DNA from: Minisyncoccota bacterium
GTDB lineage: Bacteria > Patescibacteriota > Minisyncoccia > Phycocordibacterales > UBA1006
Direction of reading: 5' to 3'
Assembly: GCA_021734445.1 (NCBI GenBank)
Contig: JAIPIY010000003.1
Location: 1 to 62,075 of the forward strand
DNA length: 62,075 nucleotides
Shown here one piece after another: positions 1-62,075 of the stretch; positions within the stretch are counted from its first letter, which is position 1; each line of letters opens with the position of its first letter. Below the pieces are notes generated by a model, which had not been told where the DNA came from, ran no database searches, and saw nothing but the letters and a program-made list of their open reading frames with translations. The position numbers and the translations under genes are program-made.

Positions 1-347
1 TAAACCTAGGTACACTACGACCAGATGATGAAGGAAGATTCACCGTAACTACTCAAGCTAAAACTACAGGAACATCAGGTGATACTATTGTAGCTCAAGT
101 CATGATGGCCTTCACCACACCAGGAGAAGCTCAACACACAGCTATGAACTATGATGATGACATCTATTACTCTACCGTTATTCTAGGTACAGGAGCCTCT
201 CTCTTTGGATTGAACTTCTTACCGAATACGTTGTTGGGATGGTTGTTGTTCTTGTTGGCATTAATATTAATTATCGTCGTTGGACGAAAAATATTAAAAG
301 CACAAGAATCAAAAACAATTCCTGAAGAAGATATTCGTTATCTATAA
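1..347 (+). CDS. 3' end of a larger protein entering from upstream of the window; ends in a single hydrophobic C-terminal anchor
   Basis: Frame 3 is open from base 3 to TAA at 345-347 (the ORF track shows it only from the Met at 102). The tail LLGWLLFLLALILIIVVGRK looks like a TM anchor. A terminator hairpin follows. Confidence 0.5.
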   Translation, partial: NLGTLRPDDEGRFTVTTQAKTTGTSGDTIVAQVMMAFTTPGEAQHTAMNYDDDIYYSTVILGTGASLFGLNFLPNTLLGWLLFLLALILIIVVGRKILKAQESKTIPEEDIRYL

Positions 348-360
348 AAAACGATAAAAT

Positions 361-392
361 AAAAACCCACACATGTGTGGGTTTTTATTTTT
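361..392 (+). terminator. Rho-independent terminator
   Basis: Perfect hairpin CCCACACA/TGTGTGGG (366-381) followed by TTTTTATTTTT. Confidence 0.7.
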
Positions 393-487
393 GCCAATAG
401 AGCGTGTCTTTGTTGGCGTGATAAAGATTATCTAATTTGTAAAAATGTACGTTGACTTTTTTTCCCGGTATGTCATATTGAATACAT

Positions 488-913
488 ATGAAAAGAACAT
501 TTTTTACTGCATTTTTATTAATAAGTCTCTTTGTTTTGGGTAGCAGCAGTGTTTCTGCGTTTGGTGGTTGGAATTCAGGTGGTGCACAAACTATGCATGT
601 TTCGCATTACGGGTATTCTGCCCCTACTGTATATGCACCCACATCTGCATATGTTCCGGTGCAAAATTATGGGTATGCTACAAATAATAGCTATTATGAT
701 GGATATAACACCTACGCGCCTTCTTATTATGGTAACAGCTATAACCCAGGATATGGTACAGGATTTGGCACGGGAATGAGTGTTGGTATGGGATGGGGTG
801 CTGGAGGATACATGCCTATTGGATACGGAGGTGGTTACAATTCAGGATATGGATATGATAATTATGGAGGAGGGTGTTCAGGATATTGTTACGGAAGTCC
901 AATTTTCTATTAG
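488..913 (+). CDS. secreted Gly/Tyr/Asn-rich low-complexity protein
   Basis: N-terminal signal-like peptide MKRTFFTAFLLISLFVLGSSSVSA. The rest is dominated by G, Y, N, S repeats (GYGTGFGTGMSVGMGWGAGGY...). I recognise no family. Confidence 0.55.
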   Translation: MKRTFFTAFLLISLFVLGSSSVSAFGGWNSGGAQTMHVSHYGYSAPTVYAPTSAYVPVQNYGYATNNSYYDGYNTYAPSYYGNSYNPGYGTGFGTGMSVGMGWGAGGYMPIGYGGGYNSGYGYDNYGGGCSGYCYGSPIFY

Positions 914-919
914 AAACAG

Positions 920-1708
920 TTATCTTTTTACATCAAAGTATTTAGGTATTTCAGATAATATCCAATTATTAATTCCATCGATAACATCTTGAATTATCTT
1001 TTTATCTGTTGTTGGATTTAATGCCAAATGTAATACCTGGTGCATTTCCGATTCTTTTTCTGGGTAGTATTCTGAAAAATCTTTGTAGCACAAATATAAA
1101 TCCCTGGTATATCTTTTAGATCTTTCCATGGTTAATTCAAAACCTGTACGTAAAAAACCTTTCATTACCCAAGTGCAGAATTTCTTCATTTCTTCGTCAT
1201 CAGATTCCTCGGCAAGGAATTTTTTATATTTTACTAATCGATTATGGAAATTGGGTGCATGACTGACCATTTCTTTTCCTGGTTTCATTTTTGGTATAAC
1301 CAATGGTTTTCCATAAATACAAACAGACTGATTTAAGAGAATATAATCTTCTTCTATTATAGATAGCGGGTCTGCACTCATTTCAATATTATTTACAAAA
1401 TCATATTTTTCTTCTATGTGGGCACGCATTTTTCTGTTGGTTGAATTTTCTTTGAGATATTCTGCCGATTCATCTACATATGCAAAAGTATCTAAGTCAG
1501 AAATATAAGGTATTGCCTGACCTTTTGCTACGGATCCACGTAAATAAACTTGTTTTAATGCATCTCCGTATTTTTCTTTGTAGAGATTAATAACATCCTG
1601 AATTACTGCTTGATATTCGGGTTGTATGTTATCCAAAGATGCTGGATTAATCAGGTATCCATCTGTATCAATGTTAAAATAAGAACCCGTGGGTTGAATT
1701 TGTATCAT
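920..1708 (-). CDS. nucleotidyltransferase-fold protein (AadA/ANT-like)
   Basis: LRGSVAKGQAIPYISDLDTFAYV matches the GS...(D/E)xD minimal nucleotidyltransferase signature. Size and helical C-terminal half resemble adenylyltransferase-type NTases. Confidence 0.55.
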   Translation of the reverse strand: MIQIQPTGSYFNIDTDGYLINPASLDNIQPEYQAVIQDVINLYKEKYGDALKQVYLRGSVAKGQAIPYISDLDTFAYVDESAEYLKENSTNRKMRAHIEEKYDFVNNIEMSADPLSIIEEDYILLNQSVCIYGKPLVIPKMKPGKEMVSHAPNFHNRLVKYKKFLAEESDDEEMKKFCTWVMKGFLRTGFELTMERSKRYTRDLYLCYKDFSEYYPEKESEMHQVLHLALNPTTDKKIIQDVIDGINNWILSEIPKYFDVKR

Positions 1709-1756
1709 AATAGTTTTGTTGCTTTGTGTTAAAAAGTATACTACACTAAAAACAAG

Positions 1757-2058
1757 TTTGCACTTTTAGGTAGCTTTGGGGAGACTTAGTAATGGCGAAT
1801 GAAAAGTCCTTATCACCAACACCGGTCCCCAGAGTGAAATACACCTTATTGCTTCAGCATACGCCGAAAGGCTCCGTGATTCAGTTCACAAATATGCGAT
1901 GATGTCCCCTTCTTATCTGTCCTTTATGTGACTTTGTCCGTAAGACATAAGAAGTGTGTTCTACCTGTAGGAACCCTTTGGGGTGACAGTCGTCAGAACC
2001 AGACGGAAGTAATACGTGCGAGCCCACCCCTGTAGACGAGTTCTATGGGGGTGTTTTT
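1757..2058 (+). ncRNA. orphan structured RNA with its own terminator; RNase P RNA-like motifs (tentative, unassigned)
   Basis: About 300 nt GC-enriched non-coding stretch with no ORF. It contains several strong local hairpins (GCC-GAAA-GGC at about 1863-1872; CTTCTTA..TAAGAAG at about 1908-1954). It ends in CACCCC..GGGGGTG + TTTTTT (2025-2058), which fixes the strand. GAAAAGTCC, AGAGTGAAA and CGTCAGAACC resemble RNase P CR-I/CR-II/CR-IV, but I could not build a convincing P4 helix. Confidence 0.4.
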
Positions 2059-2159
2059 TATATAAAAAATTTCTTTGAAAAAAGCATGACCAGAACTTGA
2101 TTTAAGATATTTATCAAATGTTGCACCATGTGCTTCAAAAATAATTTCTAACCTCACGT

Positions 2160-2390
2160 TTAATCACTTAAACAGCTAAATATATTCTTTTGAAAACTCG
2201 ATATGTCTTGATTTGTTACTTCAAGGTCATTTACAGTAGAGTGACGAGCTTTTTCAAGATTTATCGCCATATCAAAACACTGTCTCATTTTTACTTCTTG
2301 TCGATAGGGCTGACAAAATGCGATATATGTTAAGAGGAGTACAACTATCGATAAAAGGATAAGATTTATTTTTTCTATTTTCATATTCAA
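2160..2390 (-). CDS. small hypothetical protein with N-terminal membrane anchor
   Basis: 76 aa ORF with hydrophobic N-terminus INLILLSIVVLLLTYIAF; no recognisable family. Confidence 0.35.
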   Translation of the reverse strand: MNMKIEKINLILLSIVVLLLTYIAFCQPYRQEVKMRQCFDMAINLEKARHSTVNDLEVTNQDISSFQKNIFSCLSD

Positions 2391-2467
2391 AAAATATTAT
2401 AATACGATACTACAAAAATCGAACGATACATAGTGAATCTTATAATCTGAGACATAATCCTGTTTTG

Positions 2468-2540
2468 TGGACCCGACTGGATTCGAACCAGCGACCTCCT
2501 CAGTGCAAGTGAGGCGCTCTACCAACTAAGCTACGGGCCC
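2468..2540 (-). tRNA. tRNA-Ala (anticodon UGC)
   Basis: Minus-strand cloverleaf GGGCCCGTAGCTTAGTTGGTAGAGCGCCTCACTTGCACTGAGG...GGTTCGAATCCAGTCGGGTCCA. Anticodon loop is CTTGCAC. The G3:U70 pair is present. CCA is not encoded. Confidence 0.9.
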
Positions 2541-2706
2541 AATGCCATTTGCCAAAAAGGCAATAATGGCTTGTGTTTCAGATATAATCCAAAACACAAT
2601 ATTAAACGTGAAAAGAACAACCTTCCCTATTGTACTGGTCTTTTCAAGAAATGCAAGACCTTTTTACAAAAAAGTCACAATTTCTTGTGGATATATAGGA
2701 TTAATC

Positions 2707-3648
2707 CTATATATTTCTTTTTGTTGCCAACTGCACAATATGCCAAATAAAATCATGAAATTTCACACCTACAGCGGTCAAACTGTGATCTAAAATACTG
2801 CCCACGGTCAAATCTGGTAATGCATGAACGCCAGTGATGATGATTCCCCGTTTTGGATGCACAATCATGTCTATCTGAGAATAATGTCGCAAGTGAAAAA
2901 GTCTATGAATTTTTTCTGCGATTTGTTGCACTTGCTTGCTTTCTTCTAATGAAATTGATGCTGGGCATAATCTTGTTTCTTTGTCGGAATATGGTTCGCA
3001 GGTTTCTACGGGGATACAGGTATAGTGTTCTTGTTCACGGAGATTTTCTATGACAATAACAGAAATGTGTTTACCACGTAATAATTCTTGTACCACAATA
3101 TCTTGGCCATCACGAAATGATGATTCTATTGCATGCACTAATTCTTGGAATGAATGCGCGATACGAATTCCGGTGACACCTTTTTTTGTTGGTTTTATTA
3201 ACCACGGCGGACTGATGGTTGCATGGACTTGACTTGCTGTATCGTATGCCTGTTCTGGATCTTGATTTCGTATAAAAATACTGGTGGGTGTTTTTACGTC
3301 ATGTAGTTTCAAAAAATCATTGGTGGTGTGGTGATGCGATGATATAAATACAGGATGCGTATGTGACCCCGTAAACGGCACTGGTAAAGATGCCAGTGTG
3401 TGCAATATATCATGCTCATGATGATGTCCTTCGTGTAATGCATTAAATACAATATCAGTATCGTGGACCAATGGTTCCATCACTGATGCATGAAAATCAT
3501 CATCCGCGTGTTCATAAGAAATAATAACATCATGAGGTTGAACATGGTGTCGGTGTAATGCAGAAAGAACTCGTCTTCCTGTTTCAAGAGATAGATTGTG
3601 GGTATGAATATTTCCCCCACGAAGAACTGCAATGCGAAGCGGTCTCAT
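2707..3648 (-). CDS. ddl: D-alanine--D-alanine ligase family (ATP-grasp) protein
   Basis: N-terminus RIAVLRGGNIHTHNLSLETGRRVL matches the Ddl start (AVLxGGxSxExxVSLxSG). Length and C-terminal ATP-grasp-like segment fit. Unusually His-rich. Confidence 0.6.
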   Translation of the reverse strand: MRPLRIAVLRGGNIHTHNLSLETGRRVLSALHRHHVQPHDVIISYEHADDDFHASVMEPLVHDTDIVFNALHEGHHHEHDILHTLASLPVPFTGSHTHPVFISSHHHTTNDFLKLHDVKTPTSIFIRNQDPEQAYDTASQVHATISPPWLIKPTKKGVTGIRIAHSFQELVHAIESSFRDGQDIVVQELLRGKHISVIVIENLREQEHYTCIPVETCEPYSDKETRLCPASISLEESKQVQQIAEKIHRLFHLRHYSQIDMIVHPKRGIIITGVHALPDLTVGSILDHSLTAVGVKFHDFIWHIVQLATKRNI

Positions 3649-3696
3649 ATGGATACAGTATACAAAAGAATATGCGATAACACAAAAGAATTTTGT

Positions 3697-4941
3697 CTAT
3701 CTTTGAATTTTTCTTTTTGATTTGTGATACGTAATTGCAAATCGATGAGCTTCATTGTTTGCAAGAAGAATGTGTTTTTTATATTTTTCAATAATATCTT
3801 CTACACCCATAAGCGCCTTTGGTTTGTGTTTTTCATCTTTGACTACAGCAACAATGGGTGCAGATATGCCATATAATCGGCAAATTCGTTCGGTAACTCT
3901 TTTTTGAGCCTTTCCCCCATCAACGACAATAAGGGACGGACTTCCCCATCCTGGATGCCCAAAACGACGTGTTAATATCTCTTCTAACGCTTTGGTATCA
4001 TTTGATTTGTTTACACTGCGTATGATGAATTTTCTGTATGCTGATTTTTGTGGTTCGCCATTTTCTATTACTGTCATTACCCCGACCATATTGTCGCCCT
4101 GCAAATGCGCGATATCAAATGCTTCGATGCGAAATGATTCTTTTGATGTATGTGTTTCATGTCGCAACAATGCAATATCATTAATATGTTCCAATGCAAA
4201 AATTTGTCTTTTGATTCTGTCGGCTTCTTCGAATTCTTGTTTTTGCGCTGACGTGTGCATGTTTTTTCGCAATCGTTCGATCAACGTATTTTTCTTTCCC
4301 GATAAAAAAAGTTCAAGACCTTTGATATTTTTCTCATAGGTTTTTTGAAACGAATCCTCGGTATCTTTTGGAGCTAGCCCCAAAGACATATAAAAATCTT
4401 TTGCATGAGATTGTGTTGATTTTTCGTCAAAAAATGGAAATAATTTACGAAGAATTTTCAGTGCAGTTCGTGCAGATGCACCCGATGGAAATGGACCAAA
4501 AAAAGACCGTAGCACTATTTTTTTTGACAATTCTGTCGGGTGGGCGATTTTTTTCGTGAAATCAATATCTCGTTCTCTGATCAGTAAAACCCGTGGTAGC
4601 GATTCTTTGGTAATCGCAATCATGTAATAGCTTTTGTTGTCTTTGTCGCGGGTATTGTATGTTGGTTGATGTTCTTTGATCAAACGTGATTCCGCCAATA
4701 ATGCTTCTAATACAGAATCATATGTTTCCCAAGTAATTTTTGTAACCTGAGAAACCATTTCAACAATTTTAGGACCACGAGACTGGTTAATATCTTTGTT
4801 TGCATAACTGGAAATTCTGTCACGTAATGACGTTGCCTTTCCAATATAGAGAAGATTTTTATTATTCCAGAAAAAATACACGCCAGGAGATTCTGGTGCT
4901 GGTTGTGCCATCTGTACTATTTCCGAACGATGTATTTTCAT
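3697..4941 (-). CDS. uvrC: excinuclease ABC subunit C, short form
   Basis: GIY-YIG N-terminus (GVYFFWNNKNLLYIGKATSLRDRISSY), UVR-like helix (EEADRIKRQIFALEHI) and a C-terminal NEAHRFAITYHK motif. It ends before the usual (HhH)2 domain. Confidence 0.8.
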   Translation of the reverse strand: MKIHRSEIVQMAQPAPESPGVYFFWNNKNLLYIGKATSLRDRISSYANKDINQSRGPKIVEMVSQVTKITWETYDSVLEALLAESRLIKEHQPTYNTRDKDNKSYYMIAITKESLPRVLLIRERDIDFTKKIAHPTELSKKIVLRSFFGPFPSGASARTALKILRKLFPFFDEKSTQSHAKDFYMSLGLAPKDTEDSFQKTYEKNIKGLELFLSGKKNTLIERLRKNMHTSAQKQEFEEADRIKRQIFALEHINDIALLRHETHTSKESFRIEAFDIAHLQGDNMVGVMTVIENGEPQKSAYRKFIIRSVNKSNDTKALEEILTRRFGHPGWGSPSLIVVDGGKAQKRVTERICRLYGISAPIVAVVKDEKHKPKALMGVEDIIEKYKKHILLANNEAHRFAITYHKSKRKIQR

Positions 4942-4943
4942 TG

Positions 4944-6044
4944 TTAAAACAATTTTACAATATCATTGAATGTAACCACAATCATGAGTCCAATCAAGAA
5001 AAGAAATCCACCGGTGTTTACCCATAATACTGCTTTTTCTGGTAGTGGTCGTCGTAATATGGATTCAATGGCAACTACCAATAATCTTCCTCCATCTAAT
5101 GCTGGAATAGGTAAAATATTTATCACTGCAAGATTAATAGAAATCAAAGCCGTAAACCAAATGAGATAACCAAAACCAAGATCTGATGCATCTCCGACAC
5201 TTTTTACAATACCGACAGGGCCAGAAACATTATCCAGACTGGTTGTCGGTGATACGACCAGGCTTTTGAAAAATCCTAATGTTCCCCAAAAGATTGCTTT
5301 TGTGGTATCTACGGTCATGGAAACACTTTCAGAAAATGCAGTTGGTAGATGATTGATATACGCAGTACCAATAGTATCAACGGCAATACCAATTTTTTCG
5401 TTTTCAGCAAAAGCATCTTTTTCGATATAGATTTCAGAAATTTCTTCGTTGCGTTCAATTATAATCGTTGCATCTGATTCAGCATTTCGAATTTGTTCAA
5501 AAATAGTTGTTATCTCTGCTGGATGTTCAATTATTTTTGTTTCTTCTTGGAAATTGATTGATTGCACCGTGTCACCCGATTGTAATTCCAGTGTTTCTGC
5601 AACCGATCCGGAGATGACCTGAATAATCGCTACATGAGAATCTCTGAAAACGGTATTTTCGGGTGCATTGGTTTGCATCATGGGCATACCAACCCACGCA
5701 AGACCAATAAAAATCAATAACCATGCAAAAAGGAAATTCATGGTTACCCCGGCAATTAGCACTAATGCCTGCAAATATCGTGGTCGTGAAGTAAATGCTG
5801 TAGGAGAAGGTTCTTCTGTTTTTTCTTTACCATCTTCACCTTCTATTTTTACAAAACCACCCAACGGAATTGCATTAACAGAAAACAATGTTCCCTTCCA
5901 GGTTCCTATTTTCCATACACGTGGAGGAAATCCAAAACCAAATTCTTCGACTTTCATACCTGACCAACGCGCAACAAAAAAGTGTCCAGCTTCGTGAACT
6001 AATACCAAAAGAGCAATAATGAGAATAAAAAGAATGATTCCCAT
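4944..6044 (-). CDS. rseP: RIP metalloprotease RseP/site-2 protease (M50)
   Basis: HEAGHFFVA HExxH motif in the first TM segment, an internal PDZ-like segment and a C-terminal NLAVINILPIPALDGG motif. Confidence 0.85.
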   Translation of the reverse strand: MGIILFILIIALLVLVHEAGHFFVARWSGMKVEEFGFGFPPRVWKIGTWKGTLFSVNAIPLGGFVKIEGEDGKEKTEEPSPTAFTSRPRYLQALVLIAGVTMNFLFAWLLIFIGLAWVGMPMMQTNAPENTVFRDSHVAIIQVISGSVAETLELQSGDTVQSINFQEETKIIEHPAEITTIFEQIRNAESDATIIIERNEEISEIYIEKDAFAENEKIGIAVDTIGTAYINHLPTAFSESVSMTVDTTKAIFWGTLGFFKSLVVSPTTSLDNVSGPVGIVKSVGDASDLGFGYLIWFTALISINLAVINILPIPALDGGRLLVVAIESILRRPLPEKAVLWVNTGGFLFLIGLMIVVTFNDIVKLF

Positions 6045-6045
6045 A

Positions 6046-6600
6046 TTATACGGTCATTATTTCTTCTTCTTTTTTTCTAAAAATATCTTCCAATTTTTTG
6101 TTTGCATCATCAACATGTTTTTGCAAATCTTCTTTTGCTCGGAATTTTTCATCTTCGCTCATACCACCTTCTTTTTCTTTTGCTTGAACATCGTTCCATG
6201 TGTCTTCACGTACGGCACGAACACGGATGCGCGCTTCTTCTAATTTTTCTTTGATAGTTTTTACCAGATTAACACGGTTTTCTGTGGTAACCATTGGTAC
6301 TGATGCACGAACTCCCTGATCATCAACTGAAACCGAAATCTGAATACCACTGGCAATTAATGCCTTTTCGATGTCTTTGATTTGTTGCTTGTCCCACGGT
6401 GCGATACGAATAGTTCGTGCGTCTTCTAGTGATAATGTCGCAACATTTTTTAATGGAGAACGTGTCCCATAAGCATCTATGGTAACCCCATCTACTAATC
6501 CTACTGATGCACGACCAGCAGAAACCCGAGAATATTCATCAAATAACCAGGTTTGTATTTTTTGTAATTGTTCTTGTGTGTTTGAAAATGAATATGTCAT
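6046..6600 (-). CDS. frr: ribosome recycling factor
   Basis: 184 aa; characteristic RRF sequence (SRVSAGRASVGLVDGVTIDAYG...IRIAPWDKQ...). Confidence 0.9.
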   Translation of the reverse strand: MTYSFSNTQEQLQKIQTWLFDEYSRVSAGRASVGLVDGVTIDAYGTRSPLKNVATLSLEDARTIRIAPWDKQQIKDIEKALIASGIQISVSVDDQGVRASVPMVTTENRVNLVKTIKEKLEEARIRVRAVREDTWNDVQAKEKEGGMSEDEKFRAKEDLQKHVDDANKKLEDIFRKKEEEIMTV

Positions 6601-6623
6601 ATGTTATTCAGTATAACATAATT

Positions 6624-7283
6624 TTATTCCGGAATCATTAGTGCCAAATGTTCTAAAATAAAAGTAATCATTGCGCCTTGGTTTCGTGCATATCGTTGCA
6701 TGTGTAAAATTTCTTCTAGTAAAAGTGCATATTTTCCAGGGTCTTTTGATGCAATATGTAATTGATATATTTGTTTCTGCAATGCTTCAAGAAATCTGGC
6801 AATGTTGCCTTCTTTTAAATCATCACTAATTTGTTTGATGTACGGAATTCTTTCTTTGTAGGGTTTTTGAATAAACAGGGTGACCTCTTCATCGTAATAG
6901 GTTGATACAGAATCAGATGCGGGAAACAAGGTCAGTCGCGACTGCACGGTTTCTAATAGTTGATCATACGAAGGCAAACAAATAACAATATGTGTCCCTG
7001 ATGCAGGTTCTTCTAATAGTTTTAACAATGTATGTTGAGCTTCACGTGAAATTGATATGCCACCCAATATAATCCAAGTTTTTTCGGTTTCGGATTGTTT
7101 AGATTGAGCCATCTTTTTGGCTTCGTGCACATTTTCGATAGATATCAGAGAATCATACTGTTTCCAAATATGATGATTAAAATCTGTATTGTTTTGTAGT
7201 AAATTTACCAGATAATCCGTTTGTGTTTGTGGATCACCAGAAAGAAAATATGCATGAGATGTATATGTATGTAAAAAAGACAT
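6624..7283 (-). CDS. holB: DNA polymerase III delta'-like clamp-loader subunit (short)
   Basis: LLKLLEEPASGTHIVICL matches the clamp-loader LLKTLEEPP box followed by the sensor region SRL. Only 219 aa with no Walker A. Confidence 0.5.
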   Translation of the reverse strand: MSFLHTYTSHAYFLSGDPQTQTDYLVNLLQNNTDFNHHIWKQYDSLISIENVHEAKKMAQSKQSETEKTWIILGGISISREAQHTLLKLLEEPASGTHIVICLPSYDQLLETVQSRLTLFPASDSVSTYYDEEVTLFIQKPYKERIPYIKQISDDLKEGNIARFLEALQKQIYQLHIASKDPGKYALLLEEILHMQRYARNQGAMITFILEHLALMIPE

Positions 7284-7286
7284 AAT

Positions 7287-8306
7287 CTAAAAACCTTTTT
7301 TAGAGAGCACGGTTTTTTTATAAGTGTGTAAATGATTCAATGCAACTCCAGTTCCCTTTACCACGCAGTACAATGCATCATCAGCTAAAGATGCTTTTAC
7401 CCCTGTTCGTTTATGTACTAATTCTGGTAGGTTTCGCAATAATGAACTGCCACCCGTCATAATAATGCCATTATCAATAATATCTGATGCTAATTCCGGA
7501 GGAGTTTCTTGTAGTACATCTTTTATGGCTTTGATCATTTGTCGTAATTCGCTATCGATTGCTTGTACTATTTCATTGGTTTTAATATCAACTGACCGAG
7601 GTAATCCGGTGATATAATCGCGTCCTTTGATAGTTAATGATTCTTCTTCTGCCAATGGTAATGCTGCACCTATTTTAATTTTTATTTCTTCTGCGGTTTT
7701 GTCACCAATAGCAAGATTGAATGTTTTTTTAATATAATCGGTAATGGATTGGTCTATTTTATTACCTGCACATTTTACTGATGTGCAAGCAACAATTCCC
7801 CCTAATGAAATTACCGCAACATCTGTGGTGCCACCCCCGATATCCACAACCATGTATCCTTGTGATTCATGAATGGGAATTCCTGCGCCAATAGCTGCAA
7901 GAATAGGTTCTTTTACTACGTATGCATTTTTTGCTCCGGCTCGTAATGCTGCTTCTACTACGGCACGACGTTCTGTGGATGTTACCCCTGCTGGTACAGA
8001 AATCATCACGTCGGGTTTGAAAATATTCCAAGAGCCCAAAGATTTTGTAATGTAATAACGCAACATGGCTTCGGTGATACGATAATCCGCGATAACTCCA
8101 TCACGCATAGGGCGATATGCAACAATAGCATCAGGTGTTTTTCCTATCATGTCTTTTGCTTCTGATCCGATAGCAAGAATTTTATTGTCGTATTCTGAAA
8201 CTGCAACAACAGAAGGTTCATTTAAAACAATTCCCTTGCCAGGAACATATACCAATGTATTTGCTGTACCTAAATCGATACCTAATTTGGGGCTGAAAAA
8301 ACTCAT
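7287..8306 (-). CDS. mreB: rod shape-determining actin homologue MreB
   Basis: MSFFSPKLGIDLGTANTLVYVPGKGIVLNEPSVVA... is a canonical MreB N-terminus. The ORF-track start at 8336 adds 10 poorly fitting residues. Confidence 0.9.
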   Translation of the reverse strand: MSFFSPKLGIDLGTANTLVYVPGKGIVLNEPSVVAVSEYDNKILAIGSEAKDMIGKTPDAIVAYRPMRDGVIADYRITEAMLRYYITKSLGSWNIFKPDVMISVPAGVTSTERRAVVEAALRAGAKNAYVVKEPILAAIGAGIPIHESQGYMVVDIGGGTTDVAVISLGGIVACTSVKCAGNKIDQSITDYIKKTFNLAIGDKTAEEIKIKIGAALPLAEEESLTIKGRDYITGLPRSVDIKTNEIVQAIDSELRQMIKAIKDVLQETPPELASDIIDNGIIMTGGSSLLRNLPELVHKRTGVKASLADDALYCVVKGTGVALNHLHTYKKTVLSKKGF

Positions 8307-8392
8307 AGATAGCTGAACTATAGCATAGTGGAACACATTTGTCTTCTCTTTGCATACTGTTGGATACGTCTTCTTTTTGTTACTATAGAGAC

Positions 8393-10354
8393 ATGTTTAT
8401 TATTGACGTAATCCCCCTTTCGCGAGGTATCCAAAAGGAAATTCTTTCCTATATTTCAGCATATCCTGTTTCTGTTGGTGATTGTGTTCGTATTCCTGTT
8501 CGATCTCGGGATATTATTGGATTTGTTGTAACAGTGCGTACCTCGGTAGAAATGAAGGGTTTTGTAAAATCTCTTCCCTATCCACTGAAACATATTTATC
8601 GTGTAATACCGACCTCGTTATTTACTCAACCTTTTTTGGAAATGTTGGAAGATATGAAATCGTATTATGCAGTATCAGGGGGTGTAATTTTTTCTCATAT
8701 GATACCCGTGCATATTCAACATCTAGTAGAAATGATGGCAGAACAAAATATCATACAAGAAAAAACAGAGAGAGAATTTCCAAAAATTCTTGGAGACCGT
8801 TCTATTCTCATGCATACGTTCGAAGATCGATTATCCTATTACAAAACAATTACTCGAACCCTGTTTGCGCAAAAAAAATCCCTGGTTATCGTTGTTGCAT
8901 CATGGATGCATGCAGAAAAAATACAACAAACATTAGACAAAGGAATTCATGATCGTGTATATACATTTCACAGTTCGCTGACAAAGAAACAATTTTTAAA
9001 ACAAGCTATTGATTTGTTGGAAGATCAAAATCCATCATTGTGTATTATGACACCCGGATATTTATCTTTGGTCCCCGATTCTGCCAGCACTATTATTATT
9101 GAACAAGAAGGTTCACCCTGGTACCGTACGCACGCGGAACCCAACCTGGATATGCGTATTGCGATTGAATTTTTTGCATTACGAAACGGTATGGATATTA
9201 TTTTTGCTGATCATATTATTCGTCCTGAAACATATTCCCTATTTGATCAACCGGCAGTGCATGTGCCATTACCACCAACAGTAAAATTGTGGCATGGGAA
9301 AAATACGATTACCGTGATTGATTTAAAACAAGCAAAAGAATTACCTGACCAAAAAGTATCAGCTCATGGTATTTCCCATACTGTTCGAGAAATGATTCAT
9401 ACTGCGGTAGAAAATAAAACTTCGTTACTGTTATTGGTTTCCAGACGTGGTTTGGCCAGTATGGTTTCCTGTTCTGATTGTATGACGCCGGTAGTTTGTC
9501 CATTGTGTGAGCGCCCCGCATCATTGTATCGTAATGGAAAACAGAATACTGCCGAAAACAAAAGAAAAGATGCATTATTTGTGTGTTATCGGTGTAAACA
9601 TCAATTCGCGACGCAGGATACTTGTGGTCACTGTAGCAGTTGGCGATTACGACTATTAGGTGATACGCCAAATCGTATTGCTGAATATATAGAGAAAACA
9701 TTCCCTGGATTTACACCTCATATTTTAGAAGGTGCCCAGGGAAAAACAAAAAAAGATTTACAAAATATCTATACTAATTTCAAAGAACAAGGTGGAATAC
9801 TCATTGCCACAGAAATGGTATTTTCTTTTTTGGATGGCCCGATTACAGAATCTTGTATTATATCGGTTGATTCTTTTATTGGATTACCTGATATTACGGC
9901 ATACGATAAAATGATTCGTTTCGTAGCTGAATTGGCTGTTTGGACAGAAGAAAGATTGGTATTGCAAACAACCTATCCTGAACATGTGCTGATGCAGACA
10001 TTACAAAAAAATACCCTTTCTGAAACATATGCTTTGTTACTAAAAGAAAGAAAAACATACAGTGCGATGCCATACCTAATGACATTGCGGATTACATTAC
10101 CCGTTTCACCAAAAAATATTGATAGTGTAAAGGATTCAGTGGAAACATATCTGAGTGCATTAGATCCTGATATTATTTATACCCGAAAAAAACAGCAATC
10201 GTATCTGATTGTGTTGGTGCGAATAGAACCTACCGATTGGACACACATACAGCATGGTACTGTAATTCGAAAACAGCATCCTGTTTTGAATTTTCTCAAA
10301 GTCGCTCCTATGGGGACTTTCGTTACGGTAAATCCGTCTATGTTGGTGTCATAG
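8393..10354 (+). CDS. priA: primosomal protein N' (PriA) homologue lacking ATPase motifs
   Basis: PriA-like N-terminus (MFIIDVIPLSRG...VGDCVRIPVRSRDIIGFVV) and a Cys-rich zinc cluster (CSDCMTPVVCPLCERP...CYRCKHQ...CGHCSS). ATG at 8393 is preferred over the upstream TTG at 8339. Confidence 0.7.
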   Translation: MFIIDVIPLSRGIQKEILSYISAYPVSVGDCVRIPVRSRDIIGFVVTVRTSVEMKGFVKSLPYPLKHIYRVIPTSLFTQPFLEMLEDMKSYYAVSGGVIFSHMIPVHIQHLVEMMAEQNIIQEKTEREFPKILGDRSILMHTFEDRLSYYKTITRTLFAQKKSLVIVVASWMHAEKIQQTLDKGIHDRVYTFHSSLTKKQFLKQAIDLLEDQNPSLCIMTPGYLSLVPDSASTIIIEQEGSPWYRTHAEPNLDMRIAIEFFALRNGMDIIFADHIIRPETYSLFDQPAVHVPLPPTVKLWHGKNTITVIDLKQAKELPDQKVSAHGISHTVREMIHTAVENKTSLLLLVSRRGLASMVSCSDCMTPVVCPLCERPASLYRNGKQNTAENKRKDALFVCYRCKHQFATQDTCGHCSSWRLRLLGDTPNRIAEYIEKTFPGFTPHILEGAQGKTKKDLQNIYTNFKEQGGILIATEMVFSFLDGPITESCIISVDSFIGLPDITAYDKMIRFVAELAVWTEERLVLQTTYPEHVLMQTLQKNTLSETYALLLKERKTYSAMPYLMTLRITLPVSPKNIDSVKDSVETYLSALDPDIIYTRKKQQSYLIVLVRIEPTDWTHIQHGTVIRKQHPVLNFLKVAPMGTFVTVNPSMLVS

Positions 10355-10358
10355 GTGC

Positions 10359-10387
10359 TTGACAATAGTATGTCATTATGCTATATT
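10359..10387 (+). promoter_or_regulatory. consensus sigma70-type promoter (TTGACA-17-TATATT)
   Basis: TTGACA at 10359-10364, 17 nt spacer, TATATT at 10382-10387. Homologous to the promoter at 61940-61968, including the upstream AGGTGC. Confidence 0.7.
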
Positions 10388-10453
10388 ACACTTAGAATAA
10401 GTCTCACCCAATCACTAACCGGGCGAGAAATCGCCCTTTAAAATCAACACATA

Positions 10454-11074
10454 ATGAAAACATTTGTGCTTTGTATTGGAAACATGCCACAGGTTCAAGC
10501 CCTTTTGGACCCTATAATCAATGGAGAGGCAAGCTTTGCCGAAAGTGATTTCTTTGACCCTAATCACCCACACACGGACAAATGGTTGGGAAAAGAAAAC
10601 AGAATTGCCAGTAGGGTTGAGAATCATTGGATGTTTGAACAGCACCAGCAAACTGGCGTGCGGCATCATTCAGATAAGCCTGAAACAGCATCTTTGTTTC
10701 GTTTGCATTGTCATGCGATTTCATCTGAAATTTTGCATGCCGGTGACATTCTACATTTCATCGACAGTAAAATTGTTGTGATCGAACGGAATTATCTGAT
10801 GGCAAATACCAAAGGAAAATTCCTGAAAATCACGATGGTTAGGAAATTTGAAGAGTTGACCAAAGAAGAAACCACAGAAGCTGCATGGCTTGAGATAGAG
10901 ATGGACACCATGCAAGTGGCACATTCTCTTTGGAATCAGCAAAAAGCAGATGAGGAAGAACAAAAGGAAAGAGAAGCAGAAAATATTTCCTCTTTTCTTG
11001 TACATCAATCCTCCTCTTGGGCGACAGAGAAATTTAACGAACTGTTTTACTCTGAGGCAGAAAATTGGGAATAA
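10454..11074 (+). CDS. hypothetical protein (orphan)
   Basis: 206 aa ORF behind a consensus promoter and a roughly 60 nt leader; acidic C-terminus; no recognisable domain. Confidence 0.5.
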   Translation: MKTFVLCIGNMPQVQALLDPIINGEASFAESDFFDPNHPHTDKWLGKENRIASRVENHWMFEQHQQTGVRHHSDKPETASLFRLHCHAISSEILHAGDILHFIDSKIVVIERNYLMANTKGKFLKITMVRKFEELTKEETTEAAWLEIEMDTMQVAHSLWNQQKADEEEQKEREAENISSFLVHQSSSWATEKFNELFYSEAENWE

Positions 11075-11175
11075 TGATTATGATCATACGACCCCCATCA
11101 CGCAGTTTGCGTGGTGGGGATTTTTTTATAAAACCCTTGTATTTTTATAAACATATGTTATACTTGACCTCATCT

Positions 11176-11400
11176 ATGGCAACAAACGCAAAAATAGAAA
11201 AAACAAATAACGAAAGTTCTGCTTATTTACTACGAAAATTTGTTCGTAAGGTTCAAGGTACTGGATTGACTCAAATTATGCGTGCAAAACGATATTTTGA
11301 CCGACCAAAATCATCTTTACGAATGAAACGAAGTGCTATGCACCGTCTAGAACAAGGTAAGAAATACGACGAACTTCGTAAGTTAGGTAAAATTAATTAA
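11176..11400 (+). CDS. rpsU: 30S ribosomal protein S21
   Basis: MATNAKIEKTNNESSAYLLRKFVRKVQGTGLTQIMRAKRYFDRPKSSLRMKRSA resembles S21. The ORF-track start at 11065 is an implausible extension. Confidence 0.8.
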   Translation: MATNAKIEKTNNESSAYLLRKFVRKVQGTGLTQIMRAKRYFDRPKSSLRMKRSAMHRLEQGKKYDELRKLGKIN

Positions 11401-11408
11401 TATCAGGT

Positions 11409-11831
11409 ATGCGTGTTTGGACAATTAATCCTACATTGTCAATTACACGACAGACAAACGGCGAGCTTCCCAGCTTGCCGTTTTCTGATATCAAAAAAAA
11501 GATTTTGGGATCCAAATATAATTTGCATATTTTGTTAGCAAATATTGAAACATCTTCACAATTACACAAACAATGGAAAGGCAAAGATGGTCCCGCTGAC
11601 ACATTGGCATTTCCCTTATCTGATTCGTCTGGCGAGATTGTTTTATCGTTATCCACTATTCGTAAACAAGCAAAAAATTATAATATGAGTTATAATGAAT
11701 TTCTAGTATACATCACGATACATGGTATGTTTCATTTGCGGGGTTTTGATCATGGTCCCGAAATGGAAAAAGAAGAAGCACGGATTATGCGTACATTCAA
11801 TATGCCCAATCCCCCACGTCATGAAATATGA
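11409..11831 (+). CDS. ybeY: rRNA maturation endoribonuclease YbeY
   Basis: HGMFHLRGFDH matches the YbeY HxxxHxxGxxH zinc motif; 140 aa. Confidence 0.85.
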   Translation: MRVWTINPTLSITRQTNGELPSLPFSDIKKKILGSKYNLHILLANIETSSQLHKQWKGKDGPADTLAFPLSDSSGEIVLSLSTIRKQAKNYNMSYNEFLVYITIHGMFHLRGFDHGPEMEKEEARIMRTFNMPNPPRHEI

Positions 11832-13003
11832 AAAAAGAAAATCCTATTATTACAACTCTCGATATCGGAACAACACATTTGCGGATGTTATCTGCACATG
11901 TTTCCCACAAAGAAAACGACATTAAAATCGTTGCTCATGCCGAAGTTCCAACAGAAGGAATTCGTCGAGGATATGTATATGACAGCGCCGAAGTAACTGC
12001 ATCTCTGCGAAACGGTTTACGTGAGATAAAAAAAATAGCCGGATTTGCACCACAGCAATTATATGTAGGTGTTGGTGGTGCCAGTTTGGTGTCGCATACG
12101 GTTTCTGCATCTTTAGTTATCTCAAAAGCTGATGGCGAAGTAACTACCTATGATATCGAAAAATTAGAAATGATGTGCGAACAAGAATTTCTTCGTCAGC
12201 ACCGTAATAGAAAGGTTCTTCATACGGTTCCTATTGAATACCGATTAAATCAAGAAATAATTCATGGTAAACCCATTGGTTTGGTTGGTTCAAAACTAGA
12301 GGTAAAGACTCTGGTAGTCAGTATTTTAAAGCAAGACGTGGATGATTTATTAGAAAGTATCAGCAATGCCGATATTGAGATTCTTGATATCGTTGCGACT
12401 CCATTTGCTGTTGCCGAATCCGCACTGGGGAAAAAAGATAAGATGTCTGGATGTGCATTGGTGCATATCGGTGCTGAAACAACATCATTGGTGGTGTATG
12501 AAAACGGTGTACCTATTTCATTAGAGGTTTTCCCTTTGGGATCACATGATATCACGAATGATATTGCATTAGGATTTTTAGTATCACAACAAGAAGCAGA
12601 ATTAATAAAACATGGAACATCTAGCCAGTCTGTGCCAAAGAAAAAACTAGAAGACATAGTGCATGCACGATTGTCTGATATTTTTGATTTGGTGGATGCG
12701 CATTTGAAAAGAATTCACAAAAGCGGTTTACTACCAGGCGGTGTTACATTAACTGGAGGCGGGGCACATTTAGAAGGTATTGATGATTTTGCAAAAACAG
12801 CATTGCGATTACCTGCACGCGTGGGACTGCCTGACAAAACATTTTCTGCAAAATTAAAAACAAAAGATGCCACATGGCATGGAGTCTATGGATTATGTAT
12901 GTTGTCGGTTTTCTATGAACCCGAAGACACCAACGAACTATTTGCCTTTTTCAAGAATACTTCTTCAAAATTCGGTTCTTTTTTTAGACAATTTTTGCCA
13001 TAG
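11828..13003 (+). CDS. ftsA: cell division protein FtsA
   Basis: Actin-fold division protein (ITTLDIGTTHLRML..., VHIGAETTSLVVYENG, GGVTLTGGGAHLEGI). The ATGA overlaps the ybeY stop. It lies directly upstream of ftsZ. Confidence 0.85.
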   Translation: MKKENPIITTLDIGTTHLRMLSAHVSHKENDIKIVAHAEVPTEGIRRGYVYDSAEVTASLRNGLREIKKIAGFAPQQLYVGVGGASLVSHTVSASLVISKADGEVTTYDIEKLEMMCEQEFLRQHRNRKVLHTVPIEYRLNQEIIHGKPIGLVGSKLEVKTLVVSILKQDVDDLLESISNADIEILDIVATPFAVAESALGKKDKMSGCALVHIGAETTSLVVYENGVPISLEVFPLGSHDITNDIALGFLVSQQEAELIKHGTSSQSVPKKKLEDIVHARLSDIFDLVDAHLKRIHKSGLLPGGVTLTGGGAHLEGIDDFAKTALRLPARVGLPDKTFSAKLKTKDATWHGVYGLCMLSVFYEPEDTNELFAFFKNTSSKFGSFFRQFLP

Positions 13004-13119
13004 CTCAGTATTTGGACTTTCTCGTTCTTTTTTGATAGTATGGGTATATATACTCTACATACAACAGGTATATTATTATTCATCTTTTGTTAACTTTATA
13101 TTAATTTAGTAAAACGCAT

Positions 13120-14361
13120 ATGCCCAAAATAAATCCAGACGTAGAAACATTCGCACGCATCAAGGTTATTGGTGTTGGTGGTTCAGGAAAAAATGCATTG
13201 AATCACATGATCAATTCCAAAGTAAAAGGTATTGAATTCATCTGTATGAATACTGATACTCAAGATTTGCATAATTCTCTTGCAAGTAAAAAAATCCATC
13301 TTGGTAAAAATCTTACCAAGGGTTTGGGTTCTGGTATGAATCCTGAAACTGGTCGCAAATCAGCAGAAGAAACAAAAGCAGAAATTCAAGAAGTTTTGAA
13401 AGGTTCTGAAATGGTCTTCATCGCTGGTGGAATGGGAGGAGGAACCGGAACTGGTGCTGCACCTGTTGTTGCTCGTGCTGCAAAAGAACAAGGAATTTTG
13501 ACTGTTGCAGTAGTTACTCGACCTTTTCTTTTTGAAGGTCAACAACGATCTCGTATCGCAGACCAAGGTTTGGCTGAACTAGAAAAAGAAGTAGATGCAT
13601 TAATTGTTATACCAAATGACAGATTGCTTTCTATTACAGAAAAAGATACTACATTCAAAGATGCTTTTGGAATGTGCGATGAAATTTTACGTCAGGCAGT
13701 AGAAGGTATTTCTGACCTTATTACTACTCCAGGTATTATCAATATCGATTTCGCGGATATCAAGGCTGTCATGTCTAATGCAGGTTCTGCATTTATGGGT
13801 ATTGGTATTGCGGGGGGAGAAAACCGTGCAAAAGAAGCTACTTTAAAGGCTATTAATTCCCCACTATTGGATATTTCAATTGAAGGTGCTCGTGGTGTAT
13901 TATTCTCGATTGCAGGAAGTGACGATTTAAAAATGCATGAAGTTCAAGAAGCTGCAAAGTTGATTACTGATTCTATTGATCCAGAAGCAAAAGTTATCAT
14001 GGGAACTATTAATGATAATCGATTGAAAAAAGGAGAAATGAAAGTAACTGTTATTGCAACAGGTTTCAACGGTTCTCAACAAAAAAAAGGTACGACCTTT
14101 ACACAACAACGCATTGAACGTGATCTGAATCCGGAAAAAACTGATACCGGATCAAATTCTGTAGTTCAAAATCGTATTGATATTCAATCAAATGGATCAC
14201 CAAAAACTTCACCTATCGTTTCTCAACCTCAGAATCAAGCTTCTTCATCTACAAGTCAAAAAGATTCAATCACTATTGAAGCTCAAGCAAAACATGTAAC
14301 CGAAGATGATGATGAAAAATGGGGTGCCTTGCCAGCATTTATTCGACGAGCTAAAAAATAG
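13120..14361 (+). CDS. ftsZ: cell division GTPase FtsZ
   Basis: IKVIGVGGSGKNALNHM, the tubulin signature GGMGGGTGTGAAPVVA, and a disordered C-terminal tail. Confidence 0.95.
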   Translation: MPKINPDVETFARIKVIGVGGSGKNALNHMINSKVKGIEFICMNTDTQDLHNSLASKKIHLGKNLTKGLGSGMNPETGRKSAEETKAEIQEVLKGSEMVFIAGGMGGGTGTGAAPVVARAAKEQGILTVAVVTRPFLFEGQQRSRIADQGLAELEKEVDALIVIPNDRLLSITEKDTTFKDAFGMCDEILRQAVEGISDLITTPGIINIDFADIKAVMSNAGSAFMGIGIAGGENRAKEATLKAINSPLLDISIEGARGVLFSIAGSDDLKMHEVQEAAKLITDSIDPEAKVIMGTINDNRLKKGEMKVTVIATGFNGSQQKKGTTFTQQRIERDLNPEKTDTGSNSVVQNRIDIQSNGSPKTSPIVSQPQNQASSSTSQKDSITIEAQAKHVTEDDDEKWGALPAFIRRAKK

Positions 14362-14364
14362 TAT

Positions 14365-15288
14365 ATGTTTGATGTCGTTATTATCGGTGGTGGACCTGCG
14401 GGTTCTGCTGCTGCAGTATATTCTGCACGAAAACAATTAAAGACATGCATCGTCGCCAAAGAATTTGGTGGTCAATCTTCTGTATCTGAAGAAATTTATA
14501 ACTGGATTGGAACACCTCGAATATCAGGAACAGGTCTTGCTGAAAGTTTTAAAAACCACGTCAAAGAATACGAAGGTGACTTGTTAACTATACACGAAGG
14601 TGTGTATGTACAAAACATAGAAAAAAAAGAAGATATATTTGCCACTACGTTGTCAGATGGTTCTTTATTAGAATCAAAAACCGTTCTTGTTGCAACTGGT
14701 AGTAGTCGACGTAAATTAACCATTCCTGGTGCTGATACCTTTGAAAACAAAGGCGTAGTGTATTGTGCCAGCTGTGATGGGCCGTTATTTTCTGGACAAG
14801 AGGTTGTCGTAATGGGTGGTGGAAATGCTGGTTTTGAAACTGCAGCACAATTATTAGCATACTGTTCAAAGGTTACTCTGGTGCATAAACACGCGGAATT
14901 CAAAGCTGATCCTATTACCGTAAAAAAGGTTTTAGAACATCCTAATATGCATGTTATCACTCATGCAGAAGCAAAAGAAGTTCACGGGGAAAAATTTGTA
15001 ACGGGTATTACTATACACAATAAGGATACTGGTGAAGATATCATGGTTCCCGCTGGTGGAATATTCGTCGAAATAGGACAGGTTCCAGCTACATCGTTTG
15101 CAAAAAATGTTACAGAGCAGGATGAATACGGACGTATTTTAATTGATCCATGGACACAAAGAACCAATACGCTGGGTGTTTGGTCTGCTGGTGATTGTAC
15201 AAATGTTCGCTATCATCAAAACAATATATCCGCAGGTGATGCGGTAAAAGCAATCGAAGATTTATATCTTTATGTAAAGACTCGGTAA
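14365..15288 (+). CDS. trxB: thioredoxin-disulfide reductase
   Basis: FDVVIIGGGPAGSAAA FAD motif, redox CASCDG, and a second dinucleotide motif VVVMGGGNAGFE. Confidence 0.85.
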   Translation: MFDVVIIGGGPAGSAAAVYSARKQLKTCIVAKEFGGQSSVSEEIYNWIGTPRISGTGLAESFKNHVKEYEGDLLTIHEGVYVQNIEKKEDIFATTLSDGSLLESKTVLVATGSSRRKLTIPGADTFENKGVVYCASCDGPLFSGQEVVVMGGGNAGFETAAQLLAYCSKVTLVHKHAEFKADPITVKKVLEHPNMHVITHAEAKEVHGEKFVTGITIHNKDTGEDIMVPAGGIFVEIGQVPATSFAKNVTEQDEYGRILIDPWTQRTNTLGVWSAGDCTNVRYHQNNISAGDAVKAIEDLYLYVKTR

Positions 15289-15293
15289 ACTAA

Positions 15294-15923
15294 ATGATAG
15301 CTCGGAACACAAAAATAATTTTTCTTTCCATTTTATTTTTTGCGGTAGCAGTTTTTGGTTTTCTTTCTTATTTTAATCGTGCACCAGAAAGAATAATCCC
15401 AACAGGAAATAGTGTTGTCTCCCCTGCTACAGGAGATGTTATTCATATCGAAACCGCAGATTCAAATGAGGTTTCTTTCCTAAAAAAAGGTATTCAAAAC
15501 ACTTTTGCATTGCAGGGTATAGAACCACCATATACCATTGTTGTTATTGAAATGGATCCAATGGATGTGCATGTGCAACGTGCCTCAATCGAGGGTAAAA
15601 TTGTTTACCAAGAACACATTGCTGGTAAGTATAAGAATGCCCTTTGGTCAAAAGATGTTCACGCTCTTGCCAATGAAAATGAAAAAAATCTTCTTGTAAT
15701 AGAAAATGATCAACTTTCTGTTGGTGTAATACAGGTTGCTGGAATTATGGCGAGAAGAATCATAAGCTATGTTTCCCCTGCTGACCCTATAGAAAAAGGA
15801 GAATTATATGGAAGAATTAAATTAGGATCCCAAGTTGTTTTAATTTTACCAGAAAGTCTTAATTTAGAAATATCCGTTGGGCAATCTCTTGTTGATGGAG
15901 AAACAGTGGTTGCTTTTTATTAA
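15294..15923 (+). CDS. psd: phosphatidylserine decarboxylase-family protein
   Basis: N-terminal TM anchor and C-terminal GRIKLGSQVVLILP resembling the Psd self-cleavage G-S site region. Confidence 0.5.
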   Translation: MIARNTKIIFLSILFFAVAVFGFLSYFNRAPERIIPTGNSVVSPATGDVIHIETADSNEVSFLKKGIQNTFALQGIEPPYTIVVIEMDPMDVHVQRASIEGKIVYQEHIAGKYKNALWSKDVHALANENEKNLLVIENDQLSVGVIQVAGIMARRIISYVSPADPIEKGELYGRIKLGSQVVLILPESLNLEISVGQSLVDGETVVAFY

Positions 15924-15940
15924 TATACAAAATTCAAATT

Positions 15941-17677
15941 TTAAGTATATTTTTCCAAGAAATCTGTAACCGTAATCCCCTCTATTTTTTTATCATTTCG
16001 CCCTTCGATAGTTATTGATTGTGACTCCGTTTCTTTATCACCAATAATACAGATATATGGGATTTTTTCTTTTTTAGCTGATCGAATACGTTTACCCAAG
16101 CTTTCTGATGCATCCATATATTCAACTCGAATCCCCTTTGTTTTAAATTCCTCAAATACTTTACCAGCATATTCACCATGAGCATCATCGTTTACAGGCA
16201 TCACTGATACCTGTACAGGAGATAGCCAAAATGGGAATGCTCCGGCAAAATGTTCTATAGCAACAGCCATAAATCGTTCCAATGACCCGGCAACGGCACG
16301 GTGAATCATTACAGGAGTTTGTTTTGCTCCTTTGTTATCAATATATTCCAATTCGAATCGTTTTGGCATATTAAAATCCAACTGGGCGGTACCTAGTTGC
16401 CATTCACGACCAATTGCATCTTTGAATTGAAAATCTAATTTAGGCCCATAAAAAGCCGCTTCACCTTCGACACGTCTGTACGGTAGATTTTCTTCTTTTG
16501 CTACTTCTTCCAGATATTGTTCTGCCATATCCCATACAGATGAATCTCCCAGATATTTGTCAGCTTTTTCAGGACTGCGTACGGACAATGACACCCAATA
16601 ATTACCCTCAACCAACATATCCAAAGATGTATAAAATTGCTTGATAACAGAAACAATATTTTTTACTTCTTGTTTGATTTGATCAGGGGTACAAAATACG
16701 TGACCATCATCTTGGGTAATACTGCGAACACGAGACAATCCCAACAATTCTCCTGCTTGTTCATCACGATATACTGTTGTTGATTCCATATAGCGAACTG
16801 GCAATTCACGATAACTACGAGGTTTTGATGCAAATATTTGCGTATGATGTGGACAGTTCATCGGCTTCATACAAAATTCAACATCACTGTTTCCACGAAC
16901 TTTGAACAAATCATCTCCATACTTATCCCAATGTCCTGATGTAACGTATAAATCTTTTTTAGTAATATGAGGAATGCAGACTTTTTGATATCCTAAATCT
17001 TTTTGAATTTTTTGAATTTTTTCTACCACTAAATCTCGGATCAGCGTACCTTTTGGTGTAAACAATGGTAATCCAGGGCCAACCAAATCAGAAAAAGTAA
17101 ATAAATCCAATTCTTTGCCTAATTTGCGATGATCTCGTTTTTTTGCTTCTTCTATTAATAGATCATAATCGGTCAATTCCTGTGCATCATGGAATGCAAT
17201 ACCATAGATTCGTGTCAGCATGGTGTTTTTTTCGTCTCCTCGCCAATATGCACCTGCAACACGATCTAATCGCCATCCGTCCATATCGATGTTCTTCATC
17301 GATTCTACATGTCCACCTCGACACAAATCAGTAAAATCTCCGGATGTGTATACGGTAATGTCTTCGCCTCGGGCTACGATTTCATCAATCAATTCCAGTT
17401 TGTACTCATTGCCAGCAAATAGTGCACGAGCTTCGTCAGGAGATTTTTTTTTACCTTCAAATCCATCCCAGGTTTTTGCGATCTTCTTCATGTTTTTTTG
17501 AATCCGAGAAAGATCGGTTTCTGTAATTTTTTGTTCACCAGAATCAACATCGTAATAAAAACCATTATCAACTGCAGGTCCCAAGGTGATTTTTGTTCCG
17601 GGATAAAGTTCTAAAATAGACGCACCTAATACGTGTGCCAATGAGTGGCGAATATATTCAATAGGTTCTTTTTGCAT
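15941..17677 (-). CDS. thrS: threonine--tRNA ligase (no N-terminal TGS domain)
   Basis: Starts at the editing-domain motif (IRHSLAHVLGA). Class II core motifs are present (FCMKPMNCPHH, VYRDEQAGELLGLSRVR). ATG at 17677 is preferred; the 17728 start would run through the opposing promoter. Confidence 0.9.
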   Translation of the reverse strand: MQKEPIEYIRHSLAHVLGASILELYPGTKITLGPAVDNGFYYDVDSGEQKITETDLSRIQKNMKKIAKTWDGFEGKKKSPDEARALFAGNEYKLELIDEIVARGEDITVYTSGDFTDLCRGGHVESMKNIDMDGWRLDRVAGAYWRGDEKNTMLTRIYGIAFHDAQELTDYDLLIEEAKKRDHRKLGKELDLFTFSDLVGPGLPLFTPKGTLIRDLVVEKIQKIQKDLGYQKVCIPHITKKDLYVTSGHWDKYGDDLFKVRGNSDVEFCMKPMNCPHHTQIFASKPRSYRELPVRYMESTTVYRDEQAGELLGLSRVRSITQDDGHVFCTPDQIKQEVKNIVSVIKQFYTSLDMLVEGNYWVSLSVRSPEKADKYLGDSSVWDMAEQYLEEVAKEENLPYRRVEGEAAFYGPKLDFQFKDAIGREWQLGTAQLDFNMPKRFELEYIDNKGAKQTPVMIHRAVAGSLERFMAVAIEHFAGAFPFWLSPVQVSVMPVNDDAHGEYAGKVFEEFKTKGIRVEYMDASESLGKRIRSAKKEKIPYICIIGDKETESQSITIEGRNDKKIEGITVTDFLEKYT

Positions 17678-17717
17678 ATGTGGTTTAGTATAACATTTTT
17701 CAAGATTATAAAAACTA

Positions 17718-17746
17718 TTGACCCACATTTATTATCATGGTAATAT
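17718..17746 (+). promoter_or_regulatory. consensus sigma70-type promoter (TTGACC-17-TAATAT)
   Basis: TTGACC at 17718-17723, 17 nt spacer, TAATAT at 17741-17746, followed by ATACTTA as at the promoters at 10.36 kb and 61.94 kb. Confidence 0.6.
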
Positions 17747-17801
17747 ACTTAATGAAGAATGTTCTTCACATAAATAATCATTCACCTAAAACCTTTTGGA
17801 G

Positions 17802-18284
17802 ATGCACAAAAAAATGAAAGATGGATTGGCTGCCATGGAAAAGCCAGGCGGGTTAAAGGATTTCACGGTCAAAGAGCTGTGGATTCTAATGACACAATTG
17901 CAGGGTGCTGGAAAAGCAACCCCTGAATCAATGGATCGCATCAGCGAGAATATTTATCTCCGAATCAAGGATACCTTTGAAGAGGAAAGAGAAATCAAGC
18001 TTACTTTTCCCGAAATTCTGGGATTAATCGTTGATTACCCAGATCATCTACAAACAACAAGTACTTTGTCCAAAGAGATGGACAAACTCGAATGTTCTTT
18101 GTTTATGCTTGCTTTCGAGCTAGCTACAACAACAGAACAGTTCTTGGATCTCTTATTCGAAGCTACAGAAATGGGTCAGTCGACCACCTTCTGTGAACTT
18201 TGCAAAGACAAGGCATTGTCAGTGGCAGTCACTGCCAAGGACTACAGTATGTTGAAAAAGGCTGGACTTTCAGTTGAGGCCTGA
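17802..18284 (+). CDS. hypothetical protein (orphan)
   Basis: About 160 aa helical-looking ORF behind a consensus promoter; first ATG at 17802 (the track starts at TTG 17796); no recognisable domain. Confidence 0.5.
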   Translation: MHKKMKDGLAAMEKPGGLKDFTVKELWILMTQLQGAGKATPESMDRISENIYLRIKDTFEEEREIKLTFPEILGLIVDYPDHLQTTSTLSKEMDKLECSLFMLAFELATTTEQFLDLLFEATEMGQSTTFCELCKDKALSVAVTAKDYSMLKKAGLSVEA

Positions 18285-18383
18285 GGATTAAAGGGTGAAT
18301 GAGAGATGTGTATGAGCACGAATGATTGCCCTGGTAACACGGGATGATTGCATTCTATAGGCTTGTGCACATGCACCCACATG

Positions 18384-18425
18384 GGGGCCGGCAAGTTCAG
18401 TTTTTGAACTTCCGGCCCCTTTTTA
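18384..18425 (+). terminator. strong Rho-independent terminator
   Basis: GGGGCCGG..AAGTTCA-GTTTT-TGAACTT..CCGGCCCC followed by TTTTT. Confidence 0.75.
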
Positions 18426-18965
18426 TGTACTAGGACATTCAAATTGTGTTGTAGGTACAATGTAGCCACCTTGTGATGGTGGATATACAGCTGTAGAAAT
18501 TTTCCGTGAATTACCATAAGAATCAACACACCAATATCCACCTGTGCGTAGTTTTACATTTATCATCCACGTTTGCCCATTATGTCCCGTATAACATGTT
18601 GCAACCCATCCCAATGTCCATGGATTTGCAAGCCAATCTGGATTGGACGTCATTGCGGCCGCCTCTAATAATGGAGCCAGGGAATTTTCATGTGCAGGAT
18701 TGAATAACCAATTTGTGTTCCAACGACATCCACCGCTGGTATTATGCCAACCAGCTCCGCCCTGAAATGTATTTGAATATCTTCCACCATTTTGTAATGC
18801 ATACAAATCTGCCAGCGCACGCATCTGAGATAATTCATGTTTAATATTTGCGTCACGTGCGCGATTTCTGGAACTGGAAAGAGAAGCCAATATAACAGTA
18901 GAAAGAATTCCGATAATTGCAATAACTACTAATAATTCCATTAATGTAAAACCTTTGGATTTCAT
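18423..18965 (-). CDS. type IV pilin / pseudopilin-like protein
   Basis: Prepilin N-terminus MKSKGFTLMELLVVIAIIGILSTVILASL (the class III signal, G|FTLxE). Confidence 0.85.
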   Translation of the reverse strand: MKSKGFTLMELLVVIAIIGILSTVILASLSSSRNRARDANIKHELSQMRALADLYALQNGGRYSNTFQGGAGWHNTSGGCRWNTNWLFNPAHENSLAPLLEAAAMTSNPDWLANPWTLGWVATCYTGHNGQTWMINVKLRTGGYWCVDSYGNSRKISTAVYPPSQGGYIVPTTQFECPST

Positions 18966-18977
18966 ACAATTAGTATA

Positions 18978-20420
18978 TCATAGATTATTTTTATATAACC
19001 ATGTTTGTATGTATTTTTCCACATCAAATTTCCCCTTACATCCACCATATGACATATATCGAACTAAACCAAAAATAGGTCGTGGAAACCATGCGCGATC
19101 ATGTACTCCACCAATGCTCCACGCAATACCGGCGTACCCATTGGGATCGCGTCCGTCTAATGAATACGTATCATTTAAATAGATTGCAATTTTCATTGCT
19201 TGTTCTGGAGTTTTCGTCCATTCTAATATCTTTTTCGCCCAGTACATGCGCATATATCCGTGCATTTTACCTATACTAACCATTTGCATCTGTGCTGCAT
19301 TCCAAAGATCATCATGGGTTTTTCCTTGTTCAAATTGTTTTTGGATATATGTGTACTCTCGAGTATCTTTGTTGGTTTTGGCAAAAGATTCTTTTGCCCA
19401 GTTTGGAAATCCATCTACTGTATCATACTGTTCTTCATAGAAACAAAAATTATCCGACAATTCTTTTCGAACGATCAACTCTTCTAGAAAAGCACCCGCG
19501 TGATCGGTCATAGTTAATCGCATATGCGGAGATACTTTTGCTTTGTTTTTTTGATTATGTAACACTTGGGCAATATCTTTTTTAATATATTTCAATACTT
19601 CCAAAACAATCCGCTGGGATGATATGATTCCATAGTGCAGATAGGGAGATAATTGGGATTGAGCATGATCATTCGGGTCATTTCGCATCTCAGCATATGA
19701 TTGTAATCCGTTTTGTAGGAATTTTTTCAAAATTTTATTTGCACCTGATACGCCTGATGGCGCCCAATCAATTGATACCAGAGATTCTTGTATTTCTTTT
19801 TCAGATAATAGTTTTTTCCAGTTTGCAACTGGAAGTTTCCCTGCATAAGCATATTTTGATTTTTGTAACATAGGAAATTCGTCCAAAAATTCAGGTAACA
19901 ATCGAAATATTTTTGGACGAATAGTATAAGCACCATATTCTTTTTTATCTGATGCAACCCACACTGGAACAATATTATGACTGTCGACACCAAAACATGC
20001 ACAGGATGCATTTTTTCGCACATAGGTATTCCACGATCGTGGTAATCGCAATGGATAAAAATCAGTAACCACAGCGCCTGCATGCACTGTTTGTAAAAAA
20101 TCTATCAATAATGTGCCGCTTTTTTTACCGGTATCATCAATGATCACCTGAAATACGATATTTTTCTTTATTAACGCGATTTCAATTTCTTGTAACGTTT
20201 TCATTTTAAACGCCAGTTGCCGTTTTCCTCCACCTAAAAAATTGGGAACCAAATTGTATATCACAATCAACGGCCGTTTATATTCTTGCGCCAGCTGTTG
20301 TGCGTATAATAATGACCAATTATCATTGATCCTCATTTCCCTATTCATCCAATAGATAATGGGCCCATCTTTGATCTCTTTGGTATTTAATTTTTGGATA
20401 CGTTTTGGGTGTATGGGCAT
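18978..20420 (-). CDS. phr: deoxyribodipyrimidine photolyase, class II type
   Basis: 480 aa. The N-terminus (NxxxGPIIYWMNREMRINDNWSL) and C-terminal WAKKILEW...RDPNGYAGIAWSIGGVHDRAW are typical of class II CPD photolyases. Confidence 0.8.
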   Translation of the reverse strand: MPIHPKRIQKLNTKEIKDGPIIYWMNREMRINDNWSLLYAQQLAQEYKRPLIVIYNLVPNFLGGGKRQLAFKMKTLQEIEIALIKKNIVFQVIIDDTGKKSGTLLIDFLQTVHAGAVVTDFYPLRLPRSWNTYVRKNASCACFGVDSHNIVPVWVASDKKEYGAYTIRPKIFRLLPEFLDEFPMLQKSKYAYAGKLPVANWKKLLSEKEIQESLVSIDWAPSGVSGANKILKKFLQNGLQSYAEMRNDPNDHAQSQLSPYLHYGIISSQRIVLEVLKYIKKDIAQVLHNQKNKAKVSPHMRLTMTDHAGAFLEELIVRKELSDNFCFYEEQYDTVDGFPNWAKESFAKTNKDTREYTYIQKQFEQGKTHDDLWNAAQMQMVSIGKMHGYMRMYWAKKILEWTKTPEQAMKIAIYLNDTYSLDGRDPNGYAGIAWSIGGVHDRAWFPRPIFGLVRYMSYGGCKGKFDVEKYIQTWLYKNNL

Positions 20421-20492
20421 ATATTTTCATAGTATATAGGTAAATGTAAAAAAGTGGTATACTATACATATAGTATTAATAAATATACACAT

Positions 20493-21494
20493 ATGTCACA
20501 AAACAGCTTAACACCAAAGTTCTTCTTTTTATCATTAGGCGTATTGGTAACATTGATTACCAGTGTTGTTTCTTTTTTAAATCTTCTTTTTGGAGTATTA
20601 AACAAGCATTTTCCAGATGCATTAAATGCAGTATACCAATATGGATATTCTTCATGGGATTATGATGGTATCCGGGCATCCTTGGCAACATTGATTATCG
20701 TATTCCCAGTATTTTTTGTATTGGCATATTTTTGGAATAAAGAATCAAAAAAAGAATTGGGTACAGGAGATGCTATTATTAAAAAATGGATGGTGTATAT
20801 TGTATTATTTCTTACTGCTATTGTTGTTATAGTTGATTTGGTGACATTGGTAAAATATTTTGTTGCAGGAGAAATAACTACACGATTTATAATCAAAGTA
20901 TTGTTGGTTTTGGCTGTGGCAAAAATTGTTGGACTGTACTACTTGTATGTTTTAGGTTCATTAAACCGGTTCAAAAAAATTATTTCTATCAGTTCCACAA
21001 TTGTTGCACCAGTGTTTGTTATCGCTGCAATTATTATCAGTTTTTGTGTTATCGGTAGTCCATCAGAGCAACGCGCATGGAGAATGGACGAACGACGTAT
21101 TCAAGATTTGCAATCGCTACAATGGCAAGTTATCTCTTATTGGCAACAAAAAGAATCTTTACCTATTAATATCAAAGAATTATCAAATCCCCTATCTGGT
21201 TTTTCTCTTCCGGTAGATCCAGAATTTACTAAAGGATTAACATATGAATATGAAAAAAATAATGATATGCAATTTTCTTTGTGTGCAACATTTTCTGCAG
21301 AAATGCCTCAAGGTTGGCAAGAATACAGCGGTGGTGGTGGCGTAATGCCAATGTTCAGCGAAGGTCGTGACATGGCAGTATCATCATATCCATCTATGGG
21401 CGGAACCAATGAATCCTGGGATCATGATGCAGGGCGAACCTGTTTTGAACGCACTATCGACCCAGAATTGTATCCACCTTATTCAAAAGGATAA
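20493..21494 (+). CDS. multi-pass membrane protein with extracytoplasmic C-terminal domain (DUF5671-like)
   Basis: Five or so hydrophobic helices in the N-terminal 200 aa, then a soluble tail. ATG at 20493 is preferred over GTG at 20454. Confidence 0.5.
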   Translation: MSQNSLTPKFFFLSLGVLVTLITSVVSFLNLLFGVLNKHFPDALNAVYQYGYSSWDYDGIRASLATLIIVFPVFFVLAYFWNKESKKELGTGDAIIKKWMVYIVLFLTAIVVIVDLVTLVKYFVAGEITTRFIIKVLLVLAVAKIVGLYYLYVLGSLNRFKKIISISSTIVAPVFVIAAIIISFCVIGSPSEQRAWRMDERRIQDLQSLQWQVISYWQQKESLPINIKELSNPLSGFSLPVDPEFTKGLTYEYEKNNDMQFSLCATFSAEMPQGWQEYSGGGGVMPMFSEGRDMAVSSYPSMGGTNESWDHDAGRTCFERTIDPELYPPYSKG

Positions 21495-21512
21495 ATTATT
21501 TTGAATCTTGAC

Positions 21513-21869
21513 CTATAATACAACCACAACAAGCGAAACCAAGGTACCCAGTATAGCACCAACAAGAATTTGTAATGGTGTATGTACCTTTATTTGTAAT
21601 CTCCAATAAATAATAGAAATAACTCCAGCAAAAATAACAGCAACGAGCATTATTTTTTCAATAAGTTCAATGTTTAAATGTAAAATAAAATAAGTATAAA
21701 AAATTGCAACAGCAAAAGAAAAGCTAGTATGCCCGCTGGGGAATGCATAATCACGAAGTGTCACGAGGGCATTTTGGGGTCGTGGAACCCTTGTTATATT
21801 CTTGAGAATCAACGTAATACCAAGAGTGATTACGATTATCAAAGATATATCCACGATTAGGCTTTGCAT
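21513..21869 (-). CDS. PAP2-family phosphatase (short)
   Basis: PRP...PSGHTSFSF acid-phosphatase motifs in a small polytopic protein. The upstream GTG extension contains a TATAAT box, so ATG at 21869 is preferred. Confidence 0.6.
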   Translation of the reverse strand: MQSLIVDISLIIVITLGITLILKNITRVPRPQNALVTLRDYAFPSGHTSFSFAVAIFYTYFILHLNIELIEKIMLVAVIFAGVISIIYWRLQIKVHTPLQILVGAILGTLVSLVVVVL

Positions 21870-21975
21870 ATATTTTTCTTGATTATCTTTCTTCTTAACA
21901 TAATTATAGTATATCACAAAGACGGGTGGTAATTTTTTATTGATTAATAGGATAAATTATTGTATTAAACTACAA

Positions 21976-22006
21976 CAAAAACAAGTCACAGAGTGACTTG
22001 TTTTTG
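21976..22006. terminator. bidirectional terminator hairpin bounding the island
   Basis: AAAAACAAGTCAC-AGAG-TGACTTGTTTTT, with an A-run and a T-run on either side. Confidence 0.7.
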
Positions 22007-22043
22007 TTTGCTATATTCTAGCCCTTTCGAGCGCTTGAACTAG

Positions 22044-22149
22044 CACTCGTGACGGTGAGGGTTCTCGAGATAGAACCAACCAGAGTCCTTACCCCATAAT
22101 GTTATTTTAATGTTTTTAGTATAACATTTTGACCCTTCTCGTGCGACTA
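22044..22149 (-). repeat. island repeat element A (pseudo-tRNA-3'-end module)
   Basis: Aligns with 23802-23919. Shared plus-strand blocks are GGTGAG, AGATAGAACC, TTACCC, TTTTTAGTAT and an identical 19-mer GACCCTTCTCGTGCGACTA (22131-22149 = 23901-23919). On the minus strand it ends ...GGTTCTATCT..CCCTCACCG, resembling the tRNA-Glu 3' end. Confidence 0.8.
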
Positions 22150-22165
22150 AATAATTTGATATTCC

Positions 22166-23296
22166 TCACCAATCCATATTCGCCATGTCGTCGTACATTC
22201 TTATCATGTATTCAATATATTCTTTAATTTCTTGACTAGACATTCGACTAATCATATCGTTACGGGTATTTTCATTTTTTGAAAAAGAAACATTTAAGCC
22301 TGCATTTATATAGGCAAAAATACTTTGTGTTGAAGTATGTTTGCTAATTAATTTCAAAAACGATTTCATTACACTGAAATTATCCTCCTGATTGCTCCAT
22401 CGAACAGAAACTGACTTATCATTCAGTGTACATGAAATTTTATGTCTAGCTCCCTCTAAATAAAAACTAAATACAGTATATGTGCCTCCGTGGGCTGAAG
22501 GGTTTCTTTTATACTTAGCTAAGCCAATCAATTTATCATAAATATCTTTAAATTCAGGTTCATTAATATCAAAGACCTTCTTAAATTTCTCACTCCATTT
22601 TAAATTTGAAAATCTTTCTACATTTTCTCTTTCTGGAATATCTCTAAACGCTAAAAATAGCACACAAAGATGTTCTAACATACTAAAAAATGAAAAATAT
22701 GAAGCTGTCTCGTAATATTTAATTTCGTAGATTGCTTTGTTTGAAGTTACTGTTGTAACGTTACCAAATTTTTTTATCTTTGGGTGTGATTTTTCTGCTA
22801 TCTTCCTTTTGTGCAAGGTTATTTTTTGAAAATAGTCATAAGGCTTAAATAATTCGTTAAATTTATTTTCAACTATTATCTCTCCCTTTAAAAGGGCTTC
22901 TTTGGCGTATTCTTCAACGAGTGGTAAAGTAGCTAATAAGACTTTGTATAATAAACCTTCCAAAGATTCAGCCACCCTCATTGCTTCATCTTCTGTATTA
23001 GCACTTACATATATTCTAAAACCGAATTTTTGATGAGCAATTGAGCAACTATATTTGTTTTTATAAGCAAAATATATTGACCAATTTATTTTCTCCATTG
23101 GTTGATCGGATATTCTAAATGATAAAATATCAGAAAAAATGTATCTTGCTAGTCGCCATATGTCATAGTCTCCAGAAAGACGATGTTTGTAACTAATTTG
23201 TGTTCCTGAGTTTTTAATAGGAGATTGGGTAAAATCTTTTAGCTGTTTTTGTATTTTGTTAGTAAGTTTTGTTTTGTTGTCTGGTAGCATATACAC
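22166..23296 (-). CDS. hypothetical protein with Rx4H HEPN-type motif (candidate RNase effector)
   Basis: 376 aa, K/N/I/F-rich. KYKRNPSAHGG (R264-H269, nt 22490-22507) fits the HEPN Rx4-6H signature (RNxxxH type). I could recognise no other family. Confidence 0.6.
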   Translation of the reverse strand: MYMLPDNKTKLTNKIQKQLKDFTQSPIKNSGTQISYKHRLSGDYDIWRLARYIFSDILSFRISDQPMEKINWSIYFAYKNKYSCSIAHQKFGFRIYVSANTEDEAMRVAESLEGLLYKVLLATLPLVEEYAKEALLKGEIIVENKFNELFKPYDYFQKITLHKRKIAEKSHPKIKKFGNVTTVTSNKAIYEIKYYETASYFSFFSMLEHLCVLFLAFRDIPERENVERFSNLKWSEKFKKVFDINEPEFKDIYDKLIGLAKYKRNPSAHGGTYTVFSFYLEGARHKISCTLNDKSVSVRWSNQEDNFSVMKSFLKLISKHTSTQSIFAYINAGLNVSFSKNENTRNDMISRMSSQEIKEYIEYMIRMYDDMANMDW

Positions 23297-23326
23297 AAAC
23301 CAAAAGATACTAATCTTTTGGTGAGA

Positions 23327-23767
23327 TTATTTTTTATTAATAAAATTAATATATAATTCTTCTTTAAGTTGGAAACCGGAAGGACCAGTACCAAAACTAT
23401 TATCAATAAATTCTATATAACCACGTGATACAAGTGAATCTAATCCATTACCTGAAATTAGTCCTTTTTTATAATCCGACATTGTAATGAAAGTAGTTCC
23501 TTGTTTAATATATTCTTCAATAATAGATTTTTCAGTTTCTGAAAAAATATTTTCTGTATTTGATTTAATAGATTTATTTTTTAAATAATTAATCAGTAAT
23601 CTACTTAAAACCTTGGTTGCTGAGAAAAAACAAATAAAAATTAATACAATAGTTACAGTGTCTTTTATGTTTAAATAAAAAAGAAATGTAATTAGTGATG
23701 CAACAAAAAGTGACAAATTTGTGGAGTCATCTTTTTCGGAATAAATTTTTTTAAAAAGTTCGTTCAT
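23327..23767 (-). CDS. small membrane protein: two N-terminal TM helices plus a C-terminal globular domain
   Basis: 146 aa. Hydrophobic segments LSLFVASLITFLFYL and TIVLIFICFFSATKVL. TATAAT-containing upstream region; no recognisable family. Confidence 0.55.
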   Translation of the reverse strand: MNELFKKIYSEKDDSTNLSLFVASLITFLFYLNIKDTVTIVLIFICFFSATKVLSRLLINYLKNKSIKSNTENIFSETEKSIIEEYIKQGTTFITMSDYKKGLISGNGLDSLVSRGYIEFIDNSFGTGPSGFQLKEELYINFINKK

Positions 23768-23801
23768 AATTTTTATTATACTACTTTAAACCGTTTATAT
23801 G

Positions 23802-23919
23802 CTTCTCGTGCAAGCACGAATTGGTGAGCCTTTAACAGATAGAACCCCTGTGGTTCATTACCCTGTAAGGCGGTTTGTTATTTTTTTAGTATGTCATCTC
23901 GACCCTTCTCGTGCGACTA
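23802..23919 (-). repeat. island repeat element B (pseudo-tRNA-3'-end module flanked by direct repeats)
   Basis: Bounded by CTTCTCGTGC at 23802-23811 and 23905-23914. The minus strand reads TAGTCGCACGAGAAGGGTC...GGGGTTCTATCTGTTAAAGGCTCACCA-ATTCGTGCTT-GCACGAGAAG. This parallels the real tRNA-Glu end GGGGTCACCA-TCAACAGCGC-GCACGAGAAG. Confidence 0.8.
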
Positions 23920-25053
23920 TTATTTTAAAATTAAACTTAAAATAAAACCAAGTGTTGCCCCAACCATAGTAGTCACAAAAAGATAAGTGTTGTTTGTACG
24001 GTTTGATTGTTTTTTGTCCATAAAATCGACCAAATCAGAAATACTAGATAAATATTGTTGTTCTTCTTGGTCATCATCTTCAATTTTGAAGAATTCCTTT
24101 AAATGAAAAACTCCTTTTTCTCTTTCCGTATCTTTCATTCTTTGATTGATATTTTGAGAAAAAGATATGTTGTAATATTTGAGTTCAACTACTTTTAAAA
24201 ATAGCTTTTCTATTCTTGAGGATGTTCGCCTGAATATATTTGCTTGCCACCATTCTATACCAAACCCACTTTTAGCTTTGACAGCTAATTTGTCTATTAT
24301 TTGACGCATATTTAACTTATAATTTCTAAAAAGCACTTGTAGATAATAAAGTGAAAATTCTTCAGATAACTCATTAATTACAAATTTCTTAAAGTCTTCT
24401 TCATTTTTAAAATTAGTTTGTGAGCCATTGATTTTAACTAAATCATAGCTACTTGTGGGTACAATTTTTGTGAAGATTTTTAAGTTTTCTTTATTTAGAT
24501 ATTCAGTATTAATGTTTGAGTTATCTAAAAGTTCTATTTCAAAGTCGCCATGAAAGGGACTTGGTCCAAGAACCTCCAATTCAAACCTAATTTCTTTGTT
24601 ATTTTCAATTTCATTTTTAATAAATTCTCTTACACACACTACTGCCCAGCTACTTTCTTCAGTATCTAGCAATTTCCTTGGTTCAATTATTGTAAAGGTG
24701 AAATAATAGTTGAAATAAATTTCAACTTTGAAGAATTCGTTACTCTTATAACAAAAACCCCAGCCTAATGCTTTTTCTTGCATCTTCTTAGGGATAAATA
24801 AATCAAATGATATCTTGCCCTCACAGAATGAGGGGAAAAACCCGGTGGCATCCTCAAAATTAAAATTTTCTTCCTTTATTTCTTCATCACTTGGAATAAA
24901 GCCACTTCTAAAACTATTCTCCTGAATATCAATTTTTAAATTGCTAATATTTGTTATCTTGTCTAAATCTTCCTTTAAATACTTAATGTATTCTTCAGGG
25001 GACATTTTTTGGGTTGCTTTAAAGTGAAAACACCCCAGTCCAATTTTTTTCAT
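23920..25053 (-). CDS. hypothetical protein with single C-terminal TM anchor
   Basis: 377 aa, K/N/E/F-rich, C-terminal YLFVTTMVGATLGFILSLILK. Its own TATAAT box lies upstream. No recognisable family. Confidence 0.6.
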   Translation of the reverse strand: MKKIGLGCFHFKATQKMSPEEYIKYLKEDLDKITNISNLKIDIQENSFRSGFIPSDEEIKEENFNFEDATGFFPSFCEGKISFDLFIPKKMQEKALGWGFCYKSNEFFKVEIYFNYYFTFTIIEPRKLLDTEESSWAVVCVREFIKNEIENNKEIRFELEVLGPSPFHGDFEIELLDNSNINTEYLNKENLKIFTKIVPTSSYDLVKINGSQTNFKNEEDFKKFVINELSEEFSLYYLQVLFRNYKLNMRQIIDKLAVKAKSGFGIEWWQANIFRRTSSRIEKLFLKVVELKYYNISFSQNINQRMKDTEREKGVFHLKEFFKIEDDDQEEQQYLSSISDLVDFMDKKQSNRTNNTYLFVTTMVGATLGFILSLILK

Positions 25054-25113
25054 AAATATATTATATAACTAATTCTTGTATATAAAAACAGTATACTTCT
25101 CGTGCGCGCTGTT

Positions 25114-25188
25114 GATGGTGACCCCACGGAGAATCGAACTCCGATTTCCAGGATGAAAACCTGGCGTCCTAACCGTTAGACGATGGGG
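25114..25188 (-). tRNA. tRNA-Glu (anticodon UUC), CCA encoded
   Basis: GGCCCCATCGTCTAACGGTTAGGACGCCAGGTTTTCATCCTGGAAATCGGAGTTCGATTCTCCGTGGGGTCACCA; anticodon loop TTTTCAT. Confidence 0.9.
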
Positions 25189-25240
25189 CCTATAAAACGC
25201 TATGAAGTATAGCATCTTTTACAAAAATGACAATATGTAT

Positions 25241-25275
25241 ATAAAAATAACCCCGACATCACGAATGACGCCGGG
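25241..25275 (-). terminator. terminator of the 25288-25764 gene
   Basis: Minus strand CCCGGCGTCATTCGTGATGTCGGGG followed by TTATTTTTAT. Confidence 0.5.
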
Positions 25276-25287
25276 ATCTTATGTAAC

Positions 25288-25764
25288 TCAAGCACGAAGT
25301 CTTATATCTAACATGTGTTCAAATATCGTCTTTAATCCGTATATTGGCATACCAGGACGAATTTTATCCTTGAGGACATCTATACTCAGATAACCTTTCT
25401 CCTCTCTCTCTTTTTCAAGGAAAGTATCCAAGATAAGCTGATAGTCCAAATAAAAGTCAACATTCTTCTTTGTATGATTCAAAGGTTCAGGTAGATTCTG
25501 TAGCACCCAATCTATTTGAGGTGTTTTAAACTTATCCTTGTGTTTTACCAATAATGTACGCCAAATCATGGGACGTTCTACATAAAGGAACAATAACGCA
25601 AGCCTGTGTTCGACTAATACTTTTTGTACGTAAACAAATGCTTTCCAAGCATCAGTTTCGCTATCTAGTTCGTGAAAAAAATTAGATTTTGGCTTCTCTT
25701 GAACGGGTTTTACTACTTGTTCATTCAAAAAAAGAAGCCACTTAAAGATTCTTGGAATTTCCAT
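25288..25764 (-). CDS. hypothetical protein
   Basis: ORF with no recognisable domain. A TTGACA-17-TATCTT promoter overlaps the track's TTG start at 25791, so ATG at 25764 (MEIPRIF...) is preferred. Confidence 0.45.
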   Translation of the reverse strand: MEIPRIFKWLLFLNEQVVKPVQEKPKSNFFHELDSETDAWKAFVYVQKVLVEHRLALLFLYVERPMIWRTLLVKHKDKFKTPQIDWVLQNLPEPLNHTKKNVDFYLDYQLILDTFLEKEREEKGYLSIDVLKDKIRPGMPIYGLKTIFEHMLDIRLRA

Positions 25765-25864
25765 CGTGTGTGTGAATTGGTTCCATACCAAGATACACTA
25801 AAATAATCTCTATGTCAAAATATGCACAAATCCCCTGTTTTGTTATAATAACAATTAATATCAT

Positions 25865-25937
25865 GCACGGTTAGCTCAGTTGGTAGAGCACTCCCTTGAC
25901 GTGGGAGGGGTCGCAGATTCGAGTTCTGCATCGTGCA
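25865..25937 (+). tRNA. tRNA-Val (anticodon GAC)
   Basis: GCACGGTTAGCTCAGTTGGTAGAGCACTCCCTTGACGTGGGAGGGGTCGCAGATTCGAGTTCTGCATCGTGCA; anticodon loop TTGACGT. Confidence 0.9.
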
Positions 25938-25988
25938 CAAATAATATTTAGGTTGCCTTGAAACCCGTTGTCATGTAGCATACTGGGT

Positions 25989-27173
25989 ATGCGAATACTA
26001 GGTATTGAAACATCTTGTGACGAAACATCTTTGTGTATTTTGGATTCAATGATTGATCCAGAAACTGGAAACACAACGTATATAAATCGGGCGCATATTA
26101 TTGTGTCCCAAGCATCTCTGCATGAAGAATATGGGGGAGTTTTTCCTGCGATGGCAAAACGTGAACATCAAAAAAATATCATCCCTGCGCTGGGCGAACT
26201 TTTTAAAAAATTAGGTGAAACTGAAAATAGACAAACAGTATTTTCTGAAAAATCAAACGAACTACAAAATATTCTGGAACGTGAACCTACTGTATATGAA
26301 TTTTTATCACAGCAGATTGATGCACATAATAATCCAAACATAGACGCAATTGCAGTGACTCATGGCCCTGGATTGGAACCCGCGTTATGGGTGGGTATCA
26401 ACACTGCGCGTGCATTGGCGCATTTGTGGGATATCCCAGTGATTCCAGTAAACCATATGGAGGGTCACATTTGGTCAGCATATGCAAACGAAGAATCTTT
26501 TTCATTACCAAATACTGCCGAATTCCCCATTATTGCATTATTGGTATCTGGCGGTCATACTGAATTAGTTTTAGTAAAAGATTTCTGTGATTATGAAATC
26601 ATAGGTCAGACAAAAGACGATGCATCAGGAGAAGCTTTTGATAAAATTGCACGGTTGTTGGGATTACCTTATCCCGGTGGTGTACATATTTCACAGCTTG
26701 CAAAAATTGCCCGGGGTAATGGACAACCTAATCCTTTTACCTTTCCACGCCCAATGATGCACACACCAGATTTTCTTTTTTCTTTTTCAGGGTTAAAAAC
26801 TGCTGTTCGTTACACTATAGACAAAGAGGTCATAAAAGACTCAAATATTTTATCTTCAGAAATTTTTCAACAACATATAGCACGGGAAACCGAAGATGCA
26901 ATTGTAGATGTTCTGACTGCAAAAACTATTCGTGCTGTAGATCAATATCAAACCAGAACCTGCATCATTGCCGGTGGAGTATCTGCAAACGCACATTTGC
27001 GAACTGTTTTAAAAAATAAATTAGAAACAATGCACGTAACATTATTGGTTCCACCACTGTCATTGACTGGAGATAATGCATTAATGATTGCACTGGCAGG
27101 ACATATTCAATATAAAAAACACCCTGACACCGTCGTTGACGATATCAGGGCTGTTGGGTCACTTTCCCTCTGA
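25989..27173 (+). CDS. tsaD: tRNA N6-adenosine threonylcarbamoyltransferase TsaD
   Basis: MRILGIETSCDETS start, VTHGPGLEPALWVG, HMEGHI and GGVSAN motifs. It is somewhat longer than typical, with an insert around KLGETENRQT... Confidence 0.85.
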   Translation: MRILGIETSCDETSLCILDSMIDPETGNTTYINRAHIIVSQASLHEEYGGVFPAMAKREHQKNIIPALGELFKKLGETENRQTVFSEKSNELQNILEREPTVYEFLSQQIDAHNNPNIDAIAVTHGPGLEPALWVGINTARALAHLWDIPVIPVNHMEGHIWSAYANEESFSLPNTAEFPIIALLVSGGHTELVLVKDFCDYEIIGQTKDDASGEAFDKIARLLGLPYPGGVHISQLAKIARGNGQPNPFTFPRPMMHTPDFLFSFSGLKTAVRYTIDKEVIKDSNILSSEIFQQHIARETEDAIVDVLTAKTIRAVDQYQTRTCIIAGGVSANAHLRTVLKNKLETMHVTLLVPPLSLTGDNALMIALAGHIQYKKHPDTVVDDIRAVGSLSL

Positions 27174-27229
27174 ATTAAGATATACTTTTAAACCTTTGAA
27201 AAATAAAGTTTATTTGGTATTATATGTGC

Positions 27230-29941
27230 ATGTCATTACCTGATAAATTTTTAAAACCCTTTGATGCTCAATCTATCGAAGACGGACTGTATGCAAAATG
27301 GCTTGCCAGTGGTCTTTTTAATCCTGACGTGTGCATAGAAAAAGGTTATACAAAACCTGATGCAGAATCTTTTAGCATTGTCTTACCTCCCCCAAACGTT
27401 ACAGGAACACTGCACACTGGTCATGCATTCATGCTGGCTATCGAAGATATTATGGTTCGCTACAACAGAATGCAGGGTAAAAAAACACTTTGGATTCCTG
27501 GAACCGACCATGCGGCTATTTCTACAGAATCAGTTATCGTAAAACAATTATCAAAAGAAGGAACAACAAAATTTAAAATCGGGCGAGAAGAATTTTTGAA
27601 ACGAGTAAACACATTTGCACAAGAATCTCATGATACCATTGTAGGACAAACAAAAAAAATGGGTGCATCATTGGATTGGTCCAGAGAAGCATTTACATTA
27701 GATGAACAACGACATCGTGCTGTGGTGACTGCGTTTAAAACCATGTATGACGATGGGTTGATTTATCGTGGTGATCGTATTGTAAACTGGGATCCAAAAG
27801 GACAAACAACCGTTTCAGATGACGAAGTAGATCGCGAAGAAGAGACTTCTAAATTTTACTATTTCAAATATGGGCCTTTCGTAATCGGAACTGCCCGACC
27901 AGAAACAAAATTTGGTGACAAATATGTTGTAATGCATCCTGATGATGCTCGTTTTTCTGAATATGCTCATGGACAAAAAATTGAATTAGAATGGATAAAT
28001 GGGCCAATGACTGCAACTGTTATCAAAGATACCGCTATTGATATGGAATTTGGTACTGGTGTGATGACTATTACTCCATGGCACAGTGCTATCGACTTTG
28101 AAATTGCAGAAAAATATAATCTAGACAAAGAGCAAATTATCGATATGTATGGGAAATTATTACCTATTGCTGGAGAATTTGCAGGAATGAAAATAGAAGA
28201 AGCTCGTGCAAAGATTGTTGAAAAATTGGATGCAAAAGGTCTTTTGGTAAAAATAGAAGATAACTACAAACACCAAAAAGCAATATCTCAGAGAACAAAA
28301 GCAACTATTGAACCTCAGATCATGAAGCAATGGTGGATTGATGTTAACAAACCTATTGCAAAAAGAGACAATCTTTCGTTAAAAGAATTGATGTTACGTG
28401 CGGTACGCGAAGATGGTGTAGCTATTATCCCCGACCGGTTTGAAAAGATTTATTTCAATTGGATCGAAAATCTCCGCGACTGGAATATCAGCCGACAAAT
28501 TTGGTACGGACACCAAATCCCTGTTTGGTATGATAAAGAAAATAATGTGCATTTGCCTCGTGAGCAAAAATTTATTTTTACTCGACATGGGGAAAGTCAG
28601 GCAAACCTGGATAAAGTATACGCGGGACAAGCAGACAGTCCGTTAACCACATTAGGTAAGGAGCAAGCACTTGATACCGCAAAGAAACTTCATGGAAAAA
28701 ATATTTCAAAGATTATATCATCTGATTTAAGTCGTGCATATGATACAGCCCAAATTATTGCAAAAGAATTAGGGATAGATAATATCGAAACATGGAAAGA
28801 ACTTCGTAATATGGATTTAGGTAATACTACTGGCACTCCGCTACCAGACAACAGCACTTCTTCAAAATTTACAAAAAAAACAATGATCGATATTGGCATA
28901 GAGTATAGTGATGGAGAGACGCTACAAGACCTAGAAAAACGGGCGCACGAAGTAATCAAAAAACTACAGAAATCATCTTCCGAAGGAGTCATTCTAATTG
29001 TTGGACATGGTCAATTTACTAGAATATTGCTCAGTGTTTTAAATGGTGATAAGGGTAATCAAATTCTTGATAATCAAAGAAAAATAACAATAGACAATTT
29101 GCAAATTTATGAAAAAACTTTATTTTTAAATCCAACAGGAGAAAATTTAACTCAGGATTCTGATACTTTGGATACCTGGTTTTCTTCTGGGTTATGGACA
29201 TTTTCAACACTTGGCTGGCCAGAAAATACAAATGATTTAAAAATATATCATCCAACATCAATATTAGAAACGGGTCACGATATTATTTTCTTTTGGGTTG
29301 CACGTATGATTTTGATGAGTACCTATTTATTAGGTGAAATTCCATTCAAAACAGTATACATGCACGGAATGGTTTTGGATAAAAATGGAAAGAAAATGAG
29401 TAAATCAAATCCAGAAACAGCTATTGATCCCCTGCTAACGATCGAAAAATACGGGGCTGACGCATTGCGTATGGCAATGATCGTTGGTGTTGGCCCTGGT
29501 CAAGACGTAACATTGTCAGAAGACAAAATCAAAGCCTACAGTAAATTTGCAAACAAAATTTGGAATGCAACCCGATTTGTATTAGAGCAAACCAATGCAG
29601 ACGATTTGCAAACAAAACCTGTTTTAGATCAAGAACACGCAGAATATATTAATCAATGGAATACACTGTCTACAGAAATCACAAAAGAAATGGATGAATT
29701 CAGATATTATCTGGTGTCTGAAAAATTATATCATTTCTTCTGGCACACGTTTGCAGATATTGTTATCGAAAAATGTAAATCAGATATGAACGATTCTGCA
29801 CGGTACACATTGCGATATCTGTTACACAGACAATTGATTACACTGCATCCATTCATGCCATTTATTACCGAAGAAATTTGGAGCTCTCTTTATCCAGACG
29901 GTGATCTTTTAATGATAACACCATGGAAATCAGCGGAGTAA
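27230..29941 (+). CDS. valS: valine--tRNA ligase with an inserted histidine-phosphatase domain
   Basis: HIGH-type PPPNVTGTLHTGHAF, the KMSKS box GKKMSKSNPE, and WNISRQIWYGHQIPVWY. Between that and DTLDTWFSSGLW lies an insert of about 190 aa starting FIFTRHGESQANL (nt about 28570-29140). Confidence 0.9.
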   Translation: MSLPDKFLKPFDAQSIEDGLYAKWLASGLFNPDVCIEKGYTKPDAESFSIVLPPPNVTGTLHTGHAFMLAIEDIMVRYNRMQGKKTLWIPGTDHAAISTESVIVKQLSKEGTTKFKIGREEFLKRVNTFAQESHDTIVGQTKKMGASLDWSREAFTLDEQRHRAVVTAFKTMYDDGLIYRGDRIVNWDPKGQTTVSDDEVDREEETSKFYYFKYGPFVIGTARPETKFGDKYVVMHPDDARFSEYAHGQKIELEWINGPMTATVIKDTAIDMEFGTGVMTITPWHSAIDFEIAEKYNLDKEQIIDMYGKLLPIAGEFAGMKIEEARAKIVEKLDAKGLLVKIEDNYKHQKAISQRTKATIEPQIMKQWWIDVNKPIAKRDNLSLKELMLRAVREDGVAIIPDRFEKIYFNWIENLRDWNISRQIWYGHQIPVWYDKENNVHLPREQKFIFTRHGESQANLDKVYAGQADSPLTTLGKEQALDTAKKLHGKNISKIISSDLSRAYDTAQIIAKELGIDNIETWKELRNMDLGNTTGTPLPDNSTSSKFTKKTMIDIGIEYSDGETLQDLEKRAHEVIKKLQKSSSEGVILIVGHGQFTRILLSVLNGDKGNQILDNQRKITIDNLQIYEKTLFLNPTGENLTQDSDTLDTWFSSGLWTFSTLGWPENTNDLKIYHPTSILETGHDIIFFWVARMILMSTYLLGEIPFKTVYMHGMVLDKNGKKMSKSNPETAIDPLLTIEKYGADALRMAMIVGVGPGQDVTLSEDKIKAYSKFANKIWNATRFVLEQTNADDLQTKPVLDQEHAEYINQWNTLSTEITKEMDEFRYYLVSEKLYHFFWHTFADIVIEKCKSDMNDSARYTLRYLLHRQLITLHPFMPFITEEIWSSLYPDGDLLMITPWKSAE

Positions 29942-30645
29942 CTCTGGAACATATTGGATATGCCATTTTAGGCGGCGTTGGTCCGGTTTTGTTGTGGTTA
30001 TGGTTTTGGTTACAAGAAGACCGCAGGCATCCAGAACCTCGTAGTATTATTTTTCTAGTGTTCCTGGCTGGTGCAACCAGTGTTGCTTTTATTATCCCAT
30101 TGGAAAACGCAATTGGAGCATTCATTCATGAGCCTTGGTGGCTATATGGTGCACTATCCAGCGTGGAAGAAATTGGAAAATTTGTTGTGGTTGCCGTTAT
30201 TGCATTTCGAGGATCTTTTATTGACGAACCAACAGACTACGCAATTTACATGATTGTAGGTGCATTAGGGTTTGCGGCTATGGAGAATGTTTTATATCTA
30301 TTAGATCCATTGTCATCCAATAATATTACCATTGCATTATTAACTGGAAATTTACGATTCTTAGGAGCAACAGTATTACACGCTGCAGCCAGTAGTATTA
30401 TTGGATTATCATTAGGATTAGCTTTCTGGAAAGGTCGTGCAGTCAGTTTTGTATATTTGATTATAGGATTAATAGGTGCAATTGGATTGCATACTGTCTT
30501 TAATTTTTTTATAATAGGATCACAGAATAACATTTTTCCAATATTTGCTGGGCTATGGGTTGTGGTAATCTTTATTCTTTTGATTTTTGAACGTGTCAAA
30601 GCATTACAAGCGCATCATGAGGAGATGCATGAAAATCTTTTATAA
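29923..30645 (+). CDS. prsW: PrsW-family intramembrane protease
   Basis: Polytopic, with the EEIGKF glutamate pair and a HTVFNF motif typical of PrsW. Confidence 0.6.
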   Translation: MEISGVTLEHIGYAILGGVGPVLLWLWFWLQEDRRHPEPRSIIFLVFLAGATSVAFIIPLENAIGAFIHEPWWLYGALSSVEEIGKFVVVAVIAFRGSFIDEPTDYAIYMIVGALGFAAMENVLYLLDPLSSNNITIALLTGNLRFLGATVLHAAASSIIGLSLGLAFWKGRAVSFVYLIIGLIGAIGLHTVFNFFIIGSQNNIFPIFAGLWVVVIFILLIFERVKALQAHHEEMHENLL

Positions 30646-30662
30646 GGTATAATATAATTACT

Positions 30663-31121
30663 ATGAAACGAAAACGATCATTTTTTGAGAGATTAACAGG
30701 TAGCGTCAATATGGACGAAGATGAAGTTTTTGAAGATGAAGAAGAAGCTGCATACGAAACTGAAACCGAAGAATCTGTCGAATCAGAAGGTCAATTAGGT
30801 GTAGATGTATACGAAACACCTCAGTCTATTATCATCAAAGCAATGATTGCAGGTGTTACACCAGAATCTTTAGATATTTCATTATCTCGTGAAGTCATCA
30901 CAATACGAGGACACCGAGAGGCGGTAGACCATGTACATGAAAATGATTATTTTTTACGCGAACTATATTGGGGATCATTCTCAAGAACCATTATATTACC
31001 CCAAGAAATAGAAATGGACGAAGCAGAAGCTTTAGAAGAACATGGACTGCTAACCCTGACTCTACCAAAAATCGATAAAGAAAAACAACGAACATTGTAC
31101 GTAAAATCAAATCAGGATTAA
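30663..31121 (+). CDS. Hsp20/alpha-crystallin small heat shock protein
   Basis: Acidic N-terminus, then an alpha-crystallin core (VDVYETPQSIIIKAMIAGV...LSREVITIRGHRE...GSFSRTIILPQEI...GLLTLTLPK). Confidence 0.85.
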   Translation: MKRKRSFFERLTGSVNMDEDEVFEDEEEAAYETETEESVESEGQLGVDVYETPQSIIIKAMIAGVTPESLDISLSREVITIRGHREAVDHVHENDYFLRELYWGSFSRTIILPQEIEMDEAEALEEHGLLTLTLPKIDKEKQRTLYVKSNQD

Positions 31122-31139
31122 AAACTACCCTCATAATCA

Positions 31140-31168
31140 AAAAAGAACCCATCTGGGTTCTTTTTTGA
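31140..31168 (+). terminator. Rho-independent terminator
   Basis: AAAAAGAACCC-ATCT-GGGTTCTTTTTT. Confidence 0.7.
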
Positions 31169-31185
31169 TTATGAGATTTTTTTTG

Positions 31186-31258
31186 TGCTCGGGACCAGAC
31201 TCGAACCGGTGACCTATCCCTCTTCAGGGGAGCGCTCTACCAACTGAGCTACCCGAGC
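31186..31258 (-). tRNA. tRNA-Phe (anticodon GAA)
   Basis: GCTCGGGTAGCTCAGTTGGTAGAGCGCTCCCCTGAAGAGGGATAGGTCACCGGTTCGAGTCTGGTCCCGAGCA. Confidence 0.9.
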
Positions 31259-31266
31259 AATATATA

Positions 31267-31533
31267 CTATCTTTTTGGCATCAGATTATTAAACTGATCT
31301 CCTGCATTTTGAATGTCTTCCATACTTCCCTGTATTTGCACATACGCATCAGAAATGGTTTCAATATAAGGTTGCATGTAATAATAACCGAAAATCGCTA
31401 ATCCTGCAAGTATCAAAAGATATACTGTTCTTTTGAATCTATCCCAGCGTTGCGCAGACCGAAGACCCTTGAGAATCTTGTTATTCTCTTTGGTTAATTC
31501 AAGAATTTCTTGTAGTGTATCCCCTTCTTGCAT
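31267..31533 (-). CDS. small hypothetical membrane protein
   Basis: 88 aa with one central hydrophobic helix (VYLLILAGLAIFGYYYM). Confidence 0.4.
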   Translation of the reverse strand: MQEGDTLQEILELTKENNKILKGLRSAQRWDRFKRTVYLLILAGLAIFGYYYMQPYIETISDAYVQIQGSMEDIQNAGDQFNNLMPKR

Positions 31534-31613
31534 GCAAAAAGTATATCATATTTTCTTAAAATATCAAAAATAAACATGGGAAAAATATATGTAAAATGTT
31601 ATCATATATTCAT

Positions 31614-32255
31614 ATGAAAATTACAAAACTTGGGCATTGTTGTTTATTGATCGAATACAAAAATAAAAGAATATTAACTGATCCTGGTTCGTATAGTGTT
31701 TCTCAGAACGAAATTTTTGATCTGGATTTAATTCTCATAACCCACGAACATCCAGATCATTTGCATGTGGAATCCCTGGAAACTATTTTGAAAAATAATC
31801 CCCTTGCAAAAATTATAACTAATACATCTGTTGGCAAAATCCTTTCTGAAAAGAATATTGATTTTGATATTTTAGAAGACCAGCAATCTACTTCTTTTGA
31901 ATCAATAATATTAGAAGGTTTTGGTACCGAACATGAAGAAATTTATCAAGAGCTGGGTAAAGTAGAAAATACAGGATATTTTATTGATAATAAACTATTT
32001 TATCCTGGTGATGCTTTTACCAACCCTATGAAGCCTGTTGATATTCTTGCTCTGCCTATTGTTGCCCCATGGACAACATTTAAAACTGCCATGGAGTATG
32101 TTTTGGAAATAAAACCCAATATTGCCTTTCCTGTACATGACGGAATGATTATCGAAGGCAGATCCGGCCCTATTTACCGATTACCTCCACAGATTCTAGA
32201 ATCACATAATATCAAATTTATACCATTACAAAATGGTGAGAATATTGAGGTGTAA
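31614..32255 (+). CDS. MBL-fold metallo-hydrolase
   Basis: ILITHEHPDHL (the HxHxDH motif) at the expected position; ATG at 31614 (MKITKLGH) preferred. Confidence 0.65.
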   Translation: MKITKLGHCCLLIEYKNKRILTDPGSYSVSQNEIFDLDLILITHEHPDHLHVESLETILKNNPLAKIITNTSVGKILSEKNIDFDILEDQQSTSFESIILEGFGTEHEEIYQELGKVENTGYFIDNKLFYPGDAFTNPMKPVDILALPIVAPWTTFKTAMEYVLEIKPNIAFPVHDGMIIEGRSGPIYRLPPQILESHNIKFIPLQNGENIEV

Positions 32256-32260
32256 GGATT

Positions 32261-32848
32261 TTATTGTTTGATTACTCTAAATTCTCCTTCTTTTAGAGTA
32301 ATAAGCTCTAGGTCTTCTTTATAATTTTTAAAATCAGAATATATTTTATCCCAATCAATATTTTGAGGCTCATCATCAAAATAACTTGATTTCCAATGAG
32401 GAATAAACTTTATGGGTAACAATCCAAGACCATCCCCATTTCTATTAGTTTTTGTAACAAAATAATATCTAGAAATTACCTCAGCACCAGCAGAAGTACC
32501 AGCCAGTACTTTTCCATCAAGCTCTTTTAACCAATTTAGATTTTTAGTTAATAAATCCATAAGTGGACGAGTATGTCCACCACGTAAGAATATTACATCG
32601 GAATGTCTAACTTGGTCAGTAAAAATATTTTCATCTGCTAGCTCTATTTCAAAATCAGAAATAAATTTAGAAAAATATTCTCTATCTCCTATGATCTTTT
32701 CTTGCCGTTGTTCTTTTGGAACAGCAAAAAGACAGATGAGTATTTTAACAGGCTTGTCAGTAAAATCTTTTACAAGTTCAGATACAAAAGCTCTACCATT
32801 ATCTGGTGCTGCATGAACTTTGCCTCCCACTAAAACATATTTAATCAT
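32261..32848 (-). CDS. peptidase S51 (dipeptidase E)-like protein
   Basis: VIFLRGGHT and LAGTSAGAEV resemble the S51 nucleophile region. Confidence 0.45.
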   Translation of the reverse strand: MIKYVLVGGKVHAAPDNGRAFVSELVKDFTDKPVKILICLFAVPKEQRQEKIIGDREYFSKFISDFEIELADENIFTDQVRHSDVIFLRGGHTRPLMDLLTKNLNWLKELDGKVLAGTSAGAEVISRYYFVTKTNRNGDGLGLLPIKFIPHWKSSYFDDEPQNIDWDKIYSDFKNYKEDLELITLKEGEFRVIKQ

Positions 32849-32943
32849 AAATATAATTTTATCATCATTTACCCAAAATTTCTATCAACAAAGACTCTTT
32901 GAAGTACACACTAAATGCGTTGCTCCAGATTTTCTCTTTTATG

Positions 32944-33015
32944 TGCTCCCGGCAGGAATCGAACCTACAACTATTCCTTAGGACGGAACTGTTATATCCA
33001 TTTAACTACAGGAGC
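32944..33015 (-). tRNA. tRNA-Arg (anticodon CCU)
   Basis: GCTCCTGTAGTTAAATGGATATAACAGTTCCGTCCTAAGGAATAGTTGTAGGTTCGATTCCTGCCGGGAGCA. Confidence 0.85.
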
Positions 33016-33024
33016 AAGATCAAA

Positions 33025-33051
33025 TAAAAACACCCATTATGGGTGTTTTTA
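33025..33051 (-). terminator. terminator hairpin (bidirectional shape)
   Basis: AAAAACACCCA-TTA-TGGGTGTTTTT downstream of the glutaredoxin-like gene. Confidence 0.6.
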
Positions 33052-33076
33052 TCATAACGTAATTTAGATGATATGA

Positions 33077-33316
33077 CTAGGCAGCCAAACCAAGTAATTC
33101 AGAAATCTTTTCTTTATCAAAACCAACAATCAAATCATTTTCAATCATGATTACGGGTACACCCATTTGTCCTGATTTTTCAATCATTTCAGATCGTTTT
33201 TCTGCGTCAGCACCCACATTGTGTTCTGTAAAAGAAACATTATTCTCTTTGAAAAAATCTTTTGCAAGATTACAATACACACATGTTGGTGTTGAATAAA
33301 TTGTTACATTCTTCAT
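33077..33316 (-). CDS. glutaredoxin-like (NrdH/YruB-type) redoxin
   Basis: 79 aa; TIYSTPTCVYCNLAKDFF CxxC motif; GVPVI...G thioredoxin-fold pattern. Confidence 0.75.
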   Translation of the reverse strand: MKNVTIYSTPTCVYCNLAKDFFKENNVSFTEHNVGADAEKRSEMIEKSGQMGVPVIMIENDLIVGFDKEKISELLGLAA

Positions 33317-33377
33317 ATCTTAAAACTAAAACTTATATTTATAATACTTTTATTATAGCAAATATAGTATTTTTTTT

Positions 33378-33752
33378 CTAGTCTATACCCAACCAACGCC
33401 ACAAGAAAAATTTACGCCTTTTCGGTTCTTCCGCGTCATCTTCTTTTGAATCTACAATAAGAATTAACGATTCACCTGGTTGGGTAATTCGAAACCGATT
33501 ATGTAATTCTTCTTCTTGACCACGTTCTGTTCGGAGAAAATCCAACGAGGACACTAATTCTTCTTCTTTTTCTTCTATCCTTTCTAACTCCTCCTTTTTT
33601 TCTTCGGTAACCTGTTTTACATATTGTAATCGCATATGCATACGAATAGCAGAATAACCAAACAAAATAACCAACAAAAACAAAACTCCGATCATAATTG
33701 GAGAAGCAATGACCCGTAAAATTCTTCGCAAGGCGATAATAATATATTGCAT
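33378..33752 (-). CDS. FtsB/DivIC-like septum formation initiator (tentative)
   Basis: N-terminal TM helix followed by a Glu/Lys coiled coil. Confidence 0.35.
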   Translation of the reverse strand: MQYIIIALRRILRVIASPIMIGVLFLLVILFGYSAIRMHMRLQYVKQVTEEKKEELERIEEKEEELVSSLDFLRTERGQEEELHNRFRITQPGESLILIVDSKEDDAEEPKRRKFFLWRWLGID

Positions 33753-33809
33753 GTGTGTATAGTATACCCTATATACGATTTTCTGAAAAATATGCTATAC
33801 TATTTACAT

Positions 33810-33917
33810 ATGAATATTTTTGAAAGTAAACACAGAAAAAAATTACGGGGTATTTGGATCGTTTTAGTAATATTGGTTATTGCCAGTATGATTCTTTTGT
33901 ATACGCCTATTTTCTAA
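33810..33917 (+). CDS. possible 35-aa membrane micro-protein
   Basis: ATG..TAA ORF MNIFESKHRKKLRGIWIVLVILVIASMILLYTPIF (below the ORF-track cut-off); a TATACT box lies upstream. Confidence 0.25.
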   Translation: MNIFESKHRKKLRGIWIVLVILVIASMILLYTPIF

Positions 33918-33921
33918 CAAA

Positions 33922-35724
33922 TTAGTCTCCTGTGCGCATCATTTTCAGAAACACATCATGAGGAATGTGTACTTTGCTTTTTCCTAGACTTTCCATCTTC
34001 TTTTTACCTTTCTTTTGCTTTTCACGAAGTTTCATTTTTCGTGTAATATCTCCACCATACATGTGCTGTGTAACATCCTTTCGAAAGGCTTTAATTGTCG
34101 CGGATGACAAAATACGCCCCAATGCCTTACCTTGGATTTTCATGACAAACTGTTGCCGAGGCATAATTTCTTGTAATTTCTCGACGGCTTTTTCAGCTTC
34201 TTCTTGGGCACGTCTACGAGAAACAACCCGAGTAAAAGCAACAACGGGTTCATCAGCGATCAAGATATCCAACCGTACCACATCCGCAGAACGATATTCT
34301 CCTATTTCATATGAAATAGATGCATATCCTGATGAGGCACTTTTTAATGTATCAAAAAACCCTCTCATTAATTCCCGAAGAGGCATTACTGCATCAATTT
34401 CAGAACGATCATCTCCAAAGCTTTCTGTACGACTGGTTTCTGCTTCGTGTTCGTATAACAACTGAGCAATTGTTCCTAAATATTCTCGTGGAGTAATGAT
34501 ACGCACATTTACCCAGGGTTCTTCGATAGATGCTGTTTCCCCATCATTTGGGAATAAATGTGGCGAATAAATAATTTCTTTTTTTCCTGTAGTTTTACGA
34601 ACGATATTATATGTAATACTTGGACTCGTGATAATTAATTGTAAATCAAATTCTCGGTGTAATCGTTCGCTAATAATTTCAAGGTGTAGCATCCCTAAAA
34701 ATCCAACACGAAAACCACGACCCAATGCACCCGAACTTTCTTCTTCATACGAAAAAGAAGAGTCACTGAGCTTTAATTTTCCTAAAGCGGATTTCAGATT
34801 GTCAAAATCATCCTGACTTTCGGGATATAATGATGCCCACACCACTGGTCGTGGTTCTTCATAGCCTGACAATGCGTCTAATTGGTCTTTAAATAGGGTT
34901 AATGTGTCTCCTACGCGTGCAATACCTGGTTTTTTGATACCTGTAACAATATAGCCAATTTCACCTGCCACGAGCTCATCTTTTGGAAATTTCCCTGGCG
35001 AAAAGATTCCCACTTCGGTAGTGATGCATTTTTCTCCAGCAACTTTAAAAATTAGCTGATCATTCTTTTTTACCTTTCCATCAATAATACGCACATATAC
35101 AATAACGCCCTGATGGTTTGAATATTCAAAATCAAATACTAAAGCTCGAAGGCTTTTAGATCCTGAAACTAATTCAACAGGATGAGGTACTTTCTCGATA
35201 ACATTTTTTAATAGTGCATCCACACCTTCGCCAGTTTTTCCTGAAACCTCCATAATATCATCGATATCACAATTCAATAACCCTGCTAGTTCCAGTTTTG
35301 TATCATCAATTCGCGCCAAAGGAGAATCAACTTTTGTTAATACAGGAATAATAGTCAAACCAAAACGTCGTGCCATTCCCAGCGTAGTAAAAGTCTGAGC
35401 CTGAACACCCTGAGTCGAATCAACCAATAGTAATGATCCTTCTACAGCTTTTAACGCACGAGATACTTCGTACGAGAAATCAATATGCCCCGGGGTATCA
35501 ATGAGATTCAAAATATATTTCTGCCCCTCGTGAGTATATGCCATACGAACCGGTTGCATTTTAATGGTAATACCTCGTTCTTGCTCCAACTCCATAGAAT
35601 CTAAAACCTGATCACGCATATGGCGTTTATCAACAGTTTCAGTATTCTCTAGCATGCGGTCTGCCAAAGTACTTTTCCCATGATCAATATGGGCAATAAT
35701 GCTAAAATTTCGTATATGTTTCAT
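33922..35724 (-). CDS. lepA: elongation factor 4 (LepA)
   Basis: IRNFSIIAHIDHGKSTLADR, DTPGHIDF and a LepA C-terminal domain; 600 aa. Confidence 0.95.
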   Translation of the reverse strand: MKHIRNFSIIAHIDHGKSTLADRMLENTETVDKRHMRDQVLDSMELEQERGITIKMQPVRMAYTHEGQKYILNLIDTPGHIDFSYEVSRALKAVEGSLLLVDSTQGVQAQTFTTLGMARRFGLTIIPVLTKVDSPLARIDDTKLELAGLLNCDIDDIMEVSGKTGEGVDALLKNVIEKVPHPVELVSGSKSLRALVFDFEYSNHQGVIVYVRIIDGKVKKNDQLIFKVAGEKCITTEVGIFSPGKFPKDELVAGEIGYIVTGIKKPGIARVGDTLTLFKDQLDALSGYEEPRPVVWASLYPESQDDFDNLKSALGKLKLSDSSFSYEEESSGALGRGFRVGFLGMLHLEIISERLHREFDLQLIITSPSITYNIVRKTTGKKEIIYSPHLFPNDGETASIEEPWVNVRIITPREYLGTIAQLLYEHEAETSRTESFGDDRSEIDAVMPLRELMRGFFDTLKSASSGYASISYEIGEYRSADVVRLDILIADEPVVAFTRVVSRRRAQEEAEKAVEKLQEIMPRQQFVMKIQGKALGRILSSATIKAFRKDVTQHMYGGDITRKMKLREKQKKGKKKMESLGKSKVHIPHDVFLKMMRTGD

Positions 35725-35765
35725 AAACTATAAATGTATCCACAGCCTACCATATTTTATACCAA

Positions 35766-37457
35766 CTACAAACTTTCTTGTGGTGCAACAATAGATTCTG
35801 TTTTTTTGAAAAAGTTTCTTTTTATAATATCAGTAAATAATAACCATTCTTTATTTTTCATAACAACAAGAATAGTTGCCCAAATAATAACACCCACTCC
35901 AAGAGAGGCAATTGCCTGAGAAAACAATGCCAATGTGGTTGTACCGGGCACCAAAGGTGCTAATAATTGCAATACAGTGTACGAACCCAAAGCCATACCA
36001 ATTACAGCCAATAGTGATTGCCAAATCGTACGAGAAAGATCATGCACATAGGTTTGCATATATGTTTTTGTAAATGCAAACCACAGTAAACTACTGGTAA
36101 TCAATGCACCCAATGAATATGCTAACGGTAGTATAAGAACTTTTGTTCCCGAAACTCCATCTACACGCATTAATAATTCAAACCATTTCCATAAAAATCC
36201 TTCTGAATCTATAGTGTGAACGGCATACAAGCCAAAACCAACGGCACACAAAGCTCCAACCAAGTGAATAACAAATGGAAAATATGTTCTTCCAGCTGCA
36301 TAATATGCACGAACAAACAACAAAGATAAACTTTGTGCAATTACAGATAATGCAAACAATGCCAAAGCTGCAGCAGTTAATCGTGTATCATTCCAGTCGA
36401 ACATTCCTGTTCCTAAAATTAAACGAACTACATGTGCTCGCAATACGATAAATACAATAATAATTGGTAACGACCAAAAAATAATGTATCGTATTGGTTC
36501 AATTACCGAACGTAAAAATGCTTCTCTGTTCTCTTCTGCAAAATTCTTTACCAGTACAGGAAATGCTGCCACAGAAAAACTCATACCAACCAATGCCAAC
36601 GGAACTGACTGGAGATTATATGCGAATTGAAAAATAGAAATTGAACCCAATCCAATCAACGAAGCCAACGCACCTAATACTACAAAAGTTAATCGTGCAA
36701 TACCTAACGTTAACGTACGTGGCAATGCGATAGATACAACCTTTTTAACAGATTGCCAATCGATAAAAAATGAAAATTTTGGAATAAAATCTTTTTGTAT
36801 TAATACAGGCATATGAATAATCATATGCAAAAATGCGCCCGCAATAACACCCCAGGCAATACCAGAGATACCATATGATTCATACAAAAACAAAACACCA
36901 AAAATAATTCCTAAATTATACAGAACTGGAGAAAGTGCATATAAAAGAAATTTATTATATGTCTGTGTCACAGTTGCAAATAAACTAGACAGTCCTAGTA
37001 ATAATGGAGATAACAATAATATCCTGGTTACGTCTACTAATTTTGCCAGAGCTTCTTCTGAAAATCCAGGTGCAATATATGGAGTAAGTACCGGCGTCAA
37101 AAAGAACAAGATGCCAGAAACTACAATCAGTACAATAAAGAACAACGAGAACATGGTATTCAAGAATTTTTTAGCTTCCTCTTTTCCAGAATCTGATCTA
37201 TAAAGTTTTTCTGAAAAGAACGGCAATAATATAGTTACCGATACCACCGATGCCATAATGGCAAAAAGAACATCCGGTATACGAAATGCAGTATTGTAAA
37301 TATCCAAAGAAACTCCCACTCCAAGATAATGCGCAAATAATCTATCTCGAATTAATCCCAATACCTGAGAGAATAAAGTTAAAAAACCTAAAATAAAAGC
37401 TGCTTCGCTCATATTTTTTGTTTCTCTTTGAAAAAAAAGCAGTATCTTCTTAACCAT
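35766..37457 (-). CDS. murJ: lipid II flippase MurJ
   Basis: Polytopic MVF family with N-terminal FSQVLGLIRDRLFAHYLG. A start at 37412 (MSEAAF) is also possible. Confidence 0.8.
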   Translation of the reverse strand: MVKKILLFFQRETKNMSEAAFILGFLTLFSQVLGLIRDRLFAHYLGVGVSLDIYNTAFRIPDVLFAIMASVVSVTILLPFFSEKLYRSDSGKEEAKKFLNTMFSLFFIVLIVVSGILFFLTPVLTPYIAPGFSEEALAKLVDVTRILLLSPLLLGLSSLFATVTQTYNKFLLYALSPVLYNLGIIFGVLFLYESYGISGIAWGVIAGAFLHMIIHMPVLIQKDFIPKFSFFIDWQSVKKVVSIALPRTLTLGIARLTFVVLGALASLIGLGSISIFQFAYNLQSVPLALVGMSFSVAAFPVLVKNFAEENREAFLRSVIEPIRYIIFWSLPIIIVFIVLRAHVVRLILGTGMFDWNDTRLTAAALALFALSVIAQSLSLLFVRAYYAAGRTYFPFVIHLVGALCAVGFGLYAVHTIDSEGFLWKWFELLMRVDGVSGTKVLILPLAYSLGALITSSLLWFAFTKTYMQTYVHDLSRTIWQSLLAVIGMALGSYTVLQLLAPLVPGTTTLALFSQAIASLGVGVIIWATILVVMKNKEWLLFTDIIKRNFFKKTESIVAPQESL

Positions 37458-37460
37458 GGA

Positions 37461-39827
37461 TTATAATTCTGATTCAGTAATTTGGTCTTCGCTTTCAACC
37501 CCATCATCTTCATTTTCACTCAAATTATCATCAGTTTCGATAATTTCAGGAATAACAGAAGCGCTATTTTCCAAAGCAACAAGAAAATCTTTTAATCCTG
37601 GGATTACTTCCTCATATTGTTTCAAGAAATTAATATGTTCTTGTGCGACCATTCTGTTACCGGTTTCAACAAAAAATCTAGCAGCAAAAATACGAACAGA
37701 AATATTTTCAGGATACGTAAGAACAAGAAAATCTACAGCTTCTTTTGCTTTATCTAATGATCCAGTTCTGGTATAAAAAGAAATTAATTGAATCCATGAA
37801 TCTAATTGATTTCTTTCCAAAAAAACTGATTGTTTTAAATAGGCTTCTGCGCGAATCAAACTGCCGAATTGTTCTTCCAATAATCCTGCTTCTTGGAAAA
37901 ATGAAGCGTTAAAAGAATGCATTTTGAATAATTCATCTAATTTCAATCTTCCTTCCTCTACTGCATTACTTGTGAACATTTCAGTGGCTTGTACTAAAAG
38001 AACATAAGGATTATAAGGACGAAATTCCAAAGATTTGTGGTATGCATCTTTTGCAATAGGTAAAGCTTCTTTTAATCCTGCATTTGCAAGAAATGTGTGA
38101 AAATCACCTAATAAAATATATGATTGGTGTTTTTTTGGCTGCAAAGATATTGCTTTATTAAGAGATGCTAATGACATTTGCAATATATTCTGTGCAAATT
38201 CAGGTGTTATGTTTTCTTGATCAGATGATTGCAATATAGCAAAAGAAGCCCTAGCAACCATCATATGAACATCATAGTTATTTCCAGCGTATGATTGCGC
38301 TCGATACATATATTGCATAGCCTCTTCTGGTGTACCATTATCTAATACAAGAGCTGCTTTTTGAATCATTCGCAAAGAACCTATATAACGAACATGAGCA
38401 AATACTACATATACACACATCGCAACAAGACATAATACAACCGCTACTGCAACAAATCTTTTCCAAATAGAATGGAATGAAAAAACATCATAGGTATATA
38501 TCTGTTTAGGTGATCCATATGAAAAACCTAACAAAAGACCAATACAAAGAAACAAAAGAATCAATAGAGACAAACTAGGAATAGAAAGGATCAATAAAGG
38601 TAATGAAAACAGTGTAATTACATATAAAACAGAAACGATTCCCCTGTCTTCTTTTCGTGCATGTATTAATGTCTGATATCCTTCAATAAAAATACTTGCA
38701 AAAAATAATAATAGCAACACAAGCCCGATGATTCCAAAGGTAAACAAGAAGGTTGGTAAATATCCAAAAGTAAAAGAAAATCCAGAATTCCATAATGGAG
38801 TTTGCACCACCTGTGGGTTCATATTTTGGAACCACACATTTTCAAATGTACCCAAACCAGATCCAACAATCATTTGAGACAATGATGTTTTTGTCATCAC
38901 TTCATATGTGGCTGACGGAGAAAGTCGAATTTCCTGTGATGATACACCAGACAAAGAGCGAATAGGTTCAGAAATAAAAGATTGTCCAACAATACAAACA
39001 AGAGAAATCAAAAATAACAGCACCGGAATCACAGGTGCGGTATTTGTTTTTAATAAGCTTTGTAAATTATTTTGTGCATGAAAAAATGCAATAAAAATAG
39101 CCCCTAAAGAAAACAACCCCAAAAGAACCCAGCCTATATAAAGATTAGTGAATACCATCCCCAGCAAACCCATAATTCCAAATATCCAGATGCTTTTTTT
39201 CTGAAAAGAATTTTCTGTAAAAAAAGAATAAATAAATGAGCTAATAAGTAGCAAAAATGATATCAATCCTAAATCAGTCCAAGATCCGAACATGTGCATT
39301 CCACTGGCTGGAGAAAATCCCAATGACAAAAATTGCCATCCTGATATACCAACAACAAGAGTATGAAGAATAACAATACTGATCAAAGAACCCAACACAA
39401 AGAGAAAGCTACGAAGAAAAGAATATCCCGCAGATACAAGTCCGACCATAACAATAAAAAGAAACAAAGAAACAAAGACCAACGGGTGATCAAGAAGAGA
39501 AGGGGTTGTTCCAAAAGAAAAATGCACCGAAGAAAATGCAACTACTTGGAAAATAACATAGGAGATAATCGCGATAATACTATAAAAAGAATATCTTTTA
39601 GGAAGAACAAATTTCCCCTGGATGATTACCATAATTAATATATACAGTAATCCCAACCAAACAATTCCTGTAAAGAACAATCCAGGAATAGAAGAAATAC
39701 CTGACACTACTAACAACAAAAAAGAAATTGGTGCAATAAATAAAATAATAGCAAGAAAGATATTTTTACATAAATTTTGCTCTGAATCTTTTTTATATTG
39801 AAATAATGAGGTAAAAAACTGTTTCAT
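37461..39827 (-). CDS. large polytopic membrane protein (O-antigen ligase-like) with C-terminal TPR repeats
   Basis: More than 10 hydrophobic helices in the first 480 aa or so, then TPR-like helical repeats and an acidic tail. Confidence 0.45.
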   Translation of the reverse strand: MKQFFTSLFQYKKDSEQNLCKNIFLAIILFIAPISFLLLVVSGISSIPGLFFTGIVWLGLLYILIMVIIQGKFVLPKRYSFYSIIAIISYVIFQVVAFSSVHFSFGTTPSLLDHPLVFVSLFLFIVMVGLVSAGYSFLRSFLFVLGSLISIVILHTLVVGISGWQFLSLGFSPASGMHMFGSWTDLGLISFLLLISSFIYSFFTENSFQKKSIWIFGIMGLLGMVFTNLYIGWVLLGLFSLGAIFIAFFHAQNNLQSLLKTNTAPVIPVLLFLISLVCIVGQSFISEPIRSLSGVSSQEIRLSPSATYEVMTKTSLSQMIVGSGLGTFENVWFQNMNPQVVQTPLWNSGFSFTFGYLPTFLFTFGIIGLVLLLLFFASIFIEGYQTLIHARKEDRGIVSVLYVITLFSLPLLILSIPSLSLLILLFLCIGLLLGFSYGSPKQIYTYDVFSFHSIWKRFVAVAVVLCLVAMCVYVVFAHVRYIGSLRMIQKAALVLDNGTPEEAMQYMYRAQSYAGNNYDVHMMVARASFAILQSSDQENITPEFAQNILQMSLASLNKAISLQPKKHQSYILLGDFHTFLANAGLKEALPIAKDAYHKSLEFRPYNPYVLLVQATEMFTSNAVEEGRLKLDELFKMHSFNASFFQEAGLLEEQFGSLIRAEAYLKQSVFLERNQLDSWIQLISFYTRTGSLDKAKEAVDFLVLTYPENISVRIFAARFFVETGNRMVAQEHINFLKQYEEVIPGLKDFLVALENSASVIPEIIETDDNLSENEDDGVESEDQITESEL

Positions 39828-39837
39828 AAGATAATAA

Positions 39838-42699
39838 TTAATTTTTAATAATAAAATTTACTGCACGGTTTGGTATGTATAATACTTTTTCTGGTTCACT
39901 GGTGAAATATTGCTCTACTTTTGTTTCTGATACTGCACGTTTTTTTATTTCGTCTTCACTGGTACCTATTGGTACTTCAATTGTACCACGAACCTTTCCA
40001 TTTACCTGCACAACAATTTTTATTGTGCTTTCTATAATTTTTGATGCATCATATTCTGGCCATACCGAAAGATGTATTGAATCTTTTTCACCAAACACAG
40101 TATACCAAATTTCTTCTGTAATATGAGGTGCAAAAGGTGCCAAAATTTGTAACAACGATGCATATTGATTTTTTCCAATATATTCTTCTTTTGTTATTTC
40201 ATTCACCAAAATCATCATATGAGAAACAGCGGTATTGAATTTGAACGCTTCGATATCATCACTGATTTTCTTTATGGTTTTATGAAGAATCATCTCCAGA
40301 TTTTGATTTTCTTCATCTTTGATTTTTTCTTTTTGTTTCCAAACTTTTTCCAAAAATCTTCGTGTTCCTACAACACCATCTGTATTCCACGGTACGGTAT
40401 TTTCAAAAGGACCAATGAACATTTCATACAAACGAAATGCATCGGCACCAAAACGATTTACCATATCATCTGGATTGATAACATTTTTCCAACGCTTGCT
40501 CATTTTCCGTCCGTCTTCGGCCAAAATAAAACCAAGAAATTCCAATCGCGGAAATGGTTCTAACCCAGAAACAACATCAATATCATACAAGAATTTATGC
40601 CAAAATCGCGCGTAGATGAGGTGTCGTGTCGCATGATCCCCACCCACGTACACATCAACCGGAAGCCAGTCTTTTTCTTTTGTAGAATCTATTGCATATT
40701 GATTATTTTTTGGATCAACATAGCGCAAATAATACCAGCTAGATCCTGCCCATTGTGGCATAGTGTTTGTTTCTCGTCTGAACATCTGACCACTTGCATC
40801 CTGCACGAAAGTCCCTTGGTCAGTAATCTTTCCACGCACGTTTACCCAATCATCGATTGTTGCCAATGGTGATTCCCCTGTCCCGGTTGGTTCGTAGCTG
40901 TCTACATTTGGTAACAGAATCGGTAATTCAGATGCATCTACAGGATAGACATTTCCGTCCGCGTCAAAAACCATCGGAATTGGTTCACCCCAATATCGTT
41001 GTCGTGAAAATACCCAGTCTTTGAGGCGATACGTTGACTTCATTTCCCCGCCGACAAATTCGGTGATTTTTTGTTTTGCTTCTTCTGAAGTAAGACCATT
41101 AAATTCCCCTGAATTAATCAATATCCCAAAATCAGTAAAAACCCGATCTTTCTTTAAAAACATTTCCCATGCATATGCATGATGAGGCCAATTAATCAAA
41201 TCTTTAATTTTTTCTTTTGGTGCCCACAACAAAGAATGTCTTCCTTCTTCAACTTCACTTGCAACTCTATTTTCAGATTTTAGTTTTATATGGAAAAAAT
41301 ATCCGTGAATTTTTTGATTCTTTAATTTTGTATGACGAAATGCAAAAGCGGAAACAAGATTAGGAATTTTTTCAATAATCTCAAAATCCGTATATCCAGT
41401 CTCTTCTCGTAATTCTTTTTCAAGAGCTTCTATTTCATTTTCTCCCTCTGTTCCACCGCCAACAAAATGAATTTTTTCTGTATTGTTAGCAGTTTCCTTG
41501 ATAAGTAAGAACTCTCCTTTTTCGTTTTCAATAATTATATCAATTACTTCTCGGTGTAATGTTTCTGCATCTTCTTTTGGTGCGTTATCCTCAGCACCTT
41601 CATAATAATAAGAAACAACTTCTTTTATCGGCAACTCATATTTCTTTGCAAATTCAAAATCTCGTTCATCGTGCGCAGGAACTGCCATTACCGCACCTGT
41701 TCCATAATGTGCTAAAACATAATCCGCAATATACACAGGAATTTCTTCTTTATTCGCAGGATTAATAGCAACAATACCCTCTAATTTTACTCCTGTTTTT
41801 TCTTTTCCTTCGGCAGTTCTGTCTATTTCGGTTTTTTCTGCAACTTGGGCAATATAGGTATTTACTTCATCACGATTTTCTATATCTAGTGTTTGTACGA
41901 GTGGATGTTCTGGAGCAAATACTATATATGTAGCACCAAATAATGTATCAGCACGGGTTGTGAATACCTTTACATTTTCACCAGTATTCAAGGCAAACGC
42001 AATTTCAGAGCCTTCGCTTTTTCCAATCCAGTTACGTTGCGCTTCTTTTACTCCTTCGGGCCATTTTGGCAAGGTATTTAAATCGACAAGTAGTCGATCA
42101 GCATAATCAGTAATTTTCAACACCCATTGTCGCATGGGTTTTTTCTCGACAACACTGCCACAACGTTCGCACGTTCCGTCAGATTCTAAATCTTCGTTTG
42201 CTAATCCAGTCTGACATCCTGGGCACCAGTTAATAGGTTCATGTGATTGATACGCCAAACCTTTTTCATACATTTTCAAAAACATCCATTGTGTCCATTT
42301 ATAAAAATTTGGATCAGTTGTGTCGATTTCTCGTGACCAATCGTAATCAGGACCAATCAATGACAACTGTTCTTTGAACCGCGCCACATTACGATCAACT
42401 GCTTCGCGTGGATGGACTTTGTTTTTAATAGCAAAGTTTTCTGCAGGCAATCCAAAAGCATCCCAACCCATAGGATGCAATACATTAAATCCATGCATAC
42501 GTTTAAAACGTGAATACACATCGGTCGCAATATATCCACGTGGATGACCTACGTGCAGACCTTCGCCCGATGGATATGGAAACATATCCAGAATATAAAA
42601 GTTCTTTTTGTCAGTTGTATCTTTGGTGGTATAGATACCATTTTGTGCCCAAATATCTTGCCATTTTTTCTCGATGTCTTTTGGATTATAGTCTTGCAT
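39838..42699 (-). CDS. leuS: leucine--tRNA ligase with an inserted Nudix domain
   Basis: FPYPSGEGLHVGHPRGY (HIGH), GRKMSKRWKN (KMSKS) and the CP1 editing domain. A roughly 155 aa insert (nt about 41150-41615) carries the Nudix box GGGTEGENEIEALEKELREETGY. Confidence 0.9.
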   Translation of the reverse strand: MQDYNPKDIEKKWQDIWAQNGIYTTKDTTDKKNFYILDMFPYPSGEGLHVGHPRGYIATDVYSRFKRMHGFNVLHPMGWDAFGLPAENFAIKNKVHPREAVDRNVARFKEQLSLIGPDYDWSREIDTTDPNFYKWTQWMFLKMYEKGLAYQSHEPINWCPGCQTGLANEDLESDGTCERCGSVVEKKPMRQWVLKITDYADRLLVDLNTLPKWPEGVKEAQRNWIGKSEGSEIAFALNTGENVKVFTTRADTLFGATYIVFAPEHPLVQTLDIENRDEVNTYIAQVAEKTEIDRTAEGKEKTGVKLEGIVAINPANKEEIPVYIADYVLAHYGTGAVMAVPAHDERDFEFAKKYELPIKEVVSYYYEGAEDNAPKEDAETLHREVIDIIIENEKGEFLLIKETANNTEKIHFVGGGTEGENEIEALEKELREETGYTDFEIIEKIPNLVSAFAFRHTKLKNQKIHGYFFHIKLKSENRVASEVEEGRHSLLWAPKEKIKDLINWPHHAYAWEMFLKKDRVFTDFGILINSGEFNGLTSEEAKQKITEFVGGEMKSTYRLKDWVFSRQRYWGEPIPMVFDADGNVYPVDASELPILLPNVDSYEPTGTGESPLATIDDWVNVRGKITDQGTFVQDASGQMFRRETNTMPQWAGSSWYYLRYVDPKNNQYAIDSTKEKDWLPVDVYVGGDHATRHLIYARFWHKFLYDIDVVSGLEPFPRLEFLGFILAEDGRKMSKRWKNVINPDDMVNRFGADAFRLYEMFIGPFENTVPWNTDGVVGTRRFLEKVWKQKEKIKDEENQNLEMILHKTIKKISDDIEAFKFNTAVSHMMILVNEITKEEYIGKNQYASLLQILAPFAPHITEEIWYTVFGEKDSIHLSVWPEYDASKIIESTIKIVVQVNGKVRGTIEVPIGTSEDEIKKRAVSETKVEQYFTSEPEKVLYIPNRAVNFIIKN

Positions 42700-42814
42700 A
42701 TTCATATATCATACCTGTTTCTTTTGCTTTCATCAATGTTTTTTCCAACAAAATCCACACCACACCATGTAATTTCTATTGATAACAAATCAAATGAGCG
42801 TATAATGAATTGAT

Positions 42815-44302
42815 ATGACAAAACTTCCCCATATTATTTCTCAATTACAAAATGCAACACCCGAAGATATCGACCTAGTAACTCGTGCATACCATTATGC
42901 AGAAAAAGCTCATGCTGATCAAAAACGATTCAGCGGTGAACCTTATTTTCTTCATCTAGAAGAAACAGCGCTGATATTAGCTGAATGGAAAATGGACAGC
43001 ACCACTGTTGCTGCGGGTTTATTGCATGACATAATCGAAGACACATCAGTAACAGAAAAAGATATTGAAAAAGAATTTGGAAAGCCAATCTTATTCCTCA
43101 TCGAAGGCGTTACCAAACTGGGTAAATTGAAATACCGTGGTGTAGAACGTCACGTAGAGAGTCTACGAAAACTATTTATGGCAACATCAAAAGATGTTCG
43201 CGTAATTATCGTGAAATTAGCAGACAAACTGCATAACATGCGTACATTAGGTCATGTACCAAAAGAAAAACAACGCCGCATAGCATTAGAAGCTTTGGAA
43301 ATTTATGCACCCATTGCAAACCGACTGGGTATGGGATACATCAAAGGAGAATTAGAGGATCTCGTATTTCAATACACTCACCCAAAAGAACATGAAGAAT
43401 CATTGCAATTATTCAAACAACGATCTCATCGAGATAAAGCATATTTAGAAAAAGTATATCGTTCTTTACAAAAAGAACTAGTAAAACACAACATCACCAA
43501 TGCACACGTGGATTATCGTCTGAAACATTTGTATAGTTTTTGGAAAAAATTGCAACATTATAAAATGGATGTAGAGAAAATCTATGATGTGGTTGCATTG
43601 CGTGTTATTGTTCCATCCGTAGAAGATTGTTACCGAGTATTAGGAATTGTACACAATATGTGGAAACCATTACCAGGAAGAATCAAAGATTATATTGCAT
43701 TACCAAAACCCAATGGTTACCAGTCATTACATACGACTATTTTTACTGGCGATGGCGGTATTGCGGAAATTCAAATACGAACAGAAGCAATGCATGCCGA
43801 AGCAGAATACGGTGTTGCCGCATGGTTTGCATACAAAGAAATGAACCAGACTTCAAAGAAAAAAACTTCTGTTACTAAAAAAGAATTTCAACAAAAATAT
43901 GCATGGGCACGTGATGTTGCATCTGCTGCAGATATCGACGCAGAATCAAAAGAATTTCTTTCTGAAATAAAAACAGACATGTTCGAAGATCGTATTTTTA
44001 TTTTTACTCCAAAAGGAGATGTTGTCGATTTACCTACCGGATCAGGTCCTATTGATTTTGCTTATGCCATTCATAGCGATATTGGAAATAAAGTTTCTGG
44101 TACAAAAATTAACGGAAAAATGACTTCTTTGGATACTATTTTAAATAACGGTGATATTGTAGAAATCCTAACTCGTAAAGATGCAAACCCATCCAGTAAA
44201 TGGTTGGATTACGTAAAAACCTCTACAGCAAAAAAACATATTAAACAATATGTTCAAGAAAATAGTTTAATGAACAAATTCTTAAAAAATTGGAATTCTT
44301 AA
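42815..44302 (+). CDS. RelA/SpoT-homologue (p)ppGpp synthetase/hydrolase
   Basis: HD hydrolase motif (LLHDIIEDT), the synthetase region (YQSLHTTI..., EIQIRT) and a TGS domain (IFIFTPKGDVVDLPTGSGPIDFAYAIH). Confidence 0.85.
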   Translation: MTKLPHIISQLQNATPEDIDLVTRAYHYAEKAHADQKRFSGEPYFLHLEETALILAEWKMDSTTVAAGLLHDIIEDTSVTEKDIEKEFGKPILFLIEGVTKLGKLKYRGVERHVESLRKLFMATSKDVRVIIVKLADKLHNMRTLGHVPKEKQRRIALEALEIYAPIANRLGMGYIKGELEDLVFQYTHPKEHEESLQLFKQRSHRDKAYLEKVYRSLQKELVKHNITNAHVDYRLKHLYSFWKKLQHYKMDVEKIYDVVALRVIVPSVEDCYRVLGIVHNMWKPLPGRIKDYIALPKPNGYQSLHTTIFTGDGGIAEIQIRTEAMHAEAEYGVAAWFAYKEMNQTSKKKTSVTKKEFQQKYAWARDVASAADIDAESKEFLSEIKTDMFEDRIFIFTPKGDVVDLPTGSGPIDFAYAIHSDIGNKVSGTKINGKMTSLDTILNNGDIVEILTRKDANPSSKWLDYVKTSTAKKHIKQYVQENSLMNKFLKNWNS

Positions 44303-44314
44303 GTAAAAAATTGA

Positions 44315-45643
44315 CTAGATAGTAAAACGAGAAATATTATACAAATCGTCTTCCTCTTTGTCTTCTGGAGTAGCTTCTTCTATTGTGTTATAAGCATTTG
44401 TAAATTCTGCTTGTGAAGGTATCTCTTGGTGATATTCATTTACCGCAACATTTGTAGGTTCATGAGATACATGATCGGTGATCTCTTGGTGATATGATTC
44501 CATTGCAGTTTGCTTATGCTGATCCATAATATAAGGTGTAATTTCTTCATGATATGGTTCAACCGCATCAGAATATCCTGCCAATTTACGTAATGAAAAA
44601 TTATCAAGAGATTCGGGTGATTTTTCAGGAATAACAACTGGAGGCGCAAAAGTTTTTATTACTTCTTCTTGTGTATTATTTTCTTCTAATACAGTAGGTG
44701 TTTGTTTTTCAAAGGTGGTAAATTCCAAAGGAGTCGCCGTAGATAATACCGGTTCGACTGTTTCTGCTTTTTCTGTATTTGCAATGTATCTATCTAACAT
44801 GGATCCATCTTTTCCCATATCTGTTTTTTCCAACAATGCAACTAGCGAAGCCAAATCTTCTGCAGTAAAATAATCGATAACGATTTTACCGCCAACGTCT
44901 TTTTTCTCTATATGCACACGTGTTCCCAATTTTTCCGCCAATGATTGTTGGTATGCCTGCATTTTTGGATCTTCGGTGATATTAATTTTTCGCACTTTAT
45001 CATGTGCAATATCACGTGCAATACGTTCTGTTTCTCGAACACTCATTTTTTTATACAGTAATTCTTTGAACAATGTATGTTGTTCTGCGGGGCGGTCAAC
45101 CAACATCATCAATGGTCGGGTATGACCTTCGGTGATTTTTCCTTCTGCCAATGCCTGCATAATTTCTTCGGGCAATGATAACAATCGCAATGTATTAGAA
45201 ACGTATTCTCGACTACGACCCATTTTTTGTCCAATTTGACTATGTGTTAAACCGAATTCATCCACCAATCGCATAAATGCTTTTGCACGATCAATAGAAT
45301 TAAGATCTTCTCGTTGTAGGTTTTCAATAATGGCTAATTCAAGTTTCATTTTTGAATCATCTCCTGTACGAATAACCACAGGGACTTCGCGTATACCAGC
45401 TAAACGTGAAGCACGTAAACGTCGTTCACCAGCAATCAATTCATATACAGTTGCCAATCCCCCGTCTGGTTTTTCAACTTCGGATCGTGTTACCACCAAT
45501 GGTTGCAATACTCCGTATTGACGAATCGAGTCTGCCAGTTCTTGTAAACGAGCCTCATCGAATTCACGACGAGGTTGATATGGATTTGGATTTATTTTAT
45601 CAACATCGATCCAAAAAATAGAATTGCTATAGAGATTTCCCAT
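44315..45643 (-). CDS. parB: ParB/Spo0J partition protein with long repeat-containing C-terminal extension
   Basis: ParB box LIAGERRLRASRLAG and an HTH region. The last 150 aa or so contain three YH(E/Q)EI(T/P) repeats. Confidence 0.85.
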   Translation of the reverse strand: MGNLYSNSIFWIDVDKINPNPYQPRREFDEARLQELADSIRQYGVLQPLVVTRSEVEKPDGGLATVYELIAGERRLRASRLAGIREVPVVIRTGDDSKMKLELAIIENLQREDLNSIDRAKAFMRLVDEFGLTHSQIGQKMGRSREYVSNTLRLLSLPEEIMQALAEGKITEGHTRPLMMLVDRPAEQHTLFKELLYKKMSVRETERIARDIAHDKVRKINITEDPKMQAYQQSLAEKLGTRVHIEKKDVGGKIVIDYFTAEDLASLVALLEKTDMGKDGSMLDRYIANTEKAETVEPVLSTATPLEFTTFEKQTPTVLEENNTQEEVIKTFAPPVVIPEKSPESLDNFSLRKLAGYSDAVEPYHEEITPYIMDQHKQTAMESYHQEITDHVSHEPTNVAVNEYHQEIPSQAEFTNAYNTIEEATPEDKEEDDLYNISRFTI

Positions 45644-45718
45644 GCACACAAGTATACCAAATAAATTTCAAAAATGAAAATTGATTTTTTATAAAAAATA
45701 AGTATGATAGTGTATGTA

Positions 45719-45780
45719 GCCAAGGTTGCGGAACCTGTCTGCCGACAAAGGCAGGTTGGTAGACTTCAACACGATAAAAA
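45719..45780 (+). pseudogene. tRNA-Leu 5'-half-like fragment with a hairpin inserted in the D-loop
   Basis: GCCAAGGTTGCGGAA-[CCTGTCTGCCGACAAAGGCAGG]-TTGGTAGAC..ACACGATAAAAA parallels GCCCGGATGGCGGAA-TTGGTAGACGCGCACGACTCAAAATCG of the tRNA-Leu 20 nt downstream. No T-arm or acceptor 3' strand is present. Confidence 0.35.
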
Positions 45781-45799
45781 GGTTATCATAATACACACA

Positions 45800-45884
45800 G
45801 CCCGGATGGCGGAATTGGTAGACGCGCACGACTCAAAATCGTGTTCCGAAAGGGGTGCTGGTTCGATTCCAGTTCCGGGCACCA
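45800..45884 (+). tRNA. tRNA-Leu (anticodon CAA), CCA encoded
   Basis: GCCCGGATGGCGGAATTGGTAGACGCGCACGACTCAAAATCGTG..long variable arm..GGTTCGATTCCAGTTCCGGGCACCA. Confidence 0.9.
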
Positions 45885-45894
45885 AATAGATTAT

Positions 45895-45927
45895 AGAAAA
45901 AAACGAGACCCCGGGTCTCGTTTTTTC
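45895..45927. terminator. bidirectional terminator
   Basis: AAAAAAACGAGAC-CCCGG-GTCTCGTTTTTT between tRNA-Leu (+) and murB (-). Confidence 0.75.
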
Positions 45928-46967
45928 TATTCCATAATCACTGGTTCTTGTTCTAATGTAATACCAAATGTTTTTTTCACGGTTGTAATAATTTCATCTC
46001 GAAATGCAAAAACCTCTTTGCTGGTAATATTTCCATGATTCACCAACACCAGTGCATTGTGTTCATAGGTTCCTATATTGTCTTTTCTCATCCCTTTGAA
46101 ACCTGTTTTTTCAATTAACCAACCTGCAGGTATTTTTACCAACGTATCAGAAATTACAAATGATGGCATATCGGGATATGTTTGTATCAAATTATCATAC
46201 TGAGTCTTTTCAATAATAGGATTTTTGAAAAACGATCCCACATTAGCAATATTTTTTGGATCAGGTAATTTTTTACTGCGTATTTCACTAATAACATTTC
46301 GTATATCAAGAACCGTTGGAGCAGAAATTTCTTTTTGGTGTAATGCATCTGCAACACCTTGATAATTTGGTACAGATGGTGGTAATTTTGAAAGTTTAAA
46401 AACAACATGAGTAATAATTGTTTTTCCCCGTAATGATTGTTTGAAAATACTGTCTCTGTATGCAAATAGGCATTCATTTTTTAATAACGTATGAGATTCA
46501 CCTGTTTTAATATCAACATACTGTATCTGTATTATTGTGTCAGAAACTTCGGCTCCATATGCACCAATGTTTTGCACAGGCGATGCACCCACAGTACCAG
46601 GGATACTGGATAATGCCTCAATTCCACTCCAACCATGTTCTACCGTATATGCAACAAATGCATCCCAGGATTCACCTCCACCGACCGAAATTTCTACACA
46701 TTCGTCATCTTCTTTTACAATTTCAATTCCCAAAATACACATACGTATAGTAACACCAAGAAAATCTTGTTCTGATACGACAACGTTTGTCCCTGATCCC
46801 AAAATACGCAATGGCAAATTAGATAATCGTGCGAATTCTAGAACCTGTTGTAGTTCATCCGCATTTGTTACATCAGCAACATACCGAGAAATACCACCAA
46901 CGCGTAGTGCAGTTTCTTGTGACAAAGGAATATTTTCTCGAATACATGATGGAATATTATTTTTCAT
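45927..46967 (-). CDS. murB: UDP-N-acetylenolpyruvoylglucosamine reductase MurB
   Basis: FAD-binding PCMH-type N-terminus (LRVGGISRYVADV...LGSGTNVV) and a MurB C-terminal domain. Start MKNNIPS at 46967 is preferred over 47045. Confidence 0.8.
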   Translation of the reverse strand: MKNNIPSCIRENIPLSQETALRVGGISRYVADVTNADELQQVLEFARLSNLPLRILGSGTNVVVSEQDFLGVTIRMCILGIEIVKEDDECVEISVGGGESWDAFVAYTVEHGWSGIEALSSIPGTVGASPVQNIGAYGAEVSDTIIQIQYVDIKTGESHTLLKNECLFAYRDSIFKQSLRGKTIITHVVFKLSKLPPSVPNYQGVADALHQKEISAPTVLDIRNVISEIRSKKLPDPKNIANVGSFFKNPIIEKTQYDNLIQTYPDMPSFVISDTLVKIPAGWLIEKTGFKGMRKDNIGTYEHNALVLVNHGNITSKEVFAFRDEIITTVKKTFGITLEQEPVIME

Positions 46968-47008
46968 AGTATGTACAAAATATATCATATATGCTATATA
47001 TATACAAT

Positions 47009-48529
47009 ATGAATATAACATCAAGTACGGCAAAAATTGGTGCATTGATTAAAAAGACTCGTGAAGAAAAAGGCATGACCCAGGGTGAATTGGCAAAGGC
47101 TTTAAAAACGTCTCAAAGCGCTGTTGCGCGCATGGAATCAGGAAAGCAAAATTTTACCACCAGCCAGTTAGTTAAAATTGGTGAAGTATTAGAACGCCGT
47201 ATTGTAGAGCTATCTCGGGGTGGAAACGATTTTGAAATTCAGGGTGGACATAAACTATCTGGAACCATTACCACAAAAACATCAAAAAATGGTGCGCTGG
47301 GATTATTGTGTGCTTCCCTATTAAACAAAGGGAAAACCACATTGCATAATATACCGAATATCGAAGAAATTCACCGCATTATAGAAATCTACGAAAGTAT
47401 CGGAGTAGATGTAGAATGGTTATCAGAAAATAGCCTTCGTATTCAGCCGCCAAAAAAATTCAAATTAGATAATCTAGATAAAGAAGCAGCTGGGAAAATC
47501 CGATCTGCATTAATGATGATTGGTGCATTAATTCATACAGAAAAAGATTTTCAATTACCTCATGCGGGTGGATGCAAAATGGGTGAACGTACCATTGTTG
47601 CTCATAAACATGGATTGGAATCTTTTGGCGTATCTATTAAAACAGAACAACATGCATATCATATTACCAACAAAAAACTAAAACCAGCTACTGTTGTATT
47701 ATACGAAGCCAGTGACACAGCAACAGAAAATATTCTTATTGCCGCATCCGGCATCGCGGGTACTTCGGTTATAGAATTCGCACAACAAAATTATATGGTA
47801 CTGGATGTATGTTATTATCTGACAAAATTGGGTGTAAAAATAGATGGTATACATACACATACTCTGACTATCACCGGTAAAAAAAATATTAATGCCGATG
47901 TAGAACATTACAACAGTGAAGATCCCATAGAATCGATGATGTTAATTTCTGCAGCTATTGTTACTAAATCAGAACTCACTATCACACGATGCTCTATTGA
48001 TTTCTTGAAACGAGAATTATTAGTTTTGGAAAATATGGGCCTTCGATACAAACAAACAAAACCCTATCTTTCACATAATAAAAAAACGAGATTGGTTGAT
48101 ATTACGATATTCCCATCAAAATTACATGCAATATCTGATAAGATTCACGCGACACCCTATCCAGGAATTAATACCGACAACCTACCATTTTTTGTACCTA
48201 TTGCAACTCAGGCAAAAGGAACAACCTTGATTCATGATTGGATGTGGGAAAATCGTGCAATTTATTTTACTGAATTAAACCGTTTAGGTGCCCATATCAG
48301 TCTGGCTGATCCACACCGTGTATTTATCGAAGGACCAACAAAACTACAATCAACCCAGATCGTATGTCCGCCAGCATTACGACCATCAACTATGATATTT
48401 GTTGCAATGTTAGGTGCAGAAGGGACATCAACATTGCGCAATGTATATGCAATCAAACGTGGCTATGAAAATATTGTAGAACGATTAAATGCTATTGGTG
48501 CACGTATTAAACATCTAGATGATTTATAA
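47009..48529 (+). CDS. murA: XRE-family HTH domain fused to UDP-N-acetylglucosamine 1-carboxyvinyltransferase (MurA)
   Basis: Residues 1-70 or so (KIGALIKKTREEKGMTQGELAKALKTSQSAVARMESGKQN) form a Cro/C1-type HTH. The remainder is MurA/EPSP-fold, with the active-site region LPHAGGCKMGERTI. Confidence 0.8.
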   Translation: MNITSSTAKIGALIKKTREEKGMTQGELAKALKTSQSAVARMESGKQNFTTSQLVKIGEVLERRIVELSRGGNDFEIQGGHKLSGTITTKTSKNGALGLLCASLLNKGKTTLHNIPNIEEIHRIIEIYESIGVDVEWLSENSLRIQPPKKFKLDNLDKEAAGKIRSALMMIGALIHTEKDFQLPHAGGCKMGERTIVAHKHGLESFGVSIKTEQHAYHITNKKLKPATVVLYEASDTATENILIAASGIAGTSVIEFAQQNYMVLDVCYYLTKLGVKIDGIHTHTLTITGKKNINADVEHYNSEDPIESMMLISAAIVTKSELTITRCSIDFLKRELLVLENMGLRYKQTKPYLSHNKKTRLVDITIFPSKLHAISDKIHATPYPGINTDNLPFFVPIATQAKGTTLIHDWMWENRAIYFTELNRLGAHISLADPHRVFIEGPTKLQSTQIVCPPALRPSTMIFVAMLGAEGTSTLRNVYAIKRGYENIVERLNAIGARIKHLDDL

Positions 48530-48537
48530 AAAGAAAA

Positions 48538-48569
48538 GCCTTGGACGCACAACGTTGTGCGCCCAAGGC
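48538..48569 (+). terminator. strong hairpin after murA (terminator-like, weak U-tract)
   Basis: GCCTTGGACGCACAACGTTGTGCGCCCAAGGC. Confidence 0.5.
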
Positions 48570-48716
48570 TTGAAAGCTCGATGGTCCAGAGGTATCTGAT
48601 GTTTGTGTTTCCCGATCGCATCATGGCACACATGTGTACGAATCTGCCTGATCCCGGTTCAAAAGTTATCTAGATATCTGAAAGAAAGAACTTTTGTAGA
48701 ATTTTAGCATAAAAAT

Positions 48717-49562
48717 ATGCAGAGACAAAGTCAAAAAAAAGAACAAATCATAGTTATCTGCGGACCAACCGCTACAGGTAAATCTGACCATGCGGTACAA
48801 CTGGCCAAAGAAATTAATGGCGAGGTTATTTCTGCTGATAGCAGGCAAGTCTATCGCGGTATGGATATTGGTAGTGGAAAAATCACGACAGATGAAATGC
48901 AAGGAGTTCCACATTATGGATTAGACATTGTAGACCCTACGGATGATTTTTCTGTTGCACAATATGCAGAATATGCACACAACATTATTGATGATATTAT
49001 AGGGCGAGGCAAAACACCCATCCTATGTGGAGGCACTGGTTTTTTTATTGATGCAGTTATTCATGACCGTCAATTCCCCGCTGTTCCACCAAATGAAAAC
49101 CTTCGAAAAGAACTATCGACAAAAACTACAGAAGAATTATTTCTACAATTACAATCATTGGATTCAGAATATGCAAACATTATTGATCAACATAATCCAC
49201 ACCGATTGATCCGGGCCATAGAAATAGCAACCGAATTGGGTTCTGTCCCCCCGCTAGAAACCCCAAAATCGCGTTATAACGCAGAAATTATCCATATTGA
49301 TAAACCAGACCCGGAATTGCGCGAACGCATCAAAAAACGGCTTATAACGCGTTTGGAGCAAGGTATGGCGGCCGAAGCACAACACCTGTATGATTCCGGA
49401 GTATCCTGGGAACGACTAGAAGGTTTTGGGCTGGAATATCGATATATTGCAGAATTTCTCCAAGGCAAAATCACCCACGAACAAATGATCGAAGAGATCA
49501 CAAATAAAAGCTGGCAGTATGCGAAAAGACAGAGAACATGGTTTAAGAAATATGTTCATTAG
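48717..49562 (+). CDS. miaA: tRNA dimethylallyltransferase
   Basis: IIVICGPTATGKSDHAVQLA P-loop, VISADSRQVYRGMDIGSGK, and C-terminal YAKRQRTWFKK. Confidence 0.9.
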   Translation: MQRQSQKKEQIIVICGPTATGKSDHAVQLAKEINGEVISADSRQVYRGMDIGSGKITTDEMQGVPHYGLDIVDPTDDFSVAQYAEYAHNIIDDIIGRGKTPILCGGTGFFIDAVIHDRQFPAVPPNENLRKELSTKTTEELFLQLQSLDSEYANIIDQHNPHRLIRAIEIATELGSVPPLETPKSRYNAEIIHIDKPDPELRERIKKRLITRLEQGMAAEAQHLYDSGVSWERLEGFGLEYRYIAEFLQGKITHEQMIEEITNKSWQYAKRQRTWFKKYVH

Positions 49563-49941
49563 TATATTCTTTTGTTTTTTTATCAGGTGCAATATCGTAG
49601 ATTTCTTTTGGATCAATAGCCAAAAGACCATATAAATTCCTTTCAGGAAAAGTAACACTGACCCAGTTTTTCATTTCTTCATATAATTCCCCGGTGGTTA
49701 TATAATCAACGGGTCCCTTGATTTGATATCCAAACATATCAGACCATGCAACCAATGCAATATAATTATTTTGTGTAATATTTTCTTGTGTCTTGCCCAT
49801 AAAATAATTCATCAGGATAATTTTATTGTCTCTTATTTTTAATGTAGACACAGGAATAACATTCATAATTCCTTGGGGAGATATTGTTGCCAACGCCTTT
49901 GATTCTGCTGCGAGTAAAAATTTTTGTATGTGAGTTTCCAT
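49543..49941 (-). CDS. pyridoxamine 5'-phosphate oxidase-like FMN-binding split-barrel protein
   Basis: 132 aa; the pattern of ALATISPQG..NVIPV...ALVAWS...GYQIKG resembles the PNPOx-like family. Confidence 0.4.
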   Translation of the reverse strand: METHIQKFLLAAESKALATISPQGIMNVIPVSTLKIRDNKIILMNYFMGKTQENITQNNYIALVAWSDMFGYQIKGPVDYITTGELYEEMKNWVSVTFPERNLYGLLAIDPKEIYDIAPDKKTKEYTNEHIS

Positions 49942-49995
49942 AATATTAAATTAAATCTTATAAAATTGAGTTATTAGATACAGTAGTGTATACTT

Positions 49996-50025
49996 GTACT
50001 ATATAGATAACCATCTATATAGTAC
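49996..50025. promoter_or_regulatory. 30-bp perfect palindrome; probable operator of the ArsR-family regulator
   Basis: GTACTATATAGAT-AACC-ATCTATATAGTAC, ending 22 bp upstream of the arsR-like start codon. Confidence 0.55.
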
Positions 50026-50047
50026 AATATCATAATCATCTCATAAT

Positions 50048-50401
50048 ATGAAGAAAAAAACTCAAAAGAAACCAATCTTATCTAAAAGTCAAAAAACCTA
50101 TCCTCGACCATCGTGGGTTCCAGATTCTATTCTCTCGGAAAAAGAATTATGCCCCGATTGCTTCAAGGTGGTTGGCGAACGCAGTCGATATAATGTCGTA
50201 TGCATATTAGGTAAAGAAAAAGACGGATTAACGGTTACAGAAATAACCAAAAAGCTATCTTTGACGCAGCCAACGATATCTCATCATCTTAATGCTCTAC
50301 AATCTGTAGATGCAGTAACAGTTACTAAAAATGGTACGGAACGTATTTTTAAATTAAATCGCGAAGCACATTGTTTTGAAGAGTGTAAAATACCTTATTA
50401 A
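50048..50401 (+). CDS. ArsR/SmtB-family transcriptional regulator
   Basis: LSLTQPTISHHLNALQSVDAVTV is a typical ArsR-type wHTH. N-terminal CPDC and C-terminal Cys residues could bind metal. Confidence 0.7.
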   Translation: MKKKTQKKPILSKSQKTYPRPSWVPDSILSEKELCPDCFKVVGERSRYNVVCILGKEKDGLTVTEITKKLSLTQPTISHHLNALQSVDAVTVTKNGTERIFKLNREAHCFEECKIPY

Positions 50402-50414
50402 TAATTTTTATTTC

Positions 50415-51659
50415 ATGTTTACATATTTTTTTTTAGAAACATTAGCGGGTTTGATTGGTTTTAGTGCTTTTATAATAATTCTATATGTTATTTGGAAAAA
50501 AGGAATAAAAATATCTTTATTTCAAGACAGATATTTTTTGTTTGTGTTTGGTTTATTTATTCTCATGGTTGGTATGGGTTTTTTTGCAAATAAAACATAT
50601 CCGCCGAACTTTGCGATGCCGTCTTTTATGCATTCACATGCCCCAGGCGGACTCCCGCCATCTATTCCTTTTGCTAAAATTATAGATTTTTTTAGATATG
50701 AAAATCGTTTCGATAAGGTTACTGATATTGGTGCGGACCCAACAGTTGTTCCGGAAAAACCCCAAACCCCTGATGCGGACGGTATTGTGCGCATTAGCTT
50801 GACTGCACAAGAAGTTCTTTCAGAAATATCTCCAGGAATTTATTTCAATTATTGGACATACAATAAACAAGTTCCTGGTCCAATGCTTCGTATACGTGAA
50901 GGCGATACAGTAGAATTAACACTTACAAATGATCCATCAAGCCTTCATGATCATAATATAGACCTACATGCGGTTACAGGCCCAGGAGGTGGGGCTTCAA
51001 TTACTCATGTTGCACCCGGAGAAACAAAAACATTTAGATGGAAAGCATTAAACCCAGGACTTTATATATATCATTGTGCGATGCCAAATGTTTCTACACA
51101 TAATTCACATGGGCAATACGGAATGATTTTAGTTGATCCAAAAGAAGGGCTTGCCGAAGTTGATAAAGAATTTTATGTTATGCAGGGAGAACTTTACACT
51201 ATGGGACAATTGGGTAAAAAAGGTCTTGTTGCTTTTGATTCTAACGCCTTAATTGATGGTCAACCAAATTATATAACATTTAATGGTCGCATTGAAACAA
51301 CGCCCCGAATGCAAGCAAAAGTGGGAGATAAGATTCGTATGTATGTTGGTAATGGTGGCGTAAACCTCATTTCATCTTTTCATGTAATTGGTGAGATTTT
51401 TGATACTGTGTATCCAAATGCAAGTATCGGTGGCGCAATAGAATATAATACACAAGCAACTGCTGTCCTACCTGGTGGAGCGAGTATTGTGGAATTTACG
51501 GTTGATGTCCCTGGTAAATACTTACTTGTAGATCATGCTCTTGCACGGATGAATAAGGGTGCGTGGGCAGTACTTGAGGTGACGGGAGATGAGAACCCAG
51601 AGATATTTAAAAAGATTGAAACCAAAACAAATATGTCAGAAGACATGGAAATGCATTAA
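50415..51659 (+). CDS. nirK: copper-containing nitrite reductase (NirK-type) with N-terminal membrane anchor
   Basis: HDHNIDLHAVTGPGGG and YIYHCAMPNVSTHNSHGQYGMILV match the NirK type-1/type-2 Cu ligand blocks. A start at 50376 is possible but overlaps the arsR-like gene. Confidence 0.8.
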   Translation: MFTYFFLETLAGLIGFSAFIIILYVIWKKGIKISLFQDRYFLFVFGLFILMVGMGFFANKTYPPNFAMPSFMHSHAPGGLPPSIPFAKIIDFFRYENRFDKVTDIGADPTVVPEKPQTPDADGIVRISLTAQEVLSEISPGIYFNYWTYNKQVPGPMLRIREGDTVELTLTNDPSSLHDHNIDLHAVTGPGGGASITHVAPGETKTFRWKALNPGLYIYHCAMPNVSTHNSHGQYGMILVDPKEGLAEVDKEFYVMQGELYTMGQLGKKGLVAFDSNALIDGQPNYITFNGRIETTPRMQAKVGDKIRMYVGNGGVNLISSFHVIGEIFDTVYPNASIGGAIEYNTQATAVLPGGASIVEFTVDVPGKYLLVDHALARMNKGAWAVLEVTGDENPEIFKKIETKTNMSEDMEMH

Positions 51660-51668
51660 TTAAATACT

Positions 51669-51696
51669 AAAAAAAGTGACAATGGTCACTCTTTTA
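51669..51696 (+). terminator. Rho-independent terminator after nirK
   Basis: AAAAAAAGTGAC-AATG-GTCACTCTTTT. Confidence 0.65.
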
Positions 51697-51789
51697 GTAT
51701 TTATGCAAAGTTCGAATGTCTCAAATGGGTCAATTTTTGACCTAATAAAAACACTTACAAACTAAAGCATCTCGTGCTACCTGTTAAAG

Positions 51790-51987
51790 GCGGGCCCACG
51801 AGGATTCGGTCACTCTCGTGGATTTTTTATTTCTCCGCTAGTTGGCGGATTATAAAAAATCTCACTCACTCGACCCCCACTCGCCGGTTCTGTTATCGCA
51901 GGCTTCGCACCGGCTCGGTTCGAATCCTCGTCATTCCGCGCATCGACAACCCAATCGGGTAATTAGACATTACCCTTTCGGGTCGTT
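51790..51987 (-). repeat. tRNA-linked structured element, copy C1 (3' of tRNA-Trp)
   Basis: The 19-nt direct repeat GCGGGCCCACGAGGATTCG (51790-51808) equals 51988-52006 inside tRNA-Trp. There is an 11-bp closing helix ACGAGGATTCG (51798-51808)/CGAATCCTCGT (51921-51931). The internal blocks are shared with the copies at 60667-60786 and 61214-61328. Confidence 0.8.
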
Positions 51988-51988
51988 G

Positions 51989-52059
51989 CGGGCCCACGAG
52001 GATTCGAACCTCGGTCAACGGTTTTGGAGACCGCTATTCTACCACTGAACTATAGGCCC
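51989..52059 (-). tRNA. tRNA-Trp (anticodon CCA)
   Basis: GGGCCTATAGTTCAGTGGTAGAATAGCGGTCTCCAAAACCGTTGACCGAGGTTCGAATCCTCGTGGGCCCG; anticodon loop CTCCAAA; CCA not encoded. Confidence 0.9.
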
Positions 52060-52085
52060 TTATATTTAAAACAAATCCAGTATAA

Positions 52086-52114
52086 CAAAAAAGTAGCCGT
52101 GTGGCTACTTTTTT
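52086..52114. terminator. bidirectional terminator hairpin
   Basis: AAAAAAGTAGCC-GTGT-GGCTACTTTTTT between tRNA-Tyr and tRNA-Trp. Confidence 0.6.
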
Positions 52115-52343
52115 GATTCATTGAAAGTGATGTGCTTTCGCAGAGTTTTACTATATTTTCGAAGTTTTAGTTTGAATGAAGCCAACTTTTTCTTGTTCTT
52201 AAAAGTCGGGTATACATCCCCCTTTGCTTCTTTGCTTTTTAAATATATAAGGTTATCTTGTGACATAGGATTCTATTACGCTTGTAGCTCTCTGATATTA
52301 CTATAAAACCAATTAAAAATCAACCTCTCACTACTGTTGACTG

Positions 52344-52426
52344 TGCCGTGGGCAGGATTTGAACCTGCGTAGCCCGAAGACGTCTGATTTACAGTCAGAT
52401 GCGATTGACCACTCCGCCACCACGGC
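52344..52426 (-). tRNA. tRNA-Tyr (anticodon GUA), long variable arm
   Basis: GCCGTGGTGGCGGAGTGGTCAATCGCATCTGACTGTAAATCAGACGTCTTCGGGCTACGCAGGTTCAAATCCTGCCCACGGCA. Confidence 0.9.
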
Positions 52427-52491
52427 ATGTACGTTTTACATGCACACTAAACGTACCACCACTGTACACAAAAATGAACAATTATGCAAGA

Positions 52492-55173
52492 CTATGCTGA
52501 TGTTTTTACTTTCTTTTTCTTTACTACTTTTGTAGCAGAACCCTTTTTTGTTACTATCATTTCCCCTTTGACCACATCCACATGTACCACATTTCCAGAA
52601 GATATTTTATTGGTAATAATCAATGTTGCAACAGGATTTAATATTTTATTTTGAATCAGACGGTTCAATGGTCGTGCACCATATTGTGGATTATATCCTT
52701 TTTCCGCCAAATACGCATATGCAGAATCAGTAATAGACAACTTTATATCTTTTACCTGCAAACGCTCTACCACCACAGAAACTCGCACTTTTACGATTTC
52801 TTTGATTACTTCTGGAGATAACACATCAAACACAATAGTATCATCCAACCGATTCAAGAATTCTGGTCTGAAAAATTCTTTTAATGCCTGTTCTACTTTT
52901 TCCTTGGTGTTTTGATATGCTTCGGTTTCGCTTTGTGCAGAGAATCCAATGGATTGCATTTTTTCAACATACTGAGATCCAATATTTGAAGTCATCACAA
53001 TAATCGCATTTTTGAAATTCACAATGCGCCCCTTTGCATCAGTTAATCGCCCATCATCCAACACCTGCAATAATACATTGAACACTTCGGGATGAGCTTT
53101 TTCTACCTCGTCAAACAAAATAACAGAATACGGACGATGACGGATAGCTTCGGTAAATTGACCTGATTCTTCGTGTCCTACATATCCCGGAGGTGAACCA
53201 ATCAATTTGGAAACGGAATGTTTTTCCATGTATTCTGACATATCCACACGAATTAGCGCTTTTTCATCATTAAACATAAATTCAGCCAAAGCTTTGGTTA
53301 ATTCGGTTTTTCCAACACCGGTTGGACCCAAAAACATAAATGAACCAATAGGACGATTAGGATCAGAAATCCCAACACGAGATCGTCTAATAGCATGAGC
53401 TATTTTTTCAATAGCCTCATCCTGACCTTTAACCCGTTTTTTCAAATCATCTTCGATGCGTGCTAATTTTGCCAATTCTTCTTCTAACATGCGAGATACC
53501 GGAATTCCAGTCCATTTTGCAACTACATGTGCAATATCTTCTTCGGTTACTTCTTCCCGCAATATACGTTCTGTGCGTTGAGTTTTTCGTAATTTTTCTT
53601 GTTTTGCCTGCATCTTTTTTTCTAATGCAGGAATTTTACCATAACGTATTTCAGCAACACGACCTAAATCAGTTTGTAATTCTGCATTTTCTGCTTCGAC
53701 ACGTAGTATATCAATTTCTTTTTTAATGATCGCAATTTCTTGCAAAGATTCTTTTTCATTTTTCCATTTAATTTCTAATTCACGAGTTTTATCTCGTAGT
53801 TCTGCAATTTCTTTGTCGATTGCTTTTTTTCTATCTTGAGCTTTTTTATTACCAGAAGATGCTTCAATGTCTTTTTTTAAAGCTTCTTTTTCAATTTCCA
53901 ATCGCATAATTTTACGATGAGACTCTTCTAATACCGCTGGTTTGTTTTCTAATGCAATACGCAATGAAGAAGCAGCTTCGTCGATCAGGTCAACCGCCTT
54001 GTCAGGAAGAAATCGATTCGTTACATATCGTGTAGACAATTGTACCGCAGCCAAAATCGCATCATCAGTAATACGTACACTGTGGAATAATTCATATTTT
54101 CCTTTTAATCCACGTAAAATTGCAATAGCATCTTCGATGGAGGGCTCTTGGACGTGCACAGGCTGAAAACGTCGTGCCAATGCAGCGTCTTTTTCAAAAT
54201 ATTTTTGATATTCTTTTGTTGTCGTTGCACCAATTAAACGGAATTCACCACGAGCCAAAGCTGGTTTTAACATGTTTGCAGCATCTACAGATCCTTCTGA
54301 TGCACCCGCACCAATCAATGTATGAATTTCATCAACAAACACAATCACGCGACCTTCGGCACGTTCGATTTCTTTCATGATTTTTTTCAAACGTTCTTCA
54401 AATTCTCCACGATATTTTGTACCCGCCAAAAGAAATCCTAAATCCAAAGAAAGTAATTCTTTTTCTTTTAATGATTCTGGAACGTCACCCTTTGCAATAC
54501 GAATAGCCAAACCTTCTACGATGGCAGTTTTTCCTGTTCCTGGTTCCCCGATTAATACAGGATTGTTTTTTGTACGTCGTGACAAAATCTGAATAATACG
54601 CATGATTTCATTATCACGCCCGATTACAGGATCCAATTTATCGTTGGCAGCCATACGGGTTAGATTTCGTGCGTATTTTGTTAGCATTTTAAAATCTTTC
54701 ATAGGCCCATTTCCTTCTTGTTCACTTTGACGAATTTCATCCAAAACTTTGAGAACTTTTTCTTTTGTCACTCGTACAGTGGTTAAAATATCTTTTGCTT
54801 GACCTGATGTCTCTAATACAGCCAAAAACAAATGTTCCACTGAAACAAGTTCATCTTTTAAATCTTTTGCAACACGAGAAGATGTTTCTATTACTGAAGC
54901 CAAATCAGGAGTCAAATAAATCTGGTGAGCCGGAGTGGTGGTGTTACCGGTGTCTACTTCGGGTTCGATATATTCCAACAGCGAATCGGTTAATATCATG
55001 GTGTCTACTTCGATACGTTCCAATAATGGAATGATTAAACTCTCTTCTTGCAACAACAAAGCCAATAACAAGTGTTGTGGATTCACGTGATTTTGTCCAC
55101 GTTCGATTGCTAATTCATGAGCTTTTCGAATTGCGTCTTTTGCTTTTGTGGTGAATTGATTAAATGGTGGCAT
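52492..55173 (-). CDS. clpB: ATP-dependent chaperone ClpB
   Basis: Clp N-domain, two AAA+ modules (GEPGTGKTAIVEGLA; GPTGVGKTELTKALA) and a long coiled-coil middle domain; 893 aa. Confidence 0.9.
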   Translation of the reverse strand: MPPFNQFTTKAKDAIRKAHELAIERGQNHVNPQHLLLALLLQEESLIIPLLERIEVDTMILTDSLLEYIEPEVDTGNTTTPAHQIYLTPDLASVIETSSRVAKDLKDELVSVEHLFLAVLETSGQAKDILTTVRVTKEKVLKVLDEIRQSEQEGNGPMKDFKMLTKYARNLTRMAANDKLDPVIGRDNEIMRIIQILSRRTKNNPVLIGEPGTGKTAIVEGLAIRIAKGDVPESLKEKELLSLDLGFLLAGTKYRGEFEERLKKIMKEIERAEGRVIVFVDEIHTLIGAGASEGSVDAANMLKPALARGEFRLIGATTTKEYQKYFEKDAALARRFQPVHVQEPSIEDAIAILRGLKGKYELFHSVRITDDAILAAVQLSTRYVTNRFLPDKAVDLIDEAASSLRIALENKPAVLEESHRKIMRLEIEKEALKKDIEASSGNKKAQDRKKAIDKEIAELRDKTRELEIKWKNEKESLQEIAIIKKEIDILRVEAENAELQTDLGRVAEIRYGKIPALEKKMQAKQEKLRKTQRTERILREEVTEEDIAHVVAKWTGIPVSRMLEEELAKLARIEDDLKKRVKGQDEAIEKIAHAIRRSRVGISDPNRPIGSFMFLGPTGVGKTELTKALAEFMFNDEKALIRVDMSEYMEKHSVSKLIGSPPGYVGHEESGQFTEAIRHRPYSVILFDEVEKAHPEVFNVLLQVLDDGRLTDAKGRIVNFKNAIIVMTSNIGSQYVEKMQSIGFSAQSETEAYQNTKEKVEQALKEFFRPEFLNRLDDTIVFDVLSPEVIKEIVKVRVSVVVERLQVKDIKLSITDSAYAYLAEKGYNPQYGARPLNRLIQNKILNPVATLIITNKISSGNVVHVDVVKGEMIVTKKGSATKVVKKKKVKTSA

Positions 55174-55196
55174 AGTGTTATCAGTATAACATATTT

Positions 55197-56876
55197 TTAT
55201 AAATTTTCATCAGTGCTTTCTTTTTCAAGATTATCTAAAAACGTAACTACAGGCAATTCTGATTCTTGTATTAAGCTTGCAATAGATACACCAACATAAC
55301 GCCAATGCCATGGTTCAGAAATGTATCCCGTAATGTCTTCTTCCCCTTGTTTAAAGCTTTGTACAAAACCATATTTGTGTGCATTTTTTTGCATCCACAC
55401 ATATTCAGGAGAATACACAAACGAATCATAAGAAAGAGCATCTGTGCTACCTGATTTCAAATCAACTACGGTTCCTAATTGATGTTCTGAATGTCCAGAT
55501 TTTGCAACTGAAGGAAATTCCCCAAAAGAAGGTTCTGAACTTTTATATAAATCAGCCTGAGTATTTGCATCACGATATCCGGATGCCATAATAATTTTTA
55601 ATCCTTCTTTTAATGCATCGTTTACTAATTTTTCAAATGCAAGCCCAGCTTCTTCATCCAAACATGTCGCCGTGCCCCGTGTATCAACACGATTGTTCAT
55701 ATGAATTAATTTAGGCGGAGCATATGAACCCAATGACTGGGTGTGTGACACGGGAATTAAAATATTTCTCACATGACCCTGCGGTGTACGTGGGCATAAA
55801 TCAGGAATACTGATTTTTGATTTTATCATATCTGTTTCCACTAAATCACGAACACGAATGGGTTGGTAGGTTCTATCTAATTCAACAACGCGTGGATGAT
55901 ATGACCAGGTATCTTTATCTTGCATTTCGACAGACAACATCATGCCCCTCATGGTATTTTCAGAAAAGTATTGATCAAAGATAAAATTTCCTAGTGAGTA
56001 TACAATCAACCCTCCGTTGTATTCTTCGATCTCTTGTATCACATGGGGATGATGCCCAATAACAAATGTTGCCCCCGCATCAATAGCTGATCGTGCCAAA
56101 GTTTTTTGTCGATTTGATGCAGTAACATATTCATCACCAAAATGAAACGAAACAATCACTATGTCAGATTGTTCTTTTGCCTGTTGTATCAATGACACCA
56201 ATCGTGTATCTCGTGCCAATAACTGACCAGGACTATTTTCAGATGCGCGCAACCAGTCTGGACCAACATCAGAAAAGCCAAGAAAAGCAAAGGTAATACC
56301 GTTTCTTTCTATAATCCTTGGAGTAATCGCATCGGCATCATTTCTCCCTGCGCCGGTAAACAATACCCCCGCAGATTCTAGTCGTAATAACGTATCAGAA
56401 AAAGCGGAAACACTCCAATCGCCTACGTGATTATTTGCAAAAGAAACAATATCCACACCTACATCACCCAATACATCCGCGACAATCGGATCCATGCGAA
56501 ATGAATATTTACTACCTACATTTTTTCCTTTGTCGGAAATAGGGCCTTCGAGATTCAAAAACACAATATCTGATGCATTAAAATATTCTTGAACATGTAT
56601 AAATAATTTTTGAAAATCTCCACCAAAATTTCTCTGTACAGAAGATTCTACCCCACGGTCCATCATGGTGTCACCAACAAACAGTAATGAAACCGAGGTA
56701 TCTACTTCTTCTTTCTCGATATTTTTTTTATGTTCTTCTTGTATATATTTTCCTTGTGCAACAATATTTTGAATAGATTCACGTACATACGAAGCCCCCC
56801 TGACATCATAGACATATAAACCACCCAAAACACAAACAATAACAAAAAAGAAAATATAATTATGTGTTTTTTTCAT
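55197..56876 (-). CDS. membrane-anchored CapA-like metallophosphatase fused to VanY-type D,D-carboxypeptidase (M15B)
   Basis: N-terminal anchor. CapA/PGA_cap-like motifs (FLNLEGP, ANNH, FHFGDEY, IGHHPH). C-terminal SGYRD...SEHQLGTVVD...EPWHWRY matches the VanY zinc peptidase. Confidence 0.65.
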   Translation of the reverse strand: MKKTHNYIFFFVIVCVLGGLYVYDVRGASYVRESIQNIVAQGKYIQEEHKKNIEKEEVDTSVSLLFVGDTMMDRGVESSVQRNFGGDFQKLFIHVQEYFNASDIVFLNLEGPISDKGKNVGSKYSFRMDPIVADVLGDVGVDIVSFANNHVGDWSVSAFSDTLLRLESAGVLFTGAGRNDADAITPRIIERNGITFAFLGFSDVGPDWLRASENSPGQLLARDTRLVSLIQQAKEQSDIVIVSFHFGDEYVTASNRQKTLARSAIDAGATFVIGHHPHVIQEIEEYNGGLIVYSLGNFIFDQYFSENTMRGMMLSVEMQDKDTWSYHPRVVELDRTYQPIRVRDLVETDMIKSKISIPDLCPRTPQGHVRNILIPVSHTQSLGSYAPPKLIHMNNRVDTRGTATCLDEEAGLAFEKLVNDALKEGLKIIMASGYRDANTQADLYKSSEPSFGEFPSVAKSGHSEHQLGTVVDLKSGSTDALSYDSFVYSPEYVWMQKNAHKYGFVQSFKQGEEDITGYISEPWHWRYVGVSIASLIQESELPVVTFLDNLEKESTDENL

Positions 56877-58083
56877 AAGGTAAAAATCGATTACGGTCTG
56901 TGTATAATTTGGTCACAGATTCTTTTACTGCGCGGGCTATTTCTAGAATATCTTTTTTTGTTGTATTTCTTCCCAAACTGATACGAATTCCTTCTTGTAG
57001 TATACCATCCTGTCCAGTAATAGCTTGTAACACATGAGAAACTTTTCCATTTCCTGTACTGCATGCGGACTGCGAACTGACGGCAACACCCCGCGCGTCT
57101 AATTCAATAACTAATTGTTCCGCAGAAATGTTTGGAAAAGCAAGATAGAGATTATGAGGCAATCTTTCTTTTTTTGAACCAATCAATACAGCATCAGGAA
57201 GAGCTGACTGTATTTGTGCATATAATTCTTTTCGTAACTCCAATAATCTCTCGTATTCAGATTTATATGTTTTCTGAGCTATCACTAATGCCCGGGCAAA
57301 ACCAATACATGCAGATACATTATGCGTACCTGGGCGAAAACCAAATTCTTGTGTTCCACCGGAAAACCAGGATTTTGGAGAAATAGCACCTTGAAAAACC
57401 CACACACCAGAACCTTTTGGTCCATAGATTTTTGAACCAGACAAAGCAATACTGTCGACGTGCATCCCGCTGAGCTGTACTGAATGTGTATTTCCCATTT
57501 GTACAATGTCAGAATGCATATACGGATACAGAGAATTAGTATCCTTTCTGAATTGTCGAACAATTCGACCAATACGAGAAATGGGTTGCACTGTTCCAAT
57601 TTCATTATTGGCACCCATAACAATAACTAATACAGTTTGTGTATCAAGATTTTTTTCAATAAAAGAAACGTCTACAATACCTTCTTTTGTGACGGGGATA
57701 GAAATAATTTCACATCCTCTTTTTTTTAATAGCTCCACCACACCCAAAACCGAAGGGTGTTCGATGCTACTAACCAATATCTTTGGAGTACCTGGGATAC
57801 TGGAAATCACGGTCTCGTACAAAGAAAGAATCGCAATCATATTTGCCTCGGTTCCACCGCTGGTAAATACAACATTTTTGTCTGTTACACCGCACAATCT
57901 GGCAACATCGCGTCTGGCATTTTCTAATGCAGTATGTACCGTACGAGATTCTTTGTATAATCCCTGAGGATTAAAAGAATCTTTTTGTATGAATGGTCGC
58001 ATAGCAGAAAAAACATCCTGATCAATAGGTGTTCCCGATGCATAATCTGCGTATATTCTTTTGTTTTGAAAAAACCATTTCAT
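56860..58083 (-). CDS. cysteine desulfurase (class V aminotransferase, IscS/NifS family)
   Basis: IYADYASGTP start, FTSGGTEAN, the PLP-Lys region SGSKIYGPKG, and the active-site SSQSACS loop. Confidence 0.8.
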   Translation of the reverse strand: MKWFFQNKRIYADYASGTPIDQDVFSAMRPFIQKDSFNPQGLYKESRTVHTALENARRDVARLCGVTDKNVVFTSGGTEANMIAILSLYETVISSIPGTPKILVSSIEHPSVLGVVELLKKRGCEIISIPVTKEGIVDVSFIEKNLDTQTVLVIVMGANNEIGTVQPISRIGRIVRQFRKDTNSLYPYMHSDIVQMGNTHSVQLSGMHVDSIALSGSKIYGPKGSGVWVFQGAISPKSWFSGGTQEFGFRPGTHNVSACIGFARALVIAQKTYKSEYERLLELRKELYAQIQSALPDAVLIGSKKERLPHNLYLAFPNISAEQLVIELDARGVAVSSQSACSTGNGKVSHVLQAITGQDGILQEGIRISLGRNTTKKDILEIARAVKESVTKLYTDRNRFLPYEKNT

Positions 58084-58129
58084 AAGATACTATTTGAATT
58101 TTTGGTAATTTTGTGTATACTTATACACT

Positions 58130-58606
58130 ATGGACTTTCTCATTCTATTAGTCAGCATTATTTCAGGCGTTATCCTCCTTATAGTAGGTGGATTGTTTTA
58201 TTATATCGTTACCCTGGGAAAGAGGCTAGCAAAATTAGTATCTGGAAAACAAGGCAATTCCCTGGAATCAACTATAACCCAAGCTCTGGAAAATATCAAA
58301 GAATTGCAGGCGGAAAATAAAAAATTACATACAGAAATTGCATCTTTGGATCAGCGTCTTTTAAAAACTGTACAAAAACCTCCGGTAAAGAGATTTAATG
58401 CATTTACTGATGCAGGAGGAAATCAAAGCTTTGCAACTGCATTTGTGACCGAAACAGGAGACGGGATTGTTCTGTCTACTATTTATTCACGTGAAAAAAC
58501 AAGTGTGTTTTCTAAACAAATAACACAATACACCGCAACCCAAGAATTAACCGCAGAAGAACAAGATGTTCTTGATAATGCAAAAAATAATTATGAAAAA
58601 AAATAG
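58130..58606 (+). CDS. membrane-anchored coiled-coil protein (DUF4446-like)
   Basis: N-terminal TM helix, a coiled coil, and a conserved-looking RFNAFTDAGGNQSFATAF segment. Confidence 0.4.
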   Translation: MDFLILLVSIISGVILLIVGGLFYYIVTLGKRLAKLVSGKQGNSLESTITQALENIKELQAENKKLHTEIASLDQRLLKTVQKPPVKRFNAFTDAGGNQSFATAFVTETGDGIVLSTIYSREKTSVFSKQITQYTATQELTAEEQDVLDNAKNNYEKK

Positions 58607-60104
58607 CAAAGAAAATACAATAATGCAACGACCGCCCGTAGTAGTAATTATGGGTCATGTTGATCATGGAAAATCATCTCTTTTGGATTATATTCAAAAG
58701 AGTAATATTGTTGCTGGTGAAGCAGGTGGAATTACTCAACATATCAAAGCCTACGAAGCCCATCACAAAGATGAAAAAGGTAACGACCGAACTATCACAT
58801 TTTTAGATACACCAGGACATGCTGCTTTTTCTGGAATGCGAACACGTGGTGCATCGTTGGCAGATATTGCCATTTTGATTGTGTCAGCAGAAGACAGTGT
58901 AAAACAACAAACCATAGAAGCTATCAAAACAATCAAAGCAAACAATGTTCCTTTTATTGTTGCTATCAACAAAATTGATTTACCTGCTGCAAATATTGAA
59001 AAAGTAAAAGGTGATCTTTTAGAATATGAAATATTCGTAGAAGGCTACGGAGGAAATACTCCTGTAGTGCCTATTTCTGCAAAAACAGGTGCTGGTGTAG
59101 ATGATCTATTAGAAACTATTCTGTTAGTTGCTGAATTAGAAGAACTACAAGGTGATACTTCCCTACCTGCAACTGGTTTTGTATTGGAATCAACTCATGA
59201 TCCAAAACGTGGAGTTTCTGCAACATTGTTAATCAAAAATGGATCTCTTTCTAGTGGATCTTTGGTGGTTACCCCTGAATCTTTTTCCAGTACCAGAATT
59301 ATGGAAAATACAGTAGGTGGGAAATTATTGTATGCTCAGTTTTCTACCCCTGTGCGCATTACTGGCTTTTCCATTTCTCCTGAGATTGGATCCACCTTTA
59401 CTACAGTAGCGACAAAAAAAGAAGCTGAGAAAATGATTAAAACATTTTTGGATGATACTACAAACAAAAAAGAACCTCGTCTTGATATGGGGACAGCGAC
59501 AACCAGTATTCCTATGATTATCAAGGGAGATACCATGGGTACTGTAGAAGCGGTGTGTAGTGAATTGGCAAAAATGCAAGATGAATTTCTTGGGTTCAAA
59601 ATTATCGAACGTGGCGTTGGATCAATAAATGAATCGGATGTGAAATTGGCAAAAGCTGATCCGTCTACGGTTATTTTGGGTTTTGGTGTAACTGTGGAAA
59701 GAAAAGCAGAAGATATGTTGATTGGAACAACTGTATTGGTTAAAACTTTTGATGTTATTTATCATTTGACCGAATGGATTACTTCTATGCAAGAAACATG
59801 GAAACCAAAGCAAGAAGTCACTCACGTCATTGGTTCTATTAAATTATTACGTCATTTCAGTAGTACCCGAGATAAACACGTGTGTGGTGGACGTGTAACC
59901 GCAGGCGAAATTACCTTGGGTTCACAGGTGCGTATTCTTCGAAGAGATGTTATGGTTGGTAGAGGTAAAATCACAAACCTTCAAGAAGGAAAACAAGATA
60001 CCAAAACTGTTAGAGAGGGTTCTGAATTTGGTTGTATGATTGAATCAAAAATAGAACCAGCACCAGGAGATGTTATAGAATCTTTTATCGTAAAATATGA
60101 ATAA
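58593..60104 (+). CDS. infB: translation initiation factor IF-2 (short N-terminus)
   Basis: RPPVVVIMGHVDHGKSSLLD G1 motif, DTPGHAAF and NKID. ATG at 58593 overlaps the upstream stop. Confidence 0.9.
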   Translation: MKKNSKENTIMQRPPVVVIMGHVDHGKSSLLDYIQKSNIVAGEAGGITQHIKAYEAHHKDEKGNDRTITFLDTPGHAAFSGMRTRGASLADIAILIVSAEDSVKQQTIEAIKTIKANNVPFIVAINKIDLPAANIEKVKGDLLEYEIFVEGYGGNTPVVPISAKTGAGVDDLLETILLVAELEELQGDTSLPATGFVLESTHDPKRGVSATLLIKNGSLSSGSLVVTPESFSSTRIMENTVGGKLLYAQFSTPVRITGFSISPEIGSTFTTVATKKEAEKMIKTFLDDTTNKKEPRLDMGTATTSIPMIIKGDTMGTVEAVCSELAKMQDEFLGFKIIERGVGSINESDVKLAKADPSTVILGFGVTVERKAEDMLIGTTVLVKTFDVIYHLTEWITSMQETWKPKQEVTHVIGSIKLLRHFSSTRDKHVCGGRVTAGEITLGSQVRILRRDVMVGRGKITNLQEGKQDTKTVREGSEFGCMIESKIEPAPGDVIESFIVKYE

Positions 60105-60462
60105 TAACGACATACAAAAACAAACAAGCAACGAACGGTTCACTGGTGAAATTCAAAAAGTTATTGCCGGGTTTATCACCCAAGAAGGCAACAAACAATC
60201 ATTGATCACCGTGACCAGTGTCACCATGCAAGACAAAAGCAATCTGGCATCAGTAGGTATTTCTGTATTACCAGAAAGCCAAGAATCTATTGCATTAAAA
60301 TTTGTGCAACGACGAGCTCATGATATGTTACAAAAAATCAATAGCACGTTCAAACATCGCCGTGCACCTAAATTGATTTTCCATATTGATAAAGGAGAAA
60401 AAAACCGGTATGCTGTTGATGCGATATTAAAAGAAGAGAGTTCTGAAAATAATATCGAATAA
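60097..60462 (+). CDS. rbfA: ribosome-binding factor A
   Basis: 121 aa directly after infB; RbfA-like pattern (ITVTSVTMQDKSNLASVGISVL). Confidence 0.75.
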   Translation: MNNNDIQKQTSNERFTGEIQKVIAGFITQEGNKQSLITVTSVTMQDKSNLASVGISVLPESQESIALKFVQRRAHDMLQKINSTFKHRRAPKLIFHIDKGEKNRYAVDAILKEESSENNIE

Positions 60463-60469
60463 TTAAAAA

Positions 60470-60541
60470 GGCCTGGTGGCGAAGTGGAAACGCTGGAGTC
60501 TGCAAAACTTCCATGCGCGGGTTCGATTCCCGCCCAGGCCT
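60470..60541 (+). tRNA. tRNA-Cys (anticodon GCA)
   Basis: GGCCTGGTGGCGAAGTGGAAACGCTGGAGTCTGCAAAACTTCCATGCGCGGGTTCGATTCCCGCCCAGGCCT. Confidence 0.9.
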
Positions 60542-60542
60542 C

Positions 60543-60569
60543 AAAAATTGTCATTGATGACAATTTTTG
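60543..60569 (+). terminator. terminator-like hairpin after tRNA-Cys
   Basis: AAAAATTGTCA-TTGA-TGACAATTTTT. Confidence 0.6.
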
Positions 60570-60666
60570 CCCCACCTCAAAGAGGTGGCCAATCTTTACG
60601 TAGTAAAGCAGGCCAGGGGTAACATACAAGATAATACGGAGTATTAGATTGTTTTTGTTTTTAGAT

Positions 60667-60786
60667 TGGGCGGGAATCGAACCGAGAGTGCGCGAAGCCG
60701 GACGATAGTCCGTGCACCCGAGTGGAGGTCAAGGGCGTGAGATTTTCTGAAAGAAAATCCACAAGAGTGACCGATCCCGCAAAGAG
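60667..60786 (+). repeat. tRNA-linked structured element, copy C2 (3' of tRNA-Cys)
   Basis: The left end TGGGCGGGAATCGAACC (60667-60683) is a perfect inverted copy of tRNA-Cys 60520-60536. The closing helix is GCGGGAATCG/CGATCCCGC. Internal blocks GCGCGAAGCC, CCGAGTGGAGGTCA, GTGAGATTTTC..GAAAATCCAC and AGAGTGACCGA are shared with C1. Confidence 0.8.
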
Positions 60787-60834
60787 AGATTGATAATTCA
60801 ATCTTTTTAATATACAATAAACAAGTTTTATAAA

Positions 60835-60919
60835 GCCCGGGTGGCGAAATTGGTAGACGCGCTAGTCTTAGGAACTAGTAGAGCAATCTGTGGAGGTTCA
60901 AGTCCTCTCCCGGGCACCA
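60835..60919 (+). tRNA. tRNA-Leu (anticodon UAG), CCA encoded
   Basis: GCCCGGGTGGCGAAATTGGTAGACGCGCTAGTCTTAGGAACTAG..variable arm..GGTTCAAGTCCTCTCCCGGGCACCA. Confidence 0.9.
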
Positions 60920-60974
60920 GAAATATGCAAAGACATATTTCAATAACAAGGGTATATATTCGACGTAATATATT

Positions 60975-61047
60975 CCCCTCATAGCTCAGCTGGTAGAGCA
61001 GTTGCCTCTTAAGCAAACGGTCGTAGGTTCAAGTCCTACTGGGGGGA
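60975..61047 (+). tRNA. tRNA-Lys (anticodon CUU)
   Basis: CCCCTCATAGCTCAGCTGGTAGAGCAGTTGCCTCTTAAGCAAACGGTCGTAGGTTCAAGTCCTACTGGGGGGA (C1-G72 first pair). Confidence 0.85.
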
Positions 61048-61078
61048 CAACGAAAAGAACTTTTTCAATAATAATATA

Positions 61079-61159
61079 GCCGGGATGATGGAATGGTAGA
61101 CATAAGGGACTTAAAATCCCTGGGCGCAAGCCGTGCGGGTTCGAGTCCCGCTCCCGGCA
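61079..61159 (+). tRNA. tRNA-Leu (anticodon UAA)
   Basis: GCCGGGATGATGGAATGGTAGACATAAGGGACTTAAAATCCCTGGGCGCAAGCCGTGCGGGTTCGAGTCCCGCTCCCGGCA; CCA not encoded. Confidence 0.9.
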
Positions 61160-61164
61160 CAGAA

Positions 61165-61206
61165 ACAAACAATGATAATGCCAAGGATTATCATTGTTTT
61201 TGTTTT
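61165..61206 (+). terminator. terminator hairpin after tRNA-Leu(UAA)
   Basis: AACAATGATAAT-GCCAAGG-ATTATCATTGTT followed by TTTGTTTT. Confidence 0.6.
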
Positions 61207-61213
61207 ATAGTCT

Positions 61214-61328
61214 GGGACGGGACGAGAAAGACGGAGGCGCGAAGCCGATTCGTAGAATCGCTGCCGAGTCAGGGTCGTGAAATTTTGCGTAGCAAAATAT
61301 TCCTGACCGAGTCCTGCTCCCGGCACCA
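61214..61328 (+). repeat. tRNA-linked structured element, copy C3 (3' of tRNA-Leu UAA), ending in a tRNA-Leu-like 3' end with CCA
   Basis: It ends CGAGTCCTGCTCCCGGCACCA. Positions 61308-61326 equal tRNA-Leu 61142-61160 with one mismatch. Internal blocks GCGCGAAGCC, CCGAGTCAGGGTCGTGAAATTTTGC..GCAAAAT and CCTGACCGAGTCC are shared with C1/C2. Confidence 0.8.
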
Positions 61329-61330
61329 AG

Positions 61331-61368
61331 ATAAACAAGGATACTGCACTGCAGTATCCTTGTTTATT
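61331..61368 (+). terminator. strong terminator hairpin after element C3
   Basis: AAACAAGGATACTGC-ACT-GCAGTATCCTTGTTT followed by ATTAT. Confidence 0.65.
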
Positions 61369-61430
61369 ATATACAGACAACAAATGTTTTTTCCTGTATA
61401 CTATACAAGAACATTGTAAATCAAAGACCG

Positions 61431-61919
61431 ATGATACAACCTTGGCAGATTGCTCTTTTGGCGATCTCTTGGGGGGTCGCAATGTATATTGATAAGCGGA
61501 TATCAAAAGAAAAATTTACACATGTAAAGTTTTTTGTTGAGACGCTGTTAATCTCTTGTTTATCTTTTGCTATTATGATGTTTGTCGAGACATACATCTT
61601 CGAACTGACCGTTACGCAAAGTTTAGACAAAAGAATTAATATAACTATCTATAATTTCTTTACGGCTCGATTGTATGGGATTACCCGTGACACAATAATA
61701 CATTATTACATCACGAGACCCAAATGGCTCATTGATGGTTTTGTGTATGTTGTGTACCATGGTGTGCCCTATATCGGAATAGTGTTTTTTGATGGAGAAA
61801 TTGCACTCAGTCAGAAAATAACTATTGGATTAGCCACCTTGTCAGGAACGTTTATCATAGGCGCCCTGTATGGTAGAATCCTTGAATTTACGCGTATTTT
61901 GGTCATCAAATCAACATAG
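61431..61919 (+). CDS. small polytopic membrane protein, AlaE (L-alanine exporter)-like
   Basis: 162 aa with four hydrophobic helices. TQSLDKRINITIYNFFTARLYGITRD resembles the AlaE conserved segment (..QSL..R.......YG..RD). Confidence 0.4.
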   Translation: MIQPWQIALLAISWGVAMYIDKRISKEKFTHVKFFVETLLISCLSFAIMMFVETYIFELTVTQSLDKRINITIYNFFTARLYGITRDTIIHYYITRPKWLIDGFVYVVYHGVPYIGIVFFDGEIALSQKITIGLATLSGTFIIGALYGRILEFTRILVIKST

Positions 61920-61939
61920 TCGGGCACCCTCCCAGGTGC

Positions 61940-61968
61940 TTGACTTTTTTTTATATATAGTGTATAAT
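61940..61968 (+). promoter_or_regulatory. consensus sigma70-type promoter with extended -10 (TTGACT-17-TGTATAAT)
   Basis: TTGACT at 61940-61945, 17 nt spacer, TATAAT at 61963-61968 preceded by TG. AGGTGCTTGAC is identical to the promoter at 10.36 kb. Confidence 0.7.
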
Positions 61969-61998
61969 ATACTTAGTATAGTTCTTTTACATCTGGTT

Positions 61999-62058
61999 GT
62001 GATTAGGTTATCTATGGGTGCAAATTCCCCTGTTTGTTATTGTAGATAACCTAATCAC
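61999..62058 (+). promoter_or_regulatory. 16-bp perfect inverted repeat in the leader transcribed from the 61.94 kb promoter
   Basis: GTGATTAGGTTATCTA (61999-62014) and TAGATAACCTAATCAC (62043-62058) flank a 28-nt loop. AATCACTAACCG..AAATCGC follows, and that sequence also occurs at 10411-10435. Confidence 0.6.
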
Positions 62059-62075
62059 TAACCGCTAAAAATCGC

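Follow-up and report, generated by a model that had tools for sequence, protein, structure and literature searches.

A structured RNA element downstream of tRNA genes in Patescibacteria with an architecture resembling that of Escherichia coli RtT

We analyzed a 62,075-nt stretch of contig JAIPIY010000003.1 from a Minisyncoccota bacterium (the window), in which three of 12 tRNA genes are followed by both sense and antisense copies of their own 3' end (Table 1). The elements at these genes, copies of one structured RNA element of ~120–150 nt, are C1 after tRNA-Trp, C2 after tRNA-Cys and C3 after tRNA-Leu(UAA). They share a common order with the related copies described below: the tRNA, whose stretch from T-loop to 3' end forms segment A1; a trailer hairpin; segment A', antisense to A1; a core; and segment A2, a sense copy. 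No gene lies inside the 120- to 180-nt units, and their neighbors in the window are housekeeping genes.

Table 1. Positions and content of the three tRNA-linked elements in the window
Feature	Position	Strand	Content or evidence
tRNA-Trp(CCA)	51988..52059	-	ARAGORN; Rfam tRNA, 70.2 bits; repeat search
A1 of C1	51988-52006	-	Final 19 nt of tRNA-Trp, from T-loop C56 to the 3' end
Trailer hairpin module, tRNA-Trp to C1	51932..51987	-	CAACGACCC-GAAAG-GGTAAT..ATTACC..GGGTTGTCG, then GCGCGGAATG
A' of C1	51921..51931	-	ACGAGGATTCG on the tRNA strand; 5' strand of closing helix P1
Core of C1 (type A)	51809..51920	-	RNAalifold consensus; model R1, 132 bits; pair counts; single-sequence fold
A2 of C1	51790..51808	-	CGAATCCTCGTGGGCCCGC, sense copy of the tRNA-Trp 3' end; 3' strand of P1
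tRNA-Cys(GCA)	60470..60542	+	ARAGORN; Rfam
Spacer modules, tRNA-Cys to C2	60543..60665	+	Sequence; three-way alignment with L070 and L065
C2 (type A)	60666..60780	+	Model R1, 116.6 bits; orthologue in L070
A' of C2	60666-60679	+	TTGGGCGGGAATCG
Core of C2	60680-60771	+	
A2 of C2, shortened	60772-60780	+	CGATCCCGC
tRNA-Leu(UAA)	61079..61160	+	ARAGORN; Rfam
Trailer hairpin after tRNA-Leu(UAA)	61161..61211	+	Direct repeat D3; sequence
C3 (type B)	61212..61328	+	Model R1, 29.7 bits; type-B alignment and consensus fold
A' of C3	61212-61223	+	CTGGGACGGGAC
Core of C3	61224-61308	+	
A2 of C3	61309-61328	+	GAGTCCTGCTCCCGGCACCA, CCA-ended

The anatomy of C1 can be read directly from the sequence and largely agrees with the first-pass annotation, which had described a 19-bp direct repeat whose second copy is the 3' end of tRNA-Trp. 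The repeat GCGGGCCCACGAGGATTCG occurs only at 51790-51808 and 51988-52006 (none expected from 100 shuffles), and its second copy is indeed the final 19 nt of the tRNA gene. The 11-bp helix proposed to close a 134-nt fold, ACGAGGATTCG (51798-51808) with CGAATCCTCGT (51921-51931), is present and closes the minimum-free-energy fold of the tRNA-strand RNA (-55.9 kcal/mol, z = -4.69; 0 of 200 shuffles equally good), and the small hairpins reported between tRNA-Trp and this fold are also seen. One arm of the helix had been described as an antisense copy of the tRNA T-arm; A' is antisense to the T-loop and the 3' strand of the T-stem of tRNA-Trp, but it belongs to an extended imperfect palindrome that also takes in the tRNA 3' end and the trailer. 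Trailer module, A1 and A' form a single long imperfect hairpin in the co-transcript fold, and the trailer is ~90% identical to the one after tRNA-Ser(GCU) in L005. Within the core, junctions J1/2 and J2/3 read GAACCGAG and CGAGUGGG, P2 comprises a GCGAAGC mini-hairpin and a variable hairpin, P3 pairs GGUCG with UGACC, P3b pairs GUG with CAC, and P4 (AUUUU../..AAAAU) carries a distal hairpin.

Homology among the three elements, claimed earlier from shared internal blocks, was supported by covariance model R1, built from 21 copies including C1 and C2 but leaving out C3: it scored C1 at 132, C2 at 117 (116.6) and C3 at 29.7 bits (E = 5e-6), and matched nothing else in the window. Judged from this score and the alignments, C3 is a distant, type-B homologue of type A; it is 96.6% identical over 89 nt to a type-B copy after tRNA-Ser in L005. 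The claim that the closing helix is re-matched to the local tRNA holds in the window and in ~25 further copies. Two details were revised, namely the inner helix of C3, where the one conserved among homologues is GGUCG/UGACC rather than GTCAGG/CCTGAC, and the distal tRNA copy of C2, which is shortened to CGATCCCGC.

The sequences around these elements are modular. Between tRNA-Cys and C2 lie an AT-rich hairpin (AAAAATTGTCA..TGACAATTTTT), a small structured block X (CCCCACCTC..GAGGTGG..GGGGTAAC) and a terminator-like hairpin, hp1, the last of which is also kept at an empty site; in the three-way alignment, hp2-X follows A2 in L070 and is missing from L065. The C2 orthologue in L070 shows compensatory changes in P2 and P2b next to a tRNA-Cys that is 100% identical. 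At tRNA-Leu(UAA), A1 and its trailer hairpin (61142-61210) recur as A2 and a second hairpin (61308-61376), forming the 69-nt direct repeat D3 with 74% identity. AT-rich hairpins trailed by U-runs between tRNA and element might terminate transcription, which would count against read-through, although a terminator scan called none there.

Patescibacteria contigs yielded ~30 further copies. Elements measure roughly 110–190 nt, and the family has so far been found only in these ultra-small bacteria (also known as CPR), with the core conserved over contigs labeled Campbellbacteria, Vogelbacteria, Saccharibacteria and Paceibacterota. Gapped-pattern matches outside CPR (Tannerella, Halovivax, Pseudomonadales, Verrucomicrobiales, Pyrinomonadaceae and Planctomycetota) and about half of those in metagenomes were discarded as chance hits, mostly in coding DNA, that model R1 rejects; a scan of viral contigs gave one match, by chance. 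The literature searched contained no account of such an element from CPR.

The link to tRNA genes was observed directly. Most copies with enough upstream sequence lie just 3' of a co-oriented tRNA, with at least 12 anticodons represented, and every copy with an intact upstream tRNA is found 130–250 nt downstream of it in the same orientation. Hosts comprise tRNA-Trp, Cys, Leu-UAA, Leu-UAG, Leu-GAG, Asp, Arg-CCU, Ser-GCU, Ser-UGA, Gln-CUG, Gln-UUG, Tyr and Val-UAC; four copies have nothing more than a degenerate tRNA remnant beside them. The L076 copy lies inside a tRNA operon, following tRNA-Leu(UAG) and ending 8 nt short of tRNA-Lys. The three-segment arrangement of A1, A' and A2 (1:2 / 2:3) is universal among the copies. 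A' often reaches into the acceptor strand, and in L033, L015, L053 and C3 helix P1 spans most or all of the acceptor copy, leaving over an N-CCA tail. The acceptor portion of A2 has frequently decayed or been cut short (C2, L021, L040, L027 and L049), which indicates that a complete tRNA-like 3' end is no universal requirement; full mimicry of a tRNA minihelix was ruled out as such a requirement by the many copies with a short or decayed A2. A' usually matches A1 plus the trailer no less well than A2, and the palindrome of A1, hairpin and A' may be the feature that is maintained.

Distribution is patchy: among 18 tRNAs of four other Paceibacterota loci there was one match, and the closest relative, L065, has no element at tRNA-Cys and decayed copies elsewhere. 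This patchiness, together with the loss and decay of copies in so close a relative, is a poor fit to an essential host RNA.

The core folds into a three-way junction with UGNRA loops and tandem G·A motifs. The compensatory changes reported from the three window copies were borne out by strong covariation in 26 type-A copies (score 0.471 versus 0.137; 0 of 500 shuffles reached it). Across this alignment, 96.7% of cells pair compared to 79.9% in shuffles, double changes occur at 14 of 28 pairs (six of six in P2), and the signal vanishes when pairing partners are slid. On the tRNA strand, 39 G·U pairs are found versus six A·C pairs, which identifies the tRNA-sense strand as the structured one. 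P4 loops read UGAAA, UGCAA or UGUAA, and in some variants of the alignment the tandem G·A motifs are swapped for Watson–Crick pairs. Taken together, the covariation, G·U bias, UGNRA loops and tandem G·A motifs show RNA-type structural conservation and place the structured RNA on the tRNA strand.

We next consider known families. The first-pass annotation had recognized no described RNA family, and with respect to homology this stands: at gathering threshold, Rfam 15 returned only tRNA matches over the whole window, and at E <= 10 the C1 region (51600-52100) gave only sub-threshold chance matches, none of them to RF00391. The architecture, however, has a precedent in the RtT RNA of E. coli (RttR; RF00391), found in the 178-bp repeats of the tyrT/tyrV operon. 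As with the CPR units, RtT lies directly 3' of or between co-oriented tRNA genes, occurs in tandem units and measures about 130–170 nt. Each unit likewise ends in a copy of the tRNA 3' end that starts in the T-loop; in NC_000913.3 this terminus is AATCCTTCCCCCACCACCA, running from the tRNA-Tyr T-loop to CCA, and the annotated 3' end of RttR is the CCA of this segment. In the RF00391 consensus, the RNA is closed by GGGGAAGGAU/AUCCUUCCCC, so that an antisense copy (GGGGAAGGAU) pairs with a sense copy as in P1 of the CPR units. A 'P1-GAGAA' junction is common to RtT, type B and some type-A variants.

The two families also differ. Homology between their cores was undetectable, with covariance models failing in both directions: RF00391, which finds four copies in an E. 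coli control at 133–138 bits, gave no match in the window at its gathering score of 45 bits, and model R1 produced only insignificant matches in the E. coli tyrT region (best E = 0.26). In the stretch of E. coli K-12 analyzed, RtT accompanies a single tRNA (Tyr), compared to at least 12 tRNA species with re-matched stems in CPR; its units contain the small tpr ORF whereas the CPR units have none, and it lacks the palindromic trailer that links A1 to A' in CPR. The elements share with RF00391 the tRNA-operon position, the tRNA 3'-end copy and the closing helix, but not its score.

Other RNAs offer partial parallels. The tRNA-like domain of tmRNA, viral tRNA-like structures and mascRNA have in common with several copies that the 5' and 3' ends build an acceptor/T-stem-like stack and an N-CCA tail, to which tRNA-processing enzymes would be recruited; the CPR element differs in having no T-loop, since the core takes its place, and in an acceptor part that is dispensable in many copies. 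Neither ARAGORN nor Rfam reported a tmRNA or a tRNA-like family. The cores of hammerhead, hairpin and other ribozymes did not fit the junction sequences by eye and had no Rfam match.

Of the two readings offered in the first-pass annotation, a tRNA-cotranscribed structured RNA is better supported, based on the covariation, the G·U bias, the loops, the position of the L076 element and a search of the window that found no sigma-70-like promoter site between tRNA and element. Our best reading, held with confidence that is evenly balanced, is that the elements encode an RtT-like RNA co-transcribed with the tRNA and mobile or cassette-like in evolution. Transcription would proceed by read-through from the tRNA promoter along the tRNA strand, and the three-way junction would then form, closed by P1 as A' (antisense of the upstream T-loop and 3' strand of the T-stem) pairs with A2 (sense copy of the same 3' end). 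Since A2 is a replica of the 3' terminus of the tRNA, release and trimming would probably fall to the enzymes that mature the neighboring tRNA (RNase P; RNase Z or exonucleases; CCA-adding enzyme), in keeping with the annotated end of RtT in the E. coli tyrT operon. The conserved core presumably then binds a protein or RNA partner in trans. Over evolution, the cassette would be gained, lost and swapped among tRNAs, with A' and A2 re-matched each time, behavior that is compatible with selfish spread.

A second reading, which we consider rather unlikely, moves the emphasis from RNA to DNA and corresponds to the miniature integrative element suggested earlier. A small circle (A, trailer hairpin, A' and core) would cross over in or near the tRNA T-loop, supplying a new 3' end (A1) and displacing the original as A2; single-stranded A–hairpin–A' would fold so as to recreate the attachment site in duplex form, like integron attC or CTX-phage attP, and the enzyme, supplied in trans from a gene located elsewhere, would be an integrase, Xer recombinase or HUH/Y1 protein. 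The direct repeats do run from the T-loop to the tRNA 3' end, a pattern classically left by integrases that target tRNA genes, and in C3 the repeat continues beyond the tRNA into trailer and terminator (D3). Presence, absence and module order differ among close relatives, with module order at the tRNA-Cys locus differing between the window and L070. Tandem arrays place different core types after one tRNA (L005, L009 and L032), a 1.4-kb ORF-bearing segment separates two units in L052, and orphan copies lie beside degenerate tRNA remnants (L034 and L059). Cassette swaps are suggested by core similarity that is independent of tRNA identity: the C3 core is far closer to the L005 copy after tRNA-Ser than to its L070 orthologue, and the C1 unit with its trailer hairpin recurs after tRNA-Ser with changes only in A1, A' and A2.

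Other observations speak against DNA integration. Integrase, reverse transcriptase, Rep or Y1 genes were not found in the window and none recurs in the flanks of 23 loci, where ORF clustering revealed syntenic housekeeping genes only and no shared enzyme; in favor of this reading, a Y1 (IS200-like) transposase gene is present in one related genome. BLAST against phages and plasmids gave no matches. The empty tRNA-Cys site of L065 keeps hp1 and thus does not look like the product of simple A1 x A2 excision. A switch of tRNA needs coordinated rewriting of A' and A2, which to our knowledge no integrase carries out, and both the variation of the GNRA-type loops and the tandem G·A motifs suggest that structure is formed by RNA and not by DNA.

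Like integrative elements that target tRNA genes (see, e.g., Williams, Nucleic Acids Research, 2002) and their integrase-less, CIME-like derivatives, the units show flanking tRNA 3' repeats that start in the T-loop, an intact tRNA, tandem accretion and presence or absence in relatives. The repeats lie at both borders, but the flanks of the 23 loci gave no recurrent recombinase-like ORF cluster, and the CPR element is 100-fold smaller, gene-less and equipped with an internal inverted copy of the attachment sequence, a conserved RNA-type core and att-like arms that follow each tRNA. Integron attC, CTX-phage attP(+) and REPIN/RAYT are likewise ORF-less, dependent on an enzyme in trans and found in arrays, and a one-strand palindrome could rebuild a duplex site; no link to IntI, Xer or RAYT emerged for the CPR units, however, their arms are not conserved among copies, and the evidence favors RNA over DNA structure. 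Classification as a MITE or REPIN was rejected, as these have conserved terminal inverted repeats to which a transposase binds while A' and A2 vary by copy, following the local tRNA.

A bolder version, in our judgment improbable, holds that the units are ORF-less, self-retargeting mobile elements that spread by a nucleic-acid-templated route and of which enterobacterial RtT is a fossil. The layout is formally like that of an LTR and primer-binding site, with A plus trailer on both sides of an A' complementary to the tRNA 3' end, and equally like a pegRNA, with a guide at the 5' end, a scaffold, and at the 3' end a segment able to pair with the guide. Copying into tRNA loci could occur by tRNA- or target-primed reverse transcription or, alternatively, a rod-shaped single-stranded circle could integrate with its stem mimicking the tRNA gene end; in either variant, each move would include rewriting of A' and A2 from the new tRNA. 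We had considered whether the CCA that ends A2 might be the trace of an RNA intermediate, but dropped this because the tRNA-Leu(UAA) gene of L065 encodes CCA and the difference is a one-base indel.

It is also doubtful, and in our estimate quite improbable, that the element acts in cis as a switch or processing device tuning maturation or decay of the upstream tRNA. Here, A'–A1 pairing would unfold the acceptor and T arms into a long hairpin, A'–A2 pairing would form P1 and leave the tRNA free, and the core would decide between them, for example by binding a factor, although we know of no such ligand or factor. The universal three-segment arrangement fits this proposal, as do the complementarity that A' retains to A1 and the trailer (perfect over > 26 nt in L049), the tRNA-Trp and tRNA-Leu co-transcript folds (z = -7.7 and -6.5), in which A1 pairs with A' and the 5' acceptor strand with A2, and the filing of RtT as cis-regulatory by Rfam. 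Nonetheless, core and P1 remain intact in orphans without a functional upstream tRNA (L033, L034 and L015), the element is lacking at most tRNAs and in the closest relative, and co-transcriptional folding would favor the tRNA first. Finally, fold-back template switching yields direct–inverted–direct zigzags like the hairpin-centered A, A', A pattern, and copies do decay in L065, but the idea that palindrome-driven switching or duplication at tRNA terminators left the arrangement behind without any function is highly improbable and largely refuted by a ~100-nt core with near-invariant junctions, compensatory covariation and G·U bias across four lineage labels, and chance duplication cannot be the source of the same core at 12 or more different tRNAs.

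These results add a widespread structured RNA, not in Rfam, to the few non-coding RNAs known from CPR/Patescibacteria, with the unusual trait of a conserved core whose closing stem is re-specified by the upstream tRNA gene. If the units are mobile, no known tRNA-targeted cassette would be smaller, and their retargeting would be a step for which no mechanism has been described. The RtT layout, long considered an oddity of enterobacterial tyrT, recurs at many tRNAs in a very distant lineage, which points to a general principle; candidates are maturation by tRNA enzymes, a tRNA-coupled switch and tRNA-directed spreading. With ~30 diverse copies, this principle becomes accessible to comparative and biochemical tests.

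The 19-mer GCGGGCCCACGAGGATTCG, reported in the first-pass annotation to occur twice, was found exactly twice in the window (0 copies expected by chance), and the second of the two forms the 3' end of tRNA-Trp. Read on the tRNA strand, the interval between the copies comprises a trailer hairpin followed by the 134-nt fold noted previously, which is closed by ACGAGGATTCG/CGAATCCTCGT and whose stability greatly exceeds that of shuffled controls (z = -4.69). Only 3 of the window's 12 tRNAs, Trp, Cys and Leu(UAA), have both sense and antisense 3'-end copies downstream. The suspected kinship of the elements after tRNA-Cys (C2) and tRNA-Leu(UAA) (C3) with that after tRNA-Trp (C1) was borne out by a family covariance model, which matched exactly these three elements in the window, at 132 bits (C1), 117 bits (C2) and 29.7 bits (C3, E = 5e-6; absent from the training set). 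Rfam 15 recognised nothing in the window except tRNAs.

The window is a chromosome segment with a short IF-2 gene, ClpB, MurB, MiaA and similar genes, and its host belongs to the Patescibacteria (Paceibacterota/Parcubacteria-like); the top IF-2 homologues bear the names Paceibacterota, Parcubacteria or Patescibacteria. An rpmG ORF (ribosomal protein L33), below the 100-aa minimum of the ORF list, lies between tRNA-Tyr and tRNA-Trp, and the order ClpB, tRNA-Tyr, L33, tRNA-Trp is kept in the close relatives L065 and L070. Elsewhere, a direct repeat of 45 nt (84% identity; ...TTTTTAGTAT..CAT.T.GACCCTTCTCGTGCGACTA) adjoins the ends of two minus-strand genes that are neighbours, and it could serve both as a regulatory or terminator element.

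Coordinates of features in the window and in related contigs
Feature	Contig	Positions	Strand
45-nt repeat, first copy	window	22105-22149	
45-nt repeat, second copy	window	23875-23919	
19-mer, first copy	window	51790-51808	
19-mer, second copy	window	51988-52006	
tRNA-Trp	window	51988-52059	minus
rpmG ORF, 54 codons	window	52112-52276	minus
Block X	window	60543-60625	
tRNA-Arg(CCU)	L004	3366-3438	
Region with the LAGLIDADG-type ORF (218 aa)	L032	4380-5320 (minus-oriented ~700-1640)	
Region beginning with tRNA-Gln(UUG)	L052	1657-3504	
Type-A copy	L061	1677-1862	
Type-A copy, inverted relative to the other	L061	7295-7480	
Y1_Tnp gene, 200 aa	L076	7552-8154	minus

The order of parts is the same in all copies: the tRNA body comes first, then A1 (the tRNA 3' end from T-loop C56), an AT-rich trailer hairpin containing runs of A and T, A' (reverse-complementary to A1), a core and A2 (a sense copy of A1). 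A' usually follows on from the trailer without a break, giving a single long imperfect palindrome (perfect over >26 nt in L049), and pairs with A2 in the closing helix, P1. The core of type A forms a three-way junction, in which J1/2 (GAACCGAG) leads to P2, hypervariable in sequence and holding a GCGAAGC mini-hairpin and a variable hairpin, and J2/3 (CGAGUGGG) leads to P3 (GGUCR/UGACC), an internal loop (AGGGA/GAGAG), P3b (GUG/CAC) and P4 (AUUUU/AAAAU), capped by UGNRA or extended via a UGAG/CGAA tandem-G·A motif. Type B, represented by C3, shares the P1/P3 frame of type A, to which it is distantly homologous, and a third core type is present in contig L052. In contigs L005 and L009, type A precedes type B in tandem arrays, each unit closed by a fresh A copy. 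In L052, tRNA-Gln(UUG) is followed, in this order, by the third core type (GAACGGCGGAGCG...GCGGGAC) in the same A'/A2 frame, a 432-aa ORF without a Pfam match and with CGAGACGCGTC repeats on both flanks, a degenerate tRNA-end remnant, a repeat of the same trailer hairpin and a type-A unit.

Relatives were recovered with a gapped pattern fitting all three window copies, in Campbellbacteria-, Vogelbacteria- and Saccharibacteria-labelled contigs, and with the 18-nt block AAATCCACRAGAGTGACC, which added ~20 from metagenomes; the leftover matches were rejected by the covariance model as chance. Phage and plasmid records yielded no match to the element. Every copy with an intact upstream tRNA lies 130-250 nt 3' of it and is co-oriented, the tRNAs being Trp, Cys and Leu-UAA in the window and Asp, Arg-CCU, Ser-GCU, Ser-UGA, Gln-CUG, Gln-UUG, Tyr, Val-UAC, Leu-GAG and Leu-UAG elsewhere. 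One copy seemingly without a tRNA (L032) follows a tRNA-Asp overlooked by ARAGORN, with a ~230-nt anticodon-loop intron that Rfam did not call as group I; a LAGLIDADG-type ORF (LGFLFADGN, IRGYFDGDGN) lies between tRNA-Met and this tRNA-Asp. Four orphans (L015, L033, L034, L059) have only degenerate tRNA-end remnants upstream. Across four more distant Paceibacterota loci, 1 of 18 tRNAs had a detectable copy. The 9-kb contig L061 carries two identical type-A copies near its ends, an arrangement that reflects either a genuine inverted duplication or an error of assembly.

In the 26 type-A copies, 25 of them distinct, canonical pairing was seen in 96.7% of pair cells, compared to 79.9% after shuffling, with double changes at 14 pairs and covariation at 6/6 pairs of P2. 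The covariation proposed earlier thus held: its score was reached by 0 of 500 shuffles and was abolished by sliding partners. Because both arms of P1 derive from the tRNA, its covariation is partly built in, and the argument therefore rests on P2 to P4. The tRNA-Cys genes of the window and L070 are identical, yet between the orthologous elements that follow them there are compensatory changes in P2 (AGUGC/GCACC versus ACGUC/GACGU) and P2b. Family-wide, G·U pairs outnumbered A·C pairs 39 to 6, including G·U/A·U alternation in P3, so the structured strand is the tRNA-sense one, as the wobbles in the window had indicated. Two features are of RNA type: loop variation in P4 (UGAAA, UGCAA, UGUAA) and tandem G·A motifs, which some variants swap for Watson-Crick pairs.

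The 178-bp repeats of the Escherichia coli tyrT operon, which we took to be an analogue and then verified on NC_000913.3, have the same architecture. RtT units follow tyrV and also occupy the tyrT-tyrV interval; each ends in AATCCTTCCCCCACCACCA, the tRNA-Tyr sequence from T-loop to CCA, with the antisense segment GGGGAAGGAT ~110 nt upstream; the closing helix of the RF00391 consensus pairs exactly these segments, and annotated RttR RNA ends at that CCA. RF00391 did not match the window, and the family model gave only insignificant matches in the tyrT region (best E = 0.26). The earlier remark that no described RNA family was recognised thus holds with respect to Rfam, but the architecture has this precedent. 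According to a recent preprint, how rtT acts is still not known; tyrT processing and the stringent response are named there as possible connections.

A scan of the window placed sigma-70-like sites 5' of the tRNA or past the element and none between them. In L076, from a related Paceibacterota genome, a type-B-like copy lies between tRNA-Leu(UAG) and tRNA-Lys, its A2 ending 8 nt before the latter, and P1 in L033, L015, L053 and C3 spans most or all of the acceptor copy, leaving N-CCA. Such arrangements indirectly suggest cotranscription with the upstream tRNA. Of the two readings offered initially, the better supported is the cotranscribed structured RNA, here taken as an RtT-like RNA that would be transcribed together with the tRNA and have its ends defined through mimicry of the tRNA 3' end, an account with perhaps an even chance of being correct.

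The other reading, a mobile element, in which A, trailer, A' and core would form a rod-like circle integrating at the T-loop, is kept alive by cassette-like dynamics. Core similarity does not track tRNA identity. Over 89 nt, the core of C3 shows 96.6% identity to the L005 type-B copy after tRNA-Ser(GCU), and the whole C1 unit, trailer hairpin included, aligns with the L005 type-A unit after the same tRNA at 82%, differences being concentrated in A1, A' and A2, and also in variable P2 strands and a P4 insertion. Two close relatives found via IF-2 are syntenic with the window (L065-L069, 92% amino-acid identity; L070, 83%). In L070 the same three tRNAs carry elements, but the cores at Trp and Leu(UAA) are strongly diverged or different; L065 retains an AT-rich residue after tRNA-Trp and a type-B copy full of transitions after Leu(UAA). 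L065 has no element after tRNA-Cys (next tRNA 105 nt away versus 292 nt in the window); hairpin hp1 is retained at this empty site, and the hp2-X module precedes the element in the window and follows it in L070; therefore no single clean insertion or excision explains this locus. Block X itself (CCCCACCTC-AAA-GAGGTGG, CTTTAC-GTAG-TAAAG, closed by CCCC/GGGG), preceded by an AT-rich hairpin and absent in L065, may be another small movable module. In L004, the tRNA-Arg(CCU) upstream of the element has U·U mismatches in its acceptor and T stems, and A2 differs from A1 at one T-stem position, which may be a sign of exchange between copies.

Mobility is nonetheless unlikely, with no enzyme, circle or clean empty site found, and it requires A' and A2 to be rewritten in concert, for which we know of no mechanism; template switching over the A1-hairpin-A' quasi-palindrome would be a plausible route. 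Genes flanking the elements, compared at 23 loci, are of the housekeeping kind, and no recombinase, reverse transcriptase or Rep recurs among them. A single Y1_Tnp gene, IS200-like and RAYT-like, scores 31.4 bits against a cutoff of 23 and lies in L076 with ClpB on one side and an aminotransferase gene on the other; no Y1 homologue was found in the window. HNH (L076) and GIY-YIG genes (L073, L074) neighbour tRNA-Cys clusters. Quite improbable is a cis-switch acting on the tRNA: A' stays complementary to A1, and thermodynamic co-transcript folds pair A1 with A' and the tRNA 5' strand with A2, but orphans exist and the element is dispensable. Functionless duplication is excluded by the covariation.

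The observation is real: these elements form a new RNA family, linked to tRNA genes and widespread in CPR bacteria, an architectural analogue of RtT outside RF00391, with unusual cassette-like evolution, and the tRNA-linked element is more general than is visible from the window sequence alone.
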